Shown: positions 1-4,335 of the stretch, piece by piece
Layout of the letters: each line of letters begins with the position of its first letter
Position numbering within the stretch: position 1 is the stretch's first letter
IMG/VR virus record: IMGVR_UViG_3300011952_000033
Length of the DNA: 4,335 bases
Direction: 5' to 3' (one strand)
Source of the DNA: a virus
Taxonomy: Duplodnaviria > Heunggongvirae > Uroviricota > Caudoviricetes
Program-made: the position numbers and the translations under genes
The notes under the pieces: generated by a model
What the model was told of the DNA's origin: nothing
The model's database searches: none
Seen by the model: the letters and a program-made list of their open reading frames with translations, nothing else

Positions 1-60
1 TATTGGATCAATGAGTGAGTCAACATAATATTAAACTCACAATTATAAATCAGCCATATA

Positions 61-1518
61 TTAGGAGCGCCAAAAAAAACCTGAAAACAATATAATAACA
101 GGATAAATTTCAAGGCGACCAAGAATCATAGCTATGCACATTAAACATTTTGCAATGTCATTAAGCACTCCGAATGACGATGCAGTAGCCCCAAAACCTA
201 ATCCCATATTATTAATACATGCAGCCACTGTTGCAAATGATGTAAGAAAATCATATCCCATACCATTTAACACCAGTATAAAAAACGCCGTGAAGAGAGT
301 ATAAAGAAAAAAGAAACTCCATACAGACCTCATTACACGATCTGTAACTATCTTCCCTCCTACATTTACACTCAACAACGCTCTGGGATGAGAAAGCTGA
401 TTTATCTCGTGTTTGCTTTGTTTGAAAAGTATAAGAAATCGAAGTGACTTAATTCCACCACAAGTTGAACCTATACATCCCCCAAAGAAACTTGACAACA
501 GCAAAAACACTATCGTGTGCGTGGGCCAACTTGCATAATCCTGCGTAGCTAAACCATTATCAGTGAGCATGGAGCTGGCAAGAAAAAACGAATGAATAAA
601 ACTTCCATGCAAGTCATACATACCTATATGCCAGACCTGGAAAGAGGTAACAATGATCACCCCTAAGGCTATTAACAGAAAGAAACGAAGTTCAATATCT
701 CTGATTAAAGGTTTTATCGTTTTCCTGCTAATAACAATATACCAAAGAGTGAAGTTGAAAGCCGATAGCAGGGAAAAAGAACCAGCCACCAGCTCAACCA
801 AATAGTTATTAAAATATCCGATACTCTCGCTATGAGTTGAGAAACCACCAAGCGAAACTGTGGAAATCCCGTGACAAATAGCATCAAACAAAGGCATTCC
901 TGCAAGTCTATAACAGACAATACAAGCAATACCTAATAAAGAATAAGTTATCCACAGTGTCCGTGACGTATCGGCCAGGCGGGGAGTGAGTTTGTCATCC
1001 TTAAATGGCCCCGGCATTTCTGACTGATAAAGCTTTGCACCACCAATACCCAATAATGGCAATACAGCAACCGCCAGAACAATAACTCCTAAACCACCTA
1101 TAAAATTTAACTGTGACCGATAGTACAAATATGCCCGAGGTAATGAACTAACATCATCAATTACAGTTGCTCCTGTTGTTGTTATTCCAGAAACCCCTTC
1201 AAACAGAGCATCAATGAACGTTAAATTAAGTTCTGAGTCAATCCATAAAGGGAATGCACTAATAACAGAAAACAAAATCCAAAACATTACAATTATAATA
1301 AACCCATCACGGGTACGTAATTGAATGCCAGATTTCTTAGTTGTATACCACGCTCCGCCACCAATGCAAAAAAATATAACGAAAGTTATAAAGAAAACGA
1401 ACAGGCTTTTTTCTTTATAAAACAATGCTACAACCATTGGTGGCAACATTGAAAGACTATAGAGCCAAACCAGGAACCCACACATATGAGTAACAACTCT
1501 TACATGAGATGTATTCAT
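61..1518 (-). CDS. trkG: Trk-system potassium uptake protein TrkG (TrkH/KtrB superfamily)
   Basis: Long ORF 61..1536 (track start is TTG). Translation is a polytopic membrane protein with four glycine-containing pore-loop segments typical of TrkH/KtrB (GITTTGATV, STVSLGGFS, LTDNGLATQ, NNMGLGFG). N-terminus from the ATG at 1516-1518 (MNTSHVRVVTHMCGF...) matches my recollection of E. coli Rac-prophage TrkG (485 aa). Alternative TTG start at 1534-1536 is preceded by AAGGTGG (plus 1543-1549). Confidence 0.9.
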   Translation of the reverse strand: MNTSHVRVVTHMCGFLVWLYSLSMLPPMVVALFYKEKSLFVFFITFVIFFCIGGGAWYTTKKSGIQLRTRDGFIIIVMFWILFSVISAFPLWIDSELNLTFIDALFEGVSGITTTGATVIDDVSSLPRAYLYYRSQLNFIGGLGVIVLAVAVLPLLGIGGAKLYQSEMPGPFKDDKLTPRLADTSRTLWITYSLLGIACIVCYRLAGMPLFDAICHGISTVSLGGFSTHSESIGYFNNYLVELVAGSFSLLSAFNFTLWYIVISRKTIKPLIRDIELRFFLLIALGVIIVTSFQVWHIGMYDLHGSFIHSFFLASSMLTDNGLATQDYASWPTHTIVFLLLSSFFGGCIGSTCGGIKSLRFLILFKQSKHEINQLSHPRALLSVNVGGKIVTDRVMRSVWSFFFLYTLFTAFFILVLNGMGYDFLTSFATVAACINNMGLGFGATASSFGVLNDIAKCLMCIAMILGRLEIYPVIILFSGFFWRS

Positions 1519-1655
1519 ATCTAAATATTCTTTCAATTATAACCACCTTGCTGCAATATTATGATTATACTGTATAAAATTTAACTCCTCTTAGATCTTA
1601 CTTCACTGTTCCTTATGAAACAATCATCAAAATGAATCATATTGTAGTTAAGATT

Positions 1656-2120
1656 TTACTTTAAACACTGCTCGGTTATGTATTGCTGAGCACCTTCAAG
1701 TTGGGCCTGCATCATTACCAGTCGTTCCCGGAGGGTGAAATAATCCCGTTCAGCGGTGTCTGCCAGTCGGGGGGAGGCTGCATTATCCACGCCGGAGGCG
1801 GTGGTGGCTTCACGCACTGACTGACAGACTGCTTTGATGTGCAACCGACGACGACCAGCGGCAACATCATCACGCAGAGCATCATTTTCAGCTTTCGCAT
1901 TAGCTAACTCCTTCGTGTATTTTTCATCCAGTGCAGCAACATCACGCTGGCGCATCTGCATGTCAGTAATTGCCGCGTTCGCCAGCTTCAGTTCTCTGGC
2001 ATTTTTGTCGCGCTGGGCTTTGTAGGTAATGGCGTTATCACGGTAATGATTAACAGCCCATGACAGGCAGACGATGATGCAGATAACCAGAGCGGAGATA
2101 ATCGCGGTTACTCTGTTCAT
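1656..2120 (-). CDS. Rz: Rz i-spanin (inner-membrane spanin subunit)
   Basis: ORF 1656..2132 (track start is GTG). From the ATG at 2118-2120 the product ([55 protein letters not shown]...) is near-identical to lambda Rz as recalled: N-terminal TMD plus coiled-coil periplasmic domain. Start overlaps the R stop as ATGA. Stop TAA at 1656-1658. Confidence 0.9.
1715..1900 (-). CDS. Rz1: Rz1 o-spanin (outer-membrane lipoprotein spanin subunit), embedded in +1 frame of Rz
   Basis: 61-aa ORF wholly inside Rz in a different frame; ATG at 1898-1900. Signal peptide with lipobox ([20 protein letters not shown], then T at +2), proline-rich PPPPP segment. Near-identical to lambda Rz1 as recalled. Confidence 0.9.
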
Positions 2121-2614
2121 TGCTGACCCCACAAACAGATTTCACGCTCAATCTCACGACGAGTCATGAGACCTTTCCATTGCTTACCGCCAGCATATGT
2201 CCAGCGACGTAGCTGATCACATGCGCCTTTGATATCGCCCTGGTTTATTTTGCGAAGAAGCGTCGATGTTCTGAAATTGCCAGCGCCCACGTTGTAAACG
2301 AACGAGTAAAGAGCGCCGCGCGTTGTTTCCGGTATATCGACTTTGATGTACGGGTTAATTTGTCTGGCGACCGTGGCAAGGTCTTTATTCAAGAGTGTTT
2401 TGCATTCTGCTTTGGTATACGTTTTACCGAGCATGATGTCTTTTCCTGTATGCCCGTGACATACAGTCCATACACCAACAATATCTTTGTATGGTATGTA
2501 GCTGACACCTTCCAGACCATCGTTACCACTTGGGCCAGTGATTAACACTGATGCTATAGCAATTGCTCCGCCACCAATAGCAGCAGCAACGACTTTTCGT
2601 AATGATGGAGGCAT
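2117..2614 (-). CDS. R: SAR endolysin (phage-21 R-type lysozyme, GH24 family)
   Basis: 165-aa ORF, ATG at 2612-2614. N-terminal weakly hydrophobic Gly/Ala-rich signal-arrest-release segment ([20 protein letters not shown]) followed by a lysozyme domain ([25 protein letters not shown]...). Essentially matches phage 21 R as recalled. Start overlaps S stop (TAATG). Confidence 0.9.
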
Positions 2615-2829
2615 TATTCACCTCTCGCAGCCTTGCGCTTATCTTCTTTAATCTTGAAATAAAGGTTTGTCAGGTACGTCAGCAGGCCAAATACCAGACT
2701 ACCCAGCACACCGATTGCAGCCCACTGTGACGGAGTTACTCTATCGAGCAACTGTAAAAACCAGTAGCCGGCACTGCCTGCGGAGGTGCCGTAGGCAATG
2801 CCTGTTGAAATTTTGTCCATGGATTTCAT
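2614..2829 (-). CDS. S: Pinholin / antiholin, phage-21 S-type with dual start (71-aa form from Met1 at 2827-2829; 68-aa form from Met4 at 2818-2820)
   Basis: Track ORF 2614..2886 starts at an upstream GTG, but the ATG at 2827-2829 is preceded by GGAGGTGAGG (SD). From there the product is [71 protein letters not shown]: two TMDs and a charged C-terminus, matching phage 21 S (S71/S68 dual-start MKSM motif) as recalled. Stop TAA at 2614-2616. Confidence 0.9.
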
Positions 2830-2928
2830 AGCCTCACCTCCGCACGGAACGGATGGCATAGTTATTATGTGTAGGCTTTCAGACACATCAATCAGAGCCT
2901 TAATTGATATATATGCTGGAGACGATGC

Positions 2929-2955
2929 AATATAAAAAGCTCGCCGTAGCGAGCT
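2929..2955 (-). terminator. Rho-independent terminator between lipoprotein genes and holin
   Basis: On the minus strand: AGCTCGC-TACG-GCGAGCT (perfect 7-bp GC-rich stem, 4-nt loop; plus 2938-2955) immediately followed by TTTTATATT (plus 2929-2937). On the plus strand the hairpin is followed by an A-rich run, so it is oriented for minus-strand transcripts. Confidence 0.6.
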
Positions 2956-3080
2956 AATAAAATGTATTTCTCTGATATTATGTTTATTTGTATTAGCTCA
3001 GACTTGACATCACAGGTTTCGTATATAGAACATCATCAAATCTGTCAGTTTGCTATGAATGAGATATAGTAATTGAAGAG

Positions 3081-3476
3081 CTAACCTCGCATGTCAAAGC
3101 CAGATTTCTGAAAATCTCTGTAGACTTCCGGATTGTTGAAGGCCGGAAATTTGGCTTTATGAGCTGCGGACTTTATCGCTTCGCAATAGGCTTTATCACC
3201 GTTACTGGTAGATATTTTTAACGCCGTGCCATCCTGAGAGAATTCCATATGCAACCTGCATTTTTTCCCTTTCCAGTTATGCGGCTCATCAAGTTTGGCA
3301 TTAATTGCAGCTCTGATTCCCCGCGCTTGCGCCCCCCATTCATCCTGATCATCCCAGCGTCCTGAACTGCAACTACCTGTAGCAGTAGTTTTGTGGCAAT
3401 CTGAAGGGTGTAAAGGTGTGCATCCCGCAACAAAACCGACCCAAAAAGTCAACATAACGATTTTCTTTAATCCCAC
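3081..3476 (-). CDS. Putative outer-membrane lipoprotein with divergent TolA-C-terminal-domain-like region (paralog of the 3627-4055 gene)
   Basis: 131-aa ORF. GTG start at 3474-3476 preceded by GAGGAG at 6-nt spacing (plus 3484-3489). Signal peptide with lipobox MGLKKIVMLTFWVGFVAGC, T at +2. The C-terminal approx. 85 aa (GKKCRLHMEFSQDGTALKISTSNGDKAYCEAIKSAAHKAKFPAFNNPEVYRDFQ) share the motif skeleton and two conserved Cys with the neighbouring gene and with TolA domain III. Stop TAG at 3081-3083. Start codon choice (GTG vs internal ATG at M8) is uncertain. Confidence 0.75.
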   Translation of the reverse strand: MGLKKIVMLTFWVGFVAGCTPLHPSDCHKTTATGSCSSGRWDDQDEWGAQARGIRAAINAKLDEPHNWKGKKCRLHMEFSQDGTALKISTSNGDKAYCEAIKSAAHKAKFPAFNNPEVYRDFQKSGFDMRG

Positions 3477-3626
3477 TTCTTGCTCCTCAATCCATTAAAA
3501 TCTCAGCAATAGTAGTTGTTACGTCCGCCACTGGCTCAGAGCTGACTATCCGCTAAATTTAGCTCAGTGCCGTAGCTGTGTCAGAACAAACCTAAGCCGA
3601 AACCGTTTATTACAAAACAATAAATA

Positions 3627-4055
3627 TCAGGGTTTAAAATCCAGCACCCCATTTTGAAATACTTTATATACTTCCGGCGAAGGGGGGGCAGGTATATCAG
3701 CATTCTTTATCGCATTCATCGCTTCACGACATAAATCGAGGTCTCCACTTTCTCTTTTAACCTCCAGTAGAAGGCCATTCGGGGCCATATGCATTCTCAG
3801 TGTACACTCTTTTCCTGAATACTTACTCGCATCCCCGAACTGTTTTTCGATGGCGCTCTTGATTTGATGGGCATACAGACGGATATCCTCACTAACATCA
3901 GAAGTACGTTCAGATGAACTCACATACTGTGTCTCTATTGCTTTATCGGAGTAATATGATGTACGGTCATGATAATTTGTCGATACAGCATCAGTGCACC
4001 CGATAATAATCCCACTAATAATCAACGTAAGAATTGATGCGCTACGAAAACCCAT
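3627..4055 (-). CDS. Putative outer-membrane lipoprotein with TolA domain III-like C-terminal domain (TolA mimic)
   Basis: 142-aa ORF. ATG at 4053-4055 preceded by GAGGA (plus 4059-4063). Signal peptide with lipobox MGFRSASILTLIISGIIIGC, T at +2, then a Ser/Thr/Tyr-rich acidic linker. C-terminal approx. 83 aa (YAHQIKSAIEKQFGDASKYSGKECTLRMHMAPNGLLLEVKRESGDLDLCREAMNAIKNADIPAPPSPEVYKVFQNGVLDFKP) align without gaps to my recollection of E. coli TolA C-terminus (YAGQIKSAIESKFYDASSYAGKTCTLRIKLAPDGMLLDIKPEGGDPALCQAALAAAKLAKIPKPPSQAVYEVFKNAPLDFKP), roughly 60 percent identical by eye, both Cys conserved. Confidence 0.85.
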   Translation of the reverse strand: MGFRSASILTLIISGIIIGCTDAVSTNYHDRTSYYSDKAIETQYVSSSERTSDVSEDIRLYAHQIKSAIEKQFGDASKYSGKECTLRMHMAPNGLLLEVKRESGDLDLCREAMNAIKNADIPAPPSPEVYKVFQNGVLDFKP

Positions 4056-4084
4056 TTTTCCTCACATATGTCATATAGTAAAGG

Positions 4085-4114
4085 ATTATATATACCGTTG
4101 TTTTGGACGCTCAA
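4085..4114 (-). promoter_or_regulatory. Candidate sigma70 promoter for the lipoprotein pair
   Basis: Minus strand reads TTGAGC (plus 4109-4114), 18-nt spacer, TATAAT (plus 4085-4090); alternatively TATATA with a 16-nt spacer. It sits about 30 nt upstream of the lipoprotein ATG at 4055 in an AT-rich context. Sequence-only prediction. Confidence 0.4.
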
Positions 4115-4172
4115 ACAGCGAATCAGATCAAATAAAACGCACATTTGTTAACATTTACACAAAGTCTGCGTG

Positions 4173-4193
4173 GGATATTCTGAAAGAATATCC
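4173..4193. promoter_or_regulatory. Perfect 9-3-9 inverted repeat GGATATTCT-GAA-AGAATATCC, candidate operator or RNA hairpin
   Basis: Read directly from sequence at 4173-4193. No flanking U-tract on either strand, so not a canonical intrinsic terminator. Lies about 60-85 bp upstream of the candidate -35. Confidence 0.35.
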
Positions 4194-4335
4194 ATAATGT
4201 GGAGAGAATCTATTGAAGTGCATGGTGCCGGGTGCCTCCCGGTGCTCTGGCCGAACTGGCAAACTCCAGAGCGGTGACCTTTAGACTCCGAGCATCGCAC
4301 GATAGTTACGATGCCAGTTCTCCGCGTGCGCTAGC

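Follow-up and report, generated by a model that had tools for sequence, protein, structure and literature searches.

The AT-richness and the prophage location of trkG belong to textbook knowledge; the AT-rich, foreign character of the gene has reportedly been in the literature since 1991, and the original sequence paper is said to be that of Schlösser 1991. Phage morons are cargo genes that lie between phage genes and have their own promoter and terminator. TrkH, the core-genome paralog in E. coli, shares the Pfam family PF02386 with TrkG. Both proteins work with TrkA in K+ uptake (PMC9898762, PMC5811629). According to Tanudjaja et al. (PMC9898762), trkG has a GC content of 38% as compared to 53% of trkH, is located in the Rac prophage and is partially repressed by H-NS, the repression having been judged in hns mutants and from ChIP-chip binding. 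In K-12, TrkG is able to complement the loss of TrkH, while TrkH is not regulated by H-NS and does not have the Na+ uptake activity of TrkG (PMC9898762).

Translation start of trkG has been examined previously by tetracycline-inhibited ribosome profiling (TetRP). Specifically, Nakahigashi et al. 2016 (PMC4909307, Table S2 row 92 and Fig. S5) assigned a new start at TTG with a shift of -18. TetRP signal in the three samples was 75.3, 59.0 and 35.7 at the TTG and 0, 11.8 and 0 at the annotated ATG. When each codon was mutated in trkG-lacZ fusions, the double mutant gave the highest activity, and the N'-peptide field for trkG is empty in the TetRP table (PMC4909307). The UUG starts of ftsH, potA and yedI are confirmed in the same re-annotation (PMC4909307), and there, as proposed for trkG, the annotated AUG gives way to a UUG upstream of it or close by, on the strength of ribosome profiling. 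It is the outcome that is different: for trkG the lacZ confirmation failed and the databases kept the ATG. A TTG start of trkG is therefore an idea that has been in print since 2016, was never confirmed and was never adopted. We did not find a trkG entry in the TRAINSPOTTER N-terminomics supplement (2026).

The window, i.e. the whole 4,335-nt stretch of phage DNA that was analysed, carries trkG behind a complete set of lysis genes. All genes of the window are on the minus strand, and in the order of transcription they are as follows:

3627-4055 and 3081-3476, minus strand: two lipoprotein genes with TolA C-terminal domains, first in transcription order
1656-2829, minus strand: lysis cassette as a whole, upstream of trkG (Pfam, PGAP)
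2614-2829, minus strand: holin essD, P21-type (Pfam Phage_holin_2_1; PGAP)
2117-2614, minus strand: lysozyme rrrD (Pfam Phage_lysozyme; PGAP)
1656-2120, minus strand: Rz (Pfam Phage_lysis; "lysis protein" in PGAP)
1715-1900, minus strand: Rz1, embedded in Rz (Pfam Rz1)
61-1536, minus strand: trkG coding sequence from TTG, 491 codons and a stop (open reading frame list)
61-1518, minus strand: trkG coding sequence from ATG, the RefSeq/PGAP form, 485 aa

Rz is followed by a 137-nt spacer and then by trkG, which is last in transcription order. The closest described relative is TrkG of K-12 (b1363, Rac, WP_001097895.1), also encoded 3' of Rz. From the ATG on the two proteins are 100% identical, and the protein proposed here is six residues longer than the 485-aa reference model. 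The lysis cassette of the window (holin, lysozyme, Rz/Rz1) is intact; K-12 Rac presumably keeps mere remnants of it. Rac-type prophages of E. coli are 99.8% identical to the window, and PGAP names their genes trkG, rrrD, essD and "lysis protein". Positions 1440-1700 are 100% identical in K-12 strains, and K-12 experiments on the trkG start consequently apply to the window. Matches to the lysis genes occur in 5,327 E. coli genomes, whereas 1,546 of 5,426 contain the trkG start region; in one O157:H7 record the match is limited to the Rz end (window 1656-1700). Since the start region is at least 99% identical in 1,468 of 1,550 E. coli records, variation within the species is uninformative, and a trkG start allele like that of E. 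albertii was not found among the E. coli alleles. A 7-nt length difference in the phage record ON470609 is a run of Ns and not a real indel. The GenBank phage record ON470595.1 carries the 1476-nt TTG form of trkG; in the PGAP/RefSeq annotation the gene is still 61-1518.

Product of the gene is a member of the TrkH/TrkG family, with a full-length match to Pfam TrkH PF02386 above the curated cut-off (E=1.2e-144; 482.9 bits, cut-off 27; residues 46-489 of the 491-aa form). Its identity as TrkG and not TrkH is indicated by 100% identity to cluster P0001, which is named TrkG, and by its location in a lambdoid prophage 3' of Rz. The GC content of trkG is 0.381 (GC3 0.323), that of Rz 0.514, of lysozyme 0.470 and of holin 0.481, and the interval from the Rz stop to the ATG (1519-1655) has a GC content of 0.255. 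The preliminary description had seen trkG as an AT-rich cargo gene of foreign origin. This is borne out by a GC content of 0.381 against 0.47-0.51 for the lysis genes, and prior literature agrees. No other sampled gene of the TrkG clade is as AT-rich as the alleles of E. albertii and E. coli (GC 0.38); E. fergusonii and Pectobacterium have 0.42-0.43, Citrobacter 0.46 and others 0.50-0.57, roughly tracking the flanks. We propose that trkG is a composition-distinct cargo gene ("moron") that was inserted 3' of Rz/Rz1, the spanin genes, in a lambdoid prophage of the Rac type: both its GC and its GC3 differ from those of the flanking phage genes. It resembles a moron also in lying after the lysis cassette, in being expressed in the lysogen and in having a possible terminator of its own. 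This is a terminator-like hairpin ~90 nt past the stop codon of trkG, a short way beyond the window (L001 2974-2951), whose stem has 10 bp (7 GC) and whose T tract is weak. Unlike the defining elements of a moron, promoter and terminator of trkG are both putative.

The sequence of the minus strand around the trkG start is ACAGTATAATCATAATATTGCAGCAAGGTGGTTATAATTGAAAGAATATTTAGATATGAATACA. It contains the following elements:

1543-1549, minus strand: Shine-Dalgarno (SD) sequence AAGGTGG, with a 6-nt spacer (TTATAA) before TTG
1537-1539, minus strand: in-frame TAA, abutting TTG on its 5' side; also present in E. albertii and E. fergusonii
1534-1536, minus strand: TTG, the proposed true start, 18 nt or six codons upstream of ATG (ribosome signal, conservation)
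1516-1518, minus strand: ATG, the conventional start, Met7 of the 491-aa form

Since this TAA closes the frame, an upstream extension of trkG can begin nowhere but at the TTG. Predicted duplex energy with the 3' end of 16S rRNA is -7.7 kcal/mol 5' of TTG as compared to -0.9 kcal/mol 5' of ATG, and the other genes in the window have SD duplexes of -5.4 to -10.8 kcal/mol. In other words, trkG has an in-frame UUG preceded, within 4-10 nt, by an SD that is stronger than the one at the ATG. When the spacer was dinucleotide-shuffled 5,000 times, 40 of the shuffles (0.8%) had an upstream start in frame whose SD reached at least -7.0 in strength and was spaced 4-10 nt from it, and the SD-TTG pair therefore exceeds what is expected by chance. 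The positions of ATG, TTG, AAGGTGG and TATAAT given in the preliminary description are all correct on the minus strand, and so is its statement that the ATG has no recognisable SD, the duplex there being only -0.9 kcal/mol. Significant RNA structure that would hide either start was not found in the start region, and masking of one start by structure is rejected on these grounds (z-scores +0.65 and -0.34). Farther upstream, GAGGAG at 1590-1585 is a strong SD-like site (dG -8.6). It was discarded as a sign of an upstream small ORF: no canonical start follows, and the sequence is GAACAG in E. albertii.

Comparison across genera also bears on the choice of start codon. A protein search with the 491-aa form returned many orthologs, 65-75% identical, whose annotated length is exactly 491 aa, their sources including Pectobacterium, Pantoea, Enterobacter, Rahnella and Cronobacter. 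N-termini of the orthologs, e.g. MQRYLTLNFSQVRVVIHLCGFL, MKNHYSINSSQIRVVTHICGFL and MKFNDSLHVSQLRVVLHLCGFL, align without gaps to E. coli MKEYLDMNTSHVRVVTHMCGFL. Among the best 120 cluster representatives, 26 have this N-terminal length; none of the 26 has Met at position 7, where L, I, F, V, P, H, S or A is found. At the DNA level we compared 12 genes from at least six genera, i.e. E. coli trkG and eleven ortholog DNAs (Escherichia with three genes, Citrobacter, Pectobacterium, Pantoea, Enterobacter, Rahnella, Cronobacter and three taken from assemblies of metagenomes or read archives). Opposite the TTG of E. coli in the alignment, 11 genes (E. coli included) have TTG and one (E. cloacae) has GTG, so T and G at the second and third positions of the start codon are invariant in these TrkG-clade genes. 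At the same place before it, 11/12 orthologs have an SD-like sequence of -5.8 to -10.6 kcal/mol, and E. albertii keeps AAGGTGG itself. ATG at codon 7, on the other hand, is found in E. coli, E. albertii and E. fergusonii only; outside Escherichia this codon is CTG, ATT, CTC, TTA, GTT, TTT, TTG or GCA. The frame between TTG and ATG is open and free of indels in 12/12 genes. Thus the upstream start and its SD are kept in the clade and the alternative ATG is not.

The transporters of Pectobacterium, Pantoea, Enterobacter, Rahnella and Cronobacter have the same 491-aa N-terminal length and TTG or GTG with an SD. Their genes differ from E. coli trkG in their chromosomal, ordinary non-prophage contexts, in the lack of Met7 and in GC content (0.43-0.57 against 0.38). 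The E. fergusonii gene too is in a non-phage, unrelated context, with a porin gene upstream and a DJ-1/PfpI-like gene downstream. Its DNA similarity to E. coli begins at the SD (GGAGGTATAA-TTG against GGTGGTTATAA-TTG). Conservation of the start, together with homology to E. fergusonii that sets in at the SD, indicates that SD and UUG form a unit that was already present in the ancestor of the clade and entered the prophage along with the gene. The NCBI protein of Citrobacter sp. Awk 4 has 485 aa and begins at a CTG, the codon opposite the annotated ATG in the alignment; PGAP seems here to have propagated the 485-aa model of E. coli. The cross-genus comparison is new evidence, added to that of Nakahigashi et al. 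2016.

Taking SD, footprints and conservation together, we conclude that translation of trkG very probably starts at UUG, the main alternative being minor co-use of the AUG. The suggestion of the preliminary description that the protein starts at TTG with an MKEYLD extension is thereby strengthened: SD energetics, the TetRP call at TTG -18 and the conservation of TTG and SD across genera all point in the same direction. According to this model the strong SD AAGGTGG, 6 nt before the UUG, would make ribosomes initiate mainly there, and the product would be a 491-aa TrkG, fMet-KEYLD-M-NTSHV, in which the annotated AUG is internal codon 7. We infer that the N-terminus of the protein is the UUG-encoded Met. 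UUG and SD would be ancestral in the whole TrkG clade and Met7 specific to Escherichia; this Met7 may have misled the original annotation and then every homology-based one. The RefSeq TrkG model WP_001097895.1 is probably six residues short.

Regarding transcription of trkG, three elements upstream of the coding sequence have to be considered:

1537-1655, minus strand: Rz-trkG spacer with the trkG leader, ~26% GC
1564-1569, minus strand: candidate -10 hexamer TATAAT, inside a 19-nt block (1560-1578) that is perfectly identical in E. albertii
1536-1541, minus strand: second TATAAT, overlapping the SD spacer and the first base of TTG; found in the three Escherichia alleles only and absent in other genera

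The second TATAAT (1541-1536) was missed in the preliminary description. There are seven copies of TATAAT in the window as compared to 4.5 +/- 2.1 expected, and seven were reached in 36 of 200 shuffles. For TATAAT 1569-1564 a -35 partner was not found, and the promoter scan did not list the hexamer. The sole match of the consensus scan upstream of trkG is at the end of Rz (1665-1636, TTTAAA-18-TATGAT); this promoter is disfavoured, as both hexamers differ in E. albertii. The leader is conserved. Specifically, the ~100 nt before TTG (1636-1537) share ~86% identity with E. albertii, while the synonymous sites of trkG differ at a proportion of 0.53, and the perfect runs are 1578-1560 (19 nt, the longest), 1558-1545 and 1544-1537. 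In lux reporter experiments a ~500 bp fragment, reaching from the interior of Rz to the base before ATG (window 1519), drives expression (PMC9898762). Moreover, genomic SELEX with RpoD holoenzyme gave a constitutive promoter peak assigned to trkG in Rac (PMC5811629). We did not find a trkG entry in the TSS data of Kim 2012 or of SMRT-Cappable-seq.

The preliminary description held that trkG appears to have its own promoter in the spacer, and pointed to TATAAT 1569-1564 as a -10-like hexamer. The first part of this is supported as far as a promoter of trkG's own somewhere upstream is concerned, by lux expression, RpoD SELEX, transcription in K-12 and the conserved leader; TATAAT 1569-1564, in turn, is a candidate for its -10. 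Footprints on the UUG mean that the mRNA includes the SD, and the TSS must then be upstream of 1549. Conservation of the leader fits a -10 at 1569-1564, which would place the TSS near 1557 and give a leader of ~21 nt. In a lysogen, a sigma-70 promoter within ~500 bp upstream would drive trkG, with TATAAT 1569-1564 as the best -10 candidate, and H-NS would partly repress this transcription.

Alternatively, trkG may do without a promoter of its own in the spacer, its transcripts coming from phage transcription that begins upstream and reads through, or from a promoter that lies within Rz. The active ~500 bp reporter fragment does include most of Rz and the TATAAT hexamer is statistically ordinary, but the RpoD SELEX peak is assigned to trkG, and the spacer is conserved considerably better than synonymous sites are, the longest perfect run in it being the one that covers TATAAT 1569-1564. 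The only scan match upstream of trkG is indeed at the Rz end (1665-1636) and is not conserved in E. albertii. A terminator-like site between Rz and trkG was not found in the spacer, and for this reason late read-through from Rz into trkG is possible in an induced, intact prophage; trkG is, however, transcribed and functional also in uninduced K-12. We therefore regard transcription without an own spacer promoter as rather unlikely, and favour a promoter of trkG's own upstream of 1549.

Transcription driven by the second TATAAT (1541-1536) would yield an mRNA without the TTG. This leads to another explanation, namely that Escherichia uses dual starts, UUG for a 491-aa and AUG for a 485-aa protein, the latter perhaps made from a short-leader transcript. 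Codon-7 ATG and the TTG-overlapping TATAAT co-occur in the three Escherichia alleles only, which speaks for dual starts, but the co-occurrence could equally stem from a single event of shared ancestry, and this TATAAT can also be explained as SD spacer, stop codon and TTG in a row. It does not have a -35 element, and the short-leader transcript is purely hypothetical. One TetRP replicate has a minor signal at ATG (11.8 as compared to 59.0 at TTG), which is missing in the other two of the three; the odd lacZ result would be compatible with a second start. On balance we find dual starts distinctly improbable and initiation mainly at UUG the better description.

Constraint on the extension itself has to be read with care. 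Comparison of the trkG coding sequences of E. coli and E. albertii gives pS 0.533, pN 0.043 and dN/dS 0.048, i.e. strong purifying selection. Nevertheless, there are three non-synonymous differences in the five extension codons (pN 0.237 against 0.043 in the rest, P=0.016), and 7% of the 5-residue windows in TrkG are as variable as the extension. Judged from these substitutions, the fast divergence could reflect a weakly constrained tail as well as a non-coding stretch. Across genera the weak constraint on the tail extends to about residue 12. In a sister clade (Buttiauxella, Serratia, Xenorhabdus, Morganella) the proteins are 486 aa long and start within one codon of the ATG-equivalent position. 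The start of Buttiauxella is one codon before that position, and in Morganella the start is a GTG at precisely the alignment position of the E. coli ATG, with its own GGTGG SD 7 nt upstream. Starts so close to the ATG-equivalent in the sister clade imply that a 485-aa TrkG would probably work, and TrkG probably does not depend on the six extra residues to function. What has to be decided is the codon used by E. coli ribosomes, not which TrkG protein can work.

The least convincing explanation is that SD-TTG binds ribosomes as a standby or decoy site with little or no protein made and that ATG is the only productive start: RefSeq/PGAP use the ATG, the TTG was not confirmed with lacZ fusions, E. 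albertii and E. coli have diverged rapidly in the extension peptide and the 486-aa sister clade begins at about the ATG position, and still this is hardly credible for a codon that has no SD (dG -0.9), shows zero TetRP signal in two of three samples and is CTG, ATT, CTC, TTA or another triplet in relatives that cannot start there and yet keep the upstream TTG with its SD, the frame from TTG to ATG being open without indels in 12/12 genes.

Why UUG has been kept as the start is a separate question. It is retained in at least six enterobacterial genera although AUG is one base away. This might suggest selection for a weak start with a strong SD that limits or regulates the amount of TrkG, to which AUG7 and TATAAT of Escherichia may add a proteoform or a transcript; we mention this as an unlikely idea.

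Moving the start of trkG to UUG is a minor correction of the annotation, with no new biology in it. The wrong trkG model spreads by homology, however, and in one Citrobacter genome it has even forced a CTG start. The comparative argument should settle the start codon of trkG, and comparative sequence analysis is a cheap way to settle a ribosome-profiling start call that has not been confirmed. Start choice matters for native-context expression constructs, translational fusions, start-codon mutants and the prediction of translation rate of trkG; a UUG behind a strong SD and an AUG that lacks an SD differ greatly in behaviour. As to the transporter itself, the view of the TrkG mechanism should stay as it is, as the extension is short, poorly conserved and missing in the sister clade.

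In the published trkG lacZ fusions, the double mutant of the TTG and ATG codons had the highest β-galactosidase activity (Nakahigashi et al. 2016, PMC4909307, Fig. 4). A further in-frame start-like codon was sought in the trkG-lacZ fragment fused in that study and none was found. The spacer between Rz and trkG contains a strong Shine-Dalgarno (SD)-like site, listed here with three other features of the window.
1585-1593, minus strand: SD-like TAAGAGGAG in the Rz-trkG spacer, dG of the duplex with the 16S rRNA 3' end −8.6 kcal/mol
2938-2955, minus strand: terminator-like hairpin, AGCTCGCTACGGCGAGCT then TTTTATATTG
3627-4055, minus strand: intact ORF of 142 aa, lipoprotein with TolA C-terminal domain
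4166-4335, minus strand: homologue of the STnc100 (RF02076) sRNA family, running on to 4352 in the matching E. coli genome sequence (L001)
The SD-like site is not followed by any canonical start codon at workable spacing, and it is not conserved in E. albertii, whose sequence there is GAACAG.

Regarding the relatives of TrkG, the NCBI protein of Citrobacter sp. Awk 4 (P0003, 485 aa, MNTSQL...) starts at a CTG (L027 1501-1503), and a TTG with the SD GGGGTG is located 18 nt 5' of it; the same arrangement is present in other members of the clade. It is probable that the CTG start is the 485-aa model of E. coli propagated to Citrobacter. Shigella flexneri trkG (L020, around 1480-1560) has one added base shortly after the start (GAGCTTGTT versus GAGTTGTT) that causes a frameshift, and GAA is changed to CAA in the extension. 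This copy is probably a decaying pseudogene. The TrkG ortholog of E. fergusonii (L025 1-4458; 79% identity, GC 0.42) has a chromosomal, non-prophage context, with a porin gene upstream and a DJ-1/PfpI-like gene downstream. The E. fergusonii copy could be nearer to the source of Rac trkG than any phage copy.

A second start in the window (3455-3476, minus strand) may be wrongly assigned, namely that of the other TolA-C-terminal lipoprotein gene. The ATG at 3455 used by PGAP has a weak SD (dG −4.0 kcal/mol) at a distance of 14 nt, while the GTG at 3476 on the same strand has GAGGAG 5 nt before it (dG −8.5 kcal/mol). Lipoprotein signal peptides normally have a positively charged n-region. Initiation at the GTG would give the N-terminal extension MGLKKIV and with it a positively charged n-region ahead of ...FVAGC. 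The ORF 3627-4055 has a lipoprotein-like signal (…IIIGC), and Pfam recognises a complete TolA C-terminal domain in it (E=2.4e-23). The PGAP annotation of a genome with 99.8% identity covers 3627-3887 only, as a tolA pseudogene "missing N-terminus".

The STnc100 homologue is incomplete at the window edge and scores below threshold there (30.9 bits), but its full-length counterpart in the matching genome (L001 7166-7352) reaches 86.6 bits, well over the family's gathering score (47). Its neighbours are a DUF1133-family gene on one side and the lipoprotein and lysis genes downstream. The hairpin separates the lipoprotein genes from the holin gene, and its position would put the two lipoprotein genes 5' of a candidate late-operon terminator. 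The two paralogous TolA-C lipoproteins 5' of the holin look like putative cargo genes, with a possible role in entry exclusion.

Follow-up and report, generated by a model that had tools for sequence, protein, structure and literature searches.

An intact, standard phage-21-type lysis module beside trkG, very probably of a Rac-type lambdoid prophage

The segment 1656–2829 of the DNA analysed here (4,335 nt in all, hereafter the window) carries an intact lysis module of standard type, comprising S, R, Rz and an embedded Rz1, which very probably belongs to a Rac-type lambdoid prophage. All of the features are encoded on the minus strand and, read from right to left, follow the order STnc100-like element, two TolA-like reading frames, a terminator-like hairpin, S, R, Rz (with Rz1 inside it) and trkG. 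The limits of the segment coincide with gene boundaries: the Rz stop codon ends at position 1656, and the start codon of the 71-residue form of S begins at position 2829. Adjacent genes overlap by 1 nt (TAATG) at the S/R junction and by 4 nt (ATGA) at the R/Rz junction, a geometry identical to that of phage 21. Shine–Dalgarno-like sequences are found before S (GGAGGTGAGG), R (GAGAGGTG), Rz (GGGG) and Rz1 (AAGGAG). A preceding sequence-only reading had described uninterrupted frames for a dual-start S, R, Rz and Rz1, with the expected overlaps, next to trkG; the family matches, motifs and exact coordinates agree with that description. The same reading had named frameshifts or premature stops on careful alignment as the finding that would speak against it. 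Global alignments against phage 21, lambda, DLP12 and mEp332 revealed neither in S, R, Rz or Rz1.

S (2614–2829, minus strand; 71 aa) matched the Pfam family PF04971, “Bacteriophage P21 holin S”, at 2.1e-35 and 120.9 bits (cutoff 26), as well as PHROG holin families. The N-terminus of the protein reads MKSMDK, and the MKSM dual-start motif together with residues 1–26, which contain the first transmembrane domain (TMD1), is identical to S21. S is predicted to be a phage-21-type class II holin (pinholin), in which M1 would start a 71-aa antiholin form and M4 (2820) a 68-aa holin form (2614–2820), as in phage 21. Like a pinholin, S has two TMDs; strong hydrophobicity is confined to TMD2, where the windows begin at residues 34–40. 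Compared to phage 21, S is 90.1% identical in protein (seven substitutions) and 80.1% in DNA. The corresponding values for EssD of DLP12 are 94% and 90%, while 67 of the 71 residues are shared with phage mEp332, the four differences being conservative. The exact protein occurs on at least 1000 contigs in public collections. (A promoter-like site upstream of S, at 2891–2864 with a 9/12 match, was discounted, since chance alone would give 6.4 ± 2.2 such sites and the scan returned 10.)

R (2117–2614, minus strand; 165 aa) is a SAR endolysin, a muramidase of the GH24 or T4-lysozyme type. It matched PF00959 in Pfam (1.8e-45, 154.8 bits) and endolysin families in PHROGs, and it carries E35, D44 and T50, the catalytic Glu-Asp-Thr triad of the lysozyme fold. 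Full-length structure matches were obtained with 4ZPU (RrrD; 9e-111) and 3HDE (3e-110). The latter was labelled only “Lysozyme” in the search output; we take it, like 3HDF, to be the phage 21 endolysin. In NCBIfam, no model matched S, Rz or Rz1, and the hits of R, all to equivalog models, scored far below the respective cutoffs. The N-terminus of R has a basic pair (R6-K7) followed by a hydrophobic stretch with 55% Gly, Ala or Ser over residues 8–27, in which A8V is the sole difference from R21. These are the hallmarks of a SAR domain, in that basic residues precede a Gly/Ala/Ser-rich helix with no signal-peptidase site. The protein as a whole is 98.2% identical to that of phage 21 (97.8% in DNA) and 98% identical to that of DLP12, and it differs from that of mEp332 by two conservative residues. 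Like S, it occurs in exact form on at least 1000 contigs in the public collections.

The spanin genes occupy the left part of the segment. Rz (1656–2120, minus strand; 154 aa), the inner-membrane subunit (i-spanin), matched PF03245 at 5.8e-53 and 178.9 bits and, over its full length, PHROG 13 (Rz-like spanin). Rz1 (1715–1900, minus strand; 61 aa), the outer-membrane lipoprotein subunit (o-spanin), lies wholly inside Rz in the +1 frame and matched PF06085 (2e-19, 69.5 bits) and Rz-like spanin families in PHROGs. Rz has a hydrophobic N-terminal segment (KD17 maximum 2.88) and cysteines at positions 99 and 152. Rz1 has the lipobox VVGC ending in Cys20, followed by Thr-Ser at +2/+3 (there is no Asp at +2), a further cysteine at position 29, and a proline-rich mature part with 10 Pro among 42 residues. 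The arrangement of Cys29 in Rz1 and Cys99/Cys152 in Rz is that of lambda, and the pair has the features predicted for a two-component, embedded spanin. Rz is 91.6% identical in protein to phage 21 (91.8% in DNA) and 92.9% to lambda; for Rz1, the values are 93.4% (95.7% in DNA) and 91.8%. The differences from these references concentrate in the DNA segment 1656–1730, which alters Rz residues 135–154 and the last 4–5 residues of Rz1 jointly. This segment is a Rac-specific allele, identical to that of K-12 RzoR, to which Rz1 as a whole is 100% identical in protein. The exact Rz1 protein was found on at least 1000 contigs and this Rz variant on 157.

The lysis genes had been called nearly identical to those of phage 21 and lambda in the sequence-only reading. 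This is accurate for R against phage 21 (98% in protein) and less so for Rz and Rz1 (92–93%), but it does not hold for S (80% in DNA, 90% in protein), nor for the S and R genes of lambda. The nearest phage records have 97% DNA identity, and the record for mEp332 gives K-12 MG1655 as the host. Against phage 21 and lambda, the Nei–Gojobori dN/dS was 0.11 for R, 0.15–0.21 for Rz and 0.03 for S, the last being an approximate value with dS at 1.99, near saturation. This range (0.03–0.21) indicates purifying selection, although the phage gene pool, as opposed to this host, may be where it operated. Either recent acquisition or purifying selection had been proposed to explain the similarity; the latter is borne out, while recent acquisition is not needed, because the full cassette is a major and probably ancestral state of the locus and the K-12 state is explained by one clean deletion of 9,190 bp.

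In the sequence-only reading, trkG of E. coli K-12 was placed in the defective Rac prophage next to rzoR and an rzpR pseudogene, with holin and endolysin absent. This is correct: the MG1655 annotation lists ydaW, the rzpR pseudogene, rzoR and trkG in Rac, and neither S nor R could be found in the MG1655 Rac region by tblastn. The K-12 Rac sequence matches the window (99.3% DNA identity) over positions 1–2100 only, which places the joint of the K-12 deletion at 2100..2101. Comparison of K-12 with a full-size Rac-type locus (L010) revealed a clean deletion corresponding to L010 positions 2766–11955, the two flanks overlapping by 2 nt where they meet. Its effect is to join ydaW (DUF1627) to Rz some 20 nt past the Rz start codon, at about codon 7. 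The loss covers S, R, the first 20 nt of Rz, both TolA-like genes and STnc100, as well as a DUF977 gene, cargo genes and the DUF1367-YbcO-DUF1133 genes, where DUF1133 is weakly Q-like. The K-12 Rac is a derived deletion state of the locus, and it lacks the full layout because of this 9.2-kb loss.

A converse history, in which a deleted Rac of the K-12 kind was recently repaired by recombination with a phage of the phage 21 or DLP12 type, is highly improbable. Lambdoid phages are mosaic, R is 98% identical to both of these potential donors, and 12 of the 15 mismatches between the window and K-12 fall within 1901–2075, which suggests allele exchange within Rz. However, the DNA identity of S is only 80% to phage 21 and 90% to DLP12, and the 3' end of Rz, together with Rz1, has the Rac-specific allele and not that of phage 21 or DLP12. 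Furthermore, the identity of 99.8% to full-size Rac-type prophages extends beyond the lysis genes to both TolA-like genes and the 3' portion of STnc100, and the K-12 state goes back to one 9.2-kb deletion, which a subset of genomes share.

The state of the locus was assessed in 5,426 complete E. coli genomes. At a coverage of at least 80%, trkG was present in 1,539 of them. A linkage query that extended from inside trkG to the start of S, for which a coverage of at least 80% can be reached only by trkG-linked full cassettes, identified the full cassette beside trkG in 698 genomes, or about 13% of the total and about 45% of the trkG carriers. The whole window was covered in 441 complete genomes, with a best identity of 99.8% over 1–4244. 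Besides the full cassette, the locus was seen with the K-12-type deletion and as a mosaic that has another endolysin in place of R at the Rz start. We conclude that the trkG-linked full cassette is a major and probably ancestral state. The names given by PGAP in other genomes are essD, rrrD and rzpD or lysis protein, and NCBI annotation of these genes extends to hundreds of genomes. Public collections contain each of the four lysis proteins in identical form. The cassette type, its arrangement and its annotation are already known, and the prophage type is common.

The sequence-only reading had suggested a less decayed state than that of the K-12 Rac. This is supported by JCKP02, which is 99.8% identical over 1–4244 and in which terminase, capsid, tail, recET, kilR and sieB genes surround the cassette. 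The late side of JCKP02 comprises tail J, tape measure, P22-type capsid and portal-region genes, both terminase subunits and a ynaK fragment; trkG, the cassette, a Q-like gene and an immunity region are also present. In the window itself, the Rac-type order of Rz/Rz1 and trkG is present, while ynaK, the late promoter and the Q gene lie outside it, as do the ttcA integration site, intR/xisR, recET, kilR, sieB and a racR-type immunity region.

It is possible, if doubtful, that intact genes sit stranded in a prophage that is itself defective, comparable to DLP12 in K-12. They would then be silent, or they would be kept to serve the host instead of phage release, for instance in cell-envelope turnover, biofilm lysis or the release of vesicles. 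Many trkG-linked loci are visibly decayed. One (L007) has lost everything beyond ynaK, including the structural genes; another (L015), with the arrangement ttcA-int-xis-recT-recE at the K-12 integration site, has R interrupted by an IS3 and carries IS1 and IS5 elements in other places; and the loci H9–H13 and H21 contain IS insertions. In addition, the K-12 DLP12 retains an intact cassette, 90–98% identical, in a prophage that is annotated as cryptic, and the unusual right-hand junction of the window (see below) could mean that the late control region is disrupted. On the other hand, Q-like, packaging and head genes are in place around the same cassette in JCKP02 and in eight of the ten loci that were retrieved via the TolA-like protein, and purifying selection, measured against free phages, is equally explained by the phage gene pool.

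Activity of such prophages has precedents. Full-sized Rac-like prophages have been described (PMC5917428), and those of O157 keep their replication machinery and can infect other strains (PMC4632033). KingRac, a 46.8-kb Rac-like phage at ttcA, is inducible by mitomycin and forms particles, and it displaces the defective Rac of K-12 in the mouse gut (PMC6731689). The idea of less decayed, possibly active Rac-like prophages is therefore already established in the literature.

The cassette is flanked by genes that look like cargo (“moron”) insertions. Immediately downstream, trkG (61–1518, minus strand) encodes a Trk-family K+ transporter that matched PF02386 (TrkH) in Pfam at 1.2e-144 and has 100% amino acid identity to K-12 TrkG. 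Its GC content is 38%, compared to 47–51% for the lysis genes, and in full-size relatives it is placed between Rz and a ParB-like gene followed by the terminase genes. Upstream, two minus-strand genes encode predicted lipoproteins with a TolA C-terminal domain. The product of 3081–3476 (131 aa from GTG, 124 aa from ATG) matched PF06519 at 1.3e-14 and structures of TolA domain III at ≈5e-9; the corresponding values for the product of 3627–4055 (142 aa) were 2.4e-23 and ≈5e-28. Both belong to PHROG 5772, which is listed as function unknown, and lipoboxes could be read in both sequences (VAGC and IIGC, respectively). The two proteins are 29% identical to each other. Neither they nor TrkG had a match in PADLOC, and we found nothing specific on prophage TolA-domain proteins in the literature. 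Between the TolA-like genes and S, a hairpin with a T-run (2938–2955, minus strand) is the sole terminator-like site within 1500–4335. It presumably ends the cargo transcription unit, and antiterminated late transcription would read through it.

At the right end, the window runs into a partial STnc100-like element (4166–4335, minus strand), which is cut by the window end. STnc100 is a known family of prophage-associated sRNAs. The element matched RF02076 in Rfam at 30.9 bits (E = 5e-4), truncated at its 5' end, whereas JCKP02 has a full STnc100 element in the homologous place (RF02076, 86.6 bits). The window keeps the 3' half of STnc100 and switches at the conserved core CACCGGGAGGCACCCGGCACCA to a Pantoea-type 5' half, such that 4223–4335 is 99% identical to a contig from Pantoea latae. 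Positions 4230–4335 had no blastn match in the 5,426 complete E. coli genomes, and the right-end sequence was seen in none of 16 loci retrieved for comparison. Among the GTDB representative genomes, a probe for the right part identified Pantoea latae alone, and a search of phage collections returned the E. coli-type half only (mEp460) plus a weak match to a Pantoea phage. The junction pattern had no matches in IMG/VR or in JGI metagenomes, and an exact look-up of a 50-aa reading frame spanning the junction found nothing on record. (An end of an IS element or group II intron was also considered for 4245–4335, and was dropped when Rfam and the alignment identified a variant STnc100 element.)

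The join may have arisen naturally, as in phage mosaics, or during assembly; in either case, 1656–2829 is unaffected. For this end of the window alone, we regard a chimeric assembly or short contig, in which 4223–4335 was joined artificially via a 22-nt repeat, as a tentative explanation and the less likely one. The absence of the junction from the complete E. coli genomes, the GTDB representatives, IMG/VR and the JGI metagenomes is in its favour, as is the location of the switch point in the core CACCGGGAGGCACCCGGCACCA, which is common to both variants. STnc100-like elements are frequent in prophage regions, so that two or more could occur in a single genome. Recombination at such conserved cores, however, is also the natural origin of lambdoid mosaics.

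The observations concern the integrity of the genes, their motifs and synteny, the frequency of the cassette in the population and purifying selection. Expression, timing and actual lysis would be expected to follow, by analogy, the course known from the phage 21 and lambda lysis literature. After induction, late transcription antiterminated by Q would enter from the right, cross the TolA-like genes and the terminator, and continue into S-R-Rz/Rz1. R would be exported by Sec and stay inactive, with its Gly/Ala-rich SAR domain tethering it to the inner membrane. Meanwhile, S68 would build up, delayed by the S71 antiholin, until it triggers to form small “pinholes” that depolarise the membrane. 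Depolarisation would then free and activate R, leading to degradation of the peptidoglycan, after which the Rz-Rz1 complex, spanning the periplasm, would fuse the inner and outer membranes and complete lysis.

A more far-reaching proposal is that selection on the host keeps the cassette as a domesticated module for lysis or envelope remodelling, together with trkG and the TolA-domain lipoproteins, even in prophages that form no particles, and that in the present sequence the module has also been rewired to a Pantoea-type STnc100 late-leader module. We consider this quite unlikely. With regard to the same proposal, it may be observed that the cassette is intact beside trkG in about 45% of trkG-carrying E. 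coli and that a Pantoea-type STnc100 module of this kind is seen in no complete E. coli genome. We retain the reading of a standard lysis module of a Rac-type prophage. Its significance hardly goes beyond correct annotation: this type of cassette is among the best-studied phage lysis systems. By-products of the analysis are a precise account of the loss in the K-12 Rac as one deletion, an estimate of the frequency of the intact state (698 of the 1,539 trkG-positive complete genomes), and the attention drawn to the two TolA-domain lipoprotein cargo genes beside the cassette, which are as yet uncharacterised.

Among known lysis systems, that of phage 21 (OL657228) shares with the cassette the order of the genes, the overlaps of 1 nt and 4 nt, the dual start (MKSM), the SAR endolysin with its E35/D44/T50 triad and the embedded Rz1. 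The annotation of OL657228 lists S21-71 as antiholin and S21-68 as holin. The two differ in their surroundings: the phage 21 cassette is preceded by tRNA genes and followed by bor, where the window has the TolA-like genes and trkG, respectively. Phage 21 also has another allele at Rz residues 135–154 and in the last 4–5 residues of Rz1. Lambda is comparable only in Rz and Rz1; its S and R are of unrelated types, with a global identity of 19% for R. The essD-rrrD-rzpD/rzoD cassette of DLP12 is of the same type, with protein identities of 90% for Rz and 92% for Rz1 in addition to those given above for S and R, but it has nmpC upstream, borD downstream and different C-terminal ends of Rz and Rz1.

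Further counterparts are found among Rac-like sequences. In the K-12 Rac remnant, RzoR and TrkG are 100% identical to Rz1 and TrkG of the window, while S and R are missing. Prophage-derived GenBank entries, vB_EcoS-683R6 for one, have the same order of S, R, Rz, trkG, ParB and terminase; for vB_EcoS-683R6, the DNA identity over the cassette is 97%. KingRac, which shows that Rac-like phages can be active, is likened here at the level of phage type. The full-size Rac-type prophages differ from the window in its last ≈90 bases. JCKP02, which matches the window up to 4244, has late and early regions that look complete.

The K-12 Rac prophage is separated from its full-size relatives by a single clean deletion of 9,190 bp. 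By locus comparison, the joint, where the two sides overlap by 2 nt, lies at window position 2100/2101, which corresponds to 15201-15202 in the K-12 Rac locus (L002); the segment lost is 2766-11955 of the full-size relative L010. At the joint, ydaW (DUF1627) is fused to Rz ≈20 nt past the Rz start. Because Rz residues 8-154 of K-12 Rac align unbroken, the annotated 300-bp rzpR pseudogene is too short, understating the Rz sequence that is kept. K-12 Rac mismatches the window at 15 positions, and 12 of these cluster within 1901-2075, in the stretch of Rz that precedes Rz1. The trkG-linked cassettes carry two Rz alleles, with ≈95% and 99–100% protein identity to the window, and Rz1 is 98–100% identical across both.

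The trkG gene (61-1518, minus strand) has a GC content of 38%, versus 47–51% in the adjoining lysis genes. In full-size relatives, it sits between Rz and a ParB-like gene plus the terminase genes, a classic position for a cargo gene. Of complete E. coli genomes, 28% carry the gene, which is plasmid-borne in 15 places.

At the right end of the window (4166-4335, minus strand) lies a partial STnc100 (RF02076)-like element. Its 5' half is of the Pantoea latae type (99% identity over 113 nt) and its 3' half of the E. coli type, the two being joined at a conserved core of 22 nt. This junction (≈4223-4244) was not found in complete E. coli genomes, GTDB representative genomes, IMG/VR or JGI metagenomes; it represents a rare recombinant or else an artefact of assembly. 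A search of P. latae contig NZ_MWUE01000022.1 (L003, 1-6700) with Rfam gave no match above the gathering score. The STnc100-like variant there is surrounded by the C-terminal part of an integrase, a small AlpA-like gene and a LexA/cI-type repressor and, judging from these neighbors, also resides in a mobile element or prophage.

A tandem gene pair, flanked by the STnc100 element on one side and the holin on the other, forms a cargo unit encoding two predicted lipoproteins (3081-3476, lipobox VAGC, and 3627-4055, lipobox IIGC; both minus strand). Their mutual identity is only 29%, and both match TolA domain III over ≈85 residues at the C-terminal end. Both are assigned to PHROG 5772, “unknown function”; a PADLOC search with them gave no match, and no literature specific to prophage TolA-domain proteins was found. 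In JCKP02 (L001, 23627-23887), PGAP labels the 142-aa TolA-like gene as a tolA pseudogene, partial and “missing N-terminus”. Since tblastn recovered the whole 142-aa ORF there at 100% identity, the label is apparently an artefact of comparison with full-length TolA. TolA domain III is the target of group A colicins, the Ff phage g3p protein and TolB, and one might speculate that the TolA-like lipoproteins serve as decoys or in exclusion.

Follow-up and report, generated by a model that had tools for sequence, protein, structure and literature searches.

Gene content of the locus

The window, that is, the whole 4,335-nt stretch of Caudoviricetes DNA that was analysed, carries a phage lysis module, a potassium transporter gene, two predicted lipoprotein genes and part of a small RNA (sRNA) gene. 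The elements proposed in an earlier note on this DNA were each found where that note had placed them, and all elements of the cassette described below lie on the minus strand. In the order of transcription, the features are as follows.

4166..4335, minus strand: 3' part of an STnc100-family sRNA gene (Rfam RF02076 match below the gathering score), its 5' end cut by the window edge
4223..4244, minus strand: left mosaic joint, coinciding with the 22-nt sRNA core CACCGGGAGGCACCCGGCACCA
4173..4193, minus strand: AU-rich hairpin at the position of the sRNA terminator (-9.5 kcal/mol), followed by CACGCAGACUUUG, with no U tract
4085..4114, minus strand: candidate sigma-70 promoter TTGAGC-N18-TATAAT (TTGAGC 4114-4109, TATAAT 4090-4085), matching 10 of 12 consensus positions, predicted start near 4079-4077
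3627..4055, minus strand: lipoA, 142 aa, predicted lipoprotein (cleavage site between IIIG and C, at Cys20), with a TolA C-terminal domain on a tether of about 35 residues
3556..3584, minus strand: weak promoter-like site CTGACA-N17-TAAATT in the lipoA-lipoB spacer, 9 of 12 positions
3081..3476, minus strand: lipoB, 131 aa, predicted lipoprotein (cleavage site between FVAG and C) with a diverged TolA C-terminal domain; GTG start, preceded by GAGGAG
2929..2955, minus strand: intrinsic terminator AGCTCGC-TACG-GCGAGCT, followed by TTTTTATATT
2844..2867, minus strand: right mosaic joint, where matches from cassette-free genomes begin (query positions 434-457; the alignment of locus L167 begins about 40 nt upstream of the S start codon)
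2614..2829, minus strand: holin gene S, phage-21 type, with the dual-start motif MKSM (PF04971, 120.9 bits; PGAP essD)
2117..2614, minus strand: endolysin gene, product with a hydrophobic N-terminus (PF00959, 154.8 bits; PGAP RrrD)
1656..2120, minus strand: spanin gene Rz, with Rz1 embedded at 1900-1715 (PF03245, 178.9 bits; PF06085, 69.5 bits)
61..1518, minus strand: trkG, a potassium transporter gene that adjoins the lysis genes in Rac-type prophages (PGAP trkG; PF02386, 482.9 bits)

A composite cassette in a variable slot upstream of the holin gene

Comparison of the window with about 200 related loci revealed a cassette between the sRNA core and the holin gene that is at least 99 % identical across 82 loci, although the Q regions upstream are of two types and the endolysin modules downstream differ; among 5,426 complete E. 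coli genomes, about 750-790 (~14 %) carry a near-identical cassette. Both of its boundaries are mosaic joints. On the left, the homology of the 82 cassette-bearing loci to the window begins at 4244 or 4243, except in locus L074, where it is interrupted at 4097 by an IS1 element lying between the two hexamers of the candidate promoter, and three unrelated 5' halves converge at this core joint. On the right, the holin modules of cassette-free phages match the window only from 2867-2844 onward, about 40 nt upstream of S, so that the terminator at 2955-2929 is part of the cargo rather than of the lysis module.

The presence or absence of the cassette between the same flanks, in an interval that lies downstream of Q in the relatives, bears out the proposal of dispensable cargo in a variable interval upstream of the holin gene. 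The IS1 insertion, together with an IS5 element within the lipoA-lipoB spacer of locus L051, also fits dispensable cargo. The same pre-S slot holds alternative cargo elsewhere (a NanS-p-type esterase, DUF826 and another lipoprotein), likewise closed by a terminator just before S, and among the 128 core copies found in phage contigs, S lies anywhere from 108 nt to more than 2.8 kb away from the sRNA core. The cassette differs modestly in GC content from S, R and Rz (0.41 versus 0.47-0.51). The two lipoprotein genes had been taken for a single cargo unit, but the cassette is composite, being built of two separable parts that are found apart from each other elsewhere: lipoA together with the region preceding it, and lipoB together with its terminator.

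The 5' end of the window had been regarded as the start of the late region, an assignment that we abandon: neither a Q gene nor a late promoter lies in the window, and positions 4335-4166 are assigned to the STnc100-family sRNA gene. In the relatives Q lies upstream, with several terminators between it and the cassette or S. A Q-gene reading of 4335-4281 was rejected, since the segment is part of the sRNA, its counterparts in Pantoea and Mixta have no long ORF, and none of the 5,426 complete E. coli genomes contains it. An attempt to link the DUF1133 protein of the relatives to a solved antiterminator gave no sequence match in the PDB; the protein is described here only as occupying the Q position.

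The terminator that closes the cassette

The terminator has the form of a Rho-independent one, with a 7-bp stem containing five GC pairs, a UACG loop and a U tract (UUUUUAUAUU) directly after the stem. Its predicted folding energy is -13 kcal/mol (z = -4.2 versus shuffles), and 300 dinucleotide shuffles of the window yielded a perfect 7-bp stem with at least five GC pairs followed by a T tract in only 0.7 % of cases, which places it well above chance. The S start codon (2829) lies 99 nt beyond the end of the T tract, confirming the strong intrinsic terminator that had been noticed about 100 nt upstream of S, and the sequence is conserved, being identical in 75 of 80 related loci; one stem variant still pairs through a G-U pair.

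A terminator-less sRNA gene and a marginal candidate promoter on the 5' side

The sRNA copy in the window, truncated by the window edge, scores 30.9 bits against RF02076 (E 0.0022), below the gathering score of 47, and the same locus in the relatives scores 80-114 bits (86.6 in L001, 114 in L002). Positions 4335-4223 are 97-99 % identical to DNA of Pantoea latae and Mixta mediterraneensis, with no long ORF there, and the 5' half of this copy is a Pantoea/Mixta-type variant. A search of viral contigs for the exact joint between Pantoea-type and E. coli-type sequence seen in the window gave no match. In most other copies of the core, a GC-rich hairpin and a T run follow 25-45 nt past it. The 3' intrinsic terminator of STnc100 was not found in the window copy, in which the AU-rich hairpin without a U tract stands instead, and this hairpin is predicted not to terminate. 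A terminator-less variant always lies upstream of lipoA, in both the 99 % and the 91 % identity classes, and the stretch from the sRNA core to 2955 contains no predicted terminator. In the relatives, the sRNA copies upstream of lipoA retain the promoter-like region of canonical copies; that of the window copy would lie outside the window. A terminator-less variant of a Pas sRNA has also been described (10.64898/2026.05.13.724894), STnc100 is expressed and RpoD-bound in Salmonella LT2 (PMC10794520), and the family is expressed in uninduced cells (PMC10794520, PMC12370729). An STnc100-like element was suspected in phage lambda between tR' and S as well and was dropped when Rfam found nothing there.

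The promoter-to-terminator insulation proposed earlier consequently holds on the 3' side, where the terminator is strong and conserved, but not clearly on the 5' side, where the absence of a terminator from the sRNA copy means that the cassette may be transcribed from the sRNA promoter. In the lysogen, transcription may accordingly begin at either the sRNA promoter or the candidate promoter, or at both.

The candidate promoter is the only site in the window that matches at least 10 of 12 consensus positions, and it is placed 30 nt upstream of a GAGG ribosome-binding site; its 18-nt spacer is longer than optimal, 16-18 nt having been the range applied. Shuffled windows contained a mean of 1.8 sites of this quality (84 % had at least one), and when the 200 nt preceding lipoA were shuffled, only about 5 % of the shuffled sequences gave one on the right strand. 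The -10 hexamer reads TGTAAT in the 91 % lipoA class (L206-L209), a disabling change in which the key A at the second position is lost, and the DNA upstream of the 66 % lipoA class is unrelated. The plausible sigma-70 promoter of the earlier note is thus retained as a motif that is present, well placed and the best in the window, but one that is marginal relative to chance and not conserved in the 91 % relative. No constraint on the promoter or the terminator was visible across the 46 distinct cassette sequences, in which polymorphism is too sparse. The weaker site in the lipoA-lipoB spacer may be an internal promoter or a chance match.

Alternative modes of expression

The cassette may have no promoter of its own and be transcribed as a 3' continuation of the STnc100-like sRNA. 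The sRNA, having lost its terminator, would then have become fused to lipoA-lipoB as a structured 5' leader that is possibly processed out, and the hairpin at 2955 would end the long transcript. The constant association of lipoA with the terminator-less variant in the two closer classes, the retained promoter-like sequence, the lack of predicted terminators as far as 2955 and the terminator-less Pas precedent would all be consistent with this arrangement. However, the sRNA promoter of this particular copy lies outside the window, the copy itself falls under the Rfam threshold, Rho termination could be provoked by some 110 nt of AT-rich RNA that is not translated, and the 66 % lipoA class is preceded by tRNA genes only, with no sRNA. 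We regard this alternative as possible though somewhat improbable.

The two genes could also be accessory lysis genes that are silent in the lysogen and made only from the Q-antiterminated transcript, the promoter match being due to chance. Their TolA tips would uncouple Tol-Pal and weaken the outer membrane, aiding lysis or vesicle release, and the terminator would be an extra barrier keeping S dependent on Q. The position of lipoA and lipoB within the late operon, immediately before S and in the same orientation, the marginal and unconserved promoter, and the several terminators that already separate Q from S in the relatives would fit such late expression, as would the use of overproduced TolA domain III to render E. 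coli leaky (PMC6195910). However, the sRNA family upstream is expressed without induction and here has no terminator before lipoA, lipoB homologues reside on conjugative plasmids without a lysis function, and a dedicated strong terminator right after the cargo would be expected if transcription enters the cargo in the lysogen. Exclusively late expression appears unlikely.

Two predicted lipoproteins with a TolA C-terminal domain

Both encoded proteins are predicted lipoproteins carrying a TolA C-terminal domain, each with a basic N-terminus, a hydrophobic stretch and a lipobox that fits the pattern [LVI][ASTVI][GAS]C (read from the sequence as GIIIGC in lipoA and GFVAGC in lipoB). Their scores against PF06519 (82.6 bits for lipoA, 54.6 bits for lipoB) both pass the gathering threshold of 25. 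LipoA matches the E. coli TolA domain III structures 1S62 and 1TOL (E 5e-28), is 59 % identical to TolA residues 334-421 and keeps the C-terminal beta-3 strand LDFKP; lipoB matches TolA domain III structures with E 5e-9 and is 31 % identical to that domain. The fold is settled by these sequence matches to solved structures. Neither protein is a full-length TolA, as they reach 107.8 and 53.7 bits, respectively, against the 213 bits of the NCBIfam equivalog NF007065, with matches to profile positions 293-386 only. LipoA is a member of PHROG 5772, whose function is unknown, neither protein matched a PADLOC defence model at E values up to 0.1, and a literature search on TolA-like lipoproteins of phages and prophages returned nothing relevant, with no function reported in the library covered.

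Homologues of lipoB with about 88 % protein identity occur on roughly 600 E. coli and Shigella plasmids, where close relatives adjoin the relaxase gene of I-complex conjugative plasmids, and putatively lipidated TolA domains form three separate lineages, on phages and conjugative plasmids. It is very improbable that the genes are functionless, decaying remnants of a captured host tolA fragment with coincidental flanking signals: PGAP does call lipoA an incomplete tolA pseudogene, and IS elements have entered the cassette, but neither ORF is broken, each still encoding a signal peptide, a lipobox, the two cysteines and a complete domain, the cassette is nearly identical in its many E. coli carriers, and intact homologues of lipoA (66-91 % identity) and of plasmid-borne lipoB (88 %) persist.

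Proposed transcription and decoy function

We interpret window positions 4214-2868 as a composite, moron-type cargo cassette of a lambdoid, Rac/phage-21-like prophage, occupying a hypervariable slot with an STnc100-family sRNA gene on one side and the holin gene on the other. Taken as a whole with the transcription and the decoy function proposed here, this reading is given a probability of roughly 0.6. In the lysogen, transcripts would begin at the sigma-70-like promoter at 4114-4085, at the promoter of the terminator-less upstream sRNA, or at both, cross lipoA and lipoB, and end at the terminator at 2955-2929, thus stopping 99 nt short of the holin gene. In the lytic cycle, RNA polymerase that has been modified by Q and arrives from far upstream would read through this and other terminators into S, R and Rz.

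Free periplasmic TolA domain III reportedly rendered cells tolerant to colicins and phages, and leaky, in the work of Levengood-Freyermuth et al. in 1993. The beta-3 strand of TolA (LDFKP) binds g3p and colicin N, in competition with TolB (PMC4339652, PMC7391070). By analogy with this older free-domain work, and from their homology to the domain, lipoA and lipoB may act as decoys. Each combines a lipobox-bearing signal peptide with a TolA C-terminal domain on a flexible tether, and they would be targeted to the outer membrane and present TolA tips in the periplasm, tethered beneath that membrane. There, the decoys would bind partners of TolA domain III, namely the N-terminus of TolB, the translocation domains of group A colicins, or the g3p of filamentous phages, and so protect the carrier cell or alter its envelope.

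More tentatively, lipid-anchored TolA tips might constitute a previously undescribed form of envelope protection by mobile elements, directed against filamentous phages (Ff, If1) and group A colicins that need TolA domain III or TolB, and expressed in the lysogen as a 3' extension of a terminator-less STnc100-type transcript. This could be the reason that temperate phages and pilus-making conjugative plasmids carry them, although we would rate it as doubtful.

Comparison with known systems

The moron concept is said to go back to Juhala and Hendrix in 2000, and morons between Q and S of lambdoid phages include stx in 933W-type phages, nmpC in DLP12 and the nanS-p esterases. The layout of the present cassette is of this ordinary type, a textbook one for lambdoid prophages that adds little by itself, and its cargo, lipoA and lipoB, is uncharacterised. 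As in those morons, extra genes are variably present between the same flanks upstream of the holin gene, end in an intrinsic terminator and adjoin prophage sRNA genes (PMC12370729). Unlike them, this cassette carries a pair of TolA-domain lipoproteins and a candidate promoter, has its 5' boundary inside an sRNA gene rather than in plain intergenic DNA, and consists of two separable units. The interest thus lies in a cargo that is uncharacterised yet common, being found in ~14 % of complete E. coli genomes, with a close relative of one of its genes on several hundred plasmids, and whose sequence suggests a link to Tol-dependent colicins, filamentous phages and envelope leakiness.

The domain belongs to the same fold family as E. 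coli TolA domain III (residues 334-421; PDB 1S62, 1TOL, 3QDP), sharing both cysteines and, in lipoA, the beta-3 edge strand. In contrast to TolA, lipoA and lipoB have a lipoprotein signal peptide and a short tether in place of the inner-membrane anchor and the long helical domain II, and their domain therefore cannot transmit force from TolQR.

Small outer-membrane lipoproteins by which phages and plasmids block the entry of competitors include Llp of T5, Cor of phi80 and N15, and TraT of F. The proposed mode of lipoA and lipoB would resemble theirs in protecting the carrier cell, but these proteins mask outer-membrane receptors, whereas lipoA and lipoB would mimic a periplasmic co-receptor, and no sequence relation was found between lipoA or lipoB and Llp, Cor or TraT.

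On I-complex (IncK2/Z) plasmids and pO157, the relaxase gene is followed by a gene for a TolA-domain lipoprotein that is 88 % identical to lipoB over its full length, including the lipobox. This plasmid gene differs in standing alone within a transfer region, and its homology to the phage copy ends at the stop codon, so that the phage terminator is not shared.

The sRNA copy beside lipoA resembles STnc100 (RF02076) and the PasD prophage sRNAs in its conserved core, its overall structure and its site beside the holin-lysozyme operon (10.64898/2026.05.13.724894). It differs in lacking the intrinsic terminator with which ordinary copies end and, in the window, in its Pantoea/Mixta-type 5' half. 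The comparison places the joints of cargo exchange upstream of the lysis genes at the conserved 22-nt core of a prophage sRNA family, and it shows that the insertion of cargo can strip the sRNA of its terminator, fusing it to the genes downstream; both findings bear on the joint evolution of prophage sRNAs and morons.

Cargo status of the lipoprotein cassette

All genes of the window are carried on the minus strand, and Pfam and PGAP names agree for the holin, endolysin, Rz and trkG:

4335-4166, minus strand: non-coding stretch
4055-3627, minus strand: lipoA, small lipoprotein gene, 142 aa
3476-3081, minus strand: lipoB, small lipoprotein gene, 131 aa
2829-2614, minus strand: holin gene (S), phage-21-type, dual start MKSM
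2614-2117, minus strand: endolysin gene
2120-1656, minus strand: Rz
1900-1715, minus strand: Rz1, embedded in Rz
1518-61, minus strand: trkG

The lipoA-lipoB cassette is cargo. The stretch from 4244 to about 2613-2627 is common to 80 IMG/VR loci, one E. coli chromosome and one phage genome at an identity of at least 99%, and it follows two unrelated upstream regions and precedes several different endolysin modules. Its left joint, at 4244, lies inside a conserved 22-nt sRNA core, where three kinds of 5' half meet (the E. coli JCKP02 type, the phage mEp460_ev081 type and the Pantoea-like type of the window). At the right joint, the holin genes of lipoprotein-free genomes (84-92% identical) align only from 2867-2844 onward, as confirmed by direct comparison with the related locus L167. 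The cassette is in its turn made up of parts that also occur separately: lipoA with its upstream spacer is found without lipoB in locus L207, where three copies of the sRNA STnc100 flank it, and lipoB occurs without lipoA on plasmids. Natural IS1 and IS5 insertions interrupt the cassette; in locus L051 (3507-4698; window 3549-3556), IS5 lies in the lipoA-lipoB spacer, inside a weak promoter-like site.

Other phage contigs contain 128 copies of the sRNA core. The shortest interval between core and holin start is 108 nt (core, terminator, S), and the longest exceeds 2.8 kb. The larger gaps contain other cargo, including NanS-p-type esterases, DUF826 and another lipoprotein, and several of the other cargoes in this slot likewise close with a terminator shortly before S. 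The core, CACCGGGAGGCACCCGGCACCA (4223-4244), occupies very diverse phage contexts (loci L085-L204), sometimes in two or three copies per locus, with three in L207. Its position at mosaic joints suggests that it acts as a recombination linker, by which cargo would be swapped upstream of the lysis genes. The architecture of the cassette is of a well-known kind; the parts deserving experiment are the cargo proteins and their link to a terminator-less copy of the sRNA.

On the other side of the lysis genes (window 61-1655), a 119-nt spacer very rich in AT (GC 0.27) separates Rz from trkG (GC 0.38), which is a second cargo gene beside the lysis cassette, as in the Rac prophage; the Rz-trkG adjacency is known from that prophage.

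An STnc100-family sRNA at the 5' end

The earlier note implied a start of the late region at the 5' end of the window. This was wrong, and the stretch is not Q: at the equivalent place in relatives, Rfam identified STnc100 (RF02076; 86.6 bits in E. coli JCKP02, 114 bits in phage mEp460_ev081), which rules out the Q reading, and the Q-position gene ends 750-1,100 nt further upstream, with tRNA genes and further terminators filling the gap. The window copy, cut by the window edge, scored 30.9 bits (E 0.0022). STnc100 is a published prophage sRNA, expressed and RpoD-bound in Salmonella LT2 (PMC10794520); it adjoins stx2 in Stx phages (PMC12370729), and the related PasD is found beside holin-lysozyme operons (10.64898/2026.05.13.724894).

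The minus strand begins with 91 nt (4335-4245) for which a search of 5,426 complete E. coli genomes, sensitive mode included, gave no hit, and 4335-4223 is 97-99% identical to DNA of Pantoea latae and Mixta mediterraneensis. The remainder of the window outside 4245-4335 is 99.8% E. coli-like, and the source thus contains a rare recombinant between genera, with its junction inside the sRNA core. The Pantoea and Mixta homologue of 4245-4335 has an integrase and a CI-type repressor nearby, in surroundings that resemble a prophage or an island.

Terminator, candidate promoter and probable transcription of the cassette

The strong intrinsic terminator proposed upstream of S is real and solid. The terminator scan located it at 2955-2929 (minus strand) as an AGCTCGC-TACG-GCGAGCT hairpin with a T run, of -13 kcal/mol (z = -4.2) on folding and ending 99 nt before the S start codon; one of equal quality arose in 0.7% of shuffled windows (n = 300), and the sequence is unchanged in 75 of the 80 related loci. 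Because cassette-free holin modules match only from 2867-2844, this terminator moves together with the cargo rather than with the lysis genes. In lambdoid late operons, the lysis genes depend on Q-dependent read-through, a need that fits the several Q-to-S terminators of the relatives. The gap between terminator and holin also holds a 9/12 promoter-like match, TTGATG-N16-CATAAT (2864-2891, minus strand), which is probably due to chance; a working promoter here would undo the insulation.

The promoter proposed for lipoA, TTGAGC-N18-TATAAT (4114-4085, minus strand), is indeed the only window site matching at least 10 of 12 positions, and it is well placed. Each shuffled window is, however, expected to contain 1.8 such matches, and when the 200 nt upstream of lipoA were shuffled, about 5% of the shuffles gave one on the right strand, which leaves this promoter only plausible. 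In the 91%-identical lipoA class its -10 reads TGTAAT, and in the 66% class the upstream DNA is unrelated to that of the window; polymorphism, sparse among the cassette sequences, showed no constraint on the site. In locus L074 (1-99; window equivalent 4097/4098), an IS1 end falls between its two hexamers.

Most STnc100 copies have a GC-rich terminator 25-45 nt past the core. In the variant upstream of lipoA, its place is taken by a hairpin (4193-4173, -9.5 kcal/mol) that is AU-rich and lacks a U tract, and the window scan predicted no other terminator before 2955. Since the relatives' copies upstream of lipoA also retain the promoter-like region of canonical copies, a transcript from the sRNA promoter could run through both lipoA and lipoB, and the candidate promoter may add to this transcription or replace it. 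The proposed moron layout is broadly right, with a real cargo cassette and a real terminator; its 5' flank was misidentified and its 5' insulation is doubtful. The motif TTTGTGTAAATGT at 4151-4163 recurs in L207 at about 3830-3842, where it follows STnc100 copy 2, which lacks a terminator, and lies immediately ahead of copy 3. It resembles the conserved TTAAAT region preceding canonical copies and may be what is left of a further sRNA promoter, from which lipoA transcription might alternatively start.

Predicted outer-membrane lipoproteins with a TolA domain

In both proteins a basic N-terminus is followed by a hydrophobic core and a lipobox, and the Thr directly after the predicted lipidated Cys predicts sorting to the outer membrane under the standard +2 rule. 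Both also exceed the threshold for the TolA C-terminal domain and match solved structures of E. coli TolA domain III (lipoA, E 5e-28; lipoB, E 5e-9). The lipoA protein is 59% identical to TolA 334-421. It retains both cysteines as well as the C-terminal strand LDFKP, the site where phage g3p and colicin N compete with TolB for binding to TolA (PMC4339652, PMC7391070). Neither of the two proteins is TolA itself: both lack the membrane anchor and domain II and fall under the full-length cut-off. PHROG 5772, to which lipoA belongs, has no assigned function, no PADLOC model matched either protein, and our literature search for phage or prophage TolA-like lipoproteins found no study of them. Homology, together with earlier studies of TolA domain III in the periplasm, points to a tethered decoy for domain III partners as the most likely role. 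In the JCKP02 locus (L001 6358-6618, 6790-7164), RefSeq has lipoA as an incomplete tolA pseudogene and begins lipoB at an internal ATG, removing the basic N-terminus of its signal peptide; these calls look like artefacts of TolA-model naming.

Homologues of lipoB at about 88% protein identity were found on about 600 E. coli and Shigella plasmids. On I-complex conjugative plasmids (IncK2/Z, I-type pilus) they lie immediately downstream of the relaxase gene, and on pO157 the homologue adjoins a relaxase remnant. Two plasmid loci carry it at about 88% protein identity:

L215, 3965-4396: lipoB homologue, 88% protein identity
L205, 2789-3220: lipoB homologue, 88% protein identity

Filamentous phage If1, for which I-type pili serve as the receptor, uses TolA (PDB 2X9A). 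A third, more distant lineage of lipoprotein with a TolA C-terminal domain occurs on Klebsiella IncFII plasmids (about 300 records), where it adjoins a thioredoxin-fold gene (L216 2812-3246).

Follow-up and report, generated by a model that had tools for sequence, protein, structure and literature searches.

The window, as we call the whole 4,335-nt stretch of DNA analysed here, carries two short, co-oriented lipoprotein genes of similar size and architecture, which we refer to as genes A and B (Table 1). Both occupy a cargo slot of a Rac/mEp460-like prophage, a type found in ~14% of complete E. coli genomes, with the Q region on one side and the phage-21-type lysis cassette on the other; the stretch between the Q region and the holin gene is a variable position among related prophages. 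The layout is moron-like, with promoter-like sites (consensus matches) before both genes and, after gene B, a terminator-like hairpin that the MFE fold of the RNA and its centroid fold have in common. The promoter-like segment upstream of gene B is shared with the IncK2/Z plasmid copy, in which homology runs to ~3590, and is deleted in the IncI1 and pO157 copies, for which reason we treat it as weak evidence. No tRNA genes were found in the window.

Two published transcripts were considered in connection with the locus. sRNA-17, described as 'intergenic' in an mEp460-like prophage of E. coli RS218 (PMC7719688), was rejected as a candidate overlapping A or B, as neither the window nor 16 further loci examined contain its sequence. 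EDL933_2012, described as 'tail fiber protein (TolA)', is induced 32-fold by ciprofloxacin (PMC11125564). A RAST-style annotation in mEp460_ev081 names the S21 holin 'phage tail fiber protein', which makes the EDL933_2012 label ambiguous as that of an A or B homologue.

Table 1. Coordinates of the genes and other features in the window.
Feature	Position	Strand	Basis and details
trkG, after the lysis cassette	61-1536		Pfam TrkH
Phage-21-type lysis cassette	1656..2829	(-)	Pfam Phage_holin_2_1, Phage_lysozyme, Phage_lysis; RefSeq annotation of identical locus
Rz	1656-2132	(-)	Pfam Phage_lysis; Rz1 embedded at 1715-1900
SAR-type lysozyme	2117-2614	(-)	Pfam Phage_lysozyme
S21 holin	2614-2829	(-)	Pfam Phage_holin_2_1
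Terminator-like hairpin, AGCTCGC-TACG-GCGAGCT then TTTTTATATT	2928..2955	(-)	Terminator scan; between gene B and the holin gene
Gene B, 131-aa pre-lipoprotein	3081..3476	(-)	ORF listing; GTG start; stop codon 3083-3081
TolA-III-fold domain of B, residues 44-131	3084..3347	(-)	AlphaFold2 (AF2) and Foldseek; C73 = 3260-3258, C98 = 3185-3183
Conserved 'linker' of B, residues 20-43 (~25 residues), TPLHPSDCHKTTATGSCSSGRWDD	3348..3419	(-)	C27 = 3398-3396, C36 = 3371-3369
Signal peptide (residues 1-18) and lipobox Cys19 of B	3420..3476	(-)	n-region KK, hydrophobic core, F-V-A-G-C; Cys19 codon 3422-3420
Shine-Dalgarno sequence GAGGAG	3483..3488	(-)	Read from sequence; 6-nt spacer to gene B GTG
Promoter-like CTGACA-17-TAAATT upstream of B	3556..3584	(-)	Consensus scan only, 9/12
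Gene A, 142-aa TolA-III lipoprotein, lipobox IIGC20	3627..4055	(-)	ORF; 150 bp upstream of B
Promoter-like TTGAGC-18-TATAAT upstream of A	4085..4114	(-)	Consensus scan, 10/12

Start codon, signal peptide and linker of gene B

Gene B is a real gene and encodes a small lipoprotein of the outer-membrane type that carries a copy of the TolA tip domain. A preliminary description had proposed an ORF here with a GTG start and a strong Shine-Dalgarno sequence, and we recovered both, in the ORF listing and as GAGGAG in the sequence. Translation most likely starts at this GTG, judging from the orthologues. The leader GGATTGAGGAGCAA precedes an ATG in those from IncI1, IncK2/Z and pO157 plasmids and a GTG in those from Enterobacter and Serratia. 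The ATG of the plasmid orthologues falls exactly at the window's GTG codon, behind the same Shine-Dalgarno sequence, and the Enterobacter and Serratia orthologues, which start still further upstream, keep 'KKIV' in frame; both observations favour initiation at the GTG. As had been anticipated, this start is easily missed by annotation: RefSeq/PGAP overlooked it in an identical locus and annotated a 375-nt CDS from the internal ATG. We also checked for disruption of the ORF in related prophages, and found the 131-aa form intact and identical in 80/80 IMG/VR prophage contigs, with zero amino-acid variants; its database cluster holds 696 member sequences.

The signal peptide points to the same start codon. 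Bacterial lipoproteins were recognized by a positively charged n-region, a hydrophobic core and a lipobox [LVI][ASTVI][GAS]C with its cysteine at about position 15-35. The N terminus read from the GTG, MGLKKIVMLTFWVGFVAGC19, fits this PROSITE-type rule (a PS51257-type pattern), whereas a start at the internal ATG (M8) would leave the cysteine at position 12 with no lysine or arginine and does not fit it. The G-C of the lipobox is invariant or nearly so across the gene B family alignments, and C19 is by this signature the predicted lipid-modified cysteine. Under the Lol rule, a residue other than aspartate at position +2 predicts sorting of a lipoprotein to the outer membrane. Position +2 is threonine in the window's gene B and alanine in most homologues, and not aspartate, which makes the periplasmic side of the outer membrane, its inner leaflet, the probable anchoring site of the protein. 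The orthologue on pO157, L7092, has been detected by proteomics in STEC 86-24, enriched in the membrane/micelle fraction (PMC3210124, Table 1), in an experiment that does not distinguish inner from outer membrane (PMC3210124). Its reported signal peptidase II site is VAGC31A (PMC3210124), and the L7092 sequence containing this site matches our translation of the pO157 orthologue identically.

The segment between the lipobox and the folded domain had been described as a cysteine-rich linker whose extra cysteines, C19, C27 and C36, might form disulfides or bind metal. All three positions were read directly from the translation. C27 and C36 are as described, and C19 is not an extra cysteine but the one assigned to lipidation. 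C27 and C36 are invariant in gene B homologues down to 42% identity, while conservation is 90% or higher at P21, L22, P24, H28, K29, S38-W41 and D43, homologues of 42-59% identity included. The linker as a whole is nearly invariant across genera, with a dN/dS of 0.016-0.09, although AF2 confidence is low throughout it. A structural disulfide accounts for the invariance of C27 and C36 better than metal binding or a variable feature does, and the two cysteines probably form such a bond. We considered metal binding the less likely of the two suggestions: distant homologues do not conserve H23 of the linker, neither C27 nor C36 varies, and a periplasmic location is predicted. A C-x8-C loop together with an RWDDQDEW motif marks the gene B subfamily.

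The TolA-III domain of gene B

Residues 44-125 of gene B matched the Pfam family of TolA C-terminal domains (PF06519) with E=1.3e-14 and 54.6 bits, against a curated gathering cut-off of 25 bits, and a phmmer comparison with solved E. coli TolA-III chains gave E=5e-9. In the AF2 model, residues 44-131 have a pLDDT of about 90 (86-97), with helices at 46-61, 95-107 and 116-122 and strands at 72-79, 85-93 and 124-130, which form the alpha/beta TolA-III fold with its three-stranded sheet and exposed edge strands. The best Foldseek matches of the model were E. coli TolAIII structures; it superposed on 3QDP with an rmsd of 1.1 Å over 83 columns (TM 0.89), and 3QDP, 2X9A, 3QDR and 1TOL gave E values of 1e-8 to 3e-7. 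Structure prediction therefore yielded no unrelated fold, and Pfam, AF2 and Foldseek together uphold the earlier view that gene B encodes another lipoprotein of the TolA-III fold, placed in tandem with gene A. The skeleton said to be common to A and B (GKxC.L.M / GD..C / PEVY..FQ) can be seen directly in the translations, and PHROG 5772, of unknown function, matches both proteins. The BFVD collection of viral structures gave no significant match, and PADLOC had neither a model nor a match.

The fold, the position of the cysteine pair and the edge strands are common to gene B and domain III of E. coli TolA (3QDP, 1TOL, 2X9A, 1S62): C73 and C98 correspond in the alignment to C363 and C388 of TolA and are invariant in the gene B family, and the predicted beta3 strand (residues 124-130) contains no proline, leaving its edge unblocked. 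We nevertheless conclude from sequence comparison that the gene B product is not a TolA. It scored far below the cut-offs of the NCBIfam TolA equivalogs NF007065 and TIGR02794 (53.7 versus 213 and 47.2 versus 59.45), which it matched only over their last ~80 residues, and it is a 131-aa protein with a cleavable lipoprotein signal; 'tolA' and 'TolA protein' labels in some annotations are misleading. TolA, unlike B, has an N-terminal transmembrane domain I that anchors it and couples it to TolQR, and a long helical domain II. B, unlike TolA, has a lipid anchor, a conserved N-terminal element consisting of the Cys-loop and an acidic segment, and ligand-contact residues that are mostly changed. 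The architecture of signal peptide, lipobox, linker and TolA-III domain (~120-150 aa) recurs in dozens of 50%-identity cluster representatives.

Relationship of gene B to gene A and to copies outside the prophage

Gene A is much closer to TolA, with matches to the Pfam TolA family at E=2.4e-23 and to TolA chains in the PDB at E=5e-28. Pairwise alignment agreed with the preliminary description that B lies further from TolA than A does: identity to residues 334-421 of E. coli TolA is 59% for A and 31% for B. A comparison of known ligand-contact residues divided the two genes. Gene A retains most of them (11/16 in alpha2, 3/6 in the ColA-box and 6/9 in beta3, including LDFK), whereas B keeps only 2/9 in beta3 and 4/16 in alpha2.

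The two genes had been interpreted as a local tandem duplication, B being a copy of A or the reverse, in which one copy diverged rapidly in a decoy/counter-decoy arms race and acquired a variable cysteine-rich linker. Adjacency, common orientation, similar size and architecture and the common TolA-III skeleton would suit such an origin. However, A and B are only 29% identical, no more than B is to TolA, and they fall into separate clades in a tree of the domain rather than forming sisters. The rates also run opposite to the proposal: dN/dS is 0.08-0.12 for gene B, with the still lower range given above for its linker, and 0.26-0.39 for gene A, and we counted 12 variants of A in 79 prophage contigs and none of B in 80. 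Such conservation makes a counter-decoy arms race a poor fit to gene B. Furthermore, each gene occurs without the other. Gene A occurs without B in the corresponding slot of other prophages and is restricted to E. coli and Shigella, and in all 6 places examined it lay in a prophage; gene B is found alone on chromosomes of ~45 Enterobacterales species, at many different sites, and on ~600 plasmids (IncI1/B/O/K/Z, after nikB, and pO157). Finally, the homology of gene B with its plasmid copies stops on one side at the B stop codon and on the other ~30-110 nt before the B start codon, suggesting that B arrived as a separate module. A local duplication is refuted on the points tested, and we give it almost no credence. 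By these comparisons the tandem is a juxtaposition, in which A, the TolA-like gene, was acquired independently of B, and gene B represents a single-gene family, old and under strong constraint, whose members move among Enterobacterales chromosomes, I-complex and pO157 plasmids and an E. coli prophage.

The possibility that the pair is decaying or functionless cargo, a leftover tolA fragment, is contradicted by several lines of evidence, and we regard it as very improbable. It would accord with the annotation, as PGAP labels gene A a tolA pseudogene fragment ('incomplete, missing N-terminus') and shortens the N terminus of B, and with a few frameshifted variants in the databases. Against it, gene A is intact in 78/79 prophage contigs, with the 150-bp spacing to B preserved in 77, gene B is intact in every contig, both genes are under purifying selection, and both encode complete lipoprotein signals. 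The protein-level detection of the pO157 orthologue (PMC3210124) argues in the same direction.

Outside the prophage, gene B occurs in many Enterobacter, Citrobacter, Klebsiella, Leclercia and Serratia species; roughly one in four complete E. coli genomes has it, and E. coli K-12 lacks both A and B. In Leclercia and some Enterobacter it occupies a conserved, housekeeping-like chromosomal site. There was no conserved partner gene beside B, its flanks differing between most species, and a comparison of about 40 loci found no common promoter upstream, with only ~40 nt before the start conserved. In IncI1/B/O and IncK2/Z plasmids the relaxase gene nikB is followed, after 100-160 nt, by a co-oriented copy of B, and no terminator-like site was found in the interval; on pO157, B adjoins a nikB remnant. 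This arrangement could reflect an accessory role in conjugative transfer, in mating-pair or pilus biology, for a gene co-transcribed with nikAB on I-complex plasmids that passed only secondarily into prophages and chromosomes. We think this improbable. The IncI1 plasmid pESBL has trbC directly after nikB, lacks such a gene and yet transfers (PMC4288162); pO157 is non-conjugative; and, counted by species, most copies of B are chromosomal with no transfer genes nearby. Moreover, co-expression with a pilus would suit equally well a protection against pilus-specific filamentous phages, which use TolA.

A possible decoy role under the outer membrane

A full-text literature search found no published characterisation of A or B, several 'TolA' matches referring to the host gene or to authors of that name. 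Among the textbook parasites of an envelope machine are Tol-dependent colicins and filamentous phages, against which the known defences are receptor loss, immunity proteins and receptor blockage. The genera that carry gene B are known makers or victims of Tol-dependent bacteriocins. Tolerance to colicins and phages is conferred both by periplasmic g3p of Ff phages and by periplasmic TolA-III made in the laboratory; the latter was reportedly achieved by Levengood-Freyermuth et al. in 1993.

We propose, at roughly even odds (a probability of about 0.5), a decoy mechanism under the outer membrane that works through tethered TolA-III domains, with gene B as an independent family placed beside A. 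Mature B would consist of an invariant disulfide-type loop and an acidic, Trp-rich segment followed by the domain-III fold. The tethered domains would offer the edge-strand docking surfaces of the TolA tip just under the outer membrane, where they would bind incoming ligands that have to dock on TolA-III, such as filamentous-phage pIII with its N1 domain and Tol-dependent (group A) bacteriocins with their translocation domains. Held by a protein uncoupled from TolQR and the proton-motive force, these ligands would fail to be imported. A would do so with most of the known ligand-contact residues of E. coli TolA; B would present the fold and the beta3 edge with different side chains and an additional N-terminal element, so that the two would cover different ligands. 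Consistent with this proposal, g3p-N1, ColN and TolB dock on beta3 of TolA-III by backbone-driven strand addition, and ColA on beta2, with side chains counting for little (PMC4339652, PMC7391070). The affinity of TolA-III is ~1 uM for ColN and g3p and 40 uM for TolB (PMC4339652, PMC7391070); given such weak TolB binding, a modest amount of decoy could protect the cell without causing a tol phenotype. More tentatively, and with somewhat less than even confidence, we suggest that A and B are natural lipid-tethered 'co-receptor decoys' and that the B family is a widespread, unrecognised single-gene tolerance determinant with a specificity of its own.

Several features of gene B do not sit easily with a decoy. 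Its N-terminal loop is its most conserved part, which a simple decoy model does not explain; its extreme conservation across genera would be unusual for an arms race with diverse ligands; and in several genera it occupies the housekeeping-like site described above. As so few of the beta3 and alpha2 residues are common with TolA, B may not bind the classical TolA ligands at all. We therefore weighed the possibility that B modulates Tol-Pal by binding a native TolA-III partner at the outer membrane, either the N terminus of TolB or, through SSGRWDDQDEWG, the TolB propeller. It would then tune envelope stability, vesiculation, division-site capture of Pal or the weakening of the envelope late in phage growth, and foreign ligands would not be intercepted. 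The strong conservation of B, N-terminal element included, and its stable chromosomal position in several genera are more in keeping with an endogenous partner that evolves slowly than with an arms race, and in the prophage A and B lie on the late-transcript side of Q, just ahead of the lysis genes. There is also an S-G-x-W...W-G pattern in SSGRWDDQDEWG that may loosely resemble the TolB-binding epitope of colicin E9 and could serve as a lead; when the linker was compared with all PDB chains, nothing turned up except a chance match to DivIVA (E=1.8), and similarity to any colicin chain was not detectable. Biochemically, TolB docks on the beta3 edge that g3p and ColN also use (PMC4339652, PMC7391070), but titrating TolB would cost the cell a tol phenotype (PMC4339652). 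B is, moreover, accessory and mobile, on plasmids, in a prophage and at many unrelated chromosomal sites, and its absence from K-12 indicates that Tol-Pal function does not need it, while the terminator-like hairpin between B and the holin gene and the separate promoter-like sites argue against a dedicated part in lysis. On balance we consider a modulator of Tol-Pal unlikely, and a decoy remains a plausible and our preferred mechanism for gene B.

T5 Llp and phi80/N15 Cor are outer-membrane lipoproteins of phages or prophages that exclude superinfection by acting on the receptor FhuA (cf. bioRxiv 10.64898/2026.03.26.714494). A and B resemble them as small lipoproteins that a temperate phage encodes as presumably dispensable cargo, that are predicted to sit in the outer membrane on its inner leaflet, and that would be expected to protect the carrier cell. 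What Llp and Cor block is the real receptor, whereas A and B look like copies of a periplasmic co-receptor, to which mimicry or decoy action would apply; there is no sequence or fold relation between the two groups. A decoy would act at the same node as g3p and laboratory TolA-III, namely the contact of TolA-III with g3p-N1 or colicin T-domains, and the same tolerance would be expected. However, g3p saturates TolA itself, and laboratory TolA-III is soluble, overproduced and causes leakiness, whereas A and B are natural and lipid-tethered, B also being diverged in sequence with an extra conserved element. They differ from each other as well, A being TolA-like and restricted to E. coli and Shigella, and B forming its own clade with the C-x8-C loop and RWDDQDEW.

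A mobile natural mimic of a periplasmic co-receptor would, if confirmed, represent a different defence logic. It would assign a role to a gene that roughly a quarter of complete E. coli genomes carry, as do hundreds of resistance and virulence plasmids, the EHEC virulence plasmid pO157 among them, and would bear on bacteriocin- and phage-based therapeutics that enter via Tol. As a decoy on I-complex plasmids, B would shield the host from phages that exploit the plasmid's own pilus, and the invariant Cys-loop/RWDDQDEW element would provide a binding specificity unlike that of TolA. Should B modulate Tol-Pal instead, this would make B the first accessory Tol-Pal regulator borne on mobile elements. 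Independently of function, the locus exposes two systematic annotation errors, in the start codon of B and in the labelling of A as a tolA pseudogene.

The TolA-III domain of A and B

[quoted passage not shown] B matched the Pfam model of this domain (PF06519) at 54.6 bits (E=1.3e-14; cut-off 25) and A at 82.6 bits, and both matched PHROG 5772, a family of unknown function. Sequence searches against solved E. coli TolA-III chains gave E=5e-9 for B and E=5e-28 for A. In an AlphaFold2 model of B built from 42 sequences, residues 44-131 had a pLDDT of ~86-97 and were ordered helix-strand-strand-helix-helix-strand. The closest structures were E. coli TolAIII 3QDP, 2X9A, 3QDR and 1TOL (E 1e-8 to 3e-7), and superposition on 3QDP (r.m.s.d. 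1.1 Å over 83 columns, TM-score 0.89) identified the fold as that of TolA-III rather than an unrelated one; a search of viral predicted structures gave no match to B. The preliminary description had placed a second TolA-III lipoprotein here, and its ORF coordinates, shared motif skeleton and cysteine positions proved correct on translation. Its view that B is more distant from TolA than A is agrees with the identities over TolA 334-421, which are 31% for B and 59% for A, with 29% between A and B. The domain cysteines C73 and C98 of B align with TolA C363 and C388.

Database names for these proteins reflect the domain only ('cell envelope integrity TolA C-terminal domain-containing protein', 'tolA family protein', PHROG 5772). 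The labels 'TolA protein' and 'tolA' are wrong for B, which scores far under the TolA equivalog cut-offs of NCBIfam and has neither domain I nor domain II of TolA. For A, the RefSeq/PGAP annotation covers just the 3'-terminal 261 nt and carries a pseudogene label ('tolA, incomplete, missing N-terminus'); we reject this status because the 142-aa lipoprotein ORF is intact and its domain is under purifying selection. A homopolymer in A (3682-3688; G7 on the plus strand, C7 on the coding strand) lies in the codons for PAPPSP, and frameshifts fall exactly there in several database variants (protein sequences P0129-P0137, 156-163 aa) and in 1 of 79 IMG/VR contigs. Sequencing errors or rare slippage probably account for them, with phase variation a less likely alternative.

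Start codon, lipoprotein signal and linker of B

B had been proposed to start at a GTG with a Shine-Dalgarno sequence that annotation could overlook, and both points were supported. GAGGAG (3488-3483) precedes the GTG at 3476 with a 6-nt spacer. Orthologues on IncI1, IncK2/Z and pO157 plasmids have ATG at exactly the same codon, preceded by the same GGATTGAGGAGCAA leader, and those of Enterobacter and Serratia use a GTG located four codons upstream of it, with '(T/I)VKKIV' kept in frame. The N terminus read from the GTG, MGLKKIVMLTFWVGFVAGC19, combines a lipobox with a basic n-region and a hydrophobic core and thus qualifies as a lipoprotein signal under a PROSITE-type rule. PGAP instead calls a 375-nt CDS from the internal ATG (M8), which puts the cysteine at position 12 and leaves no basic residue; translation most likely begins at the GTG. 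The signal of A is equally canonical (…IIIGC20). Neither protein has Asp at position +2, so the Lol rule predicts an outer-membrane destination for both.

Given the canonical lipobox, C19, previously counted among the extra cysteines of the linker, is the predicted acylated residue rather than a free cysteine. No variation was seen at C27 and C36 in an alignment with homologues down to 42% identity, and conservation is at least 90% at P21, L22, P24, H28, K29, S38, G39, R40, W41, D43, E46, W47 and G48. This conservation argues that the linker is a functional element and not a spacer. AlphaFold2 pLDDT was <50 at residues 1-23 and 30-35. Disulfides and metal binding had both been suggested for the extra cysteines. 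An invariant cysteine pair eight residues apart in a predicted periplasmic protein most simply means a disulfide-closed loop, and the metal-site reading is weakened because H23 is not conserved in distant homologues.

Additionally, ~40 nt upstream of the B start (3477-3516, minus strand) are conserved across genera and replicon types at ~40 loci (…CTGAG.TTTAAATGGATTGAGGAGCAAGAA-GTG). A three-codon mini-ORF, ATG-GAT-TGA, overlaps the Shine-Dalgarno sequence in this leader, which may be a translational control element.

Prophage and plasmid settings

Features of the 4335-bp window in transcription order; the ORF listing places all genes on the minus strand
Feature	Coordinates	Strand	Details
Promoter-like TTGAGC-18-TATAAT	4114-4085	-	before A; consensus scan
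A	3627-4055	-	142-aa ORF; first in transcription order
Promoter-like CTGACA-17-TAAATT	3584-3556	-	before B; consensus scan
B	3081-3476	-	131-aa ORF, GTG start; next after A
Terminator-like hairpin with U-tract	2955-2938	-	after B; terminator scan and RNA fold
Phage-21-type holin	2614-2829	-	ORF and Pfam
Phage lysozyme	2117-2614	-	ORF and Pfam
Rz	1656-2132	-	ORF and Pfam
Rz1 (embedded in Rz)	1715-1900	-	ORF and Pfam
trkG	61-1536	-	ORF and Pfam; last in transcription order

RefSeq records with an identical segment are Rac/mEp460-like lambdoid prophages with the order antiterminator-region genes, A, B, essD-rrrD-lysis protein, trkG, terminase and head genes, and the phage isolate mEp460_ev081 likewise carries the A-B pair between Q and the lysis genes. 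The 1.4-kb A-B segment was present in 771 of 5426 complete E. coli genomes (>=99% identity, >=80% length). With promoter-like sites before each gene and a terminator-like hairpin after B, the layout appears moron-like. The lysis cassette (1656-2886, minus strand) is of phage-21 type: the raw ORF of its pinholin-family S extends upstream to an in-frame GTG, its lysozyme has an N-terminal hydrophobic (SAR-like) segment, Rz1 is embedded in Rz in the +1 frame, and trkG follows directly, an order also found in the E. coli K-12 Rac prophage. The K-12 prophage has presumably lost the A-B-S-R part. In mEp460_ev081 (comparison locus L002, 3892-4107), the 71-aa S21 holin is named 'Phage tail fiber protein' in RAST-style annotation; the same mislabel may lie behind what published EHEC transcriptome and proteome papers state on EDL933_2012 ('tail fiber protein… TolA'). 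Complete E. coli genomes that match positions 1-4244 of the window at 99.8% do not cover its final 91 bases (4245-4335), so the source of the window differs upstream of A. A match to the sRNA STnc100 (4166-4335, minus strand), cut by the window end, was below the Rfam threshold (30.9 bits; gathering 47).

B had been described as a rapidly diverging tandem duplicate of A, and three independent lines of evidence, from distribution, phylogeny and selection, contradict this. B-type proteins formed 370 clusters in 5.8 billion proteins (Citrobacter, Enterobacter, Klebsiella, Raoultella, Serratia, Shigella and E. coli), with 78-99% identity among the 120 listed. Scanning one genome per species located B at 47 loci in ~45 Enterobacterales species, including Leclercia, Lelliottia, Kluyvera, Pantoea, Buttiauxella, Rouxiella, Yokenella, Kosakonia and Erwinia; except at the Shigella/E. 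coli prophage locus, no A gene or lysis genes lay within 5 kb. Flanks mostly differ between species and are common within some genera, such as Leclercia. Only 1 of 50,697 isolated-phage records contained B. A formed 46 clusters restricted to E. coli and Shigella, and occurs without B in the same Q-to-holin slot of other lambdoid prophages. A neighbour-joining tree of TolA-III domains, rough and without support values but in agreement with the identity figures, grouped B with small lipoproteins sharing the C-x8-C loop (representatives 42-59% identical), on the opposite side from A and bona fide TolA proteins.

Pairwise Nei-Gojobori dN/dS between prophage B and plasmid, Enterobacter and Serratia copies was 0.08-0.12, with dS near saturation in some comparisons, whereas A gave 0.26-0.39. 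The linker, earlier described as different from that of A, is the most constrained part of B (residues 20-47, 0.016-0.09); that of A gave 0.3-0.6. Far from being disrupted in related prophages, B was 131 aa long and identical in 80 of 80 E. coli prophage contigs (IMG/VR). A was intact in 78 of 79, with 12 amino-acid variants, and the 150-bp spacing was kept in 77. On these three lines, the tandem is a juxtaposition of two independently mobile modules; the fast-evolving copy, if either, would be A. Among solo copies (L008/L009, 6957-8736), B of Serratia marcescens adjoins GmrSD_N-domain and HEPN-domain genes in a defence-island-like setting, and that of Enterobacter is flanked by genes for a glutathione peroxidase and a RidA-family protein.

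B also occurs without A on ~600 plasmids, where homology to the prophage covers the gene and ~30-110 nt upstream, no more. On IncI1/B/O and IncK2/Z plasmids (I-complex) it follows the relaxase gene nikB at a distance of 100-160 nt, in the same orientation (comparison loci L003, 8001-8500; L004, 8001-8554). The interval contains no terminator-like site, so B may be transcribed together with the relaxosome operon. A role specific to conjugation is nevertheless unlikely, because most occurrences of B are chromosomal and the gene is missing from pESBL-type IncI1 plasmids. In the classical IncI1 plasmid pESBL, trbC directly follows nikB (PMC4288162), which makes B an insertion between nikB and trbC that some I-complex plasmids carry. 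On pO157-type plasmids, an orthologue with 88% amino-acid identity, annotated 'hypothetical protein' (Sakai pO157p55, L065 8757-9188; L017 7001-7432), lies beside a truncated nikB remnant, with IS elements and toxB immediately downstream; this setting suggests that pO157 took in a fragment of an I-complex plasmid.

Expression and proposed function

The Sakai pO157p55 translation, MVLRSIWVEEQYMGVKKIV…VAGC31A…, is consistent with EDL933 L7092, a 16.1 kDa lipoprotein ('Sp II site VAGC31A') detected by shotgun proteomics of STEC 86-24 and enriched in the membrane/detergent-micelle size-exclusion fraction (PMC3210124, Table 1). The B family is therefore translated, with membrane-associated behaviour in at least one natural host.

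Strand beta3 of TolA-III (A415-K420) docks Ff g3p-N1, colicin N and the TolB N terminus by backbone-mediated strand addition, and beta2 (375-LLDIKP-380) docks colicin A; side chains are secondary, proline at D418 or K420 abolishes binding, and affinities are ~1 µM for ColN and g3p and ~40 µM for TolB (PMC4339652, PMC7391070). Of the TolA residues, A retains 11 of 16 in helix alpha2, 3 of 6 in the ColA box (LLEVKR) and 6 of 9 in beta3, including LDFK. The corresponding counts for B are 4, 2 and 2, and its predicted terminal strand (E124-130, AlphaFold2 model) is proline-free. The best-supported reading, to which we give a probability of roughly 0.5, is that A and B are decoys of the TolA tip tethered under the outer membrane. 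As such they would trap ligands that depend on reaching TolA, without coupling to TolQR, and so would confer protection, with complementary specificities. Of the steps in this reading, the data demonstrate the fold, the signal, conservation, mobility and production of an orthologous protein. A lipoprotein that modulates Tol-Pal by acting on TolB or Pal is distinctly less probable, although four features of B fit a simple decoy poorly and make room for this alternative: extreme conservation, divergence from TolA at the contact residues, an N-terminal element (the loop and acidic RWDDQDEW) that a decoy does not explain, and a housekeeping-like position in some genera. Under the decoy reading, the likely function of B is to mimic the TolA co-receptor domain as a mobile lipid-tethered protein, which would be a variant of known exclusion and tolerance strategies.

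B is widespread and carried on medically relevant plasmids. PADLOC has no model for it, full-text literature searches returned no functional study of B or A, and the words 'orphan' and 'paralog' are both absent from a 2020 Tol-Pal review (PMC7391070). Proteins of 120-150 aa in which a TolA-III domain comes after a lipobox accounted for dozens of 50%-identity cluster representatives (P0188-P0295), and such 'TolA-tip lipoproteins' appear to be a broad, unstudied class extending well beyond the A and B families.

Follow-up and report, generated by a model that had tools for sequence, protein, structure and literature searches.

[quoted passage not shown] The question is raised by a 142-codon open reading frame (gene A) in a stretch of 4,335 nucleotides of prophage DNA, here called the window (IMG/VR record IMGVR_UViG_3300011952_000033). 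An earlier note, made from the letters of the sequence, had described the product as a prophage-encoded outer-membrane lipoprotein with a close copy of host TolA domain III, and had suggested a decoy role. We examined the domain, the gene, its neighbourhood and its relatives, and weighed the functions that they allow. The features of the window are collected in Table 1.

Table 1. Features of the window, with the basis on which each was assigned.
Feature	Coordinates	Strand	Basis
Gene A, prelipoprotein with TolA domain III, 142 aa, ATG start	3627..4055	minus	ORF, PF06519, phmmer vs PDB
Gene A signal peptide and lipobox, residues 1-20	3996..4055	minus	translation
Gene A disordered Ser/Thr/Tyr-rich tether, residues 21-53	3897..3995	minus	AF2 pLDDT
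Gene A TolA domain III, residues 54-142, with Cys84-Cys109 pair and C-terminal β3 LDFKP	3630..3896	minus	alignment, model
Gene A Shine-Dalgarno, GAGGA	4059..4063	minus	sequence reading
Gene B, diverged TolA-III lipoprotein, 131 aa, GTG start	3081..3476	minus	PF06519, 54.6 bits
Gene B Shine-Dalgarno, GAGGAG, 6 nt before GTG	3483-3488	minus	sequence reading
P21-type holin S (longest ORF), closing the conserved block	2614..2886	minus	PF04971, 119.9 bits; RefSeq essD
Conserved mosaic block, gene A + gene B + holin	2613..4244	minus	blastn of window vs 80 IMG/VR loci
Sigma-70-like promoter candidate, TTGAGC, 18 nt, TATAAT, 10/12	4085..4114	minus	consensus scan, prediction
Terminator-like hairpin between gene B and holin	2938..2955	minus	consensus scan, prediction

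TolA domain III behind a lipoprotein signal peptide

The C-terminal part of the gene A product is a TolA domain III. PF06519 (TolA C-terminal) matches residues 49-140 at 82.6 bits (cut-off 25; E 2.4e-23), with its profile covered from position 4 to the last, 96 of 96, and a phmmer search of the PDB aligns residues 55-142, ungapped, with E. coli TolA domain III (1s62, 3qdp, 2x9a, 1tol; E 5e-28). The domain is identical to E. coli TolA 334-421 at 52 of 88 positions (59%) with no gaps; the gapless match claimed in the earlier note therefore stands, at 88 residues rather than about 83. Cys84 and Cys109 align with TolA Cys363 and Cys388, and the C-terminal tail PPSPEVYKVFQNGVLDFKP with TolA PPSQAVYEVFKNAPLDFKP, so that the two shared cysteines and the shared terminal stretch had been read correctly. 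In the AF2 model residues 53-142 have pLDDT values above 90, and the best Foldseek match in the PDB is E. coli TolAIII 2x9a_B (rmsd 0.5 Å over 88 columns, TM 0.96), an entry of the IF1 g3p-TolA complex; the E. coli TolAIII matches span rmsd values of 0.5-2.0 Å, with E 3e-12. The model has the TolA-III fold (α-α-β-β-α-α-β), with the cysteines of its conserved disulfide. The earlier note had proposed a profile search and a structural comparison as checks on the domain, and both bear out its assignment. TonB_2 was the only other Pfam family matched by gene A (23.6 bits, cut-off 22), and TonB structures appear among the Foldseek matches of the model, with 13-20% identity to TonB. A Foldseek search of the BFVD viral structures gave nothing at E <= 1e-3.

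The translated N-terminus, MGFRSASILTLIISGIIIGC, has one basic residue, a hydrophobic core and the lipobox I-I-G-C, in which Cys20 is followed by Thr at +2 and Asp at +3. Residues 1-52 are disordered in the AF2 model, including the low-confidence signal region, and the 33-residue tether has pLDDT values of ~50 and no secondary structure; the lipobox with Thr at +2 and the short Ser/Thr/Tyr-rich linker of the earlier description are thus both present. The lipobox is retained in the variants of gene A, as IVGC or TTGC, and is found in 46-48 of 70 short relatives. Asp at +2 is absent from all 46 lipoprotein relatives, each of which is therefore predicted to be sorted to the outer membrane by the Lol +2 criterion, a sequence rule only, in which Asp is the avoidance residue. 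By the same reasoning from sequence the gene A product would be lipidated and placed at the outer membrane.

The ligand sites of TolA III allow the surface of the domain to be compared residue by residue. Those of g3p-N1, ColN, TolB and ColA have been defined (PMC4339652, PMC3365938); the β3 strand LDFKP is the docking site of g3p-N1, colicin N and TolB (PMC4339652), and TolB binds the β3 edge (PMC7391070). L417-D418-F419-K420-P421 of this edge strand are identical in gene A, as are 11 of 16 residues of α2. Within the colicin A site K379 and K396 are retained, the strand LLDIKP has become LLEVKR and K368 is His. Among 53 lipoprotein relatives Y340, D418 (41/53) and F419 (48/53) rank with the most conserved positions. 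Since the docking strand also belongs to the fold, its conservation need not mean ligand binding. At the position of TolA Tyr353 gene A has Gly (residue 74), whereas a variant has Lys and gene B has Asp; the change to Gly hints at lower TolB binding. TolAIII itself binds TolB with a Kd of 4-40 µM, and in TolA the changes D418P and K420P, at the positions of D139 and K141 in gene A, abolish the binding of g3p and ColN.

Gene A is intact, under selection and distinct from tolA

Equivalog models for TolA match gene A over their last 94-98 positions (e.g. 293-386 of 387). NF007065 gives 107.8 bits, below its cut-off of 213, and TIGR02794 gives 75.6 bits, above its cut-off of 59.45, with the match confined to the C-terminal quarter. 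The RefSeq name 'TolA' follows from TIGR02794 having been passed on that quarter alone, and the PGAP pseudogene label from the equivalog models matching only there. A search of NCBIfam with gene A returned nothing beyond the TolA equivalogs. Unlike bona fide TolA, gene A has neither the inner-membrane anchor nor the Ala/Lys-rich helical domain II, an absence that the earlier note had recognised, and it begins with a lipoprotein signal peptide; it sits between the prophage Q gene and the lysis genes, not in the ybgC-tolQRA-tolB-pal-cpoB operon. As anchor and domain II are missing, its product would not be coupled to the TolQR motor.

Purifying selection acts on gene A, which we take to be working cargo of the prophage. 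Its dN/dS lies between 0.09 and 0.35 (0.26-0.35 against its variants; 0.09-0.30 for the domain), and the tether evolves faster than the domain (dN 0.39 vs 0.13). At 70+ prophage loci the protein is encoded without a single change (100% identity), and the variants, at 66-91% identity, are full-length. A word-11 blastn search with the DNA of the domain found matches in 897 of 5,426 complete E. coli genomes; among the matches listed all are prophage-type copies and none is host tolA, although every genome has tolA. The term 'close copy' used in the earlier note thus holds for the protein (59%) and fails for the DNA. Because it has no DNA similarity to tolA, gene A was not captured recently, and a recent origin from host tolA is ruled out.

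A cargo block next to the lysis genes

The gene order is Q antiterminator, gene A, gene B, holin, endolysin, Rz/Rz1 and trkG, in line with the prophage origin given in the earlier note. Genes A and B are oriented like S-R-Rz and lie immediately upstream of them. Gene B, directly downstream of gene A, encodes a protein 29% identical to that of gene A, with the lipobox V-A-G-C, Cys19 and Thr at +2; its single-sequence model is of low confidence (pLDDT 60), with E. coli TolAIII as the top PDB matches. The RefSeq start shortens holin S to 216 nt (2614-2829).

Genes A and B and the holin gene form a block shared, at 99-100% identity, by 80 IMG/VR prophage loci whose flanks vary. In the loci long enough to show it, similarity starts at 4244/4245, where it meets differing upstream sequences, and in ~40 of the 80 loci it stops at the S/R junction, at 2613. 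The GC content is ~41-42% in A-B vs ~49% in the neighbouring lysis genes, and A-B is flanked by a predicted promoter-like and a predicted terminator-like site. The consensus scan of the window gave 7 promoter-like sites vs 3.4 ± 1.5 in shuffles, of which the one at 4085-4114 scored best; this candidate has one change in the -10 element of a 95% variant and is absent from an 84% variant. Rfam and tRNA scans of the window returned nothing, and PADLOC had no match for gene A or gene B. PHROG 5772 ('unknown function') was the sole phage-family match.

Variants of gene A also occupy the slot that stx takes up in Stx phages, between the Ile/Arg tRNA genes and nanS-p. These A-type variants stand several genes from the holin and without gene B.

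Distribution of the family

The TolA-III lipoprotein architecture is carried by ~600 E. coli and Shigella plasmids, pO157 among them, and by IncF plasmids of Klebsiella. Orthologues of gene B occur on pO157 and on IncI/IncF plasmids; B-type genes adjoin a nikB-like relaxase gene in an IncI-type transfer region and psiB-psiA-hok on pO157, where toxB is also a neighbour. On 379 small Klebsiella bacteriocin plasmids the gene for a TolA-III lipoprotein overlaps that for a signal-peptide-bearing TonB C-terminal domain, so that docking-domain copies of both bacteriocin import routes stand together. This pair adjoins a colicin-like bacteriocin/immunity/lysis operon and, on the Klebsiella plasmid inspected, is transcribed divergently from it.

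Some relatives in other Enterobacterales are single chromosomal genes among housekeeping genes; of three distant relatives whose context was examined, some lie among housekeeping genes of a chromosome and the others on contigs too short for a verdict. Members of the family are thus not confined to mobile elements, and the housekeeping contexts suggest a role untied to them. Single-protein scans, which match near-identical copies only, found the 80 prophage loci and one GTDB species representative, Shigella flexneri. A rough neighbour-joining tree without support values places most lipoproteins apart from full-length TolAs; by identity, the nearest to the gene A domain, its own variants aside, is E. 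coli TolA. A full-text literature search found no functional study of a phage- or plasmid-encoded TolA-III protein, and the mentions that it did find were made in passing, of host tolA or as bare annotation. TolA-III lipoproteins make up a large family of prophages and plasmids that has, it would seem, gone unstudied. The paralogue gene B, the cargo block, the plasmid and chromosomal family and the missing DNA similarity to tolA had all been overlooked in the earlier note.

A proposed decoy against TolA-dependent invaders

Group A colicins, klebicins, cloacins and filamentous phages all enter through Tol-dependent import. The best-supported mechanism for gene A is that of an outer-membrane-tethered decoy against such TolA-dependent invaders, with gene B probably extending its range, and we consider the chances of this reading to be evenly balanced. 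With its flexible tether of ~33 residues, this structural near-replica of TolA III would be kept in the periplasm, where invaders first enter it. There the domain would bind the TolA-binding strands of the translocation domains of group A colicins and of filamentous-phage g3p-N1, and ligands so captured would not be passed to the cell's own TolA. In this way the lysogen would become tolerant of group A colicins and filamentous phages, and the diverged gene B would probably widen the range of ligands.

The identity of β3 and the relatives on bacteriocin and conjugative plasmids fit a decoy indirectly. TolA-dependent filamentous phages use IncI and IncF pili as their primary receptors. Levengood-Freyermuth et al. 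(1993) reportedly saw raised colicin tolerance with periplasmic TolAIII. Sequestration of TolA by periplasmic pIII-N1 leads to colicin A resistance and a 4-log fall in phage uptake (PMC10424213). Export of TolAIII to the periplasm disturbs the envelope and releases periplasmic proteins (PMC6195910, citing Wan & Baneyx 1998 and Levengood-Freyermuth 1993).

The position of gene A bears on this mechanism as well. With its place in the late operon, immediately ahead of the holin, endolysin and spanin genes, gene A may be made mainly in lytic growth; colicin or phage tolerance would hardly be useful at that stage, which is a point against a decoy. That its predicted own promoter is a consensus match only, and missing in the 84% variant, also counts against it, as do the chromosomal relatives among housekeeping genes and the lack of a PADLOC match. 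As TolB binds the same β3 strand, a decoy would in addition disturb Tol-Pal.

A broader proposal is more speculative, and we regard it as rather doubtful: standalone, secreted copies of TolA III and of the TonB C-terminal domain could be a widespread, unrecognised and broad 'tolerance immunity' of mobile elements. Prophages and bacteriocin plasmids would thereby protect their host against foreign Tol- and Ton-dependent bacteriocins, and conjugative IncF/IncI plasmids would neutralise the pilus-specific filamentous phages drawn by the plasmids' own pili, with gene A, the E. coli prophage representative, tuned to bind invaders but spare TolB (e.g. by Tyr353 to Gly).

Alternative functions

The shared orientation of genes A and B with S-R-Rz, their place directly upstream and their union with the holin gene in one block suggest the main rival to a decoy, an accessory to lysis or release, which we judge unlikely. 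Produced from the late promoter shortly before holin, endolysin and spanin act, the tethered TolA-III domains would take the N-terminus of TolB, compete with TolA and block the mobilisation of Pal, and a transient tol-like outer membrane, leaky and blebbing, would ease its disruption and the release of progeny or vesicles. TolB does bind the β3 edge, which is conserved in gene A (PMC7391070), and periplasmic TolAIII makes E. coli release periplasmic proteins (PMC6195910). The Klebsiella plasmid homologue adjoins an operon whose last gene is likewise a lysis gene, but it is transcribed divergently from that bacteriocin operon, and the F/I-type plasmid and chromosomal homologues have no lysis context. 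The distance of the stx-slot variants from the holin and their lack of gene B point the same way, as does the loss in gene A, its variant and gene B of Tyr353, a residue implicated in TolB binding. Lambdoid phages, moreover, lyse efficiently without such genes, and this prophage has the spanin Rz/Rz1.

The product might instead block a receptor from its periplasmic face in the manner of Llp or Cor. Its domain would bind a Ton-box- or Tol-box-like strand in, for example, a porin or TonB-dependent transporter of the outer membrane and lock that protein, so that superinfecting tailed phages or colicins are excluded at the receptor; this we hold to be improbable. The architecture, a small outer-membrane lipoprotein of a temperate phage, matches that of T5 Llp, which binds FhuA periplasmically (bioRxiv 10.64898/2026.03.26.714494), and the TonB C-terminal domain has a fold related to that of TolA III, as the TonB_2 match and the TonB entries in the Foldseek list indicate. 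The gene A domain is nevertheless far nearer to TolA (59%) than to TonB (13-20%), so that a TolA-type ligand is to be expected, and the data, with TolA and TonB_2 as the only Pfam matches, name no target protein.

There is a similarly slim chance that genes of this kind are host-fitness cargo that reinforces or tunes the envelope (bile, detergent or serum resistance) by supplementing Tol-Pal through TolB, CpoB or Pal. Single chromosomal members among housekeeping genes would suit such a role, as would the slots shared with fitness or virulence genes such as stx and the toxB neighbour on pO157. A domain with no link to TolQR cannot, however, transmit the force needed for Pal mobilisation (PMC7391070), and free periplasmic TolAIII is known to destabilise the envelope, not to stabilise it (PMC6195910).

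That gene A is the dead remnant of a captured tolA, as its RefSeq entry has it ('tolA, incomplete, missing N-terminus', pseudogene) and as the PGAP label of partial pseudogene in many genomes would imply, has next to no probability given an intact 142-codon frame with its own Shine-Dalgarno sequence, signal peptide and lipobox, a dN/dS well under 1 with the domain more constrained than the tether, full-length variants at 66-91% identity that retain the lipobox, and the absence of nucleotide similarity between gene A and tolA.

A decoy, if that reading is true, would be a new natural resistance mechanism hidden under the annotation 'TolA' or 'tolA pseudogene', and an unusual instance in which a phage or plasmid copies a domain of a host co-receptor instead of modifying or masking a receptor. 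It is present in ~16% of complete E. coli genomes, on plasmids of the pO157 type and of IncF/IncI, and on small bacteriocin plasmids, which are common in clinical Klebsiella pneumoniae. Group A colicins, klebicins/cloacins and filamentous phages serve as tools or are in development as antibacterials of narrow spectrum. A TolA III that is naturally uncoupled from the motor would also help Tol-Pal researchers who probe TolB-Pal mobilisation.

Comparison with known systems

The fold, the disulfide pair and the LDFKP β3 strand are common to gene A and E. coli TolA III (~334-421; 1TOL, 2X9A, 3QDP/3QDR, 1S62). The two differ in that TolA has an inner-membrane anchor (SHLS helix) and helical domain II, whereas the prophage-encoded gene A product, whose DNA has no similarity to tolA, has a lipoprotein signal peptide and a tether of 33 residues in their place.

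The closest functional analogue is engineered periplasmic TolAIII, made as a fusion to the RBP signal sequence, which is likewise a free domain uncoupled from the motor (Levengood-Freyermuth et al. 1993; Wan & Baneyx 1998). That protein is artificial, soluble and overexpressed, whereas the gene A product is natural, predicted to be lipid-anchored, 41% diverged and encoded in single copy.

Llp of T5 and Cor of phi80, N15 and HK022 are outer-membrane lipoproteins with an exclusion function, but no sequence or fold relation to them was detected in gene A, whose Pfam matches are TolA and TonB_2 only. They act on the receptor FhuA; gene A copies a domain of the host's periplasmic co-receptor, and would therefore act as a decoy, unlike Llp and Cor. 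Exclusion by Ff pIII (g3p) targets the same interaction, in that periplasmic pIII-N1 sequesters TolA III (PMC10424213), and is the mirror image of the mechanism proposed here: in the one a ligand of the invader saturates the receptor, and in the other a receptor copy would saturate the ligand, so that host TolA stays free. With the Q-to-S cargo of lambdoid phages (morons, e.g. stxAB) gene A shares its position and its lower GC content, and promoter-like and terminator-like sites flank A-B; its product, however, has no relation to that of any characterised moron.

Gene A encodes a member of the TolA C-terminal domain family

The first 20 residues of the protein encoded by gene A (MGFRSASILTLIISGIIIGC) read as a lipoprotein signal peptide, with the lipobox I-I-G-C and Thr at position +2, as the earlier note had claimed, and with Asp at +3. 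The Pfam model for the TolA C-terminal domain (PF06519) matches the protein with 82.6 bits (cut-off 25), and a phmmer search of all PDB chains aligns residues 55-142 without gaps to E. coli TolA domain III (E = 5e-28). In this alignment 52 of 88 residues are identical, including both cysteines and the tail PPS..VY.VF.N..LDFKP; the gapless match described in the note holds. An AlphaFold2 model calculated with 66 relatives as input has pLDDT >90 at residues 53-142, the first 52 residues being disordered. Its closest Foldseek match is E. coli TolAIII (2x9a_B, rmsd 0.5 Å, TM 0.96), followed by the E. coli TolAIII crystal structures 3qdr, 3qdp and 1tol. Because Pfam, phmmer, AlphaFold2 and Foldseek all match TolA domain III, the TolA-III lipoprotein observation is real, far beyond chance, and the product belongs to the TolA C-terminal domain family. 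We rejected its identification as a true TolA, because checks for the anchor, for domain II and for the operon context each came out negative. Lipidation, localisation, ligand binding and expression in the lysogen are properties that we infer for this product.

A second TolA-III lipoprotein gene in a complete late region

All genes in the window are on the minus strand. Between positions 61 and 2886 the lysis cassette is intact (P21-type holin, endolysin, Rz and embedded Rz1) and adjoins trkG. This stretch is a complete Rac-like late region, unlike the deleted counterpart in E. coli K-12.

Directly downstream of gene A is gene B, absent from the earlier note, which encodes a second, diverged TolA-III lipoprotein. 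Its GTG at 3476, with the SD sequence GAGGAG 6 nt upstream, opens a proper signal peptide (MGLKKIV...VAGC) with the lipobox V-A-G-C and Thr at +2; the RefSeq start at Met8 drops the basic n-region. The TolA-III domain scores 54.6 bits against PF06519, identity with gene A is 29%, and E. coli TolAIII tops the PDB fold matches obtained from a weak single-sequence model. RefSeq chromosomes and phage mEp460_ev081 both have the A-B pair between the Q antiterminator and the holin, which puts it in the late transcription unit.

Coordinates of the window features and of selected comparison loci (coordinates of the latter are local to each locus)
Feature	Position	Strand	Remarks
trkG	61-1536	-
Rz	1656-2132	-
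Rz1 lipoprotein	1715-1900	-	embedded in Rz
Endolysin	2117-2614	-
P21-type holin	2614-2886	-
Terminator-like hairpin	2955-2938		between gene B and holin; consensus match only
Gene B, second TolA-III lipoprotein	3081-3476	-	131 residues; GTG start
Gene A	3627-4055	-	ORF, 142 residues
Motif TTACTATAT(G/C)	4068-4081	-	between predicted -10 and SD of gene A
Sigma-70-like site (TTGAGC, 18 nt, TATAAT)	4114-4085		just upstream of gene A; consensus match only
Insertions in prophage L052	about 6503-7699 and 8392-9720
Gene A variant, 84% nucleotide identity	L093:3339-3767		E. coli NZ_CP027371.1
Gene A variant, 95% nucleotide identity	L094:3341-3769		E. coli NZ_CP010213.1
TolA-III and TonB C-terminal pair	L003:4908-5641		K. 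pneumoniae plasmid NZ_CP028788.2

Relation to host tolA and the pseudogene label

The DNA encoding the gene A domain matched 897 of 5,426 complete E. coli genomes in a word-11 blastn search. All the matches listed were prophage-type copies, and host tolA, present in every one of these genomes, was not among them. Recent capture of gene A from host tolA is ruled out, since host tolA DNA was never matched; gene A is an old lineage, with a GC content of ~41-42%. The phrase 'close copy of host TolA' in the earlier note is apt for the protein (59% identity) but not for the DNA.

RefSeq labels gene A 'tolA, incomplete, missing N-terminus' because TolA equivalog models match it by their C-terminal quarter only, and PGAP calls the intact 142-codon gene a 261-nt pseudogene at L002:8628-8888 (NZ_CP033250.1) and in many other genomes. 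This call is an artefact that the annotation makes systematically, and it conceals the lipoprotein in hundreds of genomes. That gene A is a pseudogene is extremely improbable, and we rejected this reading because dN/dS against the variants is well under 1 (0.26-0.35 overall, 0.09-0.30 within the domain) and the lipobox is kept in every variant compared. The tether (residues 21-53) evolves faster than the domain. Gene A is a functional cargo gene.

A mosaic block carries genes A and B

In 80 IMG/VR prophage loci with gene A, the protein is identical in 72 and 99% identical in 8. Similarity to the window begins exactly at 4244/4245 in those loci long enough to show the junction, with at least three unrelated upstream sequences joining at this point, and in about 40 of the 80 it goes no further than the junction of holin and endolysin (2613). 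From these two edges we conclude that A, B and the holin travel together as a mosaic block. The 91 bases that close the window (4245-4335, ending GCTAGC) had no match in 5,426 complete E. coli genomes, 72,556 plasmids, the Shigella locus or the 80 IMG/VR loci; they reflect either a rare mosaic junction or an artefact of assembly or construction. Prophage L052 (IMG/VR UViG_2939127364_000004) has insertions of ~1.2-1.3 kb in both the A/B and the B/holin gaps, which are probably insertion sequences.

The two loci with gene A variants share the order Q, methylase, tRNA-Ile/Arg, gene A variant, nanS-p-type esterase, holin; one additionally carries Thr and Gly tRNA genes, and gene B is absent at both. 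The variants take the position that is the stxAB slot in Stx phages.

Distribution of the family

When 1.84 billion cluster representatives were searched exhaustively with HMMER, 333 relatives emerged. Among the best 147 clusters, 70 are 100-175 residues long; a lipobox is present in 46-48 of these 70, with Asp at +2 in none, and several others have ordinary signal peptides. Orthologues of gene B (88% identical) are found on ~600 E. coli/Shigella plasmids, the B-type gene sitting between psiB-psiA-hok and toxB on pO157 and directly after a nikB-like relaxase on a plasmid whose transfer region is of the IncI type. A 145-residue TolA-III lipoprotein is encoded by ~300 Klebsiella IncF plasmids, where its gene is directly preceded by that for a thioredoxin-fold protein (for example on pCuAs, L005:4229-5258), a suggestive neighbour given the conserved TolA-III disulfide. 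On 379 small ColRNAI Klebsiella plasmids (≥99% identity), the gene for a 123-residue TolA-III lipoprotein overlaps one for a 121-residue TonB C-terminal domain with a signal peptide, and the pair is divergent from an adjoining colicin-like tRNase bacteriocin/immunity/lysis operon. The annotation gives these two genes no more than the names 'TolA' and 'TonB family protein'.

Two metagenome contigs (L086:200-592 and L090:8001-8408) each carry a distant TolA-III lipoprotein as a single chromosomal gene amid housekeeping genes, with cmoA/cmoB/yecN-like neighbours in one, and a position between clcB-like and osmoprotectant ABC transporter genes in the other; mobile elements are thus not the only carriers of the family. 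The family tree carries no support values. Phage mEp460_ev081 is the only sequenced phage encoding A or B. Both proteins fall in PHROG 5772 (function unknown), PADLOC had no match for either, and a search of BFVD gave no matching fold.

Docking sites and possible function

TolA III is a hub that binds its partners by β-strand addition. Strand β3 (415-421) and helix α2 receive g3p-N1, colicin N and the TolB N-terminus, and β2 (375-380) receives colicin A, with contributions from Lys368, Lys379 and Lys396 (PMC4339652, PMC3365938, PMC7391070). Gene A has the same residues as E. coli TolA at L417-D418-F419-K420-P421, and 11 of the 16 residues of α2 are identical, Tyr340 included. Its colicin A strand reads LLEVKR against LLDIKP in TolA, with K379 and K396 kept and K368 replaced by His. 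In 53 lipoprotein relatives, the positions conserved most strongly include Tyr340, Asp418 (41/53) and Phe419 (48/53). At Tyr353, the 'Tyr-352' of TolB-interaction genetics (PMC2707214), gene A has Gly, one variant has Lys and gene B has Asp; the Tyr is retained by 34 of 45 full-length TolAs but by only 13 of 53 lipoproteins, in counts that ignore phylogeny. Its loss is a hint that TolB binding has been relaxed.

Without the anchor and domain II, the gene A product cannot draw energy from TolQR. A tether to the outer membrane's inner face would place the domain at the point where g3p and unfolded colicin translocation domains first emerge, and we propose, with moderate confidence, that it may act as a decoy conferring tolerance. 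The strongest circumstantial support is the pairing with a TonB C-terminal domain on bacteriocin plasmids, which brings together docking-module copies of both bacteriocin import routes. In its mode of working the protein would most resemble engineered periplasmic TolAIII, which Levengood-Freyermuth et al. in 1993 reportedly found to confer colicin tolerance. Free periplasmic TolAIII perturbs the envelope (PMC6195910), and the reciprocal reagent, pIII-N1 in the periplasm, made cells resistant to colicin A and lowered phage uptake by 4 logs (PMC10424213).

A and B are cargo of the late operon, with the lysis cassette directly downstream, and the conserved docking strand also binds TolB. Both points are consistent with an accessory that aids lysis, release or vesiculation by weakening the outer membrane transiently in a tol-like way; we regard this as unlikely. 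Less probable still is a receptor blocker working from the periplasmic face in the manner of Llp and Cor, outer-membrane exclusion lipoproteins of similar architecture but unrelated to the gene A product, and we give a role in envelope fitness the same low weight.

As a decoy, the gene A product would be a mobile-element outer-membrane exclusion or tolerance lipoprotein that works via a domain copied from a host co-receptor. A search of the open-access literature gave no account of a natural TolA-III decoy, though an older report, for example on CloDF13-type plasmids, may exist. Gene A is common (~16% of complete E. coli genomes, and major clinical plasmids too) and mis-annotated, and the decoy hypothesis is testable within days by colicin and M13 assays.

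Candidate regulatory elements

The site just upstream of gene A is the best sigma-70-like candidate in the region; the 84% variant does not conserve this predicted promoter. The TTACTATAT(G/C) motif may have a regulatory role or be the scar of a recombination event. The sequence TTTACTATAT is unchanged even in a gene A variant whose upstream region is otherwise unrelated, and a second copy of the motif, 86% identical, lies at 3059-3072, just past the gene B stop codon.

Follow-up and report, generated by a model that had tools for sequence, protein, structure and literature searches.

A perfect 21-bp palindrome upstream of prophage TolA-like lipoprotein genes as a probable stem-loop in the 3′ tail of an STnc100/PasD-type small RNA gene

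The palindrome and its genetic neighbourhood

Does a perfect palindrome ahead of a prophage lipoprotein gene serve as a protein-binding site in the DNA, or is it the image of a stem-loop in an RNA? The question is raised by an inverted repeat in the window, the whole stretch of 4,335 nucleotides of Caudoviricetes DNA (IMG/VR record IMGVR_UViG_3300011952_000033) that was analysed here. The first-pass annotation of the window had described a perfect 9-3-9 repeat at positions 4173-4193, and the repeat search recovered exactly this element, GGATATTCT-GAA-AGAATATCC, with arms of 9 nt, a spacer of 3 nt and 100% complementarity. The arms cannot be extended, as g4172 and a4194 are non-complementary and so are the outer loop bases. 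With up to three mismatches allowed, the pattern occurs only once in the window.

The palindrome had also been called improbable by chance, a claim that holds in part. A perfect 9-3-9 repeat appeared in 2.2% of 2000 dinucleotide-preserving shuffles of the window, but perfect 9-bp arms with any loop of 3-10 nt appeared in 12.4% of them. The element is thus unusual, not extraordinary; it is moderately unlikely to have arisen by chance, and the statistics alone leave chance open. Wider-spaced perfect repeats of 9-12 nt are also present elsewhere in the window. One of these, in the trkG coding region at 1386-1420, has 12-nt arms (TTATAAAGAAAA/TTTTCTTTATAA) around an 11-nt spacer and is therefore longer than the palindrome in its arms.

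All genes of the window are on the minus strand, in the order STnc100-like small RNA, two TolA-domain lipoproteins, holin, endolysin, Rz/Rz1 and trkG. The window is an E. coli Rac-type lambdoid prophage: positions 1-4244 are 99.8% identical to an E. coli Rac-type prophage region, and 441 E. coli genomes cover at least 80% of this part. Pfam confirms the holin, lysozyme and Rz genes; the holin is of the P21 type and Rz1 is embedded in Rz. No tRNA or tmRNA was found in the region.

Lipoprotein 1 (3627..4055, minus strand) has 142 amino acids, the lipobox IIGC and a TolA C-terminal domain (PF06519, 82.6 bits), and lipoprotein 2 (3081..3476, minus strand) has 131 amino acids, the lipobox VAGC and the same domain (54.6 bits). 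A sigma-70 promoter, TTGAGC-18 nt-TATAAT, with 10/12 matches to the consensus is predicted for lipoprotein 1 at 4114-4085 on the minus strand. The palindrome lies about 60 bp upstream of its -35 element, so the earlier placement of the palindrome upstream of the lipoprotein promoter was right as far as this predicted promoter is concerned. Between the lipoprotein module and the holin gene is a canonical intrinsic terminator, AGCUCGCUACGGCGAGCU followed by UUUUUAU (2938..2955, minus strand). The tandem lipoproteins between the small RNA and the holin are moron-like, with a promoter and a terminator of their own. A plausible role for them would be interference with Tol-dependent colicins or phages; a full-text literature search for TolA-domain prophage lipoproteins gave nothing obviously relevant, and the terms occurred in no title or abstract of the papers returned. 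Over the start of lipoprotein 2, at 3425-3495 on the minus strand, there is a sub-threshold Rfam match to STnc350 (22.2 bits, E = 0.84), which is probably due to chance.

Homology to STnc100 and the terminator position

STnc100 is a small RNA that was found on Hfq in Salmonella and is carried by prophages of E. coli and Shigella. It has been described as a prophage-encoded relative of the Northern-validated PasD, itself discovered on Hfq by RIL-seq, and its typical site is near Q and the holin-lysozyme operon (bioRxiv 10.64898/2026.05.13.724894). In Stx2 phages STnc100 is located 75 nt downstream of stx2 (PMC12370729), and in an EHEC EDL933 lysogen 11 copies are transcribed according to RNA-seq, one of them confirmed by Northern blotting (PMC5331693).

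A cmscan search of all Rfam families matched the minus strand of the window at 4166-4335 to STnc100 (RF02076) with 30.9 bits and an E-value of 4.7e-4. This is below the gathering score of 47 for a match that is cut at its 5′ side by the window edge, and the window alone scores so low because its 5′ half is of a Pantoea type. The E. coli strain ECC-1470 and the phage mEp460_ev081, which are 100% identical to the window at 3600-4244 and have the identical core and tail, match RF02076 over the full model length with 114 bits; strain M9, with a tail of the same type, reaches 80.5 bits.

The conserved core of the STnc100-like RNA, CACCGGGAGGCACCCGGCACC (4224..4244, minus strand), forms a CCGGG/CCCGG helix with a 5-nt loop. 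Together, the core hairpin CCGGG-AGGCA-CCCGG and the 3′ strand of the closing helix, CACCAUGC, match the model exactly at 4216-4244 on the minus strand, with a posterior probability of about 1.0. Then follows a spacer of 30 nt, AUGCACUUCAAUAGAUUCUCUCCACAUUAU (4194..4223, minus strand), with partial likeness to the canonical STnc100 spacer (ATGCA, ATAG, CTCTCCA). The palindrome itself is aligned onto the terminal hairpin of RF02076 with a posterior probability of about 0.9-1.0. The consensus of this hairpin is aagGcccCuC.UccGgaGgggCcuu and then UUUaU, and the window has a 4-nt gap at UUUa.

The genetic setting is also that of STnc100. In annotated relatives the order is Q, tRNAs, DUF3927, STnc100, tolA-like genes, holin and lysozyme, so that the element is on the late-gene strand of a lambdoid prophage, with the Q region before it and the lysis cassette after it; its place between the Q/tRNA region and the holin fits the setting described for STnc100 and PasD. 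The RNA thus shares with STnc100 the core hairpin, the closing helix, the site between Q/tRNA and holin-lysozyme, the late strand and the core-to-hairpin distance. It differs in the terminal stem, which is AT-rich with 3/9 G-C pairs, has a 3-nt loop and lacks a U-tract, whereas the consensus is GC-rich and followed by UUUaU. PasD1 and PasD2, the pathogenesis-associated RNAs of EPEC E2348/69, are reported to be structural relatives of STnc100 and are likened to the present RNA by their description only; the neighbours described for PasD are LpxR and a sialate esterase, in contrast to the TolA-like lipoproteins of this locus. When the sequence upstream of the small RNA was inspected by eye in relatives, no clear sigma-70 promoter was seen.

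The homology of the window to E. coli ends at 4244, i.e., at the core, which is therefore a mosaic joint. The last 91 bases (4245-4335) hold the 5′ side of the RNA body, truncated where the window ends, with the helix GAACUGGCA/UGCCAGUUC on the minus strand, and are not of the E. coli STnc100 type. They match a Pantoea latae prophage, Pantoea phage AH07 and one IMG/VR contig, and have no match in any complete E. coli genome. In the Pantoea-type matches the RNA-like element is near the cI/cro immunity region. Searches for the junction at 4193-4274 in complete E. coli genomes, IMG/VR contigs and GTDB representatives found no copy. The homology changes precisely at the shared core of 22 nt. This end of the window is therefore a chimera of the assembly, joined at a repeated k-mer, or else a rare recombinant formed in nature.

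In one relative (L002 4098-4238, corresponding to about 4197-4337 of the window, plus strand) RefSeq has a partial pseudo "hypothetical protein" CDS antisense to the small RNA gene, whose low end is about 4 bp from the palindrome. This is probably a spurious call over an unannotated non-coding RNA. STnc100 also occurs in arrays, with five copies downstream of the tolA-like gene in strain STEC17-190 (L238 1-2894) and three copies flanking the tolA-like gene in strain M9 (L236 1870-3227); these arrays look like punctuation between moron modules.

The 21-nt core was found in more than 120 IMG/VR contigs (L117-L233), with about 100 distinct 3′ tails and several 5′ halves. Some of these core-bearing loci score only about 30 bits on RF02076. 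The STnc100-type family thus appears to be broader than the Rfam model, with the core acting as a recombination joint. We compared 100 distinct tails downstream of the core, taken from the IMG/VR and E. coli loci, by a strict terminator rule (contiguous stem of at least 5 bp with at least 3 G-C pairs, loop of 3-8 nt, at least 5 T in the next 8 nt). The rule was passed by 49 of the 100 tails and by 7% of random 130-nt windows from the same loci, and in 44 of the 49 passing tails the stem starts 24-39 nt past the core. By eye, some 20 further tails have long-loop terminators at the equivalent place. The palindrome starts at +30 nt past the core, the modal position, and in a MAFFT alignment it shares its columns with the canonical terminator stems.

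At this position the GC-rich stem and U-tract that characterize both STnc100 and intrinsic terminators are absent from the palindrome, with 3/9 G-C pairs in the stem and CACGCAGAC next to it. The stem has 33% GC and a predicted energy of -9.5 kcal/mol, against -16 to -20 kcal/mol for the canonical terminators of the family. A standard terminator at the palindrome was considered and rejected, as the terminator scan did not call it and made its sole call in 2800-4335 at 2955-2938. The first-pass annotation had already stated that no U-run adjoins the palindrome and that it is not a standard terminator, and both statements agree with these data: on the transcribed minus strand there is no T in the next 8 nt. 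As judged from the +30 position and the shared columns, the palindrome fills the terminator slot of the family; with its AT-rich stem and no T-run, it is no canonical terminator. Like intrinsic terminators, the palindrome is a stem-loop at the 3′ end of a small RNA, in a slot that holds a hairpin with a T-run in 44 distinct relatives; unlike them, it has an AU-rich stem and lacks a U-tract.

We therefore regard the palindrome, on balance and from comparative sequence data and structure prediction, as probably the DNA image of a stem-loop in the 3′ tail of an STnc100/PasD-type small RNA, in the slot of the terminator, with a function that would be exerted at the RNA level. Transcription of the small RNA would proceed on the minus strand, as does that of the lipoprotein and lysis genes. 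The plan of the family consists of the core, a variable spacer of about 25-40 nt and a hairpin, which is mostly a GC-rich Rho-independent terminator; in the lineage with the palindrome, the slot is instead occupied by a 9-bp hairpin that is perfectly paired and AT-rich, has the loop UUC and lacks a U-tract. Such a hairpin would probably not terminate transcription efficiently by itself, and may rather be a structural or stabilising hairpin at the 3′ end of the small RNA; its role may thus be one of 3′-end stabilisation or of leaky termination. The second option of the first-pass annotation, a processing hairpin in a read-through late transcript, is correct in that the transcript heads towards the late genes, but the palindrome is placed in the 3′ tail of an STnc100-family RNA.

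Folding, variation and competing explanations

In RNA, the palindrome gives hairpin 1, GGAUAUUCU-UUC-AGAAUAUCC (4173..4193 on the minus, i.e., transcribed, strand). Both the MFE and the centroid structure predicted for the whole RNA include it, in the window context as well as in that of ECC-1470, and its pair probabilities are 0.8-1.0 in three RNA contexts. Folded alone, it has -9.5 kcal/mol and a z-score of -4.6. One nucleotide further downstream starts hairpin 2 (4137..4171, minus strand), whose imperfect stem, ACGCAGACUUUGU...ACAAAUGUGCGU, has two bulges and closes a loop of 10 nt; its energy is -9.3 kcal/mol. Directly 3′ of it is the U-run UUUUAUUU (4130..4137, minus strand), located 36-43 nt downstream of the palindrome. 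Hairpin 2 and this run look like a candidate weak intrinsic terminator, and the 3′ end of the small RNA may be generated there or by processing of read-through transcripts. Any read-through into the TolA-like lipoprotein genes in a lysogen would then be expected to end at the strong predicted terminator at 2955-2938, before the holin gene.

It could also be proposed, overlapping with the stem-loop reading, that hairpins 1 and 2 and the U-run act as one composite terminator, at which the small RNA would end near 4130 and which would shield the lipoprotein promoter from transcription arriving from upstream. This would be in line with the close spacing of the three elements, with the energy of the 81-nt segment that holds both hairpins (-18.8 kcal/mol, z = -2.9), with the start of the predicted promoter about 15 nt past the U-run and with termination in the equivalent region being normal for members of the family. 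Such a composite was, however, not called by the terminator scan. Hairpin 2, with its bulges and long loop, is only as stable as shuffled sequence (z = -0.84), and its pair probabilities of 0.4-0.66 fall to 0 in the M9 variant, in which it is abolished. Moreover, the U-run does not directly follow hairpin 1, which could therefore not release the transcript itself. We consider this arrangement very unlikely.

The variation at the locus bears on the view that the palindrome is a functionless, hairpin-shaped relic free of selection, left when the terminator was replaced or decayed as the TolA-lipoprotein module recombined onto the small RNA core, and that it is perfect only because its copies (at least 99% identical) are recent. 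At the palindrome locus, 783 of 890 E. coli records have an identity of 99% or more, which makes their conservation uninformative. We searched IMG/VR for variants by the flanks only. The exact palindrome was present in 97 of the 99 flank-anchored loci, and the other two (L234 and L235) share one change, GGATCTTCT in the 5′ arm. Strain M9 has the variant TGATATTCT, and a decayed copy on the plasmid pECOR29 has GGATATACT. All changes in these four loci are confined to a single arm and none is compensated. With so few variants, none of them compensated, the covariation test is without power, and selection on the stem is neither shown nor excluded. The substitution rate of the palindrome, about 0.001 per site per locus, is between those of the upstream and downstream flanks, so no special constraint is detectable on it.

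These uncompensated variants and the flank-like rate are what a relic would be expected to give, as are the mosaic joints on both sides of the core and the 12% of shuffles with a perfect 9-bp repeat and a loop of 3-10. Against it, the hairpin starts exactly at the modal slot, +30 past the core, keeps G-C pairs at the base of the stem like the Rfam consensus, and has a perfect 9/9 stem, which is more than a decaying terminator should retain. The module is also widespread, with a near-complete match in 782 E. coli genomes, and the palindrome is intact in nearly all flank-anchored loci. A relic is thus possible, although unlikely.

The preferred proposal of the first-pass annotation, in which the palindrome is an operator in duplex DNA and a dimeric phage or host regulator bound there controls the promoter of the TolA-like lipoproteins, found no support. 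Like phage operators, the palindrome is dyad-symmetric, here perfectly so, lies between genes and precedes a promoter; the centres of its half-sites are spaced by 12 bp. An operator would be expected to overlap the regulated promoter or to be within about 90 bp upstream of it. The centre of the palindrome (4183) is some 105 bp ahead of the start site that would follow from the predicted -10 element (4090-4085). With this predicted promoter, the distance would be beyond the usual positions of activators and repressors, and a hairpin and a T-run are situated between it and the predicted -35 element. The regulon check suggested earlier gave no second copy of the palindrome in the window or in the complete phage mEp460_ev081 (45,865 bp, up to three mismatches allowed), in which the sole extra half-site is within a coding region. 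No regulator gene is present in or beside the module, and one arm is mutated in M9 and on the ECOR29 plasmid. In contrast to phage operators, the palindrome is thus a single copy at about -105 from the predicted start site, has no cognate regulator nearby and is unconserved across diverged modules.

A lack of conservation of the palindrome in otherwise homologous prophages had been named in the first-pass annotation as evidence against its own proposal, and such a lack is seen. Among about 98 E. coli genomes that have a tolA-like gene at 80-90% identity, one, STEC17-190, was examined. Its tolA-like gene is 81-82% identical to that of the window and has an unrelated upstream region with neither the palindrome nor STnc100. 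In favour of an operator, or of some other link to the lipoprotein module, the tail that bears the palindrome always precedes the same lipoprotein gene, although the 5′ halves of the RNA attached to it vary (two common types and the window's own type). Plain genetic linkage is enough to explain this association; a role of the palindrome tied to the lipoprotein module is conceivable.

The other observation in favour of an operator comes from unrelated marine phages, where the same 18 bases are placed, as a 12-3-12 repeat (GTGGGATATTCTnnnAGAATATCCCAC), over a TTGACA/TAGAAT promoter. The site is found at 4376-4427 of contig L012 and in other marine contigs (L003, L007, L019, L025, L038, L043, L053, L076, L093, L100, L101, L106, L112 and L113), between the TTGACA -35 element and the RBS/ATG of a small ORF, and overlaps the TAGAAT -10 element. 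Such a sequence can thus occupy operator-like positions. As homologues of the palindrome these matches were rejected, as their flanks are unrelated and the site overlaps the promoter. Taken together, we regard the operator as highly improbable.

Meaning for prophage small RNAs and morons

As a stem-loop of a small RNA tail, the palindrome is a fairly ordinary feature, since the family and its genomic arrangement are already known. The only unusual point is the AT-rich terminal hairpin without a U-tract of this tail variant, and the variant is common (782 E. coli genomes). The practical gain is one for annotation: the palindrome should have no place among candidate operators, and the STnc100/PasD-type gene to which it belongs is left unmarked in genome annotations or is hidden under a spurious pseudo-CDS. 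The conserved core of 21-22 nt marks a frequent mosaic joint between prophage modules.

If the hairpin does replace the terminator, the locus would be a natural case in which a swap of the 3′ tail decides between the end of a small RNA and read-through into a moron. A bolder and quite unlikely extension is that, with the terminator swapped for a hairpin without a U-tract, the small RNA gene has become the structured 5′ leader of the TolA-like lipoprotein moron, from which the small RNA is freed by processing; an operator for a moron regulator is the less likely alternative to it. If such a leader exists, the palindrome hairpin would be the protective 3′ end of the processed small RNA, and the output of the small RNA would be coupled to the expression of an envelope lipoprotein, perhaps one for exclusion, in lysogens.

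Follow-up and report, generated by a model that had tools for sequence, protein, structure and literature searches.

What is the short, GC-rich run of hairpins at the upstream edge of this prophage's lysis region, and is it likely to have a function? The window, which is the whole 4,335-nt stretch of DNA analyzed here, comes from a lambdoid prophage and represents its late region; on the minus strand, the GC-rich edge is followed in order by two genes for lipoproteins with a TolA C-terminal domain, a holin gene, a lysozyme gene, Rz/Rz1, and a trkG-type gene. The two lipoprotein-like genes lie in tandem (3627-4055 and 3081-3476, both on the minus strand; PF06519) and occupy the position of a moron between the RNA element described below and the holin gene. 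The first of them is found in identical form in very many E. coli assemblies (40386 index blocks), and contigs encoding the identical protein show the same gene order, with a Q-like antiterminator gene about 1 kb upstream; these contigs are Rac-like prophages.

Positions 4224-4335 are 62.5% G+C, compared to 33.9% in 4056-4223 and 42% across the whole window, consistent with the sharp contrast to AT-rich surroundings described in a first-pass annotation of this sequence. That annotation had also judged the stretch to be noncoding, with stop codons in the minus-strand frames by 4306 or 4281, and not to be a tRNA. Both judgments hold: the minus-strand stops, frame by frame, fall at 4333-4331, 4308-4306, and 4283-4281, leaving all three frames closed by 4281, while ARAGORN reports 0 tRNA or tmRNA genes and a search of 3900-4335 against Rfam at E up to 10 yields no tRNA family match. 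Its proposal that at most the final 9-17 codons of an upstream gene, possibly the late antiterminator Q, might be included is not sustained, as full-length relatives have about 15 nt of the same RNA at this place (GGUGAAU and the 5' strand of helix P2), preceded by further noncoding leader. The end of a coding gene was rejected in general, given the closed frames, indels among relatives that are not multiples of 3, and compensatory changes.

The three minus-strand stems described in the annotation all exist, the middle one exactly where it had been placed and the first and third displaced by 1-2 nt from where it had put them (4229-4243 and 4290-4312; compare Table 1). They are not mutually exclusive, as had been supposed, and attenuation through exclusive stems falls with that claim. 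Instead, the stems do not overlap, occur together in the minimum-free-energy (MFE) fold, and are predicted to be adjacent helices of one fold; the sole overlap is one of 2-3 nt between the 5' strand of a pseudoknot (4320-4312) and the start of the third stem. Folding-energy z-scores are uninformative for a piece this GC-rich and truncated, with a value of +0.39 against shuffles for the window fragment and values of -1.1 to -2.7 for full-length relatives. Because the fragment folds no better than its shuffles, the case for structure beyond chance rests on homology and covariation.

Table 1. Features of the element and its 3' flank, listed from 5' to 3' on the minus strand; positions are those of the window.
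Feature	Sequence	Position	Strand	Remark
Strand expected directly upstream of 4335	...GUUGUGGUGAAUGCG			able to pair with 4227-4220
P1 5' strand (..GGUG), AAU, P2 5' strand	...GUGGUGAAUGCG	beyond edge, ~15 nt		from relatives
P2 loop	GCUAGCGCA	4335-4327	-	aligned with full-length L008, L005, L007
P2 3' strand	CGCG	4326-4323	-	aligned with L008, L005, L007 (GUUGUGGUGAAUGCGGCUAGCGCACGCGG...)
Pseudoknot 5' strand	GAACUGGCA	4312-4320	-	9-bp complement of 4261-4253
Pseudoknot strand pair, subclass	GAACUGGC/GCCAGUUC
P3 variable hairpin	GCAUCG ... CGAUGC	4292-4314 (strands 4314-4309 / 4297-4292)	-	in MFE fold
P4	GCUCUGG / CCAGAGC	4272-4266 / 4250-4244	-	loop carries UGCCAGUUC, 4261-4253
Mosaic junction		4244/4245		identity boundary versus E. 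coli genomes
Single unpaired base	A	4243	-	between P4 and P5
P5	CCGGG-AGGCA-CCCGG	4228-4242 (strands 4242-4238 / 4232-4228)	-	almost invariant over family
P1 3' strand	CACC + AUGC	4227-4224 + 4223-4220	-	closes fold with off-window 5' ...GGUG
9-bp palindromic hairpin	GGAUAUUCU-UUC-AGAAUAUCC	4173-4193	-	aligns with Rfam STnc100 terminator stem
Sigma-70-like promoter match	TTGAGC-18-TATAAT	4085-4114	-	10/12 consensus match only

The homology is to the Rfam family STnc100 (RF02076). The match covers 4335-4166 on the minus strand and model positions 44-206, with the 5' end cut, and its score of 30.9 bits (E 4.7e-5) does not reach the Rfam gathering score of 47 bits; a covariance model of the family core that we built in this analysis, R1, gives the window copy 33.8 bits (E 1.2e-5), likewise flagged as 5'-cut. 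Typical STnc100 members score 80-208 bits with the Rfam model, and uncut relatives from the subclass discussed below, IMG/VR contig L008 and Pantoea phage AH07, score 29.6 and 30.1 bits over positions 31-147 only. The 3' half of P2, P3, P4, P5, and the 3' strand of P1 of the STnc100 core fold are all present in the window, and the 5' strand of P1, which lies outside it, is supplied by relatives that are 92-97% identical to the window part (L008, L005, L006, and L007). The closest of these to 4335-4224 is L008, at 97.3% over 112 nt (3 differences). Phage mEp460, which has the sequence from 4244 downwards in common with the window, carries a full STnc100 (114 bits) flanked by Q and two tRNA genes on one side and by the same TolA-like gene on the other, and the STnc100 of VT2-Sakai (207.7 bits) starts 75 nt after stx2B. 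In the latter phage (L130 3489-3748), STnc100 on the plus strand and the anti-sRNA AsxR on the minus strand are convergent, 1-2 nt apart, downstream of stx2B. The element is not AsxR/AgvB itself, AsxR being this convergent neighbor on the opposite strand (PMC4104026).

Two parts typical of STnc100 are missing. No intrinsic terminator of the STnc100 type (a GC-rich stem and U tract 30-60 nt after the core) is present in 3900-4335, and model positions 1-30, corresponding to a 5' leader of about 30 nt, are unmatched in the subclass relatives, with no adjoining promoter found there. The hairpin at 4193-4173 is perfect and AU-rich, and is followed by CACGCAG rather than by U's. As DNA, this palindrome (GGATATTCT-TTC-AGAATATCC) sits at the family's terminator position with no T tract on either strand, and may represent either an operator for a protein or a terminator that has decayed. 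Taken together, these comparisons suggest that the run of GC-rich hairpins represents most of a pseudoknotted small RNA of the STnc100/PasD family, namely its 3' portion, in an unusual variant form.

The STnc100/PasD family is already known and is carried by many lambda-like phages of enteric bacteria. STnc100, a Gammaproteobacterial RNA, and PasD1/PasD2 are related prophage sRNAs, and PasD1/PasD2 need Hfq for stability and have many RIL-seq partners, though their function has not been elucidated (PMC8550237; bioRxiv 10.64898/2026.05.13.724894). Family RNAs have been detected by Northern blot and RNA-seq (PMC8550237), and the evidence for Hfq-dependent sRNAs concerns other family members than the window copy (PMC8550237; PMC12370729). 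The invariant motif, searched as a text string, had no match in the literature covered.

To describe the fold beyond this one fragment, we scanned IMG/VR for the segment CACCGGGAGGCACCCGGCACC, which gave more than 120 contigs, with 85 distinct elements among them, and searched with R1, which returned 119 copies in 90 sources, some of them without the exact 21-mer. Across the family the core is about 110-135 nt long and is laid out as P1 (xxxGGUG ... CACCxxx), a joiner AAU, P2, a variable P3, P4, one A, and P5, which runs straight into the 3' strand of P1. With the A2 alignment fitted to the model's structure, standard pairs fill 88% of pair cells over 105 distinct sequences, versus 76% in shuffled controls and 41-48% with slid partners, and 17 of the 25 pairs show changes on both sides (6/8 in P1, 3/4 in P2, and all 8 in P4). 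The region of P3 varies in length and sequence, with GCACCAAC...GUUGGUGC found there in L012, for example, and in diverged copies the P1 core GGUG/CACC becomes GAUG/CAUC or GGCG/CGCC. G.U pairs outnumber A.C by 206 to 46 across the family alignment, indicating that the structure forms on the strand read here, the minus strand. Conserved structure is therefore present and the covariation strong, and of the options offered in the first-pass annotation it is the structured small RNA that gains support from the family match and the covariation.

P5 behaves differently from the other helices, being 100% paired with zero two-sided changes in 103 sequences. The surrounding 21-mer is present in more than 120 IMG/VR contigs and across many Enterobacterales genera, and P5 and GGUGAAU are kept in Escherichia, Salmonella, Klebsiella, Enterobacter, Citrobacter, Kosakonia, Pantoea, Erwinia, Rahnella, and others. 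Because sequences were collected by exact-pattern scans, the invariance of the 21-mer and of GGUGAAU is partly inflated; the copies found by R1 alone partly offset this bias, carry single changes only in P5, and confirm its near-invariance, with P5 taking the form CCGG-GAAA-CCGG in diverged copies. Exact matches were also seen in records labeled Prolixibacteraceae (a 388-bp contig), Mucilaginibacter (a MAG), and Vagococcus (L151, L181, and L195), and these are most likely contaminating enterobacterial prophage DNA.

Beyond the nested helices, the sequences point clearly to a strongly covarying pseudoknot in the family core, between the stretch downstream of P2 and the P4 loop. In nearly every copy, 6-9 nt beginning 2-4 nt after P2 are complementary to the P4 loop, and more than 40 different strand pairs fill these positions across the family, such as AGACUGAC / GUCAGUCU in AH07 and AUCAGCG / UGCUGGU in mEp460. 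Cognate strands form a mean of 6.81 contiguous bp, compared to 4.74 +/- 0.13 when strands are permuted among the 78 distinct combinations, and 0 of 5000 permutations reach the observed mean. This pairing is absent from the Rfam STnc100 structure line, is not mentioned in the preprint on the family (bioRxiv 10.64898/2026.05.13.724894), and was not found described elsewhere.

Most family copies look like autonomous transcription units, as judged from consensus scans, the sole source of our promoter and terminator calls. A near-consensus sigma-70 promoter with its -10 element ending 2 nt before the model start is seen in 40 of the 112 distinct copies, a spacing at which the transcript would begin at P1, and an intrinsic terminator follows within 120 nt in 67 of the 112, mostly at 30-60 nt. 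Tandem arrays also occur, with 3-5 copies spaced about 250 nt apart on some phage contigs (L036 1724-3286; L068 4378-5461 and 8378-8517; L027 371-990; L018 2324-3352), each copy having a different pseudoknot and P3 and most having their own terminator. In Klebsiella phage 2b the order terminator, promoter, element, terminator is found among tRNA genes in the interval between Q and the holin gene, and the element is an independent gene. A pR' or 6S-like leader was also considered, as many copies located before holin genes have TTGACN-18-TAAATT, a promoter resembling lambda pR', directly adjoining P1; this reading was rejected on the evidence of phage 2b, where the element stands on its own 700 nt past Q and a pair of sites resembling pR' and tR'. 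The same holds for the late-promoter or qut-like leader proposed in the first-pass annotation: in annotated relatives (Klebsiella phage 2b, VT2-Sakai, and mEp460) the element lies 700-1100 nt from Q, well downstream of pR', tR', and tRNA genes, as a unit of its own. No copy of the element is present in P22. A further conserved motif, CCTGGTAAATCGGTAGCTCGGACTATTAGG, lies 90-125 nt after the element in L014, L028, L077, L102, L111, and L113, and goes with copies that have a promoter but no terminator and precede holin genes in Klebsiella-type phages.

We consider it probable that the window edge holds a divergent, recombinant core of the STnc100/PasD type, with its 3' five-sixths at 4335-4220 on the minus strand, and that this core acts as RNA. 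Like its abundant, Hfq-dependent, autonomous relatives in lysogens, the window RNA would act at the RNA level; its compact pseudoknotted core would be a stable module, most likely recognized by a conserved cell component, and would protect adjacent single-stranded sequence and present it for Hfq-mediated base pairing. The Hfq-associated regulatory role comes from published experiments on autonomous relatives and would extend to the window copy by analogy. Counting against this explanation as a whole is the score below the Rfam gathering threshold, and counting against the Hfq role in particular is the absence from the window copy of the U-tract terminator, the supposed Hfq site of the family.

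The picture of a base-pairing Hfq sRNA may moreover be incomplete, since an elaborate core with an invariant hairpin exceeds what such an sRNA needs. The conservation of P5 and GGUGAAU, together with a tRNA-like topology, hints at a conserved binding partner. It is conceivable, if doubtful, that the family as a whole is a compact, pseudoknotted, tRNA-shaped RNA that docks on a conserved Enterobacterales component via P5 and the GGUGAAU joiner, with P3 and the pseudoknot tuning specificity and leader copies acting in cis; RNA polymerase, the ribosome, a tRNA-processing enzyme, or a defense nuclease may be the docking partner.

Returning to the window copy, its origin is written into an abrupt boundary of identity. 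The sequence at and below 4244 is 100% identical to the late region of Rac-like prophages in 788 complete E. coli genomes, while 4245-4335 is found in 0 of 5426 complete E. coli genomes, and this places the crossover at the 5' edge of the invariant 21-mer. Rac-like contigs have a different 5' half (the ten with the identical TolA-like protein are all of the L041 type), and the exact junction sequence has 0 matches in the one-genome-per-species contigs. The window copy thus appears to be a recombinant, joined within the invariant 21-mer to a Rac-like late region; the 21-mer would have been the crossover point between phage modules that gave the hybrid, and the junction lies where it would be expected if this conserved segment mediates homologous exchange between phage modules.

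As a rare recombinant, the window copy could be inert, a relic of a cross between a Rac-like late region and the element of another phage, in a family that is itself functional. This reading accommodates the one-sided distribution just described, the absent U-tract terminator, the promoter-like site that the TolA-like gene has of its own, and the adjoining of trkG by the Rac-like region, as in defective prophages. The promoter-like match stands about 30 nt upstream of the gene (4055-3627) and suggests that the gene is independent of transcription through the RNA. Yet every helix within view is intact, as is the 9-bp pseudoknot, just 3 of 112 nt differ from L008, and, judging from the pairing of the sequences, a P1 of 7 bp could form between a 5' strand of the L008 type and the 3' strand of the Rac type, and we therefore regard an inert relic as unlikely.

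The window copy falls, by its sequence, within a divergent subclass of the family in which P2 is UGCG/CGCG, versus CCCC/GGGG in the others, and P3 and P4 are longer than in STnc100. Consensus scans almost always find no promoter or terminator adjoining subclass copies, L008 and AH07 among them, and only L020 shows a terminator-like site; lacking these signals, the subclass RNA must be part of a longer transcript, which in the window would run toward the two TolA-like lipoprotein genes and the lysis cassette. In most subclass members the element forms part of the early-left operon leader, 750-950 nt downstream of a gene for a cI-like repressor and ahead of the first early-left genes (L008, L005, L124, L046, L009, and AH07). 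In AH07 and L008 the element follows pL, a 49-aa ORF, and terminator-like hairpins, which are visible in both sequences and were flagged by the consensus scan in AH07 only. A conserved long hairpin, CACAACGG-GAGAGC ... GCUCUC-CCGUUGUG, is found directly before the element in the promoter-less subclass (L008 5300-5370; L002, that is AH07, 2850-2950) and in lambda (L129 990-1060). The outer pairs of P1 share sequence with the 3' strand of this hairpin, and the two structures could therefore compete or stack.

Such placement raises the alternative of a cis-acting leader element, in which the nascent RNA binds RNA polymerase or an elongation component in the manner of HK022 put, or controls its own operon. 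The subclass without its own promoter and terminator would fit, as would the position of six relatives in early-left operon leaders and of the window copy upstream of lysis genes, the fact that no N-like gene was seen at the early-left position of the subclass phages, and the overlap of the upstream CACAACGG...CCGUUGUG hairpin with the outer 5' strand of P1, permitting alternative pairing; the invariance of P5 and GGUGAAU over many genera likewise suggests contact with a conserved host machine. We nonetheless find this reading quite unlikely. HK022 putL and putR match neither the Rfam STnc100 model nor R1, a result that also speaks against an HK022-type version of the antitermination element suggested in the first-pass annotation. 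The AH07 and L008 elements lie downstream of terminator-like hairpins and so would be of no help to polymerase there, and AH07 has a separate, weakly put-like stretch just after pL. Across the family, the 67 of 112 copies that are soon terminated accumulate as short RNAs, the opposite of antitermination, and tandem arrays of promoter, element, and terminator fit gene units rather than leaders.

The fold itself invites comparison with a tRNA, and a decoy or ligand-binding RNA was weighed in several forms: a mimic presented to a tRNA-handling enzyme or defense nuclease, a riboswitch aptamer, or a self-cleaving ribozyme. P1 would map to the acceptor stem, P2 to the D arm, and P5, abutting the 3' strand of P1, to the T arm. 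A multihelix junction closed by P1, with P5 continuous with the 3' strand of P1, a pseudoknot and nearly invariant unpaired bases, the setting of element genes among phage tRNA genes, and the conversion of P5 to CCGG-GAAA-CCGG in diverged copies are all in keeping with such a role. A tRNA mimic, aptamer, or ribozyme is nevertheless highly unlikely, considering that ARAGORN finds no tRNA or tmRNA, that Rfam at E up to 10 offers no tRNA, riboswitch, or ribozyme match in 3900-4335 apart from a chance-level hairpin-ribozyme match, that the P5 loop has 5 nt compared to the 7 of a T loop, and that both a conserved CCA end and an expression platform overlapping P1 are absent.

Finally, a DNA-level element (a module boundary or recombination site, an ssDNA fold, or a mere homology patch) would account for the mosaic junction, which coincides exactly with the 5' boundary of the invariant 21-mer, for core flanks that differ among phages, and for copies at moron insertion sites, but is very improbable. 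Against it stand the fixed distances of promoters and terminators, G.U pairs specific to one strand, and the RNAs already detected by Northern blot and RNA-seq (PMC8550237). Homology-driven exchange needs neither a pseudoknot nor covariation in P1, and recombination here is better taken as a by-product of conservation.

For the window alone, an STnc100/PasD-type core acting as RNA is a modest matter, concerning one truncated and possibly inert copy. RNAs of this type are, however, among the most abundant prophage RNAs of pathogenic E. coli and are found next to Shiga toxin genes. The covarying pseudoknot, the near-invariant hairpin over many genera, the sub-threshold subclass in operon leaders, and the crossover segment offer handles on the family, and these four results suggest that the view of it as a simple Hfq sRNA may be incomplete.

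Among known systems, the lambda late leader between tR' and S (J02459 44856-44942; L129 1057-1143) occupies the same position and has the same upstream hairpin sequence (...GCCUGGUUAGCCAGUGCUCUUUCCGUUGUG), with a closing helix UUGUGCUG/CAGCACAA around GCUGAAU...UAAGCG...ACCGG-loop-CCGG. Its interior is largely different or deleted, it scores 12.6 bits (E 0.16) with R1, and it is at best a degenerate relative. HK022 putL and putR resemble the element in being structured phage RNAs of about 70-130 nt with stacked helices, situated in operon leaders of phages apparently without an N protein, but show no sequence or model similarity to it. In addition, put sites lie directly after the promoter and before terminators, whereas the subclass elements come after terminator-like sites and in most family members termination follows the element closely. 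In AH07, a leader after a consensus pL with repeated GTAACTAAAGGTAC operators (L002 2528-2625) resembles HK022 putL/putR (CGAACNG ... GGAUGA ...), suggesting that this phage has a put-type antiterminator RNA in addition to the STnc100-like element, which follows 400 nt later.

The closest counterparts remain the prophage sRNAs themselves. PasD1 and PasD2 of enteropathogenic E. coli are reported structural homologues of STnc100, are prophage-encoded, and adjoin the Q antiterminator gene (PMC8550237; bioRxiv 10.64898/2026.05.13.724894); the PasD terminator has a U tract and the window copy does not, a comparison made by description rather than by sequence. Relative to STnc100, the window subclass differs in its UGCG/CGCG P2, in the missing 5' leader of about 30 nt and 3' terminator, and in that many members are found in the early-left operon and not in the late region. 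What the window copy and STnc100 share is the core, with the same GGUG/CACC closing helix, AAU joiner, P2 with a ...GCG.. loop, P4, and CACCGGGAGGCACCCGGCACC, and the same kind of location, the interval that separates Q from the lysis genes in lambdoid prophages.
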